Source of the DNA: Squalus acanthias
Lineage: Eukaryota
Reading direction: 5' to 3'
Length of the DNA: 64,000 bases
Assembly: GCA_030390025.1 (NCBI GenBank)
Contig: CM059440.1
Location: 28,520,001-28,584,000, forward strand
Made by a program: the position numbers and the translations under genes. Positions 1 to 64,000 of this stretch are shown piece after piece (positions within the stretch are counted from its first letter, which is position 1; each line of letters begins with the position of its first letter). The notes under the pieces were generated by a model. That model saw nothing but the letters and a program-made list of their open reading frames with translations. It searched no databases and had not been told where the DNA came from.

Positions 1-1588
1 TTGACAAGACCAGGATTGTCGGACAGATCATAATTATTTCAAGCACTGTTTATCGTTCTGCAGATGAGCATAAAATAAATATTTTGCTTCTCTGTTCGTT
101 GTTCTTTCTTGTACAATATTATTCTTTCTCTTTTTATGTTGTGCTTCTTAAGGACCAAACCATTTCCTAGGTAATTATTCAATTATACTGTTCAAAAGGT
201 TAAAATCTGTGGGTAGATTTTCAAATTAACACTCCTGGTGCACAGAGCCTCAATCAACAGGCCAATCGGGCCTGGAGGTCAGCGCGCCCAATTCACAGCC
301 CTCCTGATTTTCTAGAAATTAAAATTGATAACCAGAAAGTTGGAAAGGCCACGAATCGGGTACGTTTGTCTGATGAGCTCGCCTGTCGTGCGAGGTTCTG
401 TGTTGAGCACGCTGACTCGTGAGATTTACATCCTGTACCCAAGGGTGATAACGTGAAATAATACTTATGTTCTGATTTTGTAATTTATGTTTTAGTTTTG
501 CATTTCCCATTTTCTTGTTGTAAAAATCTAAATGATAAATCTTGACAAGTTGAAGAGATCAGGTAATGTCTGTGTCAAGGGTTCCCTGATTTCTGAATGC
601 TAAAGACCAACACAGTGTCACCTTTCATCACTTGATTATTTGGCTGTAATAGATGACTGGTTACTAACTGCTGTGAATCAGCACCAGTGCTCATGCCAGC
701 AGTGCCGAACCTATTGTGTGAGCTGGGAGCCGGGTCTTGGAATTAAGATTGCAGGAAAGGAGTTTATGAAGTCACACGTTTGCAAGTTAACGACAACAGG
801 CCTGCCAACATACTGTAATAGAAATTAAAATGTGCTCACTCTGCATTTATATACACATAAACACAGCTGTGTGGTTTGTAGAAAGCCTGCTCATGAAACT
901 TTGTGTGCCAGCGCAGTGCAGCAACCACGCATTGGAATTCTTTCACTGATCTACCGAACCAGCCACTCAGTATCACCAGGACACTGCTGAGTACGTTAAT
1001 CTGAATCCAGGGGACTAGTGCTTAATCGTATCATTAAACATTTTCAAGTTGATTTGTATGTTGCTAATTTCATTTTATTTCCGTACTAACACTCCTCCAT
1101 TCAGCCGTTTATAAATATGCCTTAATTCTGGCATCATTTTGGATGTTGACAGGCCTGAATCTTTGCATTGATTCTTAGATCTTCTCTATCTCCCACACTA
1201 GTTCCTTGACTTGCCTGTGACAAACTCGCTGTGGCTTTTTTGAAATAATATATTTCTGCTTATCTTTTATTTGCTGCACCCAAGTGGTACTAAACCAAAG
1301 TAATTGATGTTGGGAGCTGATGCTGATAAATGAATAAAAGGGATGCCAGCTGCAGTTTGGGACCCAGTCTGTATTACATCGTGCAAAATATTGTTGACCA
1401 CCAGATTTTGAACAAGCCATTCAGAATTTTGTTTGGTAACTAAGCAGTTTGTAAAATTGTGAAACCTAGGTAAAGGACTAAAGCTCAACGTGTAAAGTAC
1501 TATCTAAGTTGAAAAGAATAGGAGAAAATATGAGACGAATCAGGAAGCAGTGGTTAGTTGACACCAACCTTGGGTTTTAAAAGCCTTT

Positions 1589-2139
1589 GGGCTGGATTTT
1601 GATACTGGGGCGGGTTGGGGTCGTGTCATCCACTTTTCGTGTTATCCACCCGCCTGCAATTGGATGTGGGAGATTGATGCAATTTTCACCTGATTGGGCA
1701 ATTGAGTTCCAGCATGTGGGAACCCATGAACCAATTAGTGTTTTCAGTCTGAAAGTCGCCTCTAATGATGTCATCATTGCTGCTGCATTGAAGGTCTGCA
1801 AAGACTGCCTGGCCGAGAGAGAGAGAGAGACTCTCTGCAGCCAGCCAAATGTGCTCCCGCCAGGTTTCACAATCGTGGTTCAGAACAGGCGTGCTTCACG
1901 TAGAACAAGGGTTAAAATCACAAAGGCCTTTCAAAATGGCGGCATAGAGGCAATTTAGTGCTTGTTAAGGGCCTTAATAGCCTATCCCGTCTCTTAAAGG
2001 TGGGACGCAGTCGGGACCAGCAGACACGATTTCATGAAAATTGCGTGGAGGCGGGCTTGTGCCCGCCCGCCAGTTTTCGCAATTTTAACCCCCCACACAC
2101 CTCCAAACCCGCCTCCACGGGTCAATGAAAATCCAGCCC
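1589..2139. mobile_element. Non-autonomous DNA transposon (MITE), PIF/Harbinger-like
   Basis: Perfect 12-bp TIR GGGCTGGATTTT (1589-1600) / AAAATCCAGCCC (2128-2139); TTT on both sides as a 3-bp TSD; CpG-rich interior. Confidence 0.75.
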
Positions 2140-3100
2140 TTTAGGTCAGAGGAGGAAGGGAAGATAGAAGGAGTTCCACAGCACTGAGCTTGTGGGGAAA
2201 TATGAGTTGGAGTAGCAGATTGTACGATGCATCTCAAGTTCTACAGAGTGAGGAGAAGAAAGTGTCGGCCAGTGTATTTGTAGTTTGGAAGGGATAAGTG
2301 AGCAAACTTGGGAAGACACTAGCCACTCTTTGAAAAGCTAAACTCAGAATAAGCTAAGGAATTGATGTTGGGATGTCTGGAGTGCAAATTTCCCATAATT
2401 GCTGTACATGTTGCTCATTGATTGTTAACTGGATGGAATATTTGACGCAGGCCAATCTTCCATCTCAGATGTGAAGAACTGATCTGAATCATTCTTCTAG
2501 AATGAGGTGCTTTTAGAAGGTTCACCAAACACCTTTGGAAAATTTAACAAAATGTAAATTGCTTCCCAAAATACACAAGGTTCCTACATTACGACAGCCT
2601 ATTTCTCCATCTTGCTGTTCTACCTCCTGGAGACGAGTACTTTCTGTGATGGACTAACCATATAACCTTTGTGATGACTCTACATAATTATTTATGCAGG
2701 TTACGGGTCTGTTTGAAGTAAATGGTCATAACTCAATCTATACCTGAAAGGTGGACAACAACTTGGCCAAATATTTCTGTCCGTCCTATTTTTATTAAGG
2801 AAGTTTCATTGTTAGAATTTTGAAACAATGTCAAATTATAGCTAAGAAATTCCGCTGAGCAATGTTAGCTTAGCGGGTTTAGAATATTAACCCATTAATT
2901 TTAAATAGATTATTGTCTTTTTTAAAGTACTGTACAAAAGAATTTCCTACAAGTATGTTCATCATTTGTAAGATATCACTCAGCATAATTTTCAGGTTTA
3001 TGTTTTAAACAGAATTTCCAAAAAGGCAAATCTAGTCTACAGCTGGAAATTCTCTATCAGCCGTAGGCTTCCATTCTAACTCATTTGCCTTCTCTTGCAG

Positions 3101-3206
3101 CAGAAGGGAAGATACCAAAGCGACGGCAGCCATTCGTGCCATACGCCCTCAGGAACCACACTGGCTGCACCATGTGGTTTGCCACACTCACCACTACTCC
3201 AACTAG
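3101..3206 (+). CDS. VPS13D: VPS13D exon (EGKIPKRRQPFVPYALRNHTGCTMWFATLTTTPTR)
   Basis: ttgcag acceptor, gtggga donor; 106 nt, phase 1-2. Confidence 0.93.
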
Positions 3207-4104
3207 GTGGGAACTCCTTTTCCCATATTGGTTAAGGTTTAGATGCTCCGTGATATATGTTTGATCTGGCTTTGAGCGTAACCGTAAGGTTGTAGTTTTG
3301 CTTTTCTTGCCATTACACGGTACAAATCCAGAATCCGTATTCATCATTGGGTTAAACAAAGAAGTATCTACATATCCCTGTATAGAAATGAGTAGGCTAT
3401 TGAGTTGGTGGAAGAAAGAAAAATGCTACTTTTTAAATATAGAACAGGGGGCTCTGGTTCAGACTTTCAGATGTTCTCAGGCCAATTGCATCAATTCTCA
3501 AACGCATCAATTCCCAAGCGCCATTGATCTCTCTCTCTTTCAAAACTAAGTGCTTTACCTGGAGCATCAGCGCAGTGGTAGTAATTAGCTTTGGTGGCAA
3601 TTTGTTTAATGTTCAGCAGAGATTTGCTGCTATTGGCAAAACTGTAAAACAGCAAGCTCTAAGGGTGCAAAATGCGCTGGTCAACACAGTCGATCTACTA
3701 TTCACAATTGACTCCTGTCAACTGTAGTTTTCTCTTCCCCTTTCCCCCTTCACCTCATGTTTCACCATCGGTGACACAACCTTCAAACATTATCACCCTG
3801 TACTCTGGAACTCTCTTCCCAAATACCCACCCTTTCCTTGCCTTATGTCTCATCCCACCTTTAAAAGCTTTCTCAAAAAGTGCCACTTTGTGCCTTGCTT
3901 ATTTCCCATTCCTTTCCAGTGTTCATTGTTCTCTTTCCCTCACCCCCCACCCGGCCCAGATGTTTTAGGGTACATTACGCACCTGCTAAGTAAATGAGAG
4001 TTGTTGATGGACCTGCAGTCCTAGTGAACACACAGGAATTGCTAGACAAAAAAAGACCACGGTCCATCTAATTTGCCTTCTACCATCCTGGTAGTCACAT
4101 TGTG

Positions 4105-4380
4105 CCCTTAACGTATTAAAACGTACCAAGGCGCTTCACAGGCACGTTATCTAAAACAAAATTTGACACCAAGCCATATAAGGAAGTGTTAGGGCAGATG
4201 ACCAAAAGTTTGGTCAACGAGGTAGGTGTTAAAGAGCATCTTAAAGGAGGAAAGAGAAGTCGAGAGGCGGAGAGGTTTAGGGAGGGAATTCCAGAGCTTA
4301 GGACCTAAGCAGCTGAAGGCACGGCCACCAATGGTGGATCGATTTTAAAATCAGGGATGTTCAAGAGGCCAGAATTGGCG
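4105..4380 (-). mobile_element. L2-type LINE 3' fragment
   Basis: Near-copy of 28304-28545; reverse complement of 11420-11790 and 13980-14085. Confidence 0.75.
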
Positions 4381-5003
4381 GTTTTATTTATAGTCTGATA
4401 ATGGAGTTATTAACTAATCATAGCAATTAATCTCTCGCAATTAGTCTTCAACAGAACCAGACATGACGTGAGGAAAACCGCAGTGGTAGAGAGCTTTGAG
4501 AACCATAGGTCCAAGGTCACCTGTTCCTCCCAAGCATGTTATACTTTCCACGTCATGTCTCAAATTACTGATGTACTGCATCCCAAAATGTTATTTTCTG
4601 AAAGAAATCTATCTAATTTGAATCAATCAATGCCAACTGCTTCCACTGTCTCCCTAGGGAGTCTCTTCCGTTGGTTGACCACTCACTCACTGGGGGGCTG
4701 TAACAGAAATGGCTGATGCCACATTAAGTGCTAAGTTTGATGGAGAGACTGCAGATACATACCCAAGCCGCATTCACTTAATCTTTCAGCAAGAAGTTGG
4801 CTCGATTGATGTCCTGATCCAGCTGATCCTCTCCCCCAAATTAGGTTTCTTTCAGTTTTTCAGGGTTCAGAATTTAAAGTTCTCAGAGACTTGGAAATAC
4901 ATGATCTTTTGATTGAACTGATGGACCATGCAGGGTGGGTGTGAGCGAGAGTGATATAATGCACTGACAGTGATTTATGTGTTGCTTTTGCTTTCCATTG
5001 TAG

Positions 5004-5156
5004 GGTGGCACTTTCTCACAGCGAGAGCCCTGGGTATGTACACGAAGGATCTGTGGCAGAACTTGATGACATGCACAATGTCAGCCAATGGTGCGAGGTG
5101 CTCCCAGGAGAAGAAGTGCCTTTCGAGTTTGAAGCCAGGGAAAAACTAAGACACAG
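5004..5156 (+). CDS. VPS13D: VPS13D exon (VALSHSESPG...EVPFEFEAREKLRHR)
   Basis: ttgtag acceptor, gtgagt donor; 153 nt, phase 2-2. Confidence 0.95.
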
Positions 5157-5329
5157 GTGAGTGAAATAAGATAGCATAGTACTCACTCTACAGTCTTTAT
5201 ATCTCAGTAATAATCAGTGACCATATTTATGCAGTATCATGGTGGCATTTTTATGTAAAATCTTTGTGTGGTCATAACTGTGTTTGTGTAAGACACAGTA
5301 GTAATAGGTTCTTGCATTTGTACTAACAG

Positions 5330-5465
5330 ACACACTCATGAGTTGAAGATTCACCAGCTTTTGGTGCGGGTGAATGGGTGGGAACAAGTGAGCCCAGTGT
5401 CTGTGGACAAAGTCGGCATCTTCTTCCGTTGTGCAGCACCTGACCGAAATAACCAGTCCTCCATG
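5330..5465 (+). CDS. VPS13D: VPS13D exon (HTHELKIHQLLVRVNGWEQVSPVSVDKVGIFFR...)
   Basis: taacag acceptor, gtgtgt donor; 136 nt, phase 2-0. Confidence 0.92.
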
Positions 5466-5784
5466 GTGTGTATGATGTATTGTTAGCATGTCATTTGTCA
5501 AAACCTATATAATTCTGCGAATCTGTATTTTTTAACGGCTGCTTGATATTCTGAGACTTTGAAGCAGCGACAGCTTCAGAAAAAAGTTTTGCAAACAATC
5601 ATTTGTCTTTTACATGTGTGTGTGACAAGGTAAATAATTGTCATGTGCAAAAATGTCAGACACCTCTAATGGTGCAGTAGTTAAATACGCAGGCTTGTCT
5701 GGTACTGCAACACACTGACAGGAAGGTCCATGCGCTAACAAGGAGGATACGCCGACTAGCTGGAAGTGTGTATGTGCACATTTA

Positions 5785-6113
5785 CATCTACAAGATGCAC
5801 TGCAGCAACGCGCCAATGCTTCTTCAATAGCACCTCCCAACCCCGCGACCTCTACCACCTAGAAGGACAAGGGCAGCAGGCGCCTGGGAACACCACCTCC
5901 AAGTTCCCCTCCAAGTCACACACCATCCTGACTTGGAAATATATCGCCGTTCCTTCATCGGCGCTGGGTCAAAATCCTGGAACTCCCTCCCTAACAGCAC
6001 TGTCACTGCACAGACTGCAGCAGCTCACCACCACCTTCTCAAAGGCAATTAGGGATGGGTAATAAATGTTGGCCTTGCCAGTGACGCCCACATCCCAGGA
6101 ACGAAAAAAAAAA
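5785..6113 (+). mobile_element. LINE 3' end, CR1/L2 superfamily (called family A here), A-tailed
   Basis: Near-identical to 12282-12604 and 34260-34610; ends CAATAAATG...CCCACATCCC plus poly-A. Confidence 0.85.
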
Positions 6114-6203
6114 CATTGGGTAAGGGCAGATTTGGATTGAGCTGTGATACTCTTTTCCCTCCCCAAAGTGAAATCCCCTCAAGGTATGGACTGAACTAAA
6201 TCA

Positions 6204-6336
6204 GGGGATAATTTTTAGCCTAACCTGCCCGCCGGGTAACTGACGGGATCAGATCGGCCGCCCATTGACTTCAGTGGAAGGTAAAACGGGCGGCTGTTCC
6301 GATCCAGTCAGTTTCCCGCCGGGCAAAATTACCTTC
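6204..6336. mobile_element. Small palindromic MITE
   Basis: Long imperfect fold-back (GCCCGCCGGGTAACTGAC...GTCAGTTTCCCGCCGGGC) around CCATTGACTTCAGTGG; TAATTTT/AAAATTA ends. Confidence 0.6.
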
Positions 6337-6505
6337 ACAATTTTGGTTGCGGATGTTAAATGTGTGCTACAATTTGCATAAAATGTTTTATGTATGCTGT
6401 TAATTATTTCAGCCATTAATGTAAAACCAGTCATCAGCTTTAACACTTAACAGTTTAATTCAGCAGTTGCTTGTGTAACGCAAATCTACCTTCTCTCTAT
6501 GGCAG

Positions 6506-6553
6506 GTTGGGAGTCCTATCAGCAAGACCAATATAATACATCCACATGTCTAT
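6506..6553 (+). CDS. VPS13D: VPS13D small exon (VGSPISKTNIIHPHVY)
   Basis: tggcag acceptor, gtaagc donor; 48 nt, phase 0-0. Confidence 0.92.
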
Positions 6554-6854
6554 GTAAGCATTCTTTCCCTGGCTGTACATCCATCATCAGATTATAATCT
6601 ACTCTTAATTTGAAGTTACTCATTTCAAATTATTTAATGATTCAATTTTTAGCACTAAATTCTCACTTTGTGTTATTTATATTGCTTGTTTCAAATTATT
6701 GGATAATTGAATTTTTTTAGCACAACTACAACTTTCAATTATCAACAGTAGACTGTATATGATTTTTGTAATCTAGTGTATCATTTACATTTGCCCAGAG
6801 TTGCATTTAATTCTGATTCTCATTTATCTGATTGAATTGTCTCCCAGTTTTGCC

Positions 6855-7260
6855 CTGGTTCAGTTTGGTAGTACTGTTCCCTGAGTCAGAAGTTTGTGTG
6901 TTTAAACCCCTGGATTTGAGCACTTAATCTAGACTGAGATTTGAGTGCATTACTGAGGGAGTGCTGCATTGTTGGAAGTGCCATCTTTTCTAATTAGCTT
7001 CTATCTATTTGTTCTGTGGACATACGAGTTCCTATGACACTAATCAAAGAAAAGCAGGGAATTTTCCCAGTGTCCTGGCCAATAGTCCTTCCTCAAACAA
7101 CATCACCAAAAACAGATTTTCTGGACACTTATCACATTTGCCATTTACTAGTCTGCTGTGTTCAAATTAGCTGCTTTATTTGTCTACGTTAAGAACAATG
7201 AAGCCCTTTGGTGTATCCAGCTGATATGATTAGGAACTGCAGAAATGCAAGTTCTTCCTT
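6855..7260 (+). mobile_element. Degenerate Deu-domain SINE
   Basis: Colinear similarity to 25367-25821. Confidence 0.65.
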
Positions 7261-7743
7261 CGTGTGCATCAGGTCAGGTCATGAGTCTAACATTATCAAA
7301 TGTGACCGTCTCAATACTTAGCTTTGGAGATATTCATAGAGGGTAGAAATTATCAGTGCAGGTTGTGTATGAATATTTTAACACATCGTACCAAATGCCC
7401 GTTATGCTATTTTAACGGCGGTGTCGTGAGCTAATGCCTAGTGTTCATACAGGAAGCACATCAAATGGAAATTCTGCCCTATATATAATACAAAGTTGTT
7501 GTAAATACTATATGTTCAGGCATGTTTTATGCCCTTTCAGGATTTGACTTTATAGAGTTTCACTAAAAACAGCTTTAGAATAGGATTATAATTTTATAGA
7601 CTGAAATTTATGGTAGTCCTTTTAGTTTTCTGTATATAGGAAATATTGTGCTTCAGATCAGATCCTTTATCTTGTATTATTAGACGGATTGTTAAGTGCT
7701 CCTTTATGAATAAAGTGTTACATTGTGCTCCCTTCCCCTGCAG

Positions 7744-7894
7744 TTCTCGGCACTGCCCCCTGTAAGGGTTGTGTTTTCTGTGACTCTGGAGGGGAGTGCA
7801 AGAAAAGTGATAACTGTCCGCTCAGCGCTGATTGTGAAAAACAAATTGGAGGTACCCATGGAACTGAGACTGGACAGCCCGTCTGCTCCGGACA
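7744..7894 (+). CDS. VPS13D: VPS13D exon (FSALPPVRVVFSVTLEGSARK...LDSPSAPD)
   Basis: ctgcag acceptor, gtaagt donor; 151 nt, phase 0-1. Confidence 0.96.
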
Positions 7895-8489
7895 GTAAGT
7901 TATTAACCGACATGGCAGTATGTTCCTTAACAGTTATCCCTGGAATTCCAGCAATAACTCAACAGTACATCAGTAAGACAAATCCTACAAAGAAAGGATC
8001 ATCAGGCCCGCCAAGTCCATCCCATCCATTTATGGTGTAACCTCGCATGCTGTCCACAAAGTGAAATAGAGACTAATATTAGGTTCTAGATATTTTTATA
8101 CAGAGTTTAAAAACAACCAGCTTTTTTATTTTAAACTGTTTGTTTAAACATTATCCTTTCTTCAACCTGTTATTAGAAACTGTATAAAGTAAGTACACTA
8201 TGCAATGCACTAATGTCATAACCTCGGCTATTCATTTTTGATTAGTGATAGATTCAGCCATTTAAATTGAAAAGTGGATACTGACTTGGCTACAGTTTTG
8301 CAGCAGCAAGGCATTATAACTGGGGTCAGTGCCCTGGGCTAAGGAAGGGAAGATCAAACAGGGTTCTGAATCCTGATCATTAACTGGCTTGATCCTCGCT
8401 AGAAAGTCCTGTGGATATTGGGTGAAGACAGGGTTAGTCTCTGTTGGCTCCTGTGGTTCAATAACCTGTCTACGCAGGCTGCTAGTAGA

Positions 8490-9050
8490 TCTGAAGCTCA
8501 AAGCAGAGCAGCAATAAACAAAGCCAACAGAATATTGAACTATGTAACCAGAACAGTCCATACTTCTCTGGTCAAACCATACCTTGAGTAATGTGTCCAA
8601 TTCTGATCACCAAGACACAAACATCACATTCAAGCCCTAGGCATATTGTAGAATAGAGCCACAAGGTTGATCCCTCATGTCAAAGGCCTGAAATATGAGG
8701 AAAGACTGGAGAGCCTTTCTGCCTGGAAAGGTGGTGTCTGAGAGATAATCATGCAGGTAGATAAGATAGTTATGAGAATGGAGGAGATAAATGCAGAATA
8801 TCACTTTAATTCCAATTGTGAGAGTAGGACATGGGTAAATAAATTCAAGTTAGTAAAAGGCAAATTTAGGACTTGTGTCTGGAAATTTCTCTTTGCACGG
8901 AGTGATCAGTGTATGGAACAGACTTCCAGATAGAGTAGTGGAAGAAAACTTGAATTATTTATGAAACAATTGGATACTGCAGTGGGGGGACTTGGGGATC
9001 TCTTAGATTCATAAATTAAGATGGACGAATGGCCTTCCTCATCCGTGATC
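8490..9050 (+). mobile_element. Old CR1 LINE 3' fragment
   Basis: Frameshifted CR1 ORF2 C-terminus plus a CR1-type 3' UTR; resembles 58340-58855. Confidence 0.75.
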
Positions 9051-9250
9051 GTTAGCGAGAAAAGTAGAAAAATGTGATGCCTGTCTCTTCAGCCTCTTCC
9101 CTCAGTTAGGGTGTCCTTAGGGACATCACAGTGACGTACTCTGACTTGAGATTAGTAGTGGTACTGTTATTTTCCCAGGCAACAGTTTACAATGGTTGTT
9201 CACTCTTTGTATGTTCTCAAATTTATGCAAAGTAATTCTGATAATTTCAG

Positions 9251-9461
9251 AACCTGTGGTGCTGCCAGCAGTGTTACCAGGCGACTCATTAGCAATCCCC
9301 TTACACCTAACATCTTGGCGTTTACAAGCGAGACCAAAGGGGCTTGGGCTGTTCTTCTGTAAAACACCCATCCATTGGACCAGTGTGGCAAAAGTAGGGG
9401 AGGTGAACAGCAGCAAACGAGAGTGTCATTCGTCAGACTGTGACGACAATTGCTCTTACAG
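9251..9461 (+). CDS. VPS13D: VPS13D exon (PVVLPAVLPGDSLAIPLHLTSWRLQARPKG...)
   Basis: tttcag acceptor, gtaagc donor; 211 nt, phase 1-2. Confidence 0.96.
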
Positions 9462-9977
9462 GTAAGCAATCTGTTCTGATGTCAACTGCATTTATTTCTG
9501 CAAATCCCCAAAATGTTTTGGGTGTAAGTTTATGATACGCAATCTTCTAAAACTTTTTCTGTGCAATCTTCAGAACATGAAGCAACACTTAGTCACTGAA
9601 TACAAAAATTCTAGTTCTGAAGAAGGGCCTGGCTCGAAATATTTGACCTTCTGTTTTCTCCACAGATGCTAACTGACCTCCTGTTTACAGTAGTGCAGGT
9701 TTTTAAATTAAAATTCCAGTGCTGAATAACAAAATCACGCAGTTGACATAGAGGGTGCATTATTTTAATCTCTCTGCCCAGAGCTCTTATTTCAAATAGA
9801 GACTATTCTTGTATGCTTATTAGTGGAATAGTATTGCAATAATGAAGGAATCCCAACCAGAGGGACACTGGGTGATGCAGAGCATGCAAGCACTGCTCGG
9901 TCACTTCCAAGGCCTGAGTTTAAATTCAGCCCAGAGTGATGAGTTAAAAAAAATCAGGCTCTCTGCCAGTTCTAAGT

Positions 9978-10071
9978 TACTCTACCTGAGGAAGGGGCGA
10001 CAGCTCCGAAAGCTTGTAATTTTAAATAAATCTGTTGGACTATAACCTGGTGTTGTGCGACTTCTCATTTT
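9978..10071 (+). mobile_element. 94-bp Penelope-terminal-repeat-like insertion containing a minimal hammerhead motif
   Basis: 10-bp TSD AGTTCTAAGT at 9968-9977 and 10072-10081; CTGAGGA-A-GGGGC-GACA-GCTCC-GAAAGCTT core. Confidence 0.7.
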
Positions 10072-11414
10072 AGTTCTAAGTGAAATAGCTTTTGCTATTC
10101 TCAATCCAGTTCAGAAAATCCTCAACATTAGTCATCGGCTTGCACTAAATTTTCACCGAAATGGTGTGGGAAATGCCATATGCTACAGAAGGGGGGACAC
10201 TGTGAAATTGGAGTCAAACCACATTGTAAGGGCATAGTAGAGGGGACTTTACTCTGCATCTAGTCCATGCTATACCTAACCTGGATTGCTTGATGGGGCA
10301 GTGAAGAGAGAGCTTTGCCCTGCAGCTAACTCTTGATTAGAGTTTTTCCCTGGGAAGTTTTCAATTATTTTAAAACATTACATTTTCTGCACACAAATTG
10401 GAGCAAATTCGTTGTTGCCAAACTCGGCAAAGGCACTTCTTACAGCTTACATCGTTTTTAAATTTGGTTTTATTTAAAATAACAATGGGCACCTGTGTGG
10501 CTTGTTTTTTGATGTGTATTGGAAAAGAGATGATAAACCTCATCAAATGAAAGAGATACATAGAATCACAAAATAAGTTTGGATGAAGACAGCCCTTCAA
10601 CCCATTTGATCTAATTCTTTCAGAAAACCAGTCTTACAGATTTCACATTATAGGAACCAGCTGTTTCTTAAATGAGTCATGTCCAGGCCTCAACTACTCT
10701 TCCTGGCAATGCATTCTAGATGTTATCATCTATGTAAAGAAATACTTCCTGATGTCTGCCCCAAATTTACCTTTCACAACCCTGAATCAGTGCCGTCCTG
10801 TCCTGTTGCTCTGGTGTATCTGACATTGTTTCAGGTTTCCTTTTATCCTGTTAGTTCGTATACTGCTGTAAGATCCCTTGAAGCTTCTGTTTTTGAAACT
10901 GAAGAGCATCAGCTTGTCACATCATTCCTTAAAGCTTTACCGTGTAATGCCAGGGATTAGTTTTGTTGGTCTTGTCTACACTGCCCTTAGGGCCTGGATG
11001 GCTCCCTTGTGTCATGGCTACCAGAACTGTGTGCAGCACTCCAAGTATGGCCTGGCCAGGGCACCGAACAGCTTCAGCACAACCTCAGATTTCAACTCGA
11101 CGTCGGGACTTGAAATCAAATCTTAGGAGACTCGCAGCAATCCAGAGATGTTGCAACATCCCTCAATTTTCAGGAGAAAATCAGTAAAACCTCTGTGCTT
11201 GATGCTGTCATTGGGGGTAAAAGTTTAGTTTTTCCTCATATCATTGAATCCTTTACTTTAATGAACACAAAAAATGTCACCAAATTAAGGCATAAACCTA
11301 TTCATAGTTTGGCGTATAAGGGAAATAAACTGTCTATGGAACAAATATTCCTTTGAAGCTAACTTTGTTAACAGGATTCTATTGTTTGACAGATATTTCA
11401 AGAGTTTCAAGTGC

Positions 11415-11790
11415 AGCCAGCACTTCAACTTTAAAATTCTCATCCTCGTTTAAATCCCACCATGACCTTATCCCTCACTGGCTGTAACCTCCTCCAACCA
11501 AACAACTCCTCCCCCCCTGCGCTACTGGCTCTGGCCATCTTATGCATTCTCCCCCTCCTCCCTTTTCTCCACTTTTGGTAGCCGTGCCTTCAGCCATCTA
11601 GGCCTCACGCTTTGGAACTCCCTCTCCTCCTTAAAGGCCCTCATTAAAACCCAACCCCTTGGACCAGCCCTTCCTAACATCACCTCCTTTGTCATCTTTG
11701 TCTGATTAAACCTCTGTGAAGGTCGTTGGGTTTTTTTTTTACCATTAAAGGCCTTGTATAAATACAGGTTGTTGTTGTTGTTGTTGTAGT
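11415..11790 (+). mobile_element. L2-type LINE 3' fragment with (TTG)n tail
   Basis: Ends ATAAATACAGG(TTG)n; homologous to 28304-28545 in the opposite orientation. Confidence 0.75.
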
Positions 11791-11851
11791 AAGAGTGTAG
11801 GAATGTAGCTGTAGTTTTGAGAGTAAATTTTTTTTTTGTTATTTCTTCTAG

Positions 11852-12099
11852 ATATTGTGTGGCAGTTAAGAAGGAGAACTACCCCGATTACCTGCCCTTA
11901 AATTTGATGTCCGGCAATGCTATGCAGGTTTACCGACAACCAGGTCACACTGTCTACTTGCTGCCCACCCTCGTCCTGACAAATCTTCTACCCTGTGAGC
12001 TTTCCTACTATGTCAAAGGCACCTCCATCAATGGGCCATTGAAACGAGGGAAAGATGCTGTGCTGCACACAGCTGACACGTCTCAGAACATCGAGCTTG
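11852..12099 (+). CDS. VPS13D: VPS13D exon (YCVAVKKENYPDY...TADTSQNIEL)
   Basis: ttctag acceptor, gtaaga donor; 248 nt, phase 2-1. Confidence 0.96.
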
Positions 12100-12281
12100 G
12101 TAAGACCTATAATTATGTCCTTTTTGCCTCTCTCTAACCTTAAATGCAGAAGGCATCTGTCAAATTGTTAAAGGGCAAAATAGGCTGCACCTTATATTCT
12201 GCAGAAGTACTTTTCAGAGTTTCTGTAACATAGTTGCATAAATGTCGTCTTGTGTGCATTGAAAGAATGAAATAAAAACAG

Positions 12282-12604
12282 GCAGCACCTCCCAAACCCG
12301 CGACCTCTTCCACCTAGAATGACAAGGGCAGCAGGCGCATGGGAACACCACCACCTCCCAGTTCCCCTCCAAGTCACACACCATCCTGACTTGGAAGGAC
12401 ATCGCCGTTCCTTCATCGTCACTGGGTCAAAATCCTGGAACTCCCTCCCTAACAGCACTGTGGGAGTACCTTCAACACACGGACTGCAGCGGTTCAAGAA
12501 GGCGGCTCGCCACCACCTTCTCAAGGGCAATTGGGGATGGGCAATAAATGCTGGCCTTGCCAGCGACGCCCACATCCCATGAACTAATATTTTTTTTAAA
12601 AAAA
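12282..12604 (+). mobile_element. LINE family A 3' end
   Basis: Near-identical to 5820-6113 and 34302-34610. Confidence 0.85.
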
Positions 12605-13272
12605 GGCCCTGTGACAACTTTTGATGGGTTTTAGTTAAGCCACTTTCATTAAATTTATGTCCAGTATATTGTCAAATGGATGCCAAGTCAACAAAATAGG
12701 TGGGCATTTTTCATTTGGCTACCAAATGGCGCTAAAAACAAGTTATCAGTTTGGCTCAGTGGATAACATTTATCTCTGGGTTAGAAGGTTTTGGATTTGA
12801 GCCCCACACCAGACTTGAACGAATATTCTGGGTGTACGTTAAAGCTCACGTGACACTATTCAAAGAAGCGTAGAGTTTTTTCCTGATGTCCTGGCCAAGA
12901 TTCCTCCCTCAAACAGTACCACTGAAACAAATAAACTAATTGGTCCTTCACCTCGTTGCCATTTGTGGGATCTTGTGTGCATAATGGTTGCAGCATATGT
13001 CTACATAACACTCGTGAGCATTTTGAAGTAACTCATTGTATATAGAGTGCTTTGAGTCATGATAAAACACTATATACAATAGAGGCAAGTCTTTTTCTAA
13101 ATGTGATATCCCTGGATGTGTAAACAAACTAAAATCAGACACAAATACCATAAGTGGTGCTGCTGTTTGAGCATTTTATTCCAGAATACTTCAGTTACTC
13201 TCAGGGGTAATTTAAGTGTGTAAAATTCTTTCTATTTTCAAAATGCTTTTTAATTACAATTTTTCTTGTCAG

Positions 13273-13464
13273 GAATTACACTAGAAAACTTTTCTGTGTG
13301 CAAGGAACTCCTAATACCAGCAGGAACCACTAACTATCATGTTCGTATGCGTCTCTATGACACCAAAAAGCGTCTGCTGAACCTGAGCATTCGGATTGTG
13401 TGCAGAGCAGAGGGCTCCCTCAAGATACTAATTTCTGCACCGTACTGGCTCCTCAACAAGACAG
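13273..13464 (+). CDS. VPS13D: VPS13D exon (ITLENFSVCKELLIP...SAPYWLLNKT)
   Basis: tgtcag acceptor, gttaga donor; 192 nt, phase 1-1. Confidence 0.96.
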
Positions 13465-13594
13465 GTTAGAAAAAGAGCTCAAATTCCAAAGTAAAAATAG
13501 ACGCATGATGTAATGCTGCATATTTTCAGAACTGCAAGTTTTGCACAAAAATCAATGGTCTGAAGAGTTCTGCTTCATTCCCATCTTTCCTCAG

Positions 13595-13721
13595 GGCTGC
13601 CATTAATTTTTCGACAGGACAATGCCAAGTATGATGCGGCAGGACAGTTCGAGGAGCATGAGCTTGCACGAAGCCTCAGCCCCCTCCTGTTCAGCTTTGC
13701 AGACAAGGAGCAACCTAACAT
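13595..13721 (+). CDS. VPS13D: VPS13D exon (LPLIFRQDNAKYDAAGQFEEHELARSLSPLLF...)
   Basis: cctcag acceptor, gtgagt donor; 127 nt, phase 1-2. Confidence 0.96.
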
Positions 13722-13844
13722 GTGAGTAAAAGATGCAATAGTACACATCCCAGGTTCGTCTGATGTCCACAAACTGACGATTGTGAATTTGGGTAGTTTG
13801 TAATTATGGAGAGGATCTATCCTGTCCTTAACCTTTGTAAAAGC

Positions 13845-14112
13845 TTCTTCGACAGCACCTCCCAAACCTGCGACCTCTACCACCTAGGCGCATGGGAACA
13901 CCACCACCTCCAGGTTCCCCTCCAAGTCACACACCATCCTGACTTGGAAATATATCGCCGTTCCTTCATCATCGCTTGTCCTTATGTGGCTCGGTGTCAA
14001 ATTTTTTGTCTTAAAATATTCCTGCGCAGTGCCTTGGGACGTTTTACGACGTTAAAGGTGCTATATAAATACAAGTTGTTGTTGTCCACATCCCATGAAC
14101 AAATTTTAAAAA
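13845..14112 (+). mobile_element. Composite of LINE family A 3' end and an L2-type tail
   Basis: 13845-13976 family A, about 13980-14085 L2-type tail, 14086-14112 family A terminus. Confidence 0.75.
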
Positions 14113-15429
14113 GTTTTAAGCTTTGCGATGCTGGGAATTACAAGAAAGATTTTTAAATAATTTCGGTTCATAGCTCTGATATTTATATCTGTGTGAAATA
14201 TATTCGTGTGTCTGAGTGAATCTTGGATGTAGATCTACAAATGGGGCACTGTAGACGGGCAGATGTCCTTATTCCTAAATGCCTGTATTCCTTCTCTTAT
14301 GAAACCAACCCTCTTTACCTTGTAACTCTAACTTTGCAATTGTACAGATTTACAATTCATTTTCATTTTCTTAAACTTACATACACACTTGCCTCGTGCC
14401 TTCTCTCCTAAAGGTGATGATTAATGTTGGGGTATAGTTCCATGGGTGCCAGCAACAGTTCTTGATGTGTGAGCATCAGCAGGTATCGCAGCTGCTTCCA
14501 TTCTGTCCTCAACCAAGTACTTGCGCACTTTCCAGCAAGAGTTAGCAAATGGTGACCAGGACCAAGAATCTTGACCAATGGTCCTTCCCAATGGATACAA
14601 CAATTTTACCCCACCCACTCCTGCCAAGGTTGAGAGAGGTTATATCAGCACAGACCAGGGATCAAAGCTTCTTGGTCTGTATAACTCCATATTACACTAT
14701 GAAATGGAATGCATGCAATTTATTCCTCATTCTTCCTCCAGATTTCCATCTTTCCTTCTCCCCCTTTCGTACATCCTGAAGTAATTGACTCCTTTCTGTG
14801 ATGCAGATTCGATGCTACTAGTCACCCTCCATACATAGCCCAATGGCTATTCTACCACTGTGAGCTGATATAATGACTATTGACAACTGTTTGACTACAG
14901 GGGAAACTGGAATCCTTACTCAATTTCCAAACAAGTCACCTTCAGCAGGGGTCACTGGATAGCAATCAAGACCCATTTGATTGTCACCTCTCTAACCAAG
15001 GGGTGCTGAGGCAAATTGCTGTGCCTCTATTGCTACCCAGGTTGAGATTATCTGACTCAAACTTGGTGCTTCATAGTCTCGGTCGCTCAGCTATTCGAGA
15101 AGCCCAGCATGTACTCTTCAATCTAGTTTTAAGAATCATCAACTTAAAAAAGTTGGTTATGCTATGTACTTAAGGACAAGAAAAGGCCATCAGGTGATTA
15201 ACACGCTCACTCCATTTTTTTGTTGGATTTAGCCCCATTACCCATCCTTCTTTCGCTCCACCTCCTGGGAGAGGCATAAAGCACAGATACCTGTAGCCAA
15301 TTCAGGAAACCTCTGTCAAAAATCCCTTTCTGACCCCTCAAAGGCTATTAGGCAAGCCCCGGGATGCCCCAAATCCATTAGTTTTCACCCATAACCTTAC
15401 CTACCCTCTGCTTGATCACATAGCTTTTC

Positions 15430-16215
15430 AAAAATGTATCTTGACACCTTCTTGAAGGACTAGCAGTCAGTCCTCATTACCAGCTGGGGAATGCAGTTTC
15501 CATAAGTCAATCACTCTGAGGAAAATAAAACCTCTGCATGTCCAACCTCACTTCCTGCTTTCTCAATTTAAATGGATAGCCCGTGTACTACCTGCCCCCT
15601 TCACCTCAAACAATCTGTCTACTTGTATGTTATCGATGCCCATATTGTGAATCAGATCCCCTCTAAATCTATACCTCTCCAACAATTCCAAACCTAAGGC
15701 ACAAGGTCCATCTTCATAACTCAATGAACTTAAGCCGGAGATCATTCTCTTTACCTTTCTCTGTACCTTCTCTAGAGCCACAATGTCCTTTTTGAGGTTG
15801 GGGGGTGGGGGGGGACCAAAATTATGCACAATACTCCAGATAAGGTCTCACCAAACCCTTATATAACCCTATTATCATGGCCCTAGTTTGCACTGAACAG
15901 TCCTGGCAATACAGCTCAGGACCGTGTTTGCTCTGGCCACAGCCTCCTGAAACTGTGTTTAAATCTTTTGGGAATGGTTAATGATAACTCCCAAGTTTCT
16001 CTCCCTGTCACTTTTAACCTACATCCATTCATGCTATACTCTGTATCCAAATTCTGTGCACCTGTACTCCTAACTACACAATGATCTACATTAAAAGCCA
16101 TTTAACAATTTTGGGCCTACTTCAGTTTATCCAAATCCAGCTGTAATCATATTTCCCTCTAATTTCTGACACTACCACATGATTTAGTATCATCCGTGAA
16201 TTTAGTAGCACTACT
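15430..16215 (-). mobile_element. Old CR1 LINE fragment
   Basis: Minus-strand peptides KFTDDTK, LKKDIVALEKVQR, SYED, RGDLI, with frameshifts. Confidence 0.8.
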
Positions 16216-16319
16216 ATCTATGGTTGTTAAGTCTTCCAGGAAACCACCTCCTTCCAGTCTTACTGACTTGTGTGTGTGAGTGAGTGGATTCATCCTCACA
16301 TTGTCTCTGATCCCTGCAG

Positions 16320-16462
16320 GTGTACCATGCGGATTGGGAAGGGGATCCATCCAGATGCAGTACCTGGTTGGTGTCAGGAGTTCTCTCCAGATGGAGGCAG
16401 TGGTGTACGAGCAGTGAAAGTGATTCAGCACGGGAACAGGCCAGGACTCATTTATAGTATTG
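16320..16462 (+). CDS. VPS13D: VPS13D exon (CTMRIGKGIHPD...GNRPGLIYSI)
   Basis: ctgcag acceptor, gtgagt donor; 143 nt, phase 2-1. Confidence 0.96.
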
Positions 16463-16642
16463 GTGAGTCTGAATAAAGTACTATACTGACCTGAAGGGAA
16501 AATCTTTAGGGGTTGGGGGGCAAAGCAGATCATACTTAAACATCATAAAAGCACAGTCAGTAACAGATTTGGTCCAGAGACAACAATGGAGCTTGTGTAG
16601 CAATTACTAACTTGTGGTCTCCAAACATGCTTCCTATTTCAG

Positions 16643-16773
16643 GTATTGATATCAGGAAAGGTAGAGGGCGCTACAGAGATACCAACATTGTGACCTTTGC
16701 ACCCCGATACCTACTGGACAACAAATCCTCCCACAAGCTGGCCTTCGCCCAACGAGAGTTCGCCAGAGGCCTG
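16643..16773 (+). CDS. VPS13D: VPS13D exon (IDIRKGRGRY...AFAQREFARGL)
   Basis: tttcag acceptor, gtagga donor; 131 nt, phase 1-0. Confidence 0.95.
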
Positions 16774-16944
16774 GTAGGAATATGCTTCTTTATCGTTATG
16801 ACAGCATGTCCCCATTAAATTGCCATTTGCATTTTAAAATAGTGTGTTACTGGAACTTGCTACAAGGGATGTTATCATATGAACATTGAACACGCTTATT
16901 GAATACCTCTCATCCGCTTAAATAGCCCCACTCTAAGTTTCGAA

Positions 16945-17440
16945 TATCTAGACCTACACTTCAGTAAGGTGCTGAGGGAATAATTCATTGTTGGAGGTGC
17001 TGTCTTTTGGATTAACCGAGGCCCTATCTGCCTGCTTGGGTAGATGTAAAACATACCATGCACTATGTGAAGAAGAGCAGGGAATTCCCCCAGTGTCCTG
17101 GCCAATGTTTCTATCCCTCAGCCAACACCACCAGTTTAACTAGTCATTCATCTCATTTGCTGTTTGTGGGACCTTGCTGTGTACAAATTGGCTTGTGTTT
17201 GCCTATATACCGACAATGACTACACTTCAAAAGTATTTCATTGGCTTTGAAGCGTTTTGGGATATCCTCAGGACCAATGTTCCCTTTAAGCAGCGCGGCC
17301 GCGCAGCATTCTGGAGCTCCCGTGCAGCCGGCTCACCGGCTTTTAAATGCAAAAATTGCGCATGCATGGGTTTTTTGAAAAAAAATTAGCAGCAACATTG
17401 CTCAGGACATGATGAAATGCTATGTTAATGCAAGTTCCTT
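16945..17440 (+). mobile_element. Deu-domain SINE interrupted by a hAT MITE
   Basis: Colinear with 25445-25821; the tail resumes after 17400. Confidence 0.75.
17275..17400. mobile_element. 126-bp hAT-type MITE
   Basis: 8-bp TSD CTCAGGAC (17267-17274 and 17401-17408); termini CAATGTT / AACATTG. Confidence 0.8.
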
Positions 17441-17635
17441 CCACCCCTCCTTCCTTTCCTCATTCTCGCCCTCCTTTCCGAAACAACTCGAGAGCTTGAA
17501 TGCCTCCCTTGTCTTGTTGACCAGAACTGGACACCAGACTCGAGGTGTGGCCCAGGCCCTGTTCAGTTTTCTGGGCCTGTTAGTATAGCTCCCTGATTCA
17601 CCAACAGTATAATTAATTTGAACTTTCTTTTTCAG

Positions 17636-17811
17636 GGCACTCAAAATCCAGACGGTTACATTTCAACTCTACCCGGTGCCAGTGTTGTATTTCATTGGCC
17701 AAGGAATGATTATGATCAGTTACTATGTGTGCGCCTGATGGATGTTTCCAACTGCACTTGGTCAGGGGGTTTCGAGGTGAACAAGAACAACTCCTTCCAC
17801 ATCAACATGAG
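17636..17811 (+). CDS. VPS13D: VPS13D exon (GTQNPDGYISTLPG...NSFHINMR)
   Basis: tttcag acceptor, gtgaga donor; 176 nt, phase 0-2. Confidence 0.96.
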
Positions 17812-19534
17812 GTGAGAAATGTGATAACCTAGGTTATGGACTAGGATACCTCTTAGATAAACATGGATTTAATTGGCATTCAGAAACTGGTGATTCTGCT
17901 GTCAGTGGCAGAGTGTGATGTCAGATTTGGCAGGATTACTCTGGTCTACCAACTCCTGTATCACACTTTACAGCAGGAGTGTTCCATACTTTTCTTTTGT
18001 GGGACACTTAGTTGCCCATAACAGAGCCTGTGGGACCCTGTTTGGAACGGCCCAGGCTCTTTTACCCTCTTCACTTCTCTTTGGTGAGTTGGAACTTGTT
18101 CGTTTGTTTTCCTTTCAATTTGAAGCTTTAGATCTACCACCTGTGAGCTCGGCCTCATTAGCTCCTGCCCCGCTACCACTGGTGGAATAGTGGAAATACT
18201 GGGAGCTTGCTAACTGACCCAGTATTTATTGCACTTTACACATCATTTATTGTTTGGATATTCTAGAATTTGTAGCAATCTGTGTTAGCAGATGTGTGGA
18301 TTGCAGTGTCATTGGCTCAGTTCACCCTTGTGAAGGAATTTTCTCCATGATGAGATGTTGCCAAGATCTGCTGTCTACTTTCTAGTGTTTGGGATTTCTT
18401 TTTGTATTATAACTTGAATTTTTAACTAGCTGGTGAACTTAAAAATGTTGTTTTCTGATTGGTGGAAAAGGACAGTGGAAATACATTCTGGCAACCAAAA
18501 TAGTGGCGCATCAGAACCAGATCTTTGTGGGTCATGGGCCACTGTTTGGAGACCTTTGCTGTACAGGTACTGGGTTTGATCCCAGCCCCTGTAGTATAAC
18601 TGGCCCTTTAGAGATTATTTTTTCACAATCTCCTTTCCAAAAAGGGTTTAAATTAACATTTCTCTGGCACTCGTGGTTACAGGCCAACGGCACAAGTTTG
18701 AAATTTTTTTCACTATTTACTGCATTTTCTATTAAGCTTAACCAGGCTCAACATCTGTTAATATTTTTCTGCAGCAAGTACTGGTTAGGTCCTATGCTAT
18801 TTTTGTCTGTTATCCGGTAAAATTTCTATACACTCCAGTCATTGTGATGAAACTGTGATGTGTTTACAAACCTGAATAAAAAGACTAATGTGCAGAACAC
18901 AAAAGGCTTATTGATACTTGACTTATGCATGTTGGCAAGTACTGGATACCCTCCCCTATTAGCTTTGTGGGTAAATGCATTGTGTATTGTGGGATACGGA
19001 CACAGCTTTGATCTCTAACTGAGCTACTCAATTTTAGCCACAATGACAATAAATGTGGTACATTTGGCCTCAACATCCCAAGACTAGTGAGTGGAAAATT
19101 GGCCAAGATTACCATTCCTGGGCCTTCTGCAGCAATTCCTGAGGGAAGTTTGTGCATGTGTGAGAACAAAATCAAGGTTGGAGTTTAACCTCATGATTAA
19201 ATATCCCATCTGCTCTCACTGTCCACTGTGTGAAGAATAGATATGTGGGCAAAATACTGCAGGACCTCTCCCCGTGGAAGAATAATCCCAGCCTGAATCA
19301 CCTTCAGAAAAGCAGGGGTAAGCAGACCAAATCAGAGAATCTTTTTTAACAAGAACTTTGAGTTCATGAGAGTTGGGTCTAACTGCCACATTCCGTTACA
19401 AAGACTTGATGTTGTATTTCTTTTACAGTGCCTGTTCTTTCTCATTTCTTGTCTTTTACTGTGTAACAAACTGGCTGAAGTTTGTAGCCTTGGAGGGCTC
19501 TCTGACCCACTGATTGCTATCTTTTTTTTTGCAG

Positions 19535-19658
19535 AGATACTCAAGGCAACTGTCACCTCCTGCGAGTGGAGATCACTCTGAAAGGAGCAACGTACCATAT
19601 TGCATTCAGTAACTCTGAACAGCTGCCGCCACCATTCCGCATCGACAACTTTTCAGAG
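19535..19658 (+). CDS. VPS13D: VPS13D exon (DTQGNCHLLRVEITLKGATY...PPPFRIDNFSE)
   Basis: ttgcag acceptor, gtaaat donor; 124 nt, phase 2-0. Confidence 0.95.
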
Positions 19659-20623
19659 GTAAATCACTGTGGGCCATTTTTAACACACTACAGAGCTACA
19701 GTACAATTCACATTTTGCAATCACAGCTCCTCGTGGATCCTGAAGGAGAAAGCACAAAACTAATTGCAAACAATTTATCTCATCTGTGTGTAGTCACCAC
19801 AAATAGGAGATGGCTCATCCTGCAGAAGTTTTATGTGTTAGACCTGTTGAGATTTATACAAAGTTGACTGGTTACGTCTACAGAACAAGTCAATCTTTAG
19901 ACTTTTGGCACTTGGTTGGCTAGAAAACTGACCTTTTGGAGGGAGTTTCAGCCAGTTGTTCCACCTCCCAAATGGATCTAACAAACACAGGAAAAAAGAC
20001 AAGAAATGTATTTAACCTTTAAAAATTAAGTTAAGACAGTTAGGTTATATTAGCTAGAAATAATGTGACATTTAAATTAAAGTAAATGGTAAGAGAGAGA
20101 ATGGTGAGAAAAGAGCCCAGGCAAGTAAAATACACAAAATGTTATTTAAAATTGCTTATGTTTATGTTATTGGGTTAATATAACAGTACTAAAATTATTC
20201 TCGACATTCAAGTCAATTTTTGGCCGTATTTGTTTCAGTATCATAGTATATGACTGCAAACGTTATTAAAAAGTCATAAGGGAGACCAGAATCCCTGAAC
20301 CTGCACCACTTAAACTAGGTAGCTCAATGTGTAGGAACCCAGCATGCCGATTGGTCGAGGGTAGGTTCATTGTTCTTGTTACCGTGCATTGAGTCCCAAG
20401 ATCAAATCACCTCGAATTTACAGTGCTTCCGCTTTTGTGTTTCCACCTCTGATTTCTATTTGTTCATGGTAGCTTTGAAAGTGCTACGGTGTAACCATTT
20501 CTGCTGTCTGGCAGCTGCAAGCAGCTAGAGAACGGGCTGTTATACCAATGTCATGGAGTACTCAAACATGTGTTCAGCCTTCACAGCAAGTTCCTGATCT
20601 CTCCTCTTTCTCTGTTGTATCAG

Positions 20624-20859
20624 GTTGCAATTATTTTCAACCAACATGGCGTGGCAGAGCCAAGACTAAAGACAGAGGTAAAACCAGCCAGCTCACTGGA
20701 TTATGCCTGGGACGAGCCTGTCCTTCAGCCTTTCATCACGCTGACAGTGAAAGGGGCAGGCTCATCGGAAATTACCTGTGATATGAATGACTTCAAAGAG
20801 TCCAAACAGCTTTACTATGAAAATTTCATCTACATCGCTGCTACACATACCTTCTCTGG
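20624..20859 (+). CDS. VPS13D: VPS13D exon (VAIIFNQHGVAEPRL...YENFIYIAATHTFSG)
   Basis: tatcag acceptor, gtaggc donor; 236 nt, phase 0-2. Confidence 0.95.
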
Positions 20860-21225
20860 GTAGGCTTCAGATTTCTGTTGCCCGGAATTACATTTCCAGT
20901 CAGCTTTTTAATATTCTTTATTGGTTTTGATTAATTGGCTGCAACTTTAGGAGCATGAGGTGGTGGTCTCGAACCATTGTCATGTGCTTTCAAAAGGCAT
21001 TTTCAGCTAAAAGAAAGAAATGTATTGTTTCTATATTGTTTGCTGCATTTGAGTTTAGAGTCTAGAGTTCTAGAGGAAACAAGGGAATCTCTGACTCTAA
21101 GCTCAAATGCAGCCAACGATATTGCGCTACAGCTCACAGGAGTTATTTCCATAGCTGTGTATTCAAAACTGATCTCTTAGTGCGTGCTCAAGGTAGATAG
21201 TCAGAGAGAAGTGTGTAGTCAAGGT

Positions 21226-21360
21226 AGGTATTTGAGGCATTGGGACCAGTTTTGTGGTAGGTGTGACCTATACAAAAGGGACGGTCTACACCTGTGCAAA
21301 GATGGAACTGAAGTTCTCGGGGTAAATTTTGATAAAGCAGTTCGGGAGCATTTAAACTAG
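21226..21360 (+). pseudogene. CR1 ORF1 C-terminal remnant (SGNH-esterase-like)
   Basis: RYLRHWDQFCGRCDLYKRDGLHLCKDGTEVLGVNFDKAVREHLN*; DGLH motif typical of CR1 ORF1 esterase domains. Confidence 0.85.
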
Positions 21361-24302
21361 TATGGCAGGGGGCTAGAAACCCATGTAGTGAAATAGAGGA
21401 AAGTGAAAGGCAGACAGAAATAAATGGTAAAAAGGAGAGGAACAAAAAACAAAGGGCCAAACTAATTCATAAAAAATGTGAGCATAAAAAAAGCCTGAGG
21501 GTTTTATACCTTAATGCGAGAAGCATCAGGAACAAGGTAGATGAATTAGCTGTGGAAATAGAGGTTAATAATTATGATCTAATTGGGATTACGGAAACAT
21601 GGTTGCAGGGTGAGCAGGGCTGGGAGCTTAACATACAGGGGTATTCAGTATTTAGGAAGGACCGACAAAAAAGAAAGGGAGGAGGGGTAGCATTGCTGGT
21701 AAAAGAGGGGATAAATGCAATTGAAAGGAAGGATATTAACTCAGTTAATACAGAATCTATATGGGTGGAGCTAAGAAATAGCGAGGGGCGAAAAACATTA
21801 ATAGGAGTGGTATATAGGCCTCCAAATAGTAAAATAGAGGTTGGGGAGGGCATCACGAGGGAAATTAGAGAAGCGTGCAATAAGAGCACAGCTGTCATCA
21901 TAGGTGACTTTAACTTACATATAGATTGGACTAGCCTAATCAGTAAAAATAATGAGGAGGAGGAATTCCTTGAGTGTTTAAGGGATGGTTATCTGGATCA
22001 ATATGTCGAGGAACCAACTCGGGAACAGGCTATATTGGACTGGGTACTGTGCAATGAGAAGGGACTAATTAGTAATCTTGTTGTACGGGGACCCTTGGGT
22101 CAGAGCGATCATAACATGATCGATTTCTCACTCGAAATGGAGAGCGAAGAAATTGACTCAGAGACTCAGGTCCTGAATTTAAACAAGGGGAATTATGATG
22201 CCATTAGACGGGAACTGAGTAGGTCTGATTGGACAACGTTCCTGGGAGGACTGGAGGTAGATAAACAATGGCAAGCATTTAAAGATAGAATGACAAAATT
22301 GCAAAAATTGTTTATACCAATCTGGCATAAAAGGAAATCTAAAAAGGTGACTCAACCGTGGATAACAGGGGAAATTAGAGACAGCATAAAATCCAAAGAT
22401 AGGGCGTATAAAATAGCCAAAAAACGCGCCAGAGCGGAAGATTGGGAACAGTTTAAGATAGAGCAAAGGAGGGCAAAGGGCTTAATCAAGAAGGGCAAAA
22501 TAGCTTACGAAAGCAAGCTGGCGGAAAATATAAAAACTAACTCCAAAAGCTTTTATAAGTATATCAAGAGGAAAAGACTGGTGAAAACCAAAGTTGGTCC
22601 ATTGCAGTCAGATACGGGGGAATATATAATGGGAAATAAGGAAATGGCAGACCAACTAAATGCATACTTTGGGTCAGTCTTTACGAAGGAAGACACAAAA
22701 AACCTCCCTGGGATATCGGGAAAAATAGGGACATTGGCAAAGGAGGAACTGACGCAAATCAATATCTCTAAGGATATGGTGTTAAGGAAGCTAAAGGGAT
22801 TGAAGGCGGACAAATCCCCAGGGCCTGATAACATGCATCCTAGGGTACTGAAGGAGGTGGCCCTAGAGATAGCGGATGCACTAAGCATGATTTTTCAGAA
22901 TTCATTAGACTCGGGAACAGTGCCCATGGATTGGAGGGTAGCTAACGTTACCCCACTATTCAAAAAGGGGGGTAGGGAAAAAGCAGGTAATTACAGACCT
23001 GTAAGCCTTACATCAGTTGTGGGCAAAATGCTGGAGTCCATCATTAAGGATGAAATAGCCGAGCACTTAGCAAATGGGGACAGGATAGGACAGAGTCAAC
23101 ATGGATTTACAAAGGGTAAATCGTGCTTGACTAATCTATTGGAATTTTTTGAGGGAGTAACTGGTAAAATAGATGGGGGAGAGCCAGTAGATGTGGTGTA
23201 CCTGGACTTCCAAAAGGCCTTCGATAAGGTCCCACATAAAAGATTAGCATGGAAAATTGAAGCTCATGGGATAAAGGGGAAAGTATTGACGTGGATAGAG
23301 AACTGGCTGTCAGATAGAAAACAGAGAGTTGGAATAAACGGCTCATTTTCTGAATGGCAGGCAGTAACAAGTGGGGTACCACAGGGATCTGTCCTGGGTC
23401 CCCAGCTGTTCACAATTTATATTAATGACCTGGATCAGGGAGTCGAATGCAGCATTTCCAAATTTGCAGACGACACTAAACTAGGAGGGGGGGTGGGCTC
23501 AGAGGAGGAGACCAGGAAGCTCCAGAGCGATTTGGACAGACTGGGTGATTGGGCGGATAAATGGCAGATGCACTATAATGTGGACAAGTGCGAAGTTATC
23601 CACCTTGGGTGCAGGAACGGGAGGGCAAATTATTATTTAAATGGCAATAAATTGGGAGAGGGGGAAGTACAGAGAGACCTGGGTGTTCTTGTACACCAGT
23701 CACTGAAGGCGAGCATGCAGGTGCAACAGGCGGTCAAGAAGGCAAACGGTATGCTGGCCTTCATAGCAAAAGGGTTGGAATACAGGAACAGGGATACCTT
23801 GCTGCAGCTGTACAGGGCACTGGTGAGACCACACCTCGAGTACTGTGTACAGTTTTGGTCGCCTCATCTGAGGAAAGATGTTCTTGCCATGGAGGGGGTG
23901 CAGCGGCGATTCACCAGGCTGATACCAGGAATGGCGGGATTGACCTATGAGGAGAGACTATGTAGTTTAGGGATGTACACACTGGAGTTTAGAAGATTGA
24001 GAGGGGACCTCATAGAAGTGTATAAAATTCTGACAGGTCTAGACAGATTAGATGCAGAAGGAATGTTTCCCTTGGCGGGTGAGAACAGAACTAGAGGACA
24101 TAATTTAAGGATAAGGGCTAAACCATTTAGGACAGAAATGAGGGGGAATTTCTTCACTCAGAGAGTGGTGAACCTGTGGAACTCATTGCCACAGAGGGCA
24201 GTGTACGCCAGCTCATTAAATATATTTAAGAGGGAATTAGATATATTTCTACAGGCAAAAGGGGTTAAGGGTTACGGAGAGAAGGCGGGGACGGGATACT
24301 GA
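21351..24302 (+). CDS. CR1 ORF2: APE endonuclease plus reverse transcriptase (about 983 codons; start mechanism unclear)
   Basis: Frame open from 21336 to TGA at 24300-24302. EN motifs YLNARS, ITETW, YRPP, GDFN, SDH; RT motifs GVPQGSVLGP, FADD. The ORF-track start at 21552 is a GTG inside the EN domain. Confidence 0.93.
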   Translation, partial: FKLVWQGARNPCSEIEESERQTEINGKKERNKKQRAKLIHKKCEHKKSLRVLYLNARSIRNKVDELAVEIEVNNYDLIGITETWLQGEQGWELNIQGYSVFRKDRQKRKGGGVALLVKEGINAIERKDINSVNTESIWVELRNSEGRKTLIGVVYRPPNSKIEVGEGITREIREACNKSTAVIIGDFNLHIDWTSLISKNNEEEEFLECLRDGYLDQYVEEPTREQAILDWVLCNEKGLISNLVVRGPLGQSDHNMIDFSLEMESEEIDSETQVLNLNKGNYDAIRRELSRSDWTTFLGGLEVDKQWQAFKDRMTKLQKLFIPIWHKRKSKKVTQPWITGEIRDSIKSKDRAYKIAKKRARAEDWEQFKIEQRRAKGLIKKGKIAYESKLAENIKTNSKSFYKYIKRKRLVKTKVGPLQSDTGEYIMGNKEMADQLNAYFGSVFTKEDTKNLPGISGKIGTLAKEELTQINISKDMVLRKLKGLKADKSPGPDNMHPRVLKEVALEIADALSMIFQNSLDSGTVPMDWRVANVTPLFKKGGREKAGNYRPVSLTSVVGKMLESIIKDEIAEHLANGDRIGQSQHGFTKGKSCLTNLLEFFEGVTGKIDGGEPVDVVYLDFQKAFDKVPHKRLAWKIEAHGIKGKVLTWIENWLSDRKQRVGINGSFSEWQAVTSGVPQGSVLGPQLFTIYINDLDQGVECSISKFADDTKLGGGVGSEEETRKLQSDLDRLGDWADKWQMHYNVDKCEVIHLGCRNGRANYYLNGNKLGEGEVQRDLGVLVHQSLKASMQVQQAVKKANGMLAFIAKGLEYRNRDTLLQLYRALVRPHLEYCVQFWSPHLRKDVLAMEGVQRRFTRLIPGMAGLTYEERLCSLGMYTLEFRRLRGDLIEVYKILTGLDRLDAEGMFPLAGENRTRGHNLRIRAKPFRTEMRGNFFTQRVVNLWNSLPQRAVYASSLNIFKRELDIFLQAKGVKGYGEKAGTGY

Positions 24303-24335
24303 ATTGAAGGATCAGCCATGATCTCATTAAATGGC

Positions 24336-24374
24336 GGAGCAGGCTCGAAGGGCCGGATGGCCTACTCCTGCTCC
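24336..24374 (+). other. CR1 3' UTR stem-loop (probable RT recognition element)
   Basis: GGAGCAGG...CCTGCTCC inverted repeat just before the octamer tail. Confidence 0.7.
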
Positions 24375-24962
24375 TATCTTCTATGTATCTATGTATCTAT
24401 GTATTCAGTAGGGAAGATTTTAAGAAGAAGTCTTGCTGGAGAAGAAACCTACATAATTTTTGTTTTGAAAACGTTAAACAATTTAATGACTCCTGTGTTG
24501 TGTCTCCATTTCTTCCCATGCCAAGATCAACTCAGCTGGTGGAACAACGTGTTTGTGGTCTTGCATACTGTGCCACAGATTTACATGTTTGCACAAGTGA
24601 CCACGTACACAGTATCTTCCAGAGCGACATCAGGTGACTCTCCCACAAGAAAGCAAGAAAAGCCAAATGGAGTTTCAAAAATGGTGAGGGGAGCTGACTG
24701 GAACGAAGTTTCCTACCTGCTCCTTGGCCAGTGAGCGGACTATTTCAGAGCTGAAGGGGAGAGACATGTAAATAAAGAGCCCAGATCTTCTGCAAAGCTA
24801 AAGCTGCATGGCTCTGGAGGAAACAAGGGAATCTCCAACTGCAAGCTCAAAGAGCCCAGAAAGCCTTTTAAAATAAGAGAGCAGCTTACACACACATTCT
24901 GAGAAATATGTTCAGATCCAAGTTATCTAGTTGCAGCGGAATCCAGTGCTTGGAAGATGAAA

Positions 24963-25166
24963 GGGATAAGTTTCCAACTTTGTGCTCCTGACAGGGAACC
25001 TTACCCACTGATGGCACATATTGGAAATTCAGGCACACACTGCACAATATTTTCTGAACATTAATTTAAATGGTCAGAATATTATATTCTGCGTGCTCAT
25101 ATTTCTGGTGTGTGTTGCCAGCTGGCAAGGTTCCCTGCGGGGAGCGTGAAGTCTGAAAAGTGCCCC
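24963..25166. mobile_element. Degenerate palindromic MITE
   Basis: Arms ACTTTGTGCTCC..CAGGGAACCTT / AAGGTTCCCTG..GGAGCGTGAAGT. Confidence 0.55.
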
Positions 25167-25366
25167 ATAATAATCTCTTCTGATCACGGTTTAAAGGTCT
25201 TAAGTGACATGAGTGTGAAATAATGAATTGTAGTGTATAACAGTGTTTATAATTGTGATTCTTATACTCTTGATGGTTTCTGCAGTGTTATAACTAGCTT
25301 TATATTATAGCTAAAATATCACATTGTTAATTTTTTTTAAATTAAACTATAGTGTGAGCTAATGTG

Positions 25367-25821
25367 TCAGCCATGGCTCGGTTGGTCGCACTTTCATCTC
25401 TAAGTTTGAAGTTTATGGATTCAAGCTCCACTATAGAGACTTGAGCACATAATCTAGGCTGACACGTCCGTGCAGTGCCAAAGGAGTATTGCACTGCCGA
25501 CGGTGCCGTCTTTCAGATGAGATGTTAAACCGAAGCCCCACCTGCCCCCTCGGGTGGAAAAATCCCACGACACTATTTGAAGAAGAGCAGGAGAATTCTC
25601 CCAGTGTCCTGGCCAACATTTATCTTTCAACCAACACCGCCAAAACAGATTATCTGATCATTTATCTTATTGCTGTTTGTGGCACCTTGCTATGCACTGT
25701 TGGCTGCCGTGTTTCCTTACATTAAATCAGTGACTCCACTTCGAAAGTACTTCATTGGCTGTGAAGCGCTTTGGGATGACCTGAGGTTGTGAAAGGTGCT
25801 CTATAGATGCATGATTGTTCT
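25367..25821 (+). mobile_element. Full-length tRNA-headed Deu-domain SINE (SacSINE1/AmnSINE1-like body)
   Basis: A/B-box-like head; body repeated at about 6855, 12745, 16945, 44100, 44310(-), 48315 and 61210; L2-like tail. Confidence 0.75.
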
Positions 25822-25867
25822 TAATCAAATCTGTGATAAATTTGTGATTTTTTTTTTTTTAAATTAG

Positions 25868-25985
25868 GCTCATGGAATCTTCTGGGAGGCCAGTTGCTCG
25901 AGGTTCAGGAAAGAAAAGTATTAGGTTTGCAGAATTAGTTCTAGATGTTGCCCCCAAAACTGGAAGAGTGATACTGAAGAAAAAG
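25868..25985 (+). CDS. VPS13D: VPS13D exon (LMESSGRPVARG...ELVLDVAPKTGRVILKKK)
   Basis: poly-T then aattag acceptor, gtaaaa donor; 118 nt, phase 2-0. Confidence 0.92.
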
Positions 25986-26256
25986 GTAAAAAAAAATTAC
26001 ATCTGTGCAGAAATCTTATCTTAACTGTTGTTGTTTTTTCCAACTGTGTTGCAAGGAACATTTTCAATACAGTTTGCATTGAACAGAAGCCATAGTTACA
26101 ACTTATCAGTAAGATTGTAAATTTTTTGTGCCCCTTCCAAAACACATGCGTGTACATATACTTTCCCCGTTCCTCTCCAGAAGATGTTGACACTTGCTGA
26201 GGTATGGTTCTACCTCTTCCGCAGCTATTCATCATAGAAGAGCCTAGACAGTGAGT

Positions 26257-26785
26257 AAGAACATAAGAAATAGGAGCAGGAGTAGGCCATTCGGCCCCTC
26301 GAGCCTGCTCCGCCATTCAATAAGATCGTGGCTGATCTTCTACCTCAACTCCACTTTCCTGCACTATCTCCATATCCCTTGATTCCCTTAATATCCAAAA
26401 ATCTATCGATCTCTGTCTTGAATATACTTATCGACTGAGCCTCCACAGCCCTCTGGGGTAGAGAATTCCAAAGATTCACCACCCTCTGAGTGAAGAAATT
26501 GCTCCTCATCTCAGTCCTAAATGGCTAATCCCTTATTCTGAGACTGTGACCCCTGGTTCTAGACTCCCCAGCCAGGGGAAACATCCTCCCTGCATCTACC
26601 CTGTCAAGCCCTGTAAACATTTTGTATGTTTCAATGAGTTCACCTCTCATTCTCCTAAACTCTAGAGAATATAGGCCTAGTTTACTCAATCTCTCCTCAT
26701 AGGACAATCCCCCCATCCCAGGAACCAGTCTGGTGAACCTTTGTTGCACTCCCTCTATGGCAAGTATATCCTTCCTTAGGTAAGG
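26257..26785 (-). mobile_element. CR1 LINE 3' end, fairly young
   Basis: Minus-strand QQRFTRLVPGMGGLSYEERL...TRGHSLRI; 3' UTR very similar to 24300-24385. Confidence 0.92.
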
Positions 26786-27329
26786 CAGACTGGAGTGTTG
26801 GCAGACTGCTTGACCATGGAGAATATCACAGCTGAACCCAATTCTATTCTAACTAGATAGCAATCTCTCCCCCTTCCCAGCCCAGGGCACTGATGTCAAT
26901 TGTAGCACTACTTCACAGATCAGCTAATTCAGCACAGACCAAGCATTGTACTGAGGATCGCCTTGGTCTGTAAGGCTTGGCACCATACCAGGCAGCAACG
27001 TTATAAACTGAGCCTCGGAAGGAGCCAGTTTTAATTTATTTTTAACTATTCTGTTAGCCAATCGTTGCTGGGGAGGATATGCATTTTTATTCTGTATACA
27101 AGGAGTGTATTTGGTGGACGGCAGAGGAATAATGGTCTTTGCTGGATTCAGTCACTTGCATCTGAGAGTTGTGTCAGAATGACGATAGGATGAGGGAGTT
27201 GAGAACAGCAGCAGGAAGAGTGGAACAAAACCAATATAGCAGTTATAGGCCTGTTAATAAAGAGTTGATCAGGTTGGTACTGAGTAGGGGAGACCTACAG
27301 TAAAGAGAAACTTTTTTAAAGAACTAAGC

Positions 27330-27720
27330 TTTGTAGCTTAAAATTGCATGTCCTGTGAGAGGTAGTGCACAGAGAATCAGTTGTCCTGTGTTCCTGTTTA
27401 CTTCAAGCTTAATTGAAAGCTCCAGCCGCGTGGTTCGGGGTGTGTAAGAATTCCCTGATGGCTTAGGGGGAAGGGGAGATAAATCAAGGTTCCTACTCCT
27501 GATCACAATCCAGTGATTGCCTTCTGGAATGCACATGTGTATGATGGTTGATTGAGGACAGGATTGAGCTTGGCTGCAATGTCCTTCATGGTTGGATAGC
27601 CAATTGGAACAAGTGTAAAGGCTTGTACATGAAGAATGACTAGAAGGTACTCGAGGCAACCAGTGCCCTGAAACCATAGCCCAGTAAGTGTAAATGCTAG
27701 GAGGGGTCAGGAGAAAATAT
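27330..27720 (+). mobile_element. Old abundant SINE-like repeat (representative copy)
   Basis: Related degenerate copies in either orientation near 8300, 14800, 18900, 26790, 29000, 33700, 36480, 37500, 40500, 45950, 46600, 59880, 61870 and 62750. Confidence 0.55.
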
Positions 27721-27866
27721 TGCAGTTCAACTAAATTTATTGCTTGACAAAAATATTTTGTTATACTTTACTTAGCTTGTGTTAAGTCACAGTTATAGTA
27801 TATGTCTTGTTCAGTGCTTTAACCTATAACTCATAATAAAATTCTGCTTCAACCTTGTAAATCCAG

Positions 27867-28030
27867 GAACCAGGTAAAAGATCACAGCTTTGGCGCATGA
27901 CTGGTAGTGGGATGTTATGCCATGAAGGCTCCTCTCCTCCTCATAACCCCAACAAACCCTCCTCCAGTAGACAGTCAAACTCTGGATTGGTCCTGGACAT
28001 TGCAGGCTTGGCTGCCGTCACTGACTACAG
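27867..28030 (+). CDS. VPS13D: VPS13D exon (EPGKRSQLWRMTGSGML...LDIAGLAAVTDYR), ricin-B-like region
   Basis: atccag acceptor, gtaaac donor; 164 nt, phase 0-2; QxW motif. Confidence 0.95.
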
Positions 28031-28303
28031 GTAAACTAGGGCAAGGTGAACCAGGGGAAGAAGACATTCCTGTTTAGTCACCTATCAGAGTGCATGTTGG
28101 GTGATAGGAGTTTAAGTTTTAACATTCTGATGGGAAATAAGTGCATCCAGATTTTGTGAGCCATTAAAAGGCTGTGTGGAATTGTAAACCATCTTATTGT
28201 GTTATCTAAGTGGAAAATTCATCTCCTTCACATAAGTGTCTATGGTTCAACAATGACCTAAAGATTCAAGATTTGATTCCCAATCAGATCATTGTCCAGT
28301 GAT

Positions 28304-28545
28304 ACAACAACTTGTATTTATATAGCGCCTTTAACGTAGTAAAACGTCCCAAGGCACTGCACAGGAGTATTTTAAGACAAAAAATTTGACACCGAACCAC
28401 ATAAGGAGAAATTAGGGCAGGTGACCAAAAGCTTGGTCAAAGAGGTAGGTTTTAAGGAGCATCTTAAAGGAGGAAAGAGAGGTAGTGAGGAGGACAGGTT
28501 TCGGTAGGGAATTGCAGAGCTTGGGTCCTAGGCAGCAGAAGGCAC
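28304..28545 (-). mobile_element. L2-type LINE 3' end
   Basis: Minus-strand LGPKLCNSLP...SFKMLLKTYLFDQAFG plus (TTG)n tail. Confidence 0.85.
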
Positions 28546-29383
28546 TTGATAGTGACATCAATTTCTGCTTTACTTGTAAGGGTGTATTAGGGGAATTAAT
28601 AGTTCCCAATATGTCTCTTAATTTTCACCAGCCCTCTGTGTTGCCTTTAATAAATCTAGTAGAGTGCGAGGATGACACAATATTCTAGTGTTTTGCTTGA
28701 TTACCTTTGGGGATTGGAGAATTTAGGAAAAAAAATTCCTCAGGACGTTAAACAGATGGGGCAGTGTCTACAGTAAAGGAGACTGTACATAATCTGTGAA
28801 AGGACTAGACTGTATTGGATAAATGGCCTTTTCTTGATGGTTCTAGAGCATCTTGCTGAATTTGCCCTGGCACAGTTCAGTGCTACAGTGTGCCCTTCCA
28901 AGGCTTTCCCACATAATGAGAGTCCAATCCAGCCATCCCACATCGTCCTAGTTTTTCTCTCCTTCAATGTCAGCACGCCAGTTCCTCAGCCAAGTGGCCA
29001 TTCTTCAATTTTTATTGATTGCAGGCTGGCTATTCAGCAGTGGATGGGGATGCATCACAGCTTAACTTGAAACAGTTATTTCCCAATGTCCACACTTGCT
29101 CAGTCTGGCAGGAATCACTGAATTGCAATTGGGAGCAGAAACCCCAACTAATTTTTCCCTCATTAGTTCAGGGATGCTGTGAGGCCAATTGTTACGGCCC
29201 AGATGTCACCCTGATTTCACACCAACTGGGTATTGAGCCTGAGATTTTCTATTCTGTAATTTATTACTACATCGGGCAGTATATTTATCCATTAGGCCAA
29301 CAAGAAAGCGCTTTATATTTAGTTGCACAGTGTGTATGGGAATGTGTATATATCATTTACCCCTCACTTTCTGTCTGTTGCAG

Positions 29384-29492
29384 ATATGAGCCACTCATGC
29401 TGAAAAAGCCAGAGCGGCGTCGCAACAGTACACAGACATGGTATTTCCGAGATGGACGTCTGAGCTGCGGCATGTCAAGAATGGTAGTACAG
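29384..29492 (+). CDS. VPS13D: VPS13D exon (YEPLMLKKPERRRNSTQTWYFRDG...VVQ)
   Basis: ttgcag acceptor, gtaaaa donor; 109 nt, phase 2-0. Confidence 0.95.
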
Positions 29493-29957
29493 GTAAAAAC
29501 AACAGCCATGGCAGAATAAACCTTCACGGTCCTATTTCACCCACCAATAAGTGGCTTTGCAACTGACTCAACAGTGTCACTTTGGCTCTATCTATCCTCA
29601 CAGTCTGCATAATGAGAAAATGAGATGGGGTGGGGGGGGGAAGCCACGCAGGACGATTTCAGGATGTCCCTTATTGTTGATGAGTGAACGGGATTGGTGT
29701 GGGTTCGGCTACTTCAGGCAGCAAGTATATATATTTGTGGAATTATCAAGGGATGTTGCTGCATGCCACGCATTTGAGCTACACATGGGTGCTTTGTTGC
29801 TAATCTGCACCCATACTCGACCCATACGTGCTCAGCACGTTAGCCAGGTACAGGGTGGAAATATGCTCTGACCTTTTTCCTCGCACCCTTTTTAATGTGC
29901 TTGTGAGGGTATTGATTGTCAGTGAACTGTATCTTGAATCTGTGCTCATTTATCTAG

Positions 29958-30134
29958 ACAACAAAAGGCATTTCAGGCTTATACGATGGAGCGGAGGTAG
30001 TACTGGGTCCAGAACCTTCGCTTGGCCTAGAGCCAGTTCCAGTCGAACAGCAGTTCATAAACCAGAAGATGAGACCTGGTTCAGGAGTTCTGTCTTTGCG
30101 TGTCATTCCTGATGGTCCAACACGAGTGTTGCAG
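29958..30134 (+). CDS. VPS13D: VPS13D exon (TTKGISGLYDGAEVVLGP...IPDGPTRVLQ)
   Basis: atctag acceptor, gtaatc donor; 177 nt, phase 0-0. Confidence 0.93.
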
Positions 30135-30193
30135 GTAATCTGCTACCTATTAGATAGCAAACAACTCAACTAAAATGTAAGATTAGTTAATCA

Positions 30194-31830
30194 AACATCA
30201 TCATCAAACCTGCTGACAAAGAGGGCACTGTTGTCATATGGTAGAAGATCATTTTTGTGGCCGCTCCATCTGCCTCTGGATCATGACTCCACTACCAAAC
30301 ATTAAAACATAATTTCCCAGACTGTTAACAATTTTATTTCTTGAGGAGATCTCCTCCTACTGCCTCCAACTTTGTTATTCTCAAACGCGATACAGGGTAT
30401 TTCAACCTCCTCGTCAAAATACATAAACAGGACTCTCCCAGTAGACCAATTGTTTGAACCTGCTCCTGTCGCACTAATCTAATTTCTTCTTATCTTGAGT
30501 CTATTCTTCCACACCCCTCCCCCTTGTCCAGTCTCTACCCACCTATACCAAAGACTCTTCTGACACCTTCTGCCACTTTGATGATTTCCGGTTCTCTGAT
30601 GCCAATCACCCCTTCACCATGAACATACAATCTCTCTAAACCTCCACCCATTACCAGAGGAGCCTCTTTATCAAACAGCGGTCCAATCAGTTCCCATTCA
30701 TCACCACCCTTCTCTCCACTTGAACAACTACTCCTTTAACTCCACTTCCTCAGGTAAAAGGTGTCTCACTAGGATCCCAATTACGTCCTAGCTGTGCGTT
30801 TGTTTTTTGAGATATGTGGAACACTTTTTATTCCATTGCTGATTATGCCTCCTTCTTGACCATTACCTCCATTACATTGACAACTGTCAGTAGTGCTTCC
30901 ACCCCTGGTCTAATCTTGAGATTTTCAATTTCCACCCATCCCTCAGCTTTACATAGTACATCCATGACTCTTCCTTTTCCTTCCTGGACTTCTCTTTTTC
31001 CATCTGACAACGGGTTTTCCACAAACATCTGTTACTGACTCCCGCAAATACCTGGATATACTTCGTCCTACCATAGTTTCTGTAAAGACTCCATCCCTTT
31101 CTCCCTCCCTGTCTCTTTATCTTTTTTGTGTTTGGTCTGATGACTCCACTTTCCTTGTCAGAGCTTCTAAAATGTTCTACTTTTTCTTCAATCAAGGATT
31201 CCCTGCGACAGTGGTCGATAGGACTCTTGGCCATATTTGCCCCATTTCTTGTACCTGTGGTCACATCCCCTACTCACATGGCAACAAGATCCTTTTTTTC
31301 CTTGCTGTCTACCCCATCAGCCTCTGCATTCATCAGATTACTTGTCATTCTGTCTACACAATTCAACCGCCAAGCACAGCTTCCCTGCGCTCTCCACCAT
31401 TCTCTCCAGGATGCCCTTGTTTACTCTTCCAGAATCCCAACTTCCAGCTGCCCTTCCTCCGCATCTTCACATGCAACAGCAGCAGGTACAACACTTACTA
31501 ATTCAACTGCTCCTACGCTAAAGACCAGGGTTCCAAACATTCCTTCAGTGTGAGACAGTGTATTTCCTCCAATCTAGTACTGTAATAATAATTCAGTTTC
31601 TGCTGCTCATGATGTGGTGGTCTCTACATTGGGGTACCCAAATACAGATTAGTTGATCGCTGTGCCAAACACCTGGGTTCTGTCCACAAGTGTGACCTTG
31701 ACCTTCCTGGGCTTACCACTTTAACCGCTCTGCCTTTACTGTCTTTGGGCTTCCGTACCGTTCCAAATTCAGGAATAGTATGTCATCTTTTCCTGGCCAC
31801 TAACTTAAATAACTTCAGATCTTAGCATCA
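30194..31830 (+). mobile_element. Decayed Penelope-like element (RT plus GIY-YIG pseudogene)
   Basis: IIIKPADKEGTVVIW (30197), LLVKIHKQDSPSRPIV (about 30407) and LYIG..KYRLVDR (about 31622), with many stops and frameshifts; terminal-repeat remnants follow to about 32410. Confidence 0.85.
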
Positions 31831-32554
31831 TTCCCATTTTCCTTACAGCTTGGGCTATTGGTGACATGTGGTAAGCTTGTCTGTTCCAAACAGAGAGGAA
31901 GTACGTTGATGTTTTTGGTACAAACCTTTTGTCCGAACATAGTTCTGAGCCTGTTTTTGTCTCTCTCCATAAGTGACGAACCAATATGTGCTTTCAGCAG
32001 TTTCTGTATTTATTTCTGATCTCCTGCATTTGCAGGATTCGTTCAGTTGTTTATTTTTGATTTTTTTCTGATTTTTTTTTTTTCCCCCTCTTTCTTTGTA
32101 TGGCCTTCTTTTGTCTTTTTCATCTTTGCTCTTTGCATGTTCTTTTAATGTCTTTCGATTGCTTCACTGAGTTGATCTTTTATATCATCTATCAGTTTTC
32201 TATTAAATAGGCTACAGGTCATTCAATTAATTACTTCCTCTCTTTGGAATATCAGAAGTTTTTATCTCACCTCCTCCTTTTGTCCTCAGCCCTCCTGAAA
32301 TGCTTGTTTATCTTTTAGTTTTGAATTCTGACCAAGGATTATACCCAAAACATTAAACTGTCCTTTCCCTTGATGCTAACTATGCCAGCATGTTCTGCTT
32401 CTGTGTAAGATTAGTTTGTGGACTTCCCATAAATCTTGTATGGCAAATTTGTTTTCATTTATCTATTTGTAATTTAATGAAATCACACAGATCCCATTGC
32501 CCTGATCAGTGATTTTAATTTAGTTGGTCTTCTGACCAATTTGGCTTGTTACAG

Positions 32555-32674
32555 ATTACTGACCTACAGCATCGCAGAACCAATCGCTCCCTCACAGGAA
32601 CTGAGGACTGTCCAATGGCAGAAATCGGTGAAATTCGGAAGTTAAAGAACTTGGAAGCTGAACAAGAGTTAGAG
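32555..32674 (+). CDS. VPS13D: VPS13D exon (ITDLQHRRTNRS...KLKNLEAEQELE)
   Basis: ttacag acceptor; the weak gtctgt donor is the one that keeps frame; 120 nt, phase 0-0. Confidence 0.9.
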
Positions 32675-33974
32675 GTCTGTGAGTGTTTCATTCCCGTTTT
32701 TCCTTGTAATCTGCAAAAGCCCCATTTTGATTCTGTGTTCTGAAACATTTCCAAAAATTTCTTTCAGGCAAATGAGCATGAAAATCTAGTGGAACAATTC
32801 CTCAATCTTATTGATAAAATAACCTAAAATATAACCAACAATTTTATTAATTATTAATCAAGTGTAACTTCCTTACCAGTGTATTTATATTGCCTTGAAC
32901 ACACAATAGTTAATGATAAGAGTCAGCCCTTAACTGTACCTGCATGCCCTTTCTGAATGGGTGGGGTGCAGGAAGAATGAGAACATAAGAAAATAGATTT
33001 TGAAAATCTCCACGTTCAAGTTTAACAGTTGATGTTTAACAACAAGAGCTATTATTTCAATGGAGTATGCCAAGAAGAATACGCATAAGAAATTTCTCCT
33101 CGCCCCTTTCCGTACCAAGAGATTGAGGAGAGAAATCAGAATAAACTTCTTAAAGTAGAGTTGTTAGAATAGGGAATGCTTTGCCACAGGAAGTAGTTGA
33201 GGCAGAAACCATTTTTTTAAGGGAAAGGTGGATAAATATTTGAAGCAAAGATAGAGGACTATGAGGAGAGAGCAAGACCGTGGGATTAGTTTTGGATTGC
33301 TCTAACAAAGAGTAGGCACAGACACATTGGGGCGAATGGCCTCCTTCTGTGCTCTAACCTTTTATTGACCTACGGATGCAGTATCAGGTTCACTTTGCAG
33401 TGCTGCCTGGATGTAATGCATTTTCTTCCTGGTTTGGAGCGTACCGTTTGACCGTGTTCATTCGTGCTCTAACGTAGTCTAGGATGGATTTAGTCCAGCA
33501 CAAATTTTGTAGAGCAAGTAGGATTTAGGGGAGCTGAGCTGTTGCTTACTGGATTACTTGGCTCTAGTGTTTCCCAACAGCTTTCTTTCTCTTAAAGTAA
33601 GATAAAACCACTTCTGGTTGATTTCCCAGCTATCTGTGTGAGCCAGTTCCTATCCTGTTCCTGCCCACAAGTCTATAAATGCACCATGAAAAGAGCCCCC
33701 ATGGCTCAGTGAGTAAATGCACTATGCGGTGTTGTACTGAGCCATGCAGAACAGAACATCCAAGTTTCATTCCTGGTCTTTTAAGTCAGCCATTTCCCAC
33801 CCTGATTTCTGTTCAGTGACCTGCAAAGTGTGCAGGTGTGGATATTGGGTGAAGAGTAAGACCCAATCGGGGTTGGCTGTGATGATCTACTGGCCTACTG
33901 ACGCTCACTGCTAAGGGTCACATGTAAATTGGCACTTGGGTGTGGTATTAAAAGATTGTCAGTGTCTGTGAAAC

Positions 33975-34610
33975 CATGGACCAGCCACATAAATACTGTG
34001 GCAACAAGAGCAGGTCAGAGGCTGGGTATTCTGCGGCGAATGTCTCACTTCCTGACTCCCCAAAGCCTTTCCACCATCTACAAGGCATAAGTCAGGAGTG
34101 TGATGGAATACTCTCCACTTGCCTGGATGAGTGCAGCTCCAACAACACTCAAGAAGCTTGACACCATCCAGGACACAGCAGCCCACTTGATTGGCACCCC
34201 ATCCACCACCTTAAACATTCACACCCTTCACCACCGGCGTACCGTGGCTGCAGTGTGTACCATCTACAAGATGCACTGCAGCAACTCGCCAAGGCTTCTT
34301 CGGCAGCACCTCCCAAACCCGCAACCTCTTCCACCTAGAAGGACAAGGGCAGCAGGCGCATGGGAACAACACCACCTCCAAGTTCCCCTCCAAGTTCCCC
34401 TCCAAGTCACACACCATCCTGACTTAGAAGTATATCGCCGTCCCTTCATCGTCGCTGGGTCAAAATCCTGGAACTCCCTAACAGCACTGTGGATTGCAGC
34501 AGTTCAAGAAGGCGGCTCACCACCACCTTCTCCAGGGCAATTAGGGATGGGCAATAAATGCTGGCCTTGCCAGCGACGCCTACATCCCATAAACAAATTT
34601 TAAAAAAAAA
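33975..34610 (+). mobile_element. LINE family A 3' fragment with the end of ORF2
   Basis: MEYSPLAWMSAAPTTLKKLDTIQD..AAHLI peptide typical of the CR1/L2-group ORF2 C-terminus; A-tail. Confidence 0.88.
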
Positions 34611-34740
34611 CAAGTATCTTTGGAAAATAAATAATTTAAAAAATCCAGTGTGAAGGAAGTCATCTTCCGTGACAGTACTGTGAATTAAATATTTTACCCA
34701 TTTTAAAAAATATAACTTTTACTGTGCTGTAAATTTGCAG

Positions 34741-34890
34741 GTTTTAGTGAAACTGGATGGCGGAGTTGGTTTGTCGCTGGTTAACAAAATCCCTGAGGAA
34801 TTGGTGTTTACCACTTTAACAGGGATAGATGTTCATTACACGCAGACTGCCACCAGTCAGATGCTGGAGGTCAGCATTCAGGATGTACAG
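34741..34890 (+). CDS. VPS13D: VPS13D exon (VLVKLDGGVGLSLVNKIPEELVF...SIQDVQ)
   Basis: ttgcag acceptor, gtaatg donor; 150 nt, phase 0-0. Confidence 0.96.
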
Positions 34891-35494
34891 GTAATGAAGC
34901 GTCTTTTAACAATACACTTTCATATTGTACAAAGGTTAACATTCTGAAGCCCCGTCCAGGATATTTTGAAAACAAATCCAAAAATGGTATGGAAGGCAGA
35001 GTGGTTGAAAGGATTGCAAGCTGCCTTCTGGCAGTATGGGTATGCAAGATGCAGGTTCAAGCCTGGGCAAGGAAGTAGCAAATAGCTCAGGTGACTGGCT
35101 GGAGCATGAGAGAGAACCATCGACATAGAGGGGTGGGGCAGCAATAGGAAGATTTGTTCTGCCTTTATGCTGCTGTAAATTTCTATGGTTCAGTAGCAGA
35201 GAAAGATACAAGGCCATGGGGAGAGAGTGGGGCAGTGCGATTAGTTTTGGATTGCTCTAGCAAAGAGCCGACAGAGGCATAATGGGCCGAATGGCCATCA
35301 CCTGTGCTGTAAATTGTTATGGCTCTATGGGATCAGTTCTGATGCCCCCATGATCGAACAGTCTGCCAACATTTGCTATCTAGGTTCTTGCATGAAGAAT
35401 CTCAACTTGGATAGGGTGCTGTGGGGTTATCGCCATCTGTGGAACCGTATCGCAGCGAGTGTTCAGATCATTCAGGATGGGGGGAATGAGATAA

Positions 35495-35635
35495 CAACAG
35501 AAAATGCTGGAAATACTCAGCAGGCTAGGCAGCACCTGTGGAGAGAGAAACAGAGTTAACGTTTCAGGTCTGGGACCCTTCATCAGAACTGGAAAAAGCT
35601 GGAGATGTAACAGATATTAAGCAGGTGCAGAGACC
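35495..35635 (-). mobile_element. Penelope terminal-repeat fragment
   Basis: Near-identical to 58962-59066. Confidence 0.75.
35554..35590 (-). ncRNA. Candidate minimal type I hammerhead ribozyme motif
   Basis: Minus strand AGTT-CTGATGA-A-GGGTC-CCA-GACCT-GAAA-CG-TT-AACT. Confidence 0.55.
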
Positions 35636-35899
35636 GGGGGGGGGGGGGGGGGGGGGGGTTTAGCAAATCCTCATGACTTGTTTCTACCCTTCATCAGCTT
35701 GCATGTTGTTTTGTTGAGAAATGGTCTTGATCATATGAAACTCCACTAAAAGGGGTGTGGAATCCGTTAGGTTTGTAGGCGAAAGAGCACTTCTTTGGAA
35801 AATCTTATTTGTTCATACAAGGAAAAAGGCCAAAGTATTTTTGTTTTATTATTAAATATTAAATGCTACTAAGACTTTTGTTTCTTTCTGTACTTCAAG

Positions 35900-36055
35900 A
35901 TTGATAACCAGCTCTTGGGAACAACGCAGCCTGTGATACTCTCTCTGACCCCCAACAGCCTTGAAAGTGAAACAGAAAGCATTGAATCAGGCCCTGCTGT
36001 TCAGATCAATGCAATGAAGATCCCCAGCAAGAGTGCACTGACTGAACTCTTCAAG
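35900..36055 (+). CDS. VPS13D: VPS13D exon (IDNQLLGTTQPV...PSKSALTELFK)
   Basis: ttcaag acceptor (AAG), gtgtgt donor; 156 nt, phase 0-0. Confidence 0.93.
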
Positions 36056-38597
36056 GTGTGTGCCCAATAAAGCAGCTGTCTTAAGTATTCTGAATGCTGA
36101 TCTGTTCTGTATTGTATAGTGAAATGCACAATAACACGGAGAATTACATAGCATGTACAGCACAGAAACAGGCCATTCGTCCCAACTTGTCCATGCTCCA
36201 CACGAGCTTCCTCCCGCCCCCCTCCATCCAACTCTATCAACACCTTTAATACTGAGCTTAGATAGGCTTTTAATACAAGTAAGATCTGAATCAAACATTT
36301 ATTGTTGGGACTGATGTCCAGTTGTCTCTTGTTTCACTGTATAAGGCCCAAAGCTTTGCCTTCAATAATGGGTTGCTTTAAACATTCAAGTAGCCTCCAA
36401 CAAAGCAGAATAGACTTCTAGCCCCAACTGCCTCATTTGCAGAGGTACCACGTGATGTAAAACAAAGCTGTGTAGACTAGAAGGCTTCAGGTTTGATCCC
36501 CAGGCTGAGTTAGCTGATCTTAGCTGGGACACCAGTTGGGGTGCTATAGTTCATCTTAGCATCCCTAAATAGAGGAACACTCAGCCAGGGTTTCTGCACG
36601 ACCGACCGCCAGCCAGTGGCCCCCGGAAGAAAATGCACGGGTGTGGATGTCAGGTGAGGACAGGATCAGATTTGGCTGTGATGCACTAACATAGCTGAAT
36701 AGCCTGCCAACATGCCATCTAGCATGTGAAACCTATTGGAGGGCTTCCAATTCCAACACCTATGAAGCCTTGATGAGGGGAGAAAAGTGACTTCTAACAC
36801 CAACCTGATTGTGCACTTCCCTAGTGGTCACCAGGTGGCGATGACAACCTGTGCGATCCACCCAAAGCATGACATCCGTGTTCATGGAATCCAAAGGCGC
36901 CCCCATCTTACATGTCCGCGTAACCATCCAGGCTCTGGTGTACCAACAGCAAGTAAGGAAAGGTTGCTTTATCCTGCAGTCTCAGGCAAAAGCATCAGCC
37001 CAAAGCAATGATATCGTCTTGTCCTTGGAAACACTTGGCATTGACGAGGCTGTCCGCTCTAACTCATTTAAATTAAGACTCACTCCTACTGGTGGGTATC
37101 ATTCCTAGAAAGGAACACAGCTCCATGTATTTAAATGGATCTGCAATCTGTCTCACTCCTTTTTGATCATAAAATCTCCCATTTTCCTGGTATTGCCAGC
37201 TCTGAACACTGATTAAGTGCAGGCGGCAGTCCCATTCCAGGGCTGTGTTCATAGTCCAGCATTGGTGTCAAGTAACCGAAAACCGGCAGATAGGATTTTA
37301 TTCTAGTAGGTCCCTTCGCTGGCAGGAGTTCGCCTTATAAAACTGGCTTGGAGTGACGTCCATGCTAGATTCACTTGGGCAATAACACCATAGTGTAAAA
37401 GGAGCTTTAACTTTACTTAAAGCAATTATTTTAATGTTGTTTCCTTTCCAGAAGGGACTGTCTCATGCTGCAGACAATTCCTCAAGTGCAGGCAGCCCTG
37501 ATACTTTACCCAAGAGGCTAGTCTTAATATGTGAGCCGAGACATTAAGTATCAACAAGCAATTTGACTTTGAAGGGCATCACAGCTGAGCCCAAACCTGT
37601 CACTATACATTGGCATGCCAACATTTTTCAGCGGGGTTACTGGATTGGAATTGAGCATGAACCTTGGCTGACTCCCCTCCCCTTGCCCCTTACCCTGCAA
37701 TAATGAGGCCAATTACACTTCAGCTGCTGCCTTTGCTGAAATCAATCAGCTCAGCACAGGCTTAGAGATCAAATGTTAACAGCTCAATTCACCAGGAATC
37801 AAACTTCTAGCTATAGAACTTAGAAGTTTTTAGCACTTCTCATTCTGCCATACCCCATGTCTTTAGTTTTGCTTGTGTTACAAGAACCCTGAGTTTAAAC
37901 TTTCCCGCCCCCATCACCATGACCTTGTAAAATCTGACAAGAGTTCCTGATTGTAGTTTGTGCTGCATGCCTATGTGTCTGCAGAATAAATGCAAGCAAA
38001 TTCTTTGGACTCCTCAGCAGTATATCAAGTGATTGCAGGGATCCCTAGTACCACGGGCCTCGGGTGCAATGTCTGGTGTTTAGGTTTACACCACCAGAAA
38101 TTATGACCAAATTCTGAGTCCTTAGAAATAGGGTGCAGTGTTGCAGTGCATCATTTTCTTGATTTTTTTTGCCCTAGTTTCCTGATATCACCCCATTCCT
38201 ACACAAAAAAGCTCATCATTGTTAAACAGTAGCAGTGTGGTAGGAAGCAGATCTACATTCCCCACATAGCCTGTTAGGCCTCAGGGGTGGCATCCAGTGG
38301 AAAGCAAGCACTTCCCCCACACCAAGAGCAGGAAAATCTGTCACTATCTGGTAACCAGTTACAGAGACTTAAGGATTTAGGAACAGGGTGCCTACCCCGA
38401 TTCTATTTAGAAAATATGCTTTGGAGAGGGGTGAGAAAAACAACCTAAGAGAGTGGAGAAAACACTTGAAACTAGAGATGCTGAAACTAAATTAGTAATC
38501 ACGAAAGTGTGTTGGGGTTGGCTGCCAAAGAAATAATTTGTAATGTTTTATTAGGTTCTCGTATTTAGTGTGACTGGTTATATTTCTGTATCTGCAG

Positions 38598-38694
38598 CAT
38601 CTCATGATCACAGTGCGGAAGCTGACAGTTCAAATCGAAGAGAAACTTTTGCTGAAGCTGCTGCGCTTCTTTGGCTTGGGGCAATTGGACCAAG
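38598..38694 (+). CDS. VPS13D: VPS13D exon (HLMITVRKLTVQIEEKLLLKLLRFFG...)
   Basis: ctgcag acceptor, gtacga donor; 97 nt, phase 0-1. Confidence 0.95.
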
Positions 38695-41304
38695 GTACGA
38701 GATATAAACCAGGTGGCTGATGTTACTCGGGTGCCCAGTACAAAAACTGCTGCAGATTGTCCCATTGCATGTTAACATTGAAACCTGCAAACTGCACAAG
38801 GTTGCCTGTTGCAGTATGTTGACGTACTGGTGCGTTGTTCAAAGGGGGTAGCATGAGTTCATAGGCACTGCTTACCAAGATTGTGTTCTCCGTTTTACCT
38901 GGCCATTTCTTGGGAAGTCCAAGAGAGGTAATGGAATGGTACACCCTAGGATAAATGAGCCCACCGCAGTGTTCTCCAGTAACAGTGGCCTCTAGACGTA
39001 GACAGGTATTTGAAAGCAGGTTTATTTTATTTCTCCTAGTTTTGGAGTGATACAGATTACTACAAAGGACATTTAAAAGTTTAGTTTTTTTTCCATTTTT
39101 GATTTGTGTAAAAGCTAGCACTCGTAGAATTGGTGAATATTGCCCTCTGTATTCATAGGATTACCTCCCTTTTGGAGAGAAGGGAAATTGGAGGGAGAGT
39201 TCAGTGTTGCCTCAAGGATTTTTAGTAAAGAGCAATGGTGGGTGTGTGAAATTTTCTACTTGAACTGTGAAAAACACACAACTGCACCATTATAGATTTT
39301 GTCCTTCCACATTTGGGTTGTATCTGGAAAGAGTATTTTGAGCTGTATTACACAAAGGTGTAAAATACTGGTAGGGTACAGTCTGTCATGTGGTGGCAGT
39401 GGTTGGAACAATTTGAAATGATGAATTAAAAGTGGGTTAGCTTAAGTACAACTTAGTACCAGTACGCTAAATAAGCCTAAGAACAGCTCTGGAATTGTTC
39501 CTGAGCTACTGCCACTTGCCTCTTCTCAGCTGACTTGAAAGCACTGTTGGAAGAGATCTAGGTGCAGTCGCTCACCTATCCTCTCACACATGAGCAATGA
39601 GACACGAAACTTTCATCATGGGGTACCAAAAGAGGAGAAAAAAATTATAGGCTTGCAAATTAAACCATGTAGAAAGATTCATCATGGCGTTTGTCGATGC
39701 TGTCTCAAAAAATGGAGAGAAAATTCAGCCCTTTCTGCTGTACATTCCTACTAATTACCTTCTTCAAATTTTATTTGTAATTTGGTCTTTCAAGTTCAAG
39801 TAAATGGTGTTAATAAAGTGTACACACTATGCTGTGCCCTGAATCTCTCGGAAGAGCATCCCCCCCTTAAGCATCTGTGTTAATATTTTGTTTTCCCATA
39901 TCGGTCATCCTTTTTCCCCTTCTGAGAGTGCCAATTAATGTTCATTTAGGGTTAGTTTTAAGCTGTGAGCCCACACACATCCAGAGTTGCACTGAGACAA
40001 CCCCAGTTTATTTTGCTTAGGACGTACTGCAGGCAGTGAGCAGCAATTTTCATTCAGTCTGACTGAATTTGAACTCCTATCTCAGAGGTGAAAAGTTCGT
40101 ACTCTTAAGTCAAGTCAATGATCTAGTTCCTTTGTAAATATATTTATTCATTGTTTGTAATGTTTCAAAATCAAGAAATTTGTGTATCAGGAAGCTTTAA
40201 TTAACTCCAGTTGAAAGTGCACATGGAGAGCAGAGGACTGCAGTCTCCCTGAAGAGTTCAATAGTTTAGGCTCCTAATTGTCCAGCTAACCCTTTGTTTA
40301 CCTTTTCTGGCTTCAGGATGCTTAGTGTTTGTGATTTTAATTATTTGTACAATCCAGTTTTACCAGATATTTAAGAACACATATTTAAGTGCATATCTCA
40401 CTACAACAATTACAACAATTTAGCATGAATCATTGTCATTCCACAAGATGGTTTCATTTACATTTAATTTATATTGAAATGTATGTAGCATAGAATAATT
40501 TATCTGCAGGCTGCCCTGATACCTAAGAGCTTTTGAAGTGATGCCAGCAGGCTGGGTGGTAAGAGGTTTCCGGATGTACCACCGATTGAGCATTTTTATG
40601 ACGGAAAGGGAATCACAGCCACACCTCTCTTCCTCACTTCACCTGACAGCCACAGGGGTACGCTTCCAGCAGGACCTCCGAGTGGTGATCAGGAGTTAAT
40701 TTTTCGTCCTCTTTCCTTTTCCCCTTTGAGCTTAGGGAGGCTGAGGTCAACTAACTCAACACACAATGGAAGTTGAACCTCGGGTCTTCTGAGTCTGTGT
40801 GGCTTTACTTGCTGAGCCATTAGCAGAGCTGTTCAAGGACTTTTCTTAAATTAGAATGACTTTTGTTAGAAAACCATGAAACAGATTTACATATATTCCC
40901 ATTTCTACTCTGTAATAACCCTGTCTGTAATATTTTGTAAGCGTGCATTTTCTTATCAATCAGAATCTCCAGTGGAGGGGTTCGTATGGTTCATATACAG
41001 TGGAGGTGTCCAGAGCAGGGCCATTTCCAAACCTTGAATCCCGGCAATCCAGCCCACAAGCACAAGTCTAGTTATGCTTATCTTCTCGCTGGTTTGTCCT
41101 ATTTGTATTTCTTGGCCTGGAGGTTTAGAAGGGGCTGTTTTGGGGGGTGTGGAATCTGTTCATATCAGCAGCTTGAGATATATGCAAACTGAGGGAACAT
41201 GGATTTAAACTTTATATGTGACCTACAGAGCTCTGTGGTATGCAACTATGTGGCCCATGAAGGTAAAAAGCTTGGACACTCCTGTTGTATGAAATAGTGA
41301 ATAT

Positions 41305-41417
41305 CTGGAGCGAGTTACAGGCTGGAATCTAATTGAGGGGCTTGGATGGTTTATATATATATAGAATAACAGATATGCAGGAATGAGTTACAGGCTGAAA
41401 TCTAATTGAGGGGTTCA
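41305..41417. repeat. About 1.5-2 copies of a roughly 70-bp tandem unit
   Basis: GAGTTACAGGCTG(G/A)AATCTAATTGAGGGG occurs twice. Confidence 0.75.
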
Positions 41418-42499
41418 AAAGAGTTCTGTAGCTTCTTTCTGAATCTTACGGTTAATTAGCTGCCTTGAAACCACTCTAGGATATGTTAATCGTTATAATC
41501 CATGCTGTAAAATTTACAGGGTAGTTTCATTAAATTTTAATTCTAGCAGTGGCACTCATTATGGATCCTAACTGCCAGCATACTTCACTTCATTGATATT
41601 CACCCAGAAGGATCAAGGCTTTTAACGTTGCCACTGACAGATTGAAAAATCATTTATAATTTAATTAGTCACAAATTCCATGGCCAGTTTATATGACTGT
41701 ATGCCTGGAAGGCAAGATCTTTAGTCTATTGCTCGACTGGGAAATCATCTAAATATAGACCCACAGAGAAACTTAAACAAGTACAGATGCAGTTTGAAGT
41801 TCTGTCTTAAACTGACAACCCCTTCTGTGTATAATTGCATGTTTTCCTCTATTATACCATGTCGTCTGATCCTTGGGACAGTCGCGATGTGATTTGGAGG
41901 GTTAAGATTCCCTCGTGCAGGGAATGGTCTCCTATGCCGTAAATTTCTATGGTTCTATGGAGGCCAGAAGATAAGTCTTCCCCTCCCTCCTCTTGTTTGT
42001 CCACCAGCAAATTGCAACCGCATAACGTGGCTGCATAAGTGCACGGGTTCTTGGACAGGATGGAGGGAATCTGTTGCAGTATGGTAGCGGTGAATTCTAC
42101 AGAGTAACCTTTCTAAAAAGAAAACTTTTAGATTAGCTCACTTTGATCCTTTATAGTAAAGATCCTGTTAGTAAATTGCTAGGTGCGTGAGGATTGTGTT
42201 TAATTGAAATCAGCATTATTTAATGATTGCTTGATATCAATTTAAAATGCTTGTCATCATAGTAATATGGTGCTGAAAACTTTTATTGCATTATCGTTGA
42301 ACAGCGAGGCTTAAATTTGAGTACGGTATGTGGTTGATAACCATATTTAGCCCTGGCTGTCCTTCGAACAAACAGCTCCATAAACTACCTATTGATTGCA
42401 TTCATTATGCAGGAGCAATTCGTTCCCTCAGCTATGAAGGTCTGACGGGGTCTATTACTTTAAGTAGCCTGTCACTCTATCTCCTTCCTTCCCTCGCAG

Positions 42500-42648
42500 A
42501 TGTAGAAAAGCCAGATGAAAATGCCCCTGAGCAGAGCAGTGAGCAAGGTGGGACAGCAAAGCGCTACTATTTTGAAAACCTCAAACTCAGCATGCCACAA
42601 ATCAAGATGAGCGTGTTTACTTCCAGCAAGTTGCCTGTGGAGCTCAAG
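42500..42648 (+). CDS. VPS13D: VPS13D exon (VEKPDEN...RYYFENLKLSMPQIKMSVFTSSKLPVELK)
   Basis: tcgcag acceptor, gtgagt donor; 149 nt, phase 1-0. Confidence 0.96.
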
Positions 42649-43244
42649 GTGAGTTTCTAAAATCCACACTGTATACATCTTGAACACAAAACAATTCTTT
42701 TTAAAGAGATTTGCTAATGTGGGTGGTCTGTGATTGCCAGAGAGCACCACAATCCTGGCCACTGTAATGGGTCCAGTAAGTTTATTACTTGTGCTAAATA
42801 ATAAATGAAGTAACACATTATAAGCAAGAGATAGCTGAAATACATTCCACTACTATTTGTGAACCCCAGTATCTTACCCTCCTGCTGTATCTTTTGAAAC
42901 GGAGCAGCAACTTCAGACAATAATGCCAGATTCAAGCAGTTCACTTACAGTTTAGTTTGGAGGCAGTGTTTTTATATGTATTTAATTACACAAAATTAAT
43001 TTTTAATTTAAGCCTGTAACTTGGCTTGGGTAGTATGCATTCATGTGTATTCCTTGAATTGGGTGCTTTGTGTTATAATTCTTTGCAGTTGGCTGTGTGG
43101 GGCTCTATAACTCCAGTTATTTCTCAATGAATTTTGTGTATGACAGAGCCTACATAAAGTACCAGAATATAATTCATTTATGGTATTGCTTCCTTCCCCC
43201 TGTTCACCCCACCTCCTTTTTTCACCCCCTTTTCCCCCTCCCCC

Positions 43245-43330
43245 CCTTTCACACACATCCTTTTCACACACATCCTTTTCACACACATCCTTTTCACACA
43301 CATCCTTTTCACACACACCCTTTTCACACC
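43245..43330. repeat. 15-bp minisatellite (CCTTTTCACACACAT)n, about 5.5 copies, in a pyrimidine-rich tract
   Basis: Directly visible tandem array. Confidence 0.95.
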
Positions 43331-44099
43331 CTCCCCTCCCCCTTTTCACCCTCCCTCTTTTTTCACCCTCCCTCCTTTCGCGCCCTCTCCACTGCTCCAA
43401 CCAACTCTACTTCTCTGCTTTCCAAATTGATGTTAGGTTTTGTCTCTTCTCTCTCCTTGCTCCTTTTCTCCCCAACCTTTTTTTAATCCCTGTTTTGATT
43501 GTATTTTGTCTCGAATTGGTGTATGATAACACCTCTTTCTGATGAAATTTATTAAATCCTGGTCACTCTCTTGCTCATGGGGAGTTGAGAACAAATGTGG
43601 TTTTCAGGTGAAGCAGGGTTGGAGAATAGGGGATAATTGGACGAGGGCTTGCGGACATAATTCGGTCCCCATATTAAAGTCATACGCCTGTCCTTAATAT
43701 AAAATCGAAGTATTATATAAAATTATCATTTATAGTTAAATAACAAAACCTAACATCAATTTGGAAAGCAGAGAAGTAGAGTTGGTTGGAGCATAGGAGT
43801 TTCACTGCAGTGCAGGCTGAGGAGCTGAGAGATGAAAAACCAAGGTGCTACATTGCCACCACTGGGGGGGATTATAATTACAGTACAAGTTTATACAGGC
43901 AGTTTACATTATAAATATGGACACAGTAATTTATAATTGGAAAAATTGACAGTGTTGAAAAATTACAAACAGAAAATAAGGTTTTGTCAATTGGAAGTCT
44001 GCGCAGATGTAATCTTCTGATATAGTGTAGATAGATTTGGACATCAATGGAAATTAGTGAAAAGTACATTAAAAAGCACACCTTATTCAGTCCCAGAAA

Positions 44100-44690
44100 T
44101 GTCTCAACATCAATAAACAAAAAGATTATCGGGTCATTATCACATTGCTGTTTGTGGGAGCTTGCTGTGCGCAAATTGGCTACCACGTTTCCTACATTAC
44201 AACAGTGACTACATGTCAAAAGTACTTCATTGGCTGTAAAGCGCTTTGGGACTCCTGAGGTCATGAAAAGAAGCAAGTCTTTTTTTCCCCAAAGTGTTTC
44301 ACATACAATGGATTACTTGCAGGTGTAGTCACTGTAGTTATGTAGCCAAATACAGCAGCTGTTTTCCATTACACAAGATTCCACAAATAGTAATGAGATG
44401 ACTGACCAATTAATCTGTTTTTGGTGGTGTTGGTTAGGGGATCAGGACACTGGGGGAATAGCCTGCTCTTCAAATGGTGCCATGCATTCTTTAGCACCCA
44501 TTTAAACTACTGGTATCAGCAGATAGGGCCTTCCTTAACATTTCATACAAAGGACACCTCTGATCGTGCAGCATTTTCTCAGTACTGCACAGGAATGTCA
44601 GTCTAGAATATATCTTCAGTTCCTAGAGTGGGACTTGACACCCCATCTTCTGACTAAAAGGTGAGAGTGCTATTGACTGAGCCAAGCTGA
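44100..44690. mobile_element. Tail-to-tail pair of Deu-domain SINEs (+ 44100-44285; - 44310-44690)
   Basis: Both match 25367-25821, in opposite orientations. Confidence 0.7.
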
Positions 44691-45148
44691 CAGTAAAATT
44701 TAAGACAGATATCCGAAAGAGATTCAGTGAAATGTTTAGAATAATCTACCAAGGAAGACAAAAGAAGTAAAAACACGGGTTATTCAAATATGCTGTGATC
44801 GGAGGGTTGGGGCACTGGAGGAATGAGCTCTTACGGGTGAGTGGGCTTTTCTTGTCCCTGACATTTTTTAGGTTCTTATCACCGCGTTCAGACTTTTGAC
44901 CTTTGCAAATGACGAGATCAAACTATATGAATCATCCTAATCTCATGATATGTTCGACTCCCAGCTGGCTGTCAATACCAGTTGTCACTAAATAGAGTAA
45001 AAATGACAGGTTGGTTTCCTACAACAGCCTGAAGCACTGCTCTGCCTGTAACATGACATTCCGAGTGAGCGTCCACTGTGAACTCACAGAATTAGTGATC
45101 TTTTGCTGCTGTCATGCAAGTATCAATTTGGTGCTTTTTTTGTTGCAG

Positions 45149-45283
45149 GCTTTGAAGGGCATGCTGGGAATCCGGTTGATCCGGTTTGAGGATGCAGTTA
45201 TTCACATGGATCCGTACACCAGAGTGCACCCGTATGAGACGCAGGAATTTATCATCAATGACATTCTCAAGCACTTTAAGGAG
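45149..45283 (+). CDS. VPS13D: VPS13D exon (ALKGMLGIRLIRFEDAVI...DILKHFKE)
   Basis: ttgcag acceptor, gtgagg donor; 135 nt, phase 0-0. Confidence 0.96.
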
Positions 45284-47337
45284 GTGAGGATTAGAGTGGG
45301 CAGTTGAGCTTGTCAGAACTCGTGTGGTTCGTCAAGAACAACAAAATTCATATTTTCCAGTGTGTGAATGTGTCCCAAATAGGAAGTGATATTCCCTCTA
45401 AGAATAAACATTTTCAGTCTAAGCAGTGATGCATGGGCATATAACCCAAAGTTGTTAGTTAAAGCCTTCTAGACTGTGTGGAATATACAACAGTATCAAA
45501 AGTGTTTTACTTTCTTCTTCCAACATTTACTTCTGTATATTCCTCCCCCCCCCACCCCCTCCTCCGGGCAAGATCTGAAGGACAAACACAACAGGTTTGG
45601 CAAAATTCTGTATTAATACTTCAACATCGGATGAGGTTTTGTTAGGCAGTGTAGTGCAGATTAAAACTTTTAGAGGATGCTCTACTCTAATCAAATCAAA
45701 TAACAGTATTTGTGACAAAGTATGCAATTTGTCACAGTTCCCTGATTCTCCCAACATCTAACCTGCTGGTCACACTCAAGACCATTGTGTTGGATCTTGG
45801 ACAAGTGATTAGTGTAACCCAGGGATCATTTTTAGTTTTCTTGGGTTAGTTTGCACAATATTGGATTCCCATTGTTAAGATTTTCAAACTACTTTTCTCC
45901 CTCTGCTTTTCTTCTTTCGTATCTTGGTGGTGCAGTTACATTGTATTGACCACAAAGGGGACCTCCTAGGCAAGCCCTCCAGTACATCATCTATTTGGTC
46001 GTTCTTCATGTGTGAGCTTAGACAGTAAGTGATGGCAAGCTCTTCAATCTCTTTGGGAGCATCAAGGCTGAGCCCAGTGTTCCCCTCACCCAGCATCCAC
46101 TTGTGTGTACTTTCCAACTGGAGTGGGAACCCTGGCTGATTCACCCCCCTCCCCCCAGTTACCGAGCTAAACACTGAGCAATTGGAGCACCCCAGCTGAG
46201 ACCAGCTAACTTAACACAGAACATGGGTTGAACCTGGGACATTCCTGGTCTGGATGGCTCCGTACCAGACTGGGTGGTGCATTTGGTGTATTTACTAAAT
46301 GATCTATTAGAGGAACATAGATTTTCCAACTTTATAAGTTTGCAAGTGACACGCTCAACTTGCATGAATCATCATTAGTTGGTGACATGTCAGACTCCCA
46401 ACTGATTGTCATTACTATTTGGCAATAAATTGCGTTCTTGCAGCAGCCTAAAGCAATGCTGTACCTGTTATTGTGCATCATTGACCCATGTGCATTCTTT
46501 GCTGTGATTCTAACCACTCCTCCCTTGTCTGTGATGCTTGTCAATTCTGTTTATGATATGAGTGTTGTCTGATCTCAATTCTCCAGATCAGTGGCTTCTC
46601 TGATGGTTCAGTGGATAAAGGCACTGCATGGCATGATATTGCATCAGACCGACTGTAATTGTCTGAGCAATGGGACAGGTCGCAGATTCAATTCAGTGTC
46701 TGATACTTTAGCTAGTCTCAGCCAGGGCAGTGGTTGGGGGCATTACATTTGGCCTTTATTTCCACTCGAGTTCAGGATAATATGGATTGATCTCGAGTGA
46801 GCCCTTGGCTGTAAAGTGAAGTGATCTGCCCCACCCCCCAACCCCAATAGCCTGCTAATAATCAGTCTCTGGGTTCATGCACATAGAATGGCTACTTGAG
46901 TGACTTACTGGAGGCCTGGTGATGCTAATGAAACTATACCCTAGCATGAGTCAGTGCCTTCAGGGAATGAGGAAATCATATGTGGTGAATGGAACTTCAA
47001 AATTATGATTACAGAGAAAGTGTCAGGAAAGAATCTAGTACCAAACGTACCTGCATCTTTTATCTCGATTTTCCCCATTTGGTCTCGAATCTGAATTGTT
47101 TTCCAAGCTCTGTACGAGCACCCATTGAACAGCGATCTGAGGAGTCATTTTTAATCTCAGCACGCAGTCTAATGTCACGTCTCATGGGAGCATATCTGCA
47201 ACCACTGGAAACGTCTAGATTTGCCTCCACTATGAATGAAATTGGTTTCTACTGTATCATAACTGATATTACAGAAAAGGCTTGAAAAGGCCTGTGCCTT
47301 CTAACACTGCTGACACTAAAGCACTTCTCTCAATTGA

Positions 47338-47735
47338 ATGGGTACCATAGTGTAGTGGGTTTGTTACTAGACTGGTAATTCAGAGGCCTGGACTAGTAAT
47401 GCAGAGAATGAGAGTTCAAATCCCACCATTGCAGTTTGAGAATTTGAATTCACTTAAAAAAAAAAAACTTGAAATAAAAAGCTGGTAATAATAAAAAGTA
47501 ACCATGAAGCTGCTGGATTGTCATAAAAATGCATTTGATTCATTCATGTCCTCCTAAGAAAGGCAACTTGCCACTCTTACCAAGTCTGACCTATCTGTGA
47601 CTCACCCAGTCCCACACCAATGAGGTTGACTCTTAACTGCCCTCTGAAGTAGCCTAGCCAGCCACTCAGTTATACAACCATCTTTTCAAGGATGGCCAAT
47701 AAAGTAACACCCACATCCCGAGGATGAATATTGAA
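47338..47735 (+). mobile_element. tRNA-headed SINE with a family A LINE-like tail
   Basis: TAGTGTAGTGG A-box-like and GAGTTCAAATCCC B-box; ends GGATGGCCAATAAA...CCCACATCCC. Confidence 0.65.
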
Positions 47736-47779
47736 AGAAATAGTCGGTTTCAGACAGTAAAATGTATTTTTATTATCAG

Positions 47780-47947
47780 GAGTTGATGAGTCAGGCAACT
47801 CGAATCCTGGGCTCGGTGGATTTTCTGGGTAATCCCATGGGGCTTCTGAACGATGTATCGGAGGGCGTCTCCGGGCTGATCAGATATGGGAACGTTGGAG
47901 GCCTGATACGAAATGTCACGCATGGTGTCTCCAATTCAGCTGCTAAG
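47780..47947 (+). CDS. VPS13D: VPS13D exon (ELMSQATRILGSVDFLGNPMG...GVSNSAAK), VPS13 C-terminal region
   Basis: tatcag acceptor, gtacgt donor; 168 nt, phase 0-0; LGSVDFLGNP motif. Confidence 0.97.
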
Positions 47948-48127
47948 GTACGTTACACAAACAAATAAAACAAGCCGACTGGTGTTTTGTTCATGATACA
48001 GCTGTTAGTGTGCATGGATTTATTTCCATCTACTGACTGGAAATTTCCTCTTTTTAAAATAGTAAACTTTGAGCATATGATCAGTGTTTTTAGTAATGAT
48101 GCGTATATAAAATTCACAACCACACTG

Positions 48128-48280
48128 GGGGGGGGGGGGGGGGGGGCGGTGTGGTGCGAAATTTGCCCGAGATAGCGCTCTGCTTTCTCGCTGGGGCGGT
48201 AAGCCCAATTTAGCGGCCGTGGTAGTACTCCCACCCCGGGTGCTAAATGTGAGGCGCTAATTCGGTTACCGCCCCCCAAA
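48128..48280. mobile_element. CpG-rich MITE-like fragment after a poly-G run
   Basis: GGGGGCGGT / ACCGCCCCC inverted ends plus an internal GGGGCGGTAA. Confidence 0.45.
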
Positions 48281-49889
48281 AATGTGTGTACAGTACTTGA
48301 CTTTGCAACTAGGACTGCACTTCAAAAGTAATTCATTAGCTGAGAAGCGTTTTGGGACATCTGAGGTTGTGAAAGGCGCTATATAAATGTGAATTCCTTG
48401 TTTCTGAACAGTGAAAATGCCCAGCAATATAATTATAGATTTTGCCCTTCCAGTCATAAGTTGTACATGAAGCGAGCATTTTGAGCTGTACAACACTAGG
48501 GTGACTACAAGTCTGTGATTGGTAATGATGGGAGCAATTGAAGTAATGAATTAAAAGTATCTCACAAAGTATACTGGCACGATACTAAACTGTGTTGGCT
48601 AAATGGTGATTTTTAACAATTGCATACTAGCACCAATACACAAATAACCTTAGCGATCGACGTAGGGTAAATTTTGTCAGACGAGACTCCCAACACAGAG
48701 GTCTGCTCAGTGGAAACATGGTTCAAAGAATCAGTGTGCCCAATTTGTAGTGATTCTGATTTTCTGGCAATTAATGTTCATTTACTCTTGTGTTCCTGAC
48801 CTTGTTTGCAAATTCTAAACTACAAAGAATTGCAACATAAAAGAGAAGGTGGCTGTAACAAGGAAATTTAAAAATATATATAATATACAATGCTAGAAAA
48901 CCACAGCAGCAGCTGTAATGAGAAAAGACAGGTTACTGTTTTGGGTGTAAACTCTCCCATTAGGACTGGAAGAAAAACAAGCCCCCTTTCTGGGACTGAA
49001 CAAAACGGGTGGGGGGTGTGGGAGTACATCACACTCCTGTTGGAAACAGGCACAATGGGTTTGATCATCTGCAAACAGAACTGCAGCTGAGAGTACTTTC
49101 AGTGTTCTCCAAAAAAAAATAGATCTAGGTAAGTTTAAAAACGCTAATCACTGTCACTTCCTGTCAAACCACTTGCTGACGGGAAGTGAGTGGCTCTTGA
49201 CTGAAGCTGGAAATCCAAAAGGGTGGGATCCTGTGGGAAGAACAGTAACCTGTCATTAAGAATTATCTTTTAACTTTGTAACTAAAGTACTTCCTCCTTT
49301 ACTTGACTTCTCTATTTCATAATTACTGCCAGCATATAAGTCACACCTTAATTTGGAGAGAGGGGTGGGGAGGGAGTGAGGCCATTGTTTTTATTTATAC
49401 AGAAGTACCAGCAGTTTGCAGGCTTCTAAAACCAAAGCCCCCGACACTGCTGCTTTATAGGCAGTTCTCAGTCACATTTTAGAGTAGTCTTGTTATGTCC
49501 TTAGACTGGAACATGAGGTAACGTAACTGGTGAATGATCACTTATACAGAAAATGGCTCAATATTGTCCACCAACTCTGGGTAAGTAATATGCGGGTAAA
49601 TTTTACAGTTTAGTACTCCAGGTGCAGAGTTTCATGAAGCAGGAGCACATATCAGGCATCTGGGCACGCAGGTGAGTGCACGTGATTCATGGCCCGTCTG
49701 GTTTTTAAATTATTCAAAATTACTATCCAGACCAGACTGTTGGAGTTTTGGTTTCTTCTGACAAGTGTAAGAGTTCTAAGTGAGGAGAGTTTGGGAAATG
49801 CTTAGTGGCATGAGATTGCAACCAAGAACTGTCCATAATTTACCATTCTTTGGCACTCCTCTCACAAGCATTATTAATGTGACATATCA

Positions 49890-50410
49890 GTGTTGCTGTG
49901 TTTTTTTTAAACTGAGAGACTTGGATGAAGGGACAAGATCTATAGGCAAGACATCACTAAAGTTGAGAAGAGTAGCTGACAACACTACCTGAACGGTTGG
50001 TAACGTTGCGGGGGTGGGGAGAGAAGCCATTGCTGGAGATGCTCTGGCTCCAGTCATATAGATAAGGGTGGAACAAAGCGAGCACAGTCCCACTGAGCTG
50101 GATAACAGAGCACAGGTGTGTGTCGAGAGGTAAAGGAGGACAAGGAAAAATAATGCACCACAGTCACAGAGCATGTCATTTGTAATTGGTTAGGGCCATT
50201 TTGGTGCTGTGACAAGCAGAAATCTGATTGGAGGGATTCAAATATGGAGTTGTGGGAAAGATGGGCATGAATTTGGGAGGCGACAGCATGTTCACTGACC
50301 TTGGAGAGGAAAGGGAGGTTGGAGTTTGGGGTCAAGGGACCAGGAGGTGGGTTTCATGGACAAGATGAGATGAGCTTAGAGAGGGCACAAGAGGAAATCG
50401 GAGAGAAGCC
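49890..50410 (-). mobile_element. Old L2 LINE internal RT fragment
   Basis: Minus-strand SNLPFLSKVSEHAVASQIHAHLSHNSIFESLQSDF, like the L2 RT N-terminal region. Confidence 0.75.
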
Positions 50411-51046
50411 TAGATATCAACACAGTGAGGTTGCATGAAGGAGGTTGAATAGAATAATCCCCAACTTGACGGGGTTTATTCCAAGACCTATTTCATTGTT
50501 GAGGGCAGTGAACACAAGTGACGGGACCTAAACCTGCTGAAGTACGAAGTAGTAATGTTAGAACCACGTTCAGACTCTTCCACCAATGCTTATGATGAAC
50601 AGTTCAGTGGTGAGCATGAACTGATTACATACAGAAGAAAAGCATATAAAAAAAATAAAAAATAAAAATGGATGGCAAAAATATAAAATGAAAGTGGGAT
50701 GTATAGCTGGGGTACAATTCTCACCAATGTGTATACAGTGACATTAAAAAATGTGTACATGTATCCCATTTTACAAGAGTTTTTCGTATCCACTTTACAA
50801 AGTCTTTAAAAGCAATTGTTTTTCTAATCTTATTAATTGCAGAACATGACTTGGAACCAAGAGCGTTATCTGTGATTGTCATTTTTTGGTTTTGTTCAGA
50901 ACAGTTCGGACTAATGTGGCAGTTCTAGTTCATATAAAGTATAATTGCTTTTCCATTTTGTCACAGAGCTCCACTAGGTGAACTCTCCCCGTTTAAGTCT
51001 AACCCGTCGAGAGCAGTTCAACATATTTATCTTGGCAAGCAGTCGA

Positions 51047-51063
51047 GGTTGAAAGAAAGTTCA
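51047..51063 (+). promoter_or_regulatory. Candidate DR5 retinoic acid response element
   Basis: GGTTGA aagaa AGTTCA. Confidence 0.4.
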
Positions 51064-53067
51064 CATCAGCTGGCTCTGCACTTGTCCTTTTGCTGCACTG
51101 TCTATCTTTTAGGTTTAAACAGTACTTTGATCCTAAATATAGTCACCAGAGAGAAATTATTCCTTCTTAAGACTTCACTTTAAATATTTTTCTTGTTGTA
51201 GTTCACATGAATGTGAATAAACTAGAGGGAGGTGAATAAACTAGAGGGATGTATAAAGATGCATTTTTCTTCACATAAAAGTTATATTAAGTAGCAGTCC
51301 TGTCTGTCACATTTAACAAACTGCAAAACCAGTGATAGCTTCAGTGGGTCTCACCTTCCTTGTTATACTGCAAGTTGTAAATTATGTGGAAATTGATTTA
51401 AAAACACTGATAGGAAGGAAAAGCAACAAGATTTTTACACTTTTCCCTGATACAAGTGTATTCTGAATACAAGCATTGTATCTTCACCTATAATTTCTAA
51501 GCTGTATTGTAATAAGTGTCCAGGATTGTGATGTTATTGGAAAAAATAATTAGCTTTCAAGTGCTAAAAGTGTTAAGCAAGATTGTCTGACTCCATCTGT
51601 GTGATGAACAAGCAGCTGCCCAGTTTTATGCAGGGATCTGCAGATGTTCCATTTTACATGGTTTTAGGTTGCATCCAAAATAATTTACAGCACCCTGTTT
51701 GTACCACAGTGCATCGAAAGGTCACTTGGAAACTTTTATCCCTTATTTGCAAATTATTTGTCCAAATTTTTGTAACCTGACCAATCCAGTACGGTTATAT
51801 GTGAAGATGCAATGATGTTATTCAGAATTGCCGCAACAAATGTTTAATCAACAATAGTGTAAAACTCTCGTTACTTTTCTTTTATCTGATTCTGCTAACT
51901 TTGTCCTGTAAATGTTGTACTCTGTAGACTAGTGGAGAAATCAACTTTCCCAAAACAATTTTGATGCAGTTTATAATTTACAACCTGCTGGATCTTGGGG
52001 GAGATGAGGAGCAGAGATTTTTGCAGCCATAAAGTCTTCCAGGGTGGGAAGGGTCCTACTGGCTGGAGTATGTCCGTTTGCACTCACATTAGTGTTGTTC
52101 TCATAATAAAGCCATCCTGAGCTGTTGTGTGAGGATGCATTTTTTATGCTGGATGTTTACTGACAGAACTTCTTCGTGCTATTTTATAATGTGAATTATC
52201 AATTGCTGGGAACGTTGCATCGATAGTGTTTTGCTATTTGTTAACGAGTGCTAACAGGACTTAATATTTTAACTGAATAACAAAATTATACGAATGTCTG
52301 TATATACCCTTGAAAAATGTTTGTGGTTTTATTGACATAATATGGGAGGAAGACAGTTTTCTTTTGCAGGAGGGCAGTTAAACTTTGTTGCAAATGACCT
52401 GGTAAAGAAATTGATAAAAACTAAACCGTGCAAGTGATAGAAATCTGATCAAAAGCAGAATGTTTTGCACATGTGCTGCAGGTCAGTCAGCATCTGAAAG
52501 AGAAGTGTTAACATTTGGGGTATGATTCATTCTTTATGAAAGGCTGCACCCGAGATATTAATCTTTCAGATGCTACTTGACCTGTGAATTTTCTGTTCTT
52601 AAGCATTAATGCAAAGGGAATGCAGGTTCCAGCCATTGGGTGGATTCGATAAGATGCTTTTATACTGCTGTGCTGCCACTGCCTCTGGATACACTGGTCT
52701 CAAGCAGCCTGTGGCAACTTCAGAATAGGTTTACTCCTATGGTGTGAGCCCCATGCATTGGGAGCCGGTGGCACTACCACGGTACTTAACCCAATTTAAA
52801 AGTAGCTATAGCGAACCAAGCTGAGTTTCCAGGAACCCAAAAACTGTGAACGCAGACAGCCAGCCCTGTGCATTTTGCTCTGTGAAAGTGAGCCTAGCAC
52901 GCCTTCAGAAACTGGCTCTCCAGTCAAAGTGGGAGAGTGGCACACCGGCATTTCTCTTCCCAAACAGGATGCTGGAAGAGCACCTTAAGGAGCTTGTTTT
53001 TGCCCAGGTTTTAAATGTCTCTCTCAACTAATGTTGTTCCAATAGAAAATGATTGAGCTTATTCGAT

Positions 53068-53164
53068 AGGGCAAATTTTATGGGGCTGTATTCCCAGTCC
53101 GGAGCCTCATTTGATGAGAGTGCTGGCCTCTACATTGGGGACACAGCATCACAAAATTTACCCT
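53068..53164. mobile_element. Small palindromic MITE
   Basis: AGGGCAAATTTT / AAAATTTACCCT ends, with internal GCTGTATTCCCA / TGGGGACACAGC pairing. Confidence 0.55.
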
Positions 53165-53502
53165 CCTATATGTCAGACTCCATCACCAGAATTGTCAAAT
53201 TTAATTTTTAATGGTGAGGAATACCAGCTTGAACTGTAATCTACATAGCAGAATGTTGCTGTGAACTGTATTTTGCATCTTTAATTCCACTTTACTGAGT
53301 GTTTATTTAATTTAAAAAGGCACTTCTCATTGACTTAAGTAGGATGTTCTGTTCTCTTTCTTGTAACTGGTAGTGTGCTACTGTCGGACTAAAATGGTTG
53401 GTCTGTTTGAAGTGCTTGTTGTTACCCAGGGACAGAGTATCACATCTATGTAACAAACTGTGGCTGCCCTCTGGATGAACCTGCGAAGGAAGCCAGCATT
53501 TG

Positions 53503-53519
53503 GGGTCATTCCAAGTTCA
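53503..53519 (+). promoter_or_regulatory. Consensus DR5 retinoic acid response element
   Basis: GGGTCA ttcca AGTTCA, an exact RGKTCA-N5-RGKTCA match. Confidence 0.5.
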
Positions 53520-55113
53520 CAGTGTGGACTTTTGACTGTCCTGTGTATGAACCGGTTTGGGGACCCCTACAGGGATCAGTCACTCAGGCCAGTAACACAA
53601 ACCAATTTCCATTCGGCATCTGCGGGGGCAAATCCACAGGGGTTGCTCGAGGGAGCTACCAACCTAATCAGGCATCTGTGGAGACAGCCCAGAGGGGGGC
53701 CCACTGGACTACCCAGCTAATCAGACATCCACACAGACAGCCCAGTAGGGAGTTTGCTCCCAGGTTAAATCGCCAATGTGCTATTGTCAGAATGCATTAC
53801 TGCCCCAAGCTAACGACAAGAGGGGGAGCTGATTAAGGGCTGGAGCTCAGAGAATGTGACAGCAAGAATAACAGAGTCCTCAGGACCCTGCAAATAGCCA
53901 CACGTTTGTTCAGTCATGCTCAGGAAAAACAGCAACTGGACCATTTGTTTTCTGTTACGTTAGAAAAGAGCTCAAACCTTGCTCAGCCAAATGTCCACTG
54001 ATGCCTTCTGTATGTTCCAGAACTGCTCCAGCGGGCACTGTGAACTGCCCAATTAATACTGCAAGGCTGATTCCACAGCATCAATCTCACACTGAAACAT
54101 TAACTATCTTTTGCATGTATAGTCGTTTGAAAGTCAGATTTGCCCATTTTGTTGCTGTTCAGTGTTTCCCAGGTGCCTGGAGAGGTCTAAGCAGGTCACC
54201 AAGCAGAAAGTGTAATGTTGTCCTGTGTGGGCTTATGCACAGCCAGAAAGAATGGTAGGCAGCAGCTGTTTGTTTACATTTGCCATTGCTGTGTGGCTGC
54301 CTCCCTGGGATAATTGCTTTTTAAGGTTTTCTGTTGATCTGGAGGCAGCAGGCTTACCGTCCTGAAGTTGGGTCCGCCACCAGCCACATTACTGCAATGT
54401 GAAGGGGCAGTAGAGTGAGCAATGTGCTACTGTCCTGCAAGGGCAGGGCGCAGACACAAAACGGCAGCAAAAGGCGGCGGTTTACATTTGCATCTGGGAG
54501 ACCCTTGGGAAAACTGAGGGGGTTCTTGGCTGCTGCAGATGCAATGTTGCCAATGTTTTTTACCAGATCTTCCCAGCCGCTGGCCTTGGTGCAAACAGCA
54601 AATAAACATTAGGGTTGCCGCCGGCCCTACAGCACAACAGCCCAATGCCCCACTGAACCCTATTTCAAAGCCGCTTTCGTGTTTGCGTTGCCCTGACCCA
54701 CTTCACATGCTGAATGGTATTAAATTACCAGCAGGACAGCATGGTTCCCCCTGGGGCAGAAAGTGACTGGAGAATTACATTCAAATATTTACTCACATAT
54801 CATCACACATCACATTTCAGCAGAAGATTTAAACTCAGCATGAAGAGATGGAAGATTTTTACCCCAGACTAAGTCCAAAGTAAATAATTTTTGCTGTGCT
54901 TACACTTGTGGAGAATTGGCAACAAATGCTGACTTGTCATTGCTGATTGTCACATTTCGGGATTTCTTGACCATTTTTGCACAAAGGCTTTGGAAAATAG
55001 TTACATTTAAAGCAAAGTATATTCACACACAAGTACATTTTTAAAGGCATTGAGGCGAAAGGTGGTTAAAATGCAAACTTTCCCCAAAGATTTCAAACAT
55101 TAAGCAACTCATT

Positions 55114-55177
55114 ACCCTGTCTCTGTAATCAATAACATCTCACACCCTGTCTTTATAATCAATAACATCTCATACCC
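55114..55177. repeat. 30-bp tandem duplication
   Basis: ACCCTGTCT(C/T)T(G/A)TAATCAATAACATCTCA x2. Confidence 0.9.
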
Positions 55178-56873
55178 ATTGTGTTGGTCCCTGGTCCTCG
55201 GTGCTAGGTAGGGGATGACCGACACAAGCCCTCTCCAGTTGTGAACACAGAGATAAAAGATAGGGCAGAGAGACACACAAGCCATCAGTTTCTTAAAACA
55301 GATAGCTTTGAGAGCAAGCTTTGGGCAGGCTTGGAAGGAAAATGCAGAGGATGCTTAGTAGCAATTTTGTCTAAGTCAAGCAAGACAACCCACTGATGTG
55401 GGGAACTATAGTATGTCCATTATTTTTATATTACACAAAGACAAGTTGTAATGATTGATCAAACTATTGCTCTGTATCATCACTTACTGTGAAATCAGCT
55501 TAGCAATTCATATCTGGCAGTGTCTTACCAGGTGTTTTCTCAATCTGCTTTTTAGAAGATTGGGGAGACACAAGTGGGCATGAATATCTGGTTCAGATCA
55601 TAAAGGGGCACCATTGATATGCCCCTGAACTATGCTATGGTATAATTTAGTTATTGGCCAGTGTGAGTCTATTCTGACACTCAAGGAATGAGGGAATCAC
55701 TTATGGGAGTGGTTCAATTATTGGACATGTGGGTCTGGGACTAATTGGAAGAATTTTTCTGTAATCTTAAGGACAGGTGATCTTGTCTTTCCGCGACGTC
55801 TTGATGGTTGTTCAGGGAGTGTGCAGACCCCAAGTAAGTCTGCTAGTGGGTATTCAAGAAGTGAAAAAAAGTTAGGGAGTATTTCGACCAGTCTTCATGT
55901 TGATGCTGCACAAGGTTGACGGATGATTGATAACATTTGAATAACGAGGAGGGTCTGTTGCATTGCTGTCCCTCACACTGAGTGATGGTTAGCATGCCCG
56001 CTGCTGTTAATGTGGCTTATGTCAGCAGCTCAGTGCAGGCAGGTTTGTCCCACTCAAAGTGCAGCAGTGCACTACATCAGAAGGCTTAATAGTTTTTTAC
56101 TCAGTGAGCAAGCCTTCTAGCTATTGGGGAAGGTATGGCAGGCAGATACCAAGTCAAAGAGCGCAGCTTTAAAATAACTACATGGGCAGTTGTTTTTCCT
56201 GTTACTTTGGATGCAACCCCAATATAAATGGGGCAGATTACAGAGCACTGGGACCTGGAGACACAACTATAGGATCATTTCCTGAAGCAGTTCTACAATA
56301 TAAAAGTGGCTTTAATTAAGTATTGCCTTGTTTGGAATGCTGCTAATAGGGGACGAGATGAGAACTGGATACAAGTTATTTCAGTGAAAATGTTTGCTAC
56401 TCCATGGACAAGTATCACCTTCACTGCTTTCTTTCCAACGACCCCCACCCCCATTGCAAAGAATATAATTGAATTTATGGGAGGTGTATTGAGAGAGAAT
56501 ACGGCTTTGGAAGCCCTGAAGCTAAATGGCGAAAGCATTCACTGTTCTGGTTCAAGGCATCTGATACATTTTTAGATGCTTATGTTGTGGCACCAGTTTC
56601 AGGCGAGCACCCCTACATTGAATTGCTGGAACCACTCTTTCCATTTCCATTTCCGCCCTGTGCCGTTTTCCATTGGACACTAGCCAAAAGTGGAGCCAAC
56701 ACATCCAGCAGTAATTCACGGGACCGAATAGTGGGTCTACAGTTGCCGCCTTGGGTAAGAGACCTGTGAAACCATGGGGAGTCGGTGGAAAGATAGCAAT
56801 CTCCCATAATCCAACCTGAATTCTTTCAGTATAAAGGTGCCTTTGAGTCTTCCTTGGCTATCTATCTATCATG

Positions 56874-57095
56874 AGCTGCTTTTATATTGGTGTCAGTGGG
56901 GTTTCTGCCCAAGGCGCAGGTCTTGTACAGCCAGCAGTAACTCTCTCATGAGCTCAGTAAACCATTTTTTTAACTAGATCTTCCCAGTTTAGTGAATCCA
57001 GCATGATTTTGAGATTACCAGTAGCTGCACAATGGCCATGCTTAGAGACCATGTCACTAACATCCCCACTGACACCAATATTAAAAAAGCAGCTG
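56874..57095. mobile_element. MITE with roughly 28-bp TIRs, possibly Tc1/mariner-type
   Basis: Perfect 18-bp ATATTGGTGTCAGTGGGG / CCCCACTGACACCAATAT plus AGCTGCTTTT / AAAAGCAGCT; the right end abuts TA. Confidence 0.6.
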
Positions 57096-57584
57096 TATTA
57101 TCTGGAAGCTGTAGGACACAGCTTTATCATTTAGGCCTTTAAGTGGAATTATTAAAGCAGTCATTCTTTTTCTAAAGGGGGCTATTTTTGGGAAAATTTG
57201 GAATTTATACAGGCATCTGGGTGTGAAGCTGTGTGCTAGTGCCCCTTGGTAAGGCATGGTGCAGTGCTGTCATTCTGTAATCAGCATGCAATTTTTATCC
57301 TGCTTTCTCTGGAAGTAATTTTATATATGAACCAGGTAATGTGGGAGAAAAAATCCAGTTAATTCACAGTATCCATGCAATCCTGTTATCAGCTGTAGGA
57401 AATAATGTGTTTGAAGCTTCATGTTTTTGCACTCACTGTTTCTCTCCACCCCCCAAGACACTGATCATTTCAAGTGAGCATTGCATGTTGTTGACTGGAA
57501 AAGCTGCTAATTGTTTTTCTGTGCTGACATCCTGCATGTGTCTAAATGGGTCAAAACAAATAAACCCCCAGGGATAGATGGTAT

Positions 57585-58855
57585 TTATCCCAGAGTTCTG
57601 AGAGACTGGAGAGGAGATTTGTGAGACTGACAGTAATTATGAAGGAGTTAGTGGACAATTTGGAATTACTAGTACATTGGAAACGGGTTCATACGGTGCC
57701 CATTAGTCTTACTACCATTCCATGTAAAATAATAGAATTGATTATCAGGAGTAAACTTGAGGATCATTTGTACAATAACCTAGTTAACACAGTAGTCATA
57801 GTTTTAGAAGGTGAAAATCCTGACTGACCAATGTCCCTGACTTCTTTGAAGCAGCGAGAACCCACGTAGACTGTGTTAGTTCTATGACATGGCGTACCTC
57901 GACTTCCAAAAGGCTCTTGATAAAGTGTCACATGAAAGTCTATTCATTAAACTCAAAGCTGTTAACCTGGGAAATGATAAGAAACTGGCTGACGGGTATT
58001 AGACTTGTGTCAAAGTTGAAAGGAAGTAGTGAGTGAGGTGCTTTAGGGCTCGGTACTGGGACTATTTCTAATTTATATAAATGACCTAGAATGAGAAATT
58101 CCATGGCAAGTGGTCAAATTTGCAGATGATGCCAAATTCGATGGGGCAGTGGAATCGGCTTAGATATTGCAGAATGAGTTGGACAAGATATGCAAGTGGG
58201 CAGAGCAATTCAGTGCAGACAAGTGGAAAAAATGATGGCATGCATACTCTATGAATTATGTTGAAACAGCTAAAGATAAAGCTGGAAAAGTAATAGACTT
58301 GGCACTAAACATGTCCAACCAATGCAGACAAACAAAGGATGTTGAACTACATAGCGATCAAACTTTATAGTGCCCTGGTCAGACTACACCTTGAATACTG
58401 CATCCAGTTTGGTTGCCAAGAAACGAGAGGCGTTCAAGTGCTGGAGGTGGGGGGAGAGATGATCCACAAGGCAGATCCCTAGTGTCAAGGGTCTGAGCTA
58501 TGAGGAAAGACTTGGGCCTTTTAGCCTAGAAAGAAGGCATGTGAGATATAGGATTGTTATGGGTATAGAGAAAGTTACCCTGGAATGTTACTTGAAAATA
58601 AACTGCAAGTGTAGAACTAGAGGACACAGGTTCAAACTAGTAAACAGTAATTTTAGAACTAATATCAGGAAATTCTTCACACACACTGATCAATGTATGC
58701 ATTAAATTCAAGGTTAGAGTAGTGAGTCAAAATCCCTAGAATCCATTTAAAAAACAATTGGATGCTACATTGGGGTGACGTTAGGATCTCTCTGCATGGA
58801 TGAATTAAGATGAGCCAAAAGGCCTTCCTCATCCATAATTGTGTTGTGATCTTGT
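57585..58855 (+). mobile_element. Old CR1 LINE RT and 3' fragment
   Basis: Degenerate YLDFQKA.DKV.H, YINDL, KFADDAK and TRGH.FKL motifs plus 3' UTR. Confidence 0.85.
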
Positions 58856-58929
58856 GAATGTGCTTTACCCTAGGCACTGAGTGTAAGCAGGGTGCAAAAA
58901 CAGGCCGGACCAGTCTCTGCTTTTACAAT

Positions 58930-59650
58930 AGCAAAATACTGCGGATGCTGGAAATCCGAAATAACAGAAAATGCTGGAAACACTCAGCAGGCCAGGCAGC
59001 ATCCATGGAGAGAGAAACAGAGTTAACGTTTCAGGTCAAAGACCTTTCGTCAGAACTGGAAAAAAGCAAGTTTAGGGGCTGGGAAAAGGGGGAGGGGGAT
59101 GAAAGAACAAAAGGGACGGTTAGTGATAGGATAGAAAGCAGGAGAGATTAAGAGACATTGAGAGACATTAAGAGATATTCAAGGCAAGAGGAGGTGGTAA
59201 TGGGACAGGTTAAGGAACAAAGGATGGCTTTAGATGAAGTGTGAATTGCGCTGGCAGAATGAAGGACAGCTGCCATGTGGGAGGGAAGAAAAAAAGGGGA
59301 CAAACAAAAAGTGTGGATAAAAAAAATGTGACAGGAGCCGAGGTTATGATCTGAAATTGTTGAACTCTCTGTTGAGTCCAGGGGGCTGTAGAGTGCCTAA
59401 TCGAAAGATGAGGTGTAGAGTGCCTAATCGAAAGATGAGGTGCTGTTCCTCAAGCTTACGCTGAATTGAGGAACAAATGAGCTTATTTTCCCAGCCCCTA
59501 AACTTGCTTTAAATTCTATTCCATTTCCTGCTTTTTTCCAGTTCTGACGAAAGGTCTTTGACCTGAAACATTAACTCTCTCTCTCTCCACCGATGCTGCC
59601 TGACCTGCTCAGTCTCTGCTTTTGACTGACGCTGAGCAATTTTGTTTTAT
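58930..59650 (-). mobile_element. 5'-truncated Penelope-like element with an inverted terminal repeat
   Basis: Minus-strand GIY-YIG C-terminal peptide RKLEEQHLIFRLGTL...QPPGLNREFNNFRS (about 59347-59460, with a 27-bp duplication at 59387-59440); inverted arms about 58984-59086 and 59486-59613. Confidence 0.85.
59021..59057 (-). ncRNA. Candidate minimal type I hammerhead ribozyme motif
   Basis: Minus strand AGTT-CTGACGA-A-AGGTC-TTT-GACCT-GAAA-CG-TT-AACT. Confidence 0.55.
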
Positions 59651-62411
59651 TCTTAAAATAAACCTGTCATTGTGGGTTTTTTAAGGTTCAAAAATATGAG
59701 TTGACTATTTCATAAAACCAAACTTCTGATGGATTACCAGTATAATGAAATGCCATCTTCAGTACTTTACAGGTAAATAAGGTGATGAGAATTAGTTATA
59801 AACATTTGCTTTTTATTTTCTCCTCCTTTTATCCAAATATACTCAATTCTCCGCTCTTCTCTTGAATTATTTGATTATGTAGGGCATCACATCCATGTCT
59901 GATCCTGTTCTCACCTCACGTGCACGTGTTCCAGCATGGGTCATTAGGAGTGGAAACCCTTGTAAATTTTCCCCTTTCTTAACCTGGGACGCCAATTTTA
60001 CAAACACCATGGTTGAGATCAGTGATTTCCACGCCGAACTGATATAAAACTTGAGACTTTGTGTGGTTCAGCTATTCACTGGACAAGCTCGTTAAGTCGT
60101 CGAGAGAGCTCCGTTCTCTGTAATCTTCGTGAGATAGGAGTAATATTTTGTGGAAGTGAGACCTTCACTTGTGACATTAAGAGCATTGTCCTTCTTTCTC
60201 CATGTACTAAGTTTAAAAACCTGTCCTCCTCCCTCTCTGTGCTCAGTGTAAAAGCCTGTCATTGTCCTCTCTCCGTGTGCTCAGCGTAAAGACCTGGAGC
60301 AATGGGGCACAAGTTTCTGATCTTCCAAAGTCAGATGAAGAAAAACGAGAATGAGGAAACATATTTGATAAAGACGGAAAAAAAGAAGGATGTATTTCAA
60401 TATCTTTTTTCAAGGGAAAAAGTGATTTAATGAATTTTGAAAAAATGTTGAATCCTTGAATTAGAACAGATGGAGGGTCCCCCTTCTCCCCTCTCCACCC
60501 CACCCGCCCCCCGCCCAAATAAACATTCTTTCTACATTAAATAATGCTTTTGTACTGTACTTGTTTAGGCTAGAATCCAGGAGAGCATGCAGTTCTTTGT
60601 GGCTCTACGATTCCACTGCTAGGCTTCCAATGTTAAGTGGCGGCAGCTCTGAACAAGCAGATCTCATGCAGCTGGCTGCAGAGGCTGGGAAGACCTGATT
60701 AAATACATTGCCACGAACATGATACACTATACAGTAGTGTAAGCATCAAAAGCTGACTTCCAGAGATGGTCTTTCTGAACCTGACTTGACCAGGAGTCAG
60801 TATAATCATGGCTTAAGAAAAGTTGCAGCTAAAGTTTTCAGTGTTTTTTTGTTAACTATCATAAATGGACTTTTGTCTGCACTAATTTTGTGGAGCAGTT
60901 AATGCCTTGTGGGTTTTTTTTTCTTTGTCCTAGCCATACTGGGAAAATTTTACTCAAGCTTTCCCATTACCTTTTTGAAAATAAACCTTGATGCTCTCCC
61001 CGTCTTTTAAAAATAAATCCTGTGATCATGAACTTTACTGAACAAATGTCTTCAATTATTTTTAAATCACGATGATGATGATCTGTCCTGTTTGCCTGTT
61101 TTAAAAAAAAACACCATGAACTTTACCAAACACTCCCTTTGTGTCTTTAGAAAAATGTCCCATAATGATGAACTTTGTTGCGTGCTATCTTGTTTTTTTC
61201 TAAAAGTGTTGCTTGCCTCAGTTGATAGTACTCTTGCCTCAGAGTCAGGCAATTGTGGCTTAAACCCCACTCCAGGGCTTTAACTTCTCATCTAGACTGA
61301 CACTGCCATACAGTACTGAGGAAATGCTGCATTGTCAAAGGTGCTGTCCATCAGCTGAGACAACTGCCTGTTCCATTCATTTAGATGGCAAGTGACACTA
61401 TTTGAAGAAGAGTTCTGCTGATGCCTTGACTAACCTCACCATCATTCATCTCATCACTGTTTGTGAGATCTTGCTGTGCACAAAATAGCTCCTGTCTTTC
61501 CTGACAAAACAGCTTTAATTCATTCTATGTGAAGTGCTTTGGGGCATTTGAGGGGTGCAATATAAATGCAAATTCATTTTCTTAAAAAATGAGCAAAGGC
61601 ACCTGCGAGTTGACAGCACTAAAGGTTATGAAGGAGAGAATTGTTTGGTTACTATTTGTAGTGACAGAAATCCATCCACTAATACTTTGGTATTTCTAAT
61701 AAAATTGTAAACATTTTTTAACACTTTTTGGAATTTTGCTAGAAATTCTGACATGGGGACATGTTCATGGTAACATTTACAGAAACACTATGCATAATGA
61801 CCATTGCAATTTGTCCCCTGCCCTGGGATAAATGATTACACAGGGCGAGAGAGGGGTGTATCTCTACTAACAAGTTCCACTCTAACCACTGTGAGCCTAG
61901 ACTGTCTATATCAATAGGAACTTAAACTACGGCCTGAGTTTTGCCTCCCAGGGGTGCTGAGACCAATGGTAGCGCTCCTACTGCTGCCTCAAATGAGATT
62001 AGCTAACGTAACACAGACCAGGGATCAGACTTGGGACCTTCTGGCTGGTATGGCTCAGTACAAGAAGTGTTTTTAGTCAAGTGACCTCCCCTTATTTCAG
62101 AATAGATCCTCACAAGAGACAGCACTAGAAGCTCCTGGTTAGTTGTCGCCCTCTTTTTGAATGATTACTCTGCCTCTCTATCCAGCATCGAACTTGCTGG
62201 AGGGTGCACTATAACCACAATATAGTCTTCATGTTTGGAACGTAACCTAATCATTTTGTAGGAGAATTCAACATGTAATAATTGCCATGTAAACTATTGA
62301 ACTCTCGAAGCAACAATGTAGAACAGCTGTTGGAACAGTAATCTGGAAAAAAAACTCATTGTTGAACTATTAACTGCATTCTTTGGAGTGGCTCTGTCTG
62401 CTTGTAAGAGG

Positions 62412-62425
62412 TGAACTTTTCACCT
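62412..62425 (-). promoter_or_regulatory. Candidate DR2 nuclear receptor / retinoic acid response element
   Basis: Minus strand AGGTGA aa AGTTCA. Confidence 0.35.
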
Positions 62426-62979
62426 GTACTATTAATTTTTTTTTGCAAAATTAAGTCCTGTTTCTTTACGTATCAGCTGTCAAATGGGGGGGTGGGGGGG
62501 GGGGAGTCATTTATGCGAGATTTTGTTGACAGTTAGTCCAGGCAACGCATGCTGGGCTCAGCACCAAAAAAATCATTGCCATGGTTTTTATTGGCTGACT
62601 ATTCGCACTCCAATCAGACTGCAGGCAGGCTGCACTGTTCAGATAAACAGTGAACAAATGGACATTGTGCTAATGTTCGGTTACGTCAGGCCATAATTAC
62701 ATTTCTAGAATGATCAGGGTTTTTGTTCTCTTCTGACTTTCTTCCTCCCTCTCATGAAGGAGCTGCACAGTTCCACCAGGTTTGGCCTACTTCAGTACTT
62801 TACCCAAGTGGGCAGTGTTCATGTGTGAGCCTGCGGACTTTATGGCCAAACAGAATGTTGTCCACACCAGTCATCTGCAAATGTGCATTTTCTACCATGG
62901 GTCACTGAATAGCAATCTGAAGGCTGTTGAGTTTTTCTGCTCAGCCTAGGGATGCTGAGGCCCCTCATTTCAACCTTGG

Positions 62980-63305
62980 GAACATAAGAACAGGAGTAGG
63001 CCATTCAATGAGATCATGGCTGATCTGCGACCTAGCTCCATACACCCACCTGTGGCCCATATCCCTTAATACATTTGGTTAACAAAAAGCTATCATTCTC
63101 CGATTTAAAATTAACAATTGATCTAGCATCAATTGCCGTTTGCAGAAGAGAGTTCTAAACTTCTACCACCCTTTGTGTGTAGAAGTGTTTTCTAATTTCA
63201 CTCCTGAAAGGTCTGACTCTTATATGTCCCCTAGTCCTAGAATCCCCAACTAGCGGGAACAGTTTCTCTCTATCTACCCTACCTGTTCCCCTTAATATCT
63301 TGTTG
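62980..63305 (-). mobile_element. CR1 LINE 3' end
   Basis: Minus-strand RVDREKLFPLVGDSRTRGH..RPFRSEIRKHFYTQRVVEV plus a CR1 3' UTR. Confidence 0.88.
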
Positions 63306-64000
63306 GTGTAGCCCCAGCAGAGATCCACTAAAGCTGCCTTTATATTGCTCAAGACCTGTGCGAGTGACACCAGTTCTGGACGCACAAGTCTTGTCTAGCT
63401 GACTGCAACCTGAAAGTAAACTTGCTGGGATTAATAAAATATTTTTAAAAAGCAGCTTAAATCCGCACACACCAGGGTTTGAACCTGGGAGCTCCCTGGT
63501 CTGTATAGCGCAGCTTCATATGGAGAAGTGCATGTACCTACTAAGCTGAGCTCCATCCTCATGGATTTCTTTGGAAGAAGCTACAGTATTCATTTTTAAA
63601 CTGTGATTGTGATGGAAAAGGTTAATGTAGTGTACGCAGGAGTGTGGAACTGGTCTGACTGCTACAGTTTTAGGCCCAGTGTGGCGTCCCCATGAAAGCA
63701 GATCGTCCATTTACCTTAAACCTGCTGAAGGGAGAGAACTTATGTTGTAGATAGCAGGAATCGGATGTCCAGTGGCGGTTATGTTTAAACATGTACAGAT
63801 CTGGCAACTTTCAGCTTTTACTTGGCTATTTATGGAATAAGGTGTTAAGGAGCTTAGAATCCCCCCTCCCTCCAAAAAGGTACTTTTTATCCTGTGTAAT
63901 ATCCTTGACTTGTCTCCTGTGCTTAGTAAATATGCCCTTCTGGCCACAGCCAGGATGAAGAATTCATCTCTTGGAATTGTACAGAAACCTTGTTCCGCCA

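Follow-up and report, generated by a model that had tools for sequence, protein, structure and literature searches.

In the window, by which I mean the whole 64,000-nucleotide stretch of Squalus acanthias DNA analysed here (contig CM059440.1), a 5'-truncated copy of a young LINE family lies on the forward strand, and the junction between its two reading frames carries the probable site of a programmed ribosomal frameshift. The copy and its parts are as follows.

21231..24404, + strand: 5'-truncated copy of a young, apparently CR1-type LINE family with an esterase-type ORF1, whose 3' end is (CTATGTAT)3
21232..21360, + strand: 3' remnant of ORF1, 42 codons plus TAG, the C-terminus of an SGNH esterase ending ...EHLN before the stop
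21336..24302, + strand: intact ORF2 frame (Pfam PF03372, PF14529, PF00078)
21351..21357, + strand: slippery heptamer U_UUA_AAC, phased with ORF1 (from sequence and conservation)
21357..21506, + strand: lysine-rich linker without Met in the -1 frame, extending from shift site to endonuclease
21358..21360, + strand: ORF1 stop, TAG, abutting the heptamer (from sequence)
21368..21372, + strand: GGGGG, 11-15 nt past the heptamer, Gly in the -1 frame; candidate stimulator
about 21513-22112, + strand: APE endonuclease within ORF2 (Pfam)
about 22971-23603, + strand: reverse transcriptase within ORF2 (Pfam)
24303..24404, + strand: 3' UTR plus octamer tail (from sequence)

The letters bear out what a preliminary description had read from this junction: ORF1 ends in CAT TTA AAC TAG, with the stop at 21358-21360; TTTAAAC at 21351-21357 is phased as X_XXY_YYZ in the ORF1 frame; ORF2 lies at -1 relative to ORF1, is open from 21336 and overlaps it by 25 nt; and the ATG at 21362 belongs to another frame, where it opens only 4 codons. 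The ORF2 frame numbers 988 codons, and its first in-frame ATG is, as had also been said, at 22116 (codon 261), downstream of the Pfam endonuclease match at codons 60-259.

The family of this copy (30 loci at 99.7-100% identity; 705 candidates) has full-length members with an ORF1 of 315 aa, which PF13472 marks as an SGNH/GDSL esterase (protein P0001, E 1.4e-11), and with an ORF2 in which the APE endonuclease precedes the reverse transcriptase (RT) by Pfam; 5' truncation and a short tandem-repeat 3' tail are seen in the family. Among named proteins, the best relatives of ORF1 come from sharks and rays (50-69%) and from alligator (34%), and bird-type ORF1 ends match a cluster containing a duck protein. 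Judged from these ORF1 relatives and from the type of tail, the family appears to be a CR1-type LINE with an esterase ORF1, resembling CR1-clade esterase elements (chicken CR1, turtle PsCR1, shark and ray CR1) in the zinc-finger-like N-terminus and esterase of ORF1 as well as in the APE-RT ORF2 and the short-repeat tail. The elements are A/G-rich along their sense strand. In the window copy, similarity to the family starts around 21231 (query base 32) and the ORF1 start is absent. The earlier proposal of an ORF1-ORF2 fusion made by frameshifting thus finds support as regards the signal of the family, but not for the window copy itself, which as a 5'-truncated copy carries the signal and can make no fusion.

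Slippery-type heptamers occur 10 times between 21100 and 24302; as a phased heptamer in one copy is weak evidence, the case rests on conservation, for which the 30 copies of the window family, being near-identical, are uninformative. Among 23 representatives, hand-picked as intact-looking and related by descent (ORF1 esterase identity 14-95%), the X_XXY_YYZ pattern, phased with the preceding ORF, is strict in 22, the remaining one being G_TTA_AAC. The heptamer codons are TTA in 23/23 and AAC in 20/20, position 1 is T in 22/23, and a stop, TAA or TAG, follows directly in 19/23. On the tree, synonymous changes number 0 in the heptamer codons and 1-9 in 24 further conserved codons (catalytic D and H included), and none of 140 ordinary third positions had fewer than two changes. 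The heptamer, its synonymous codon choice and the -1 phase, the conservation of which had been proposed as a check, are all kept across divergent families. An unbiased tally comes from 119 G000 loci, retrieved with protein queries that excluded the ORF1 end: TTTAAACTA is exact in 108 of them, with one mismatch in 10 and two in 1. I read the 18 of 135 G000 loci that are out of the -1 phase, and the degenerate heptamers in 2 of 17 metagenome junctions (L097, L098), as decay of dead copies; the junction counts exclude 30 of 47 metagenome loci that stop short of the ORF1 end and 7 of 9 genome-contig loci without an esterase ORF1 end. The contigs of four further runs, with no heptamer change listed, belong to the same families as G000 and add little weight, and scans of viral contigs gave no matches.

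Such constancy could in principle be that of the proteins, namely of the Leu-Asn at the esterase C-terminus and the Gly of the ORF2 leader, joined by chance or by a bias in base composition, and indeed the Leu is found in 23/23 representatives and the Gly in 17/17, in elements whose sense strand is rich in A and G. However, the window ORF2 uses TTA for 17 of 96 Leu and AAC for 20 of 51 Asn, both of which are invariant at the site, and the codons of catalytic residues change freely. Before the Leu stands one of several residues (H, G, A, C, Y), though the third base of the codon is constantly T, and teleost L2-type esterases have different ends. The tree of synonymous changes largely refutes this protein-level explanation, which I now find hardly credible.

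More distant relatives carry T_TTT_TTA (L120, L208, L209), and L091 has G_TTA_AAC, with ORF2 at -1 in all four; this change of site preserves slipperiness, not protein. By protein, the switch to U_UUU_UUA is seen in two separate clades, and by DNA in 3 loci, and the ORF1 stop lies 1-2 codons past the site in L120, L125, L208 and L209. Of 115 distant ORF1 proteins whose end is complete, 100 have LN, FL or FF within the last 5 residues (background 1.7%), counted with a profile alignment that itself ends in LN. In a fixed register these ends are F-L-nonN in 30, nonF-L-N in 34, F-L-N in 5 and neither in 7, the last seven having longer tails. The Asn has been lost in two separate clades, each of which has the Phe, and as these are about two independent events, the Fisher P of 2e-9 for the trade-off between F and N is not usable as a probability. 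The aromatic residue preceding the Leu may have a structural role too.

A motif of RNA processing or transcription, be it a 3' splice site, a branch point or an internal promoter of TATA type from which an ORF2-only RNA would arise, is brought to mind by the likeness of TTTAAA to a TATA variant and of CTAG to the splice acceptor consensus. I hold this to be very improbable, as families with TAA have no AG there, TTTAAA is missing from the U_UUU_UUA variants, and an ORF2-only RNA would still be AUG-less in 9 of 19 linkers; a weaker point is that contigs of 4 probable RNA runs, whose RNA status is guessed, span this region and show no joint at the junction.

Within the linker, stops number 7 in the -1 frame versus 387 and 705 in the other two frames (5896 codons each). 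The expectation that no AUG would precede the endonuclease was borne out in the window family, where 30 of 30 copies have none in frame, but not across the representatives: 9 of 19 have Met-free linkers, and the other 10 have an in-frame Met at scattered codons 4-62. An overlapping or adjacent in-frame stop-start of the SART1 type is absent from the family. An AUG adjacent to the stop is found in just 2 of 23 representatives, the bird-type L096 and L102 (ATG 2 nt after the stop), and no start-like codon common to the representatives was found past the stop.

A conserved slippery site together with a -1 ORF2 that has no start codon makes it likely that the RT is produced by ribosome slippage. 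From this comparison of sequences I consider it highly probable that ribosomes undergo a programmed -1 frameshift at the junction of esterase-type CR1 elements, by which ORF1 and ORF2 are translated as a fusion. Most ribosomes would terminate at the adjacent TAG or TAA and release the 35-kDa ORF1 protein, while a minority would slip one base back on UUA AAC and read past the stop, yielding a fusion of ORF1, endonuclease and RT with about 1296 aa (147 kDa); as with gag-pol, the ratio of ORF2 to ORF1 would thereby be set low. The heptamers most prone to shift on mammalian ribosomes include U_UUA_AAC, and the HIV site is U_UUU_UUA (PMC5009743, in excerpt). The CR1 junction is similar to coronavirus U_UUA_AAC and HIV-1 U_UUU_UUA gag-pol in its heptamers, their phase and the position of a structural-protein ORF upstream of a polymerase ORF; unlike in viral gag-pol, no protease that could cut the fusion is found by Pfam in the CR1 family proteins.

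Alternatively, ORF2 might be made separately by termination and reinitiation, at an AUG if present and otherwise at a non-AUG codon, with TTTAAAC, the stop and the run of five G downstream acting as a signal for reinitiation or slow termination. Human L1 employs an AUG-independent termination-reinitiation, which counts in favour of this route, as do the abutment of motif and stop, the two bird-type ATGs and two invariant bases in the G run. The route is also an established one in SART1 (PMC3708506, PMC3894237, both in part). However, it predicts neither the in-phase X_XXY_YYZ pattern and the swap between two canonical heptamers, nor the hairpins at frameshift spacer distance in distant relatives, nor a stop 1-2 codons off the site in L120, L125, L208 and L209, and a common start-like codon is lacking; I regard it as unlikely. 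SART1, L1 and the 2A-bearing elements face a like problem, that of low-level ORF2 from a bicistronic RNA (PMC3894237, in part), but in contrast to the UAAUG stop-start of SART1, CR1 has no overlapping in-frame AUG, and its product would be a fusion.

The least certain part of the frameshift model is the stimulator in the hairpin-free, vertebrate-type families. A bare heptamer normally shifts only weakly, which counts against frameshifting. In the distant group, the 40 nt past the site fold more stably than all background windows in 4 of 5 loci (0 of 42, 28, 42 and 42 windows as stable), a hairpin at spacer distance as in viral -1 signals. Vertebrate-type CR1 differs from the viral signals in having no hairpin and, as far as a duplex scan shows, no pseudoknot, and in the stop that adjoins its site: unusually stable local structure was found in 0 of 17 representatives, nor in L091 and L120, with or without G-quadruplex terms, and no conserved hairpin or G-quadruplex in these families exceeds background stability. 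The GTATGG/CCATGT stem once suggested as stimulator finds no support (MFE -7.8 kcal/mol, z -0.43, 70 of 200 shuffles equally good), and sister families do not keep it. Among 17 vertebrate-type representatives, a G stands at positions +11 to +15 in 16, 17, 17, 14 and 15, respectively; G12 and G13 are invariant, and the -1 frame has Gly in 17/17. In a duplex scan for a long-range partner of this run, the best duplexes differ among three families and none is shared; the YRPP codons, tried as a partner, are not consistently C-rich. The best candidate for the vertebrate-type stimulator is slow termination at the adjacent stop in combination with the five G that occupy +11 to +15.

In the arterivirus PRRSV, a short, unstructured and conserved motif, CCCANCUCC, lies 3' of the shift site at a distance of 11 nt (PMC5009743, in excerpt). 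The CR1 G5 likewise starts at +11, which would liken it to this protein-stimulated frameshift in spacing only, as the PRRSV motif is C-rich whereas the CR1 run is G-rich, with no binding protein known. A bolder possibility, which I consider less likely than not, is that the RT of the dominant LINE of most vertebrates is an unprocessed ORF1-ORF2 fusion made by a structure-free -1 frameshift, triggered by the adjacent stop and the G5 at +11. The G5 would either form a G-quadruplex or be recognised by a protein, whether ORF1p itself or a host factor that binds G-runs, and the trigger would have taken the place of the hairpin of the distant relatives; this would be a natural protein- or quadruplex-stimulated transposon frameshift, open to host control.

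The translation of ORF2 in two-ORF LINEs is called an open question in reviews (PMC3894237, PMC3708506, in the parts available), and in most vertebrate genomes the elements of the CR1 group are dominant (PMC13343379, in part). If true, a conserved -1 frameshift would answer this question for the CR1 clade and change the annotation of CR1 ORF2, which would then lack a separate start and include the esterase and coiled coil; it would also explain the tie of the RT to ORF1 assemblies and give LINEs and retroviruses one more trait in common, a gag-pol-like one. Should the G5 be the stimulator, it would represent a kind of signal (G-quadruplex) listed in 2016 as anticipated but unknown in nature (PMC5009743, in excerpt). 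No report of a CR1 frameshift was found in the literature searched, which did not extend to the original CR1 papers. The title of one of these, by Haas in 1997, reportedly speaks of 'two closely spaced ORFs'. The available portions of PMC13343379, PMC4316615, PMC2734521, PMC2612034 and PMC3905857 contain no discussion of a frameshift, an overlap or the ORF2 start. In Dictyostelium, the APE-type non-LTR elements TRE5-A and TRE3-A both need a -1 frameshift for ORF2, according to a legend in a review (PMC5911963, in part); they differ from CR1 in clade and in the type of ORF1.

Some copies (L197-L206 and others) have ORF1 and ORF2 fused at the DNA level through one surplus G in a run of G that lies upstream of the heptamer. 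As all of these stem from one extra G, lie scattered among normal copies and are accompanied by other length changes, they do not make up a lineage with fused ORFs; assembly errors may account for them.

In the CR1 copy of the window, ORF1 ends in CAT TTA AAC TAG, with the slippery heptamer T_TTA_AAC at 21351-21357 directly followed by the stop codon (21358-21360), as the preliminary description had it. Its account of ORF2 is likewise borne out: the -1 frame is open from 21336 to 24302 (988 codons), the first in-frame ATG is at 22116, and the ATG at 21362 is out of frame and opens 4 codons. ORF2 contains an APE endonuclease (codons 60-259) and an RT domain (codons 546-756), and because its first ATG comes after the endonuclease, AUG initiation would lose this domain. 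The copy is 5'-truncated at approximately 21231 and retains 42 ORF1 codons; it is incapable of an ORF1-ORF2 fusion of its own, and the finding concerns the family. Exon-like segments of a VPS13-family gene flank the copy, which has an intact ORF2, is in sense orientation and is downstream of the following two:

19539-19658, VPS13-family exon-like segment, PF25036 match
20624-20860, second exon-like segment of the VPS13-family gene, no Pfam match

Also present in the window are a second CR1 3' fragment (26261-26786, minus strand, 75% identical) and shorter CR1-like pieces at 24813-24851 and 57890-57938.

A DNA search of the Squalus acanthias genome gave 705 candidates for this family, from which 30 loci were retrieved; they are 99.7-100% identical and all share the junction (30/30). 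The full-length ORF1 has 315 aa and contains an SGNH esterase; shark and ray proteins are its best named relatives. The CR1 esterase has about 53,000-59,000 first-look candidates in this genome, which holds several near-identical families with intact ORFs, and together these observations suggest that CR1 was active very recently and in parallel.

As selection cannot be read from near-identical young copies, I sought divergent families. With 71-residue pieces of the esterase that stop short of the ORF1 end as queries, five protein searches yielded 119 loci in the same genome, of which 108 contain TTTAAACTA exactly, 10 differ by one base (5 being G_TTA_AAC) and 1 by two. ORF2 is out of -1 phase at 18 of 135 loci from this genome, probably through decay of dead copies. 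Over 117 linkers, the -1 frame stretches from heptamer to endonuclease, each reading frame comprises 5896 codons; the -1 frame contains 7 stop codons and the others 387 and 705, which indicates that the linker is kept open from the junction on. Two families in this genome (L197-L206, L172, L180, L190, L195, L045) carry a G8-9 run immediately upstream of the heptamer. In many of their copies one added G there places ORF1 and ORF2 in a single frame, which can reach about 1290 codons; these scattered single-frame copies are possibly homopolymer assembly errors.

Metagenome contigs with host DNA gave 47 loci, several similar to bird (clusters with duck protein) or alligator CR1. The 17 that reach the ORF1 end carry T_TTA_AAC (13), G_TTA_AAC (L091), T_TTT_TTA (L120) or a degenerate site (L097, L098). 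Searching genome_contigs with an endonuclease query gave 9 loci; an esterase ORF1 end is present in two of them, L208 and L209, and each combines T_TTT_TTA with an ORF2 in the -1 frame. In a set of 111 proteins, 32 complete esterase ends terminate in LN; teleost L2-type esterases end otherwise. Animal CR1 DNA also occurs inside prokaryote assemblies, as in a protein named Pseudomonas SGNH hydrolase (P0013) and the contigs of L207, L208 and L209, with labels including Aeromonas, Chitinophagaceae and Bathyarchaeota; this is host contamination.

The synonymous codon choice singled out in the preliminary description proved invariant among 23 intact-looking representatives chosen by hand (10 from Squalus, 11 from metagenomes and 2 from genome_contigs, with pairwise identities of 14-95% in ORF1): Leu is TTA in 23/23 and Asn is AAC in 20/20, while the window ORF2 uses TTA for 17/96 Leu and AAC for 20/51 Asn. 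A T precedes TTA in 22/23, as the third base of codons for His, Gly, Ala, Cys, Tyr and further residues. On the tree, no synonymous changes fall on the TTA and AAC codons, whereas each of 24 other conserved columns, among them catalytic Asp and His, has 1-9, and none of 140 ordinary third positions has fewer than 2 changes. Judging from these codons, the constraint at the heptamer acts on nucleotides, and protein constraint or chance is an extremely improbable explanation.

A profile built from five distant ORF1s collected 150 cluster representatives, with a complete end in 115. LN, FL or FF occurs within the last five residues of 100/115 (background 1.7%), a count from a profile that itself ended in LN and from members mostly known as protein only. 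Compared in a fixed register, the ends fall into four types: x-L-N 34, F-L-other 30, F-L-N 5, neither 7 (longer tails). In a FastTree tree of these proteins, Asn was lost in two separate clades, with Phe in each. L-N corresponds to U_UUA_AAC and F-L to U_UUU_UUA, and the DNA of L120 and of L208/L209 does contain T_TTT_TTA; the ends of these loci are similar to those of members of the two Asn-less clades. The aromatic residue before Leu may be partly structural. The site changes among distant relatives while slipperiness persists. The F-L-N ends (P0139, P0140, P0155, P0157, P0186), known from protein alone, could hold both heptamers in tandem, as an intermediate of the switch.

The junction itself is real, and I am fairly confident that it works as a programmed -1 frameshift. 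From the observed anatomy and conservation I infer tandem tRNA slippage from UUA AAC to UUU AAA, by which ribosomes would escape the adjacent ORF1 stop and yield a fusion of 315 + 981 = 1296 aa (about 147 kDa) alongside the 35-kDa ORF1 protein. Alternatively, RNA processing or an internal promoter could be responsible, which I consider very unlikely; contigs of four probable RNA runs show no joint at the junction and speak mildly against processing.

No paper on CR1 retrotransposons and programmed ribosomal frameshifting was found, nor any CR1 frameshift in the literature searched, including the accessible parts of PMC5009743, PMC3708506, PMC13343379, PMC4316615, PMC3905857, PMC2734521 and PMC2612034; older CR1 papers, supplements or Repbase/Dfam notes may hold an earlier remark. 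The first of these, a frameshift review, leaves CR1 unmentioned in those parts, and an excerpt of PMC3894237 treats ORF2 initiation as an open question without naming frameshifting. According to a figure legend in PMC5911963, TRE5-A and TRE3-A need a -1 frameshift, so that such shifting in a LINE has precedent.

The local stem GTATGG/CCATGT, initially proposed as stimulator, did not hold up (z -0.43). In the distant group (L117, L120, L125, L208, L209; tree support 99-100%), hairpins lie about 8-13 nt past the heptamer in L117, L125, L208 and L209; 0/42, 0/28, 0/42 and 0/42 background windows of the respective loci are more stable, with modest shuffle z-scores (-0.9 to -2.2). L120 has no hairpin more stable than background, and 0/17 vertebrate-type representatives have one of this kind. 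The latter have two things in common: a stop codon that abuts the site, and a G run occupying +11 to +15, where G is present in 16, 17, 17, 14 and 15 of 17. Within ORF2 bodies, 10-15 of 2870 positions are the start of a GGGGG. Because its -1 frame translation is Gly in 17/17 (GGG in 14), the run may be conserved through a protein-level role. No long-range partner common to the three families compared was found for it. The accessible text of PMC5009743 places a PRRSV protein-binding motif 11 nt past the shift site, a spacing like the start of the G run, and describes natural G-quadruplex stimulators as anticipated but unknown; as models for a CR1 stimulator, both are leads only.

The supposed lack of an early AUG holds for the window family, where 30/30 copies lack an in-frame AUG ahead of the endonuclease, and for 28/29 copies of a second family, but not throughout: of 19 representatives with a located endonuclease, 9 have Met-free linkers, while the linkers of the other 10 contain Met, at codons 4-62, and in two bird-type representatives Met follows 2 nt after the stop. 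By this comparison an AUG is neither needed nor fixed in position. Reinitiation, with the junction motif as its signal, is an unlikely general explanation, and could contribute in families with a linker Met. In a LINE with a non-esterase ORF1 (L210:1230-1240, L212:353-363), ORF2 follows in frame 0 right after the ORF1 stop, in the context GAA TGA CAA and with Met absent until the endonuclease start, making this junction a candidate for stop-codon readthrough.
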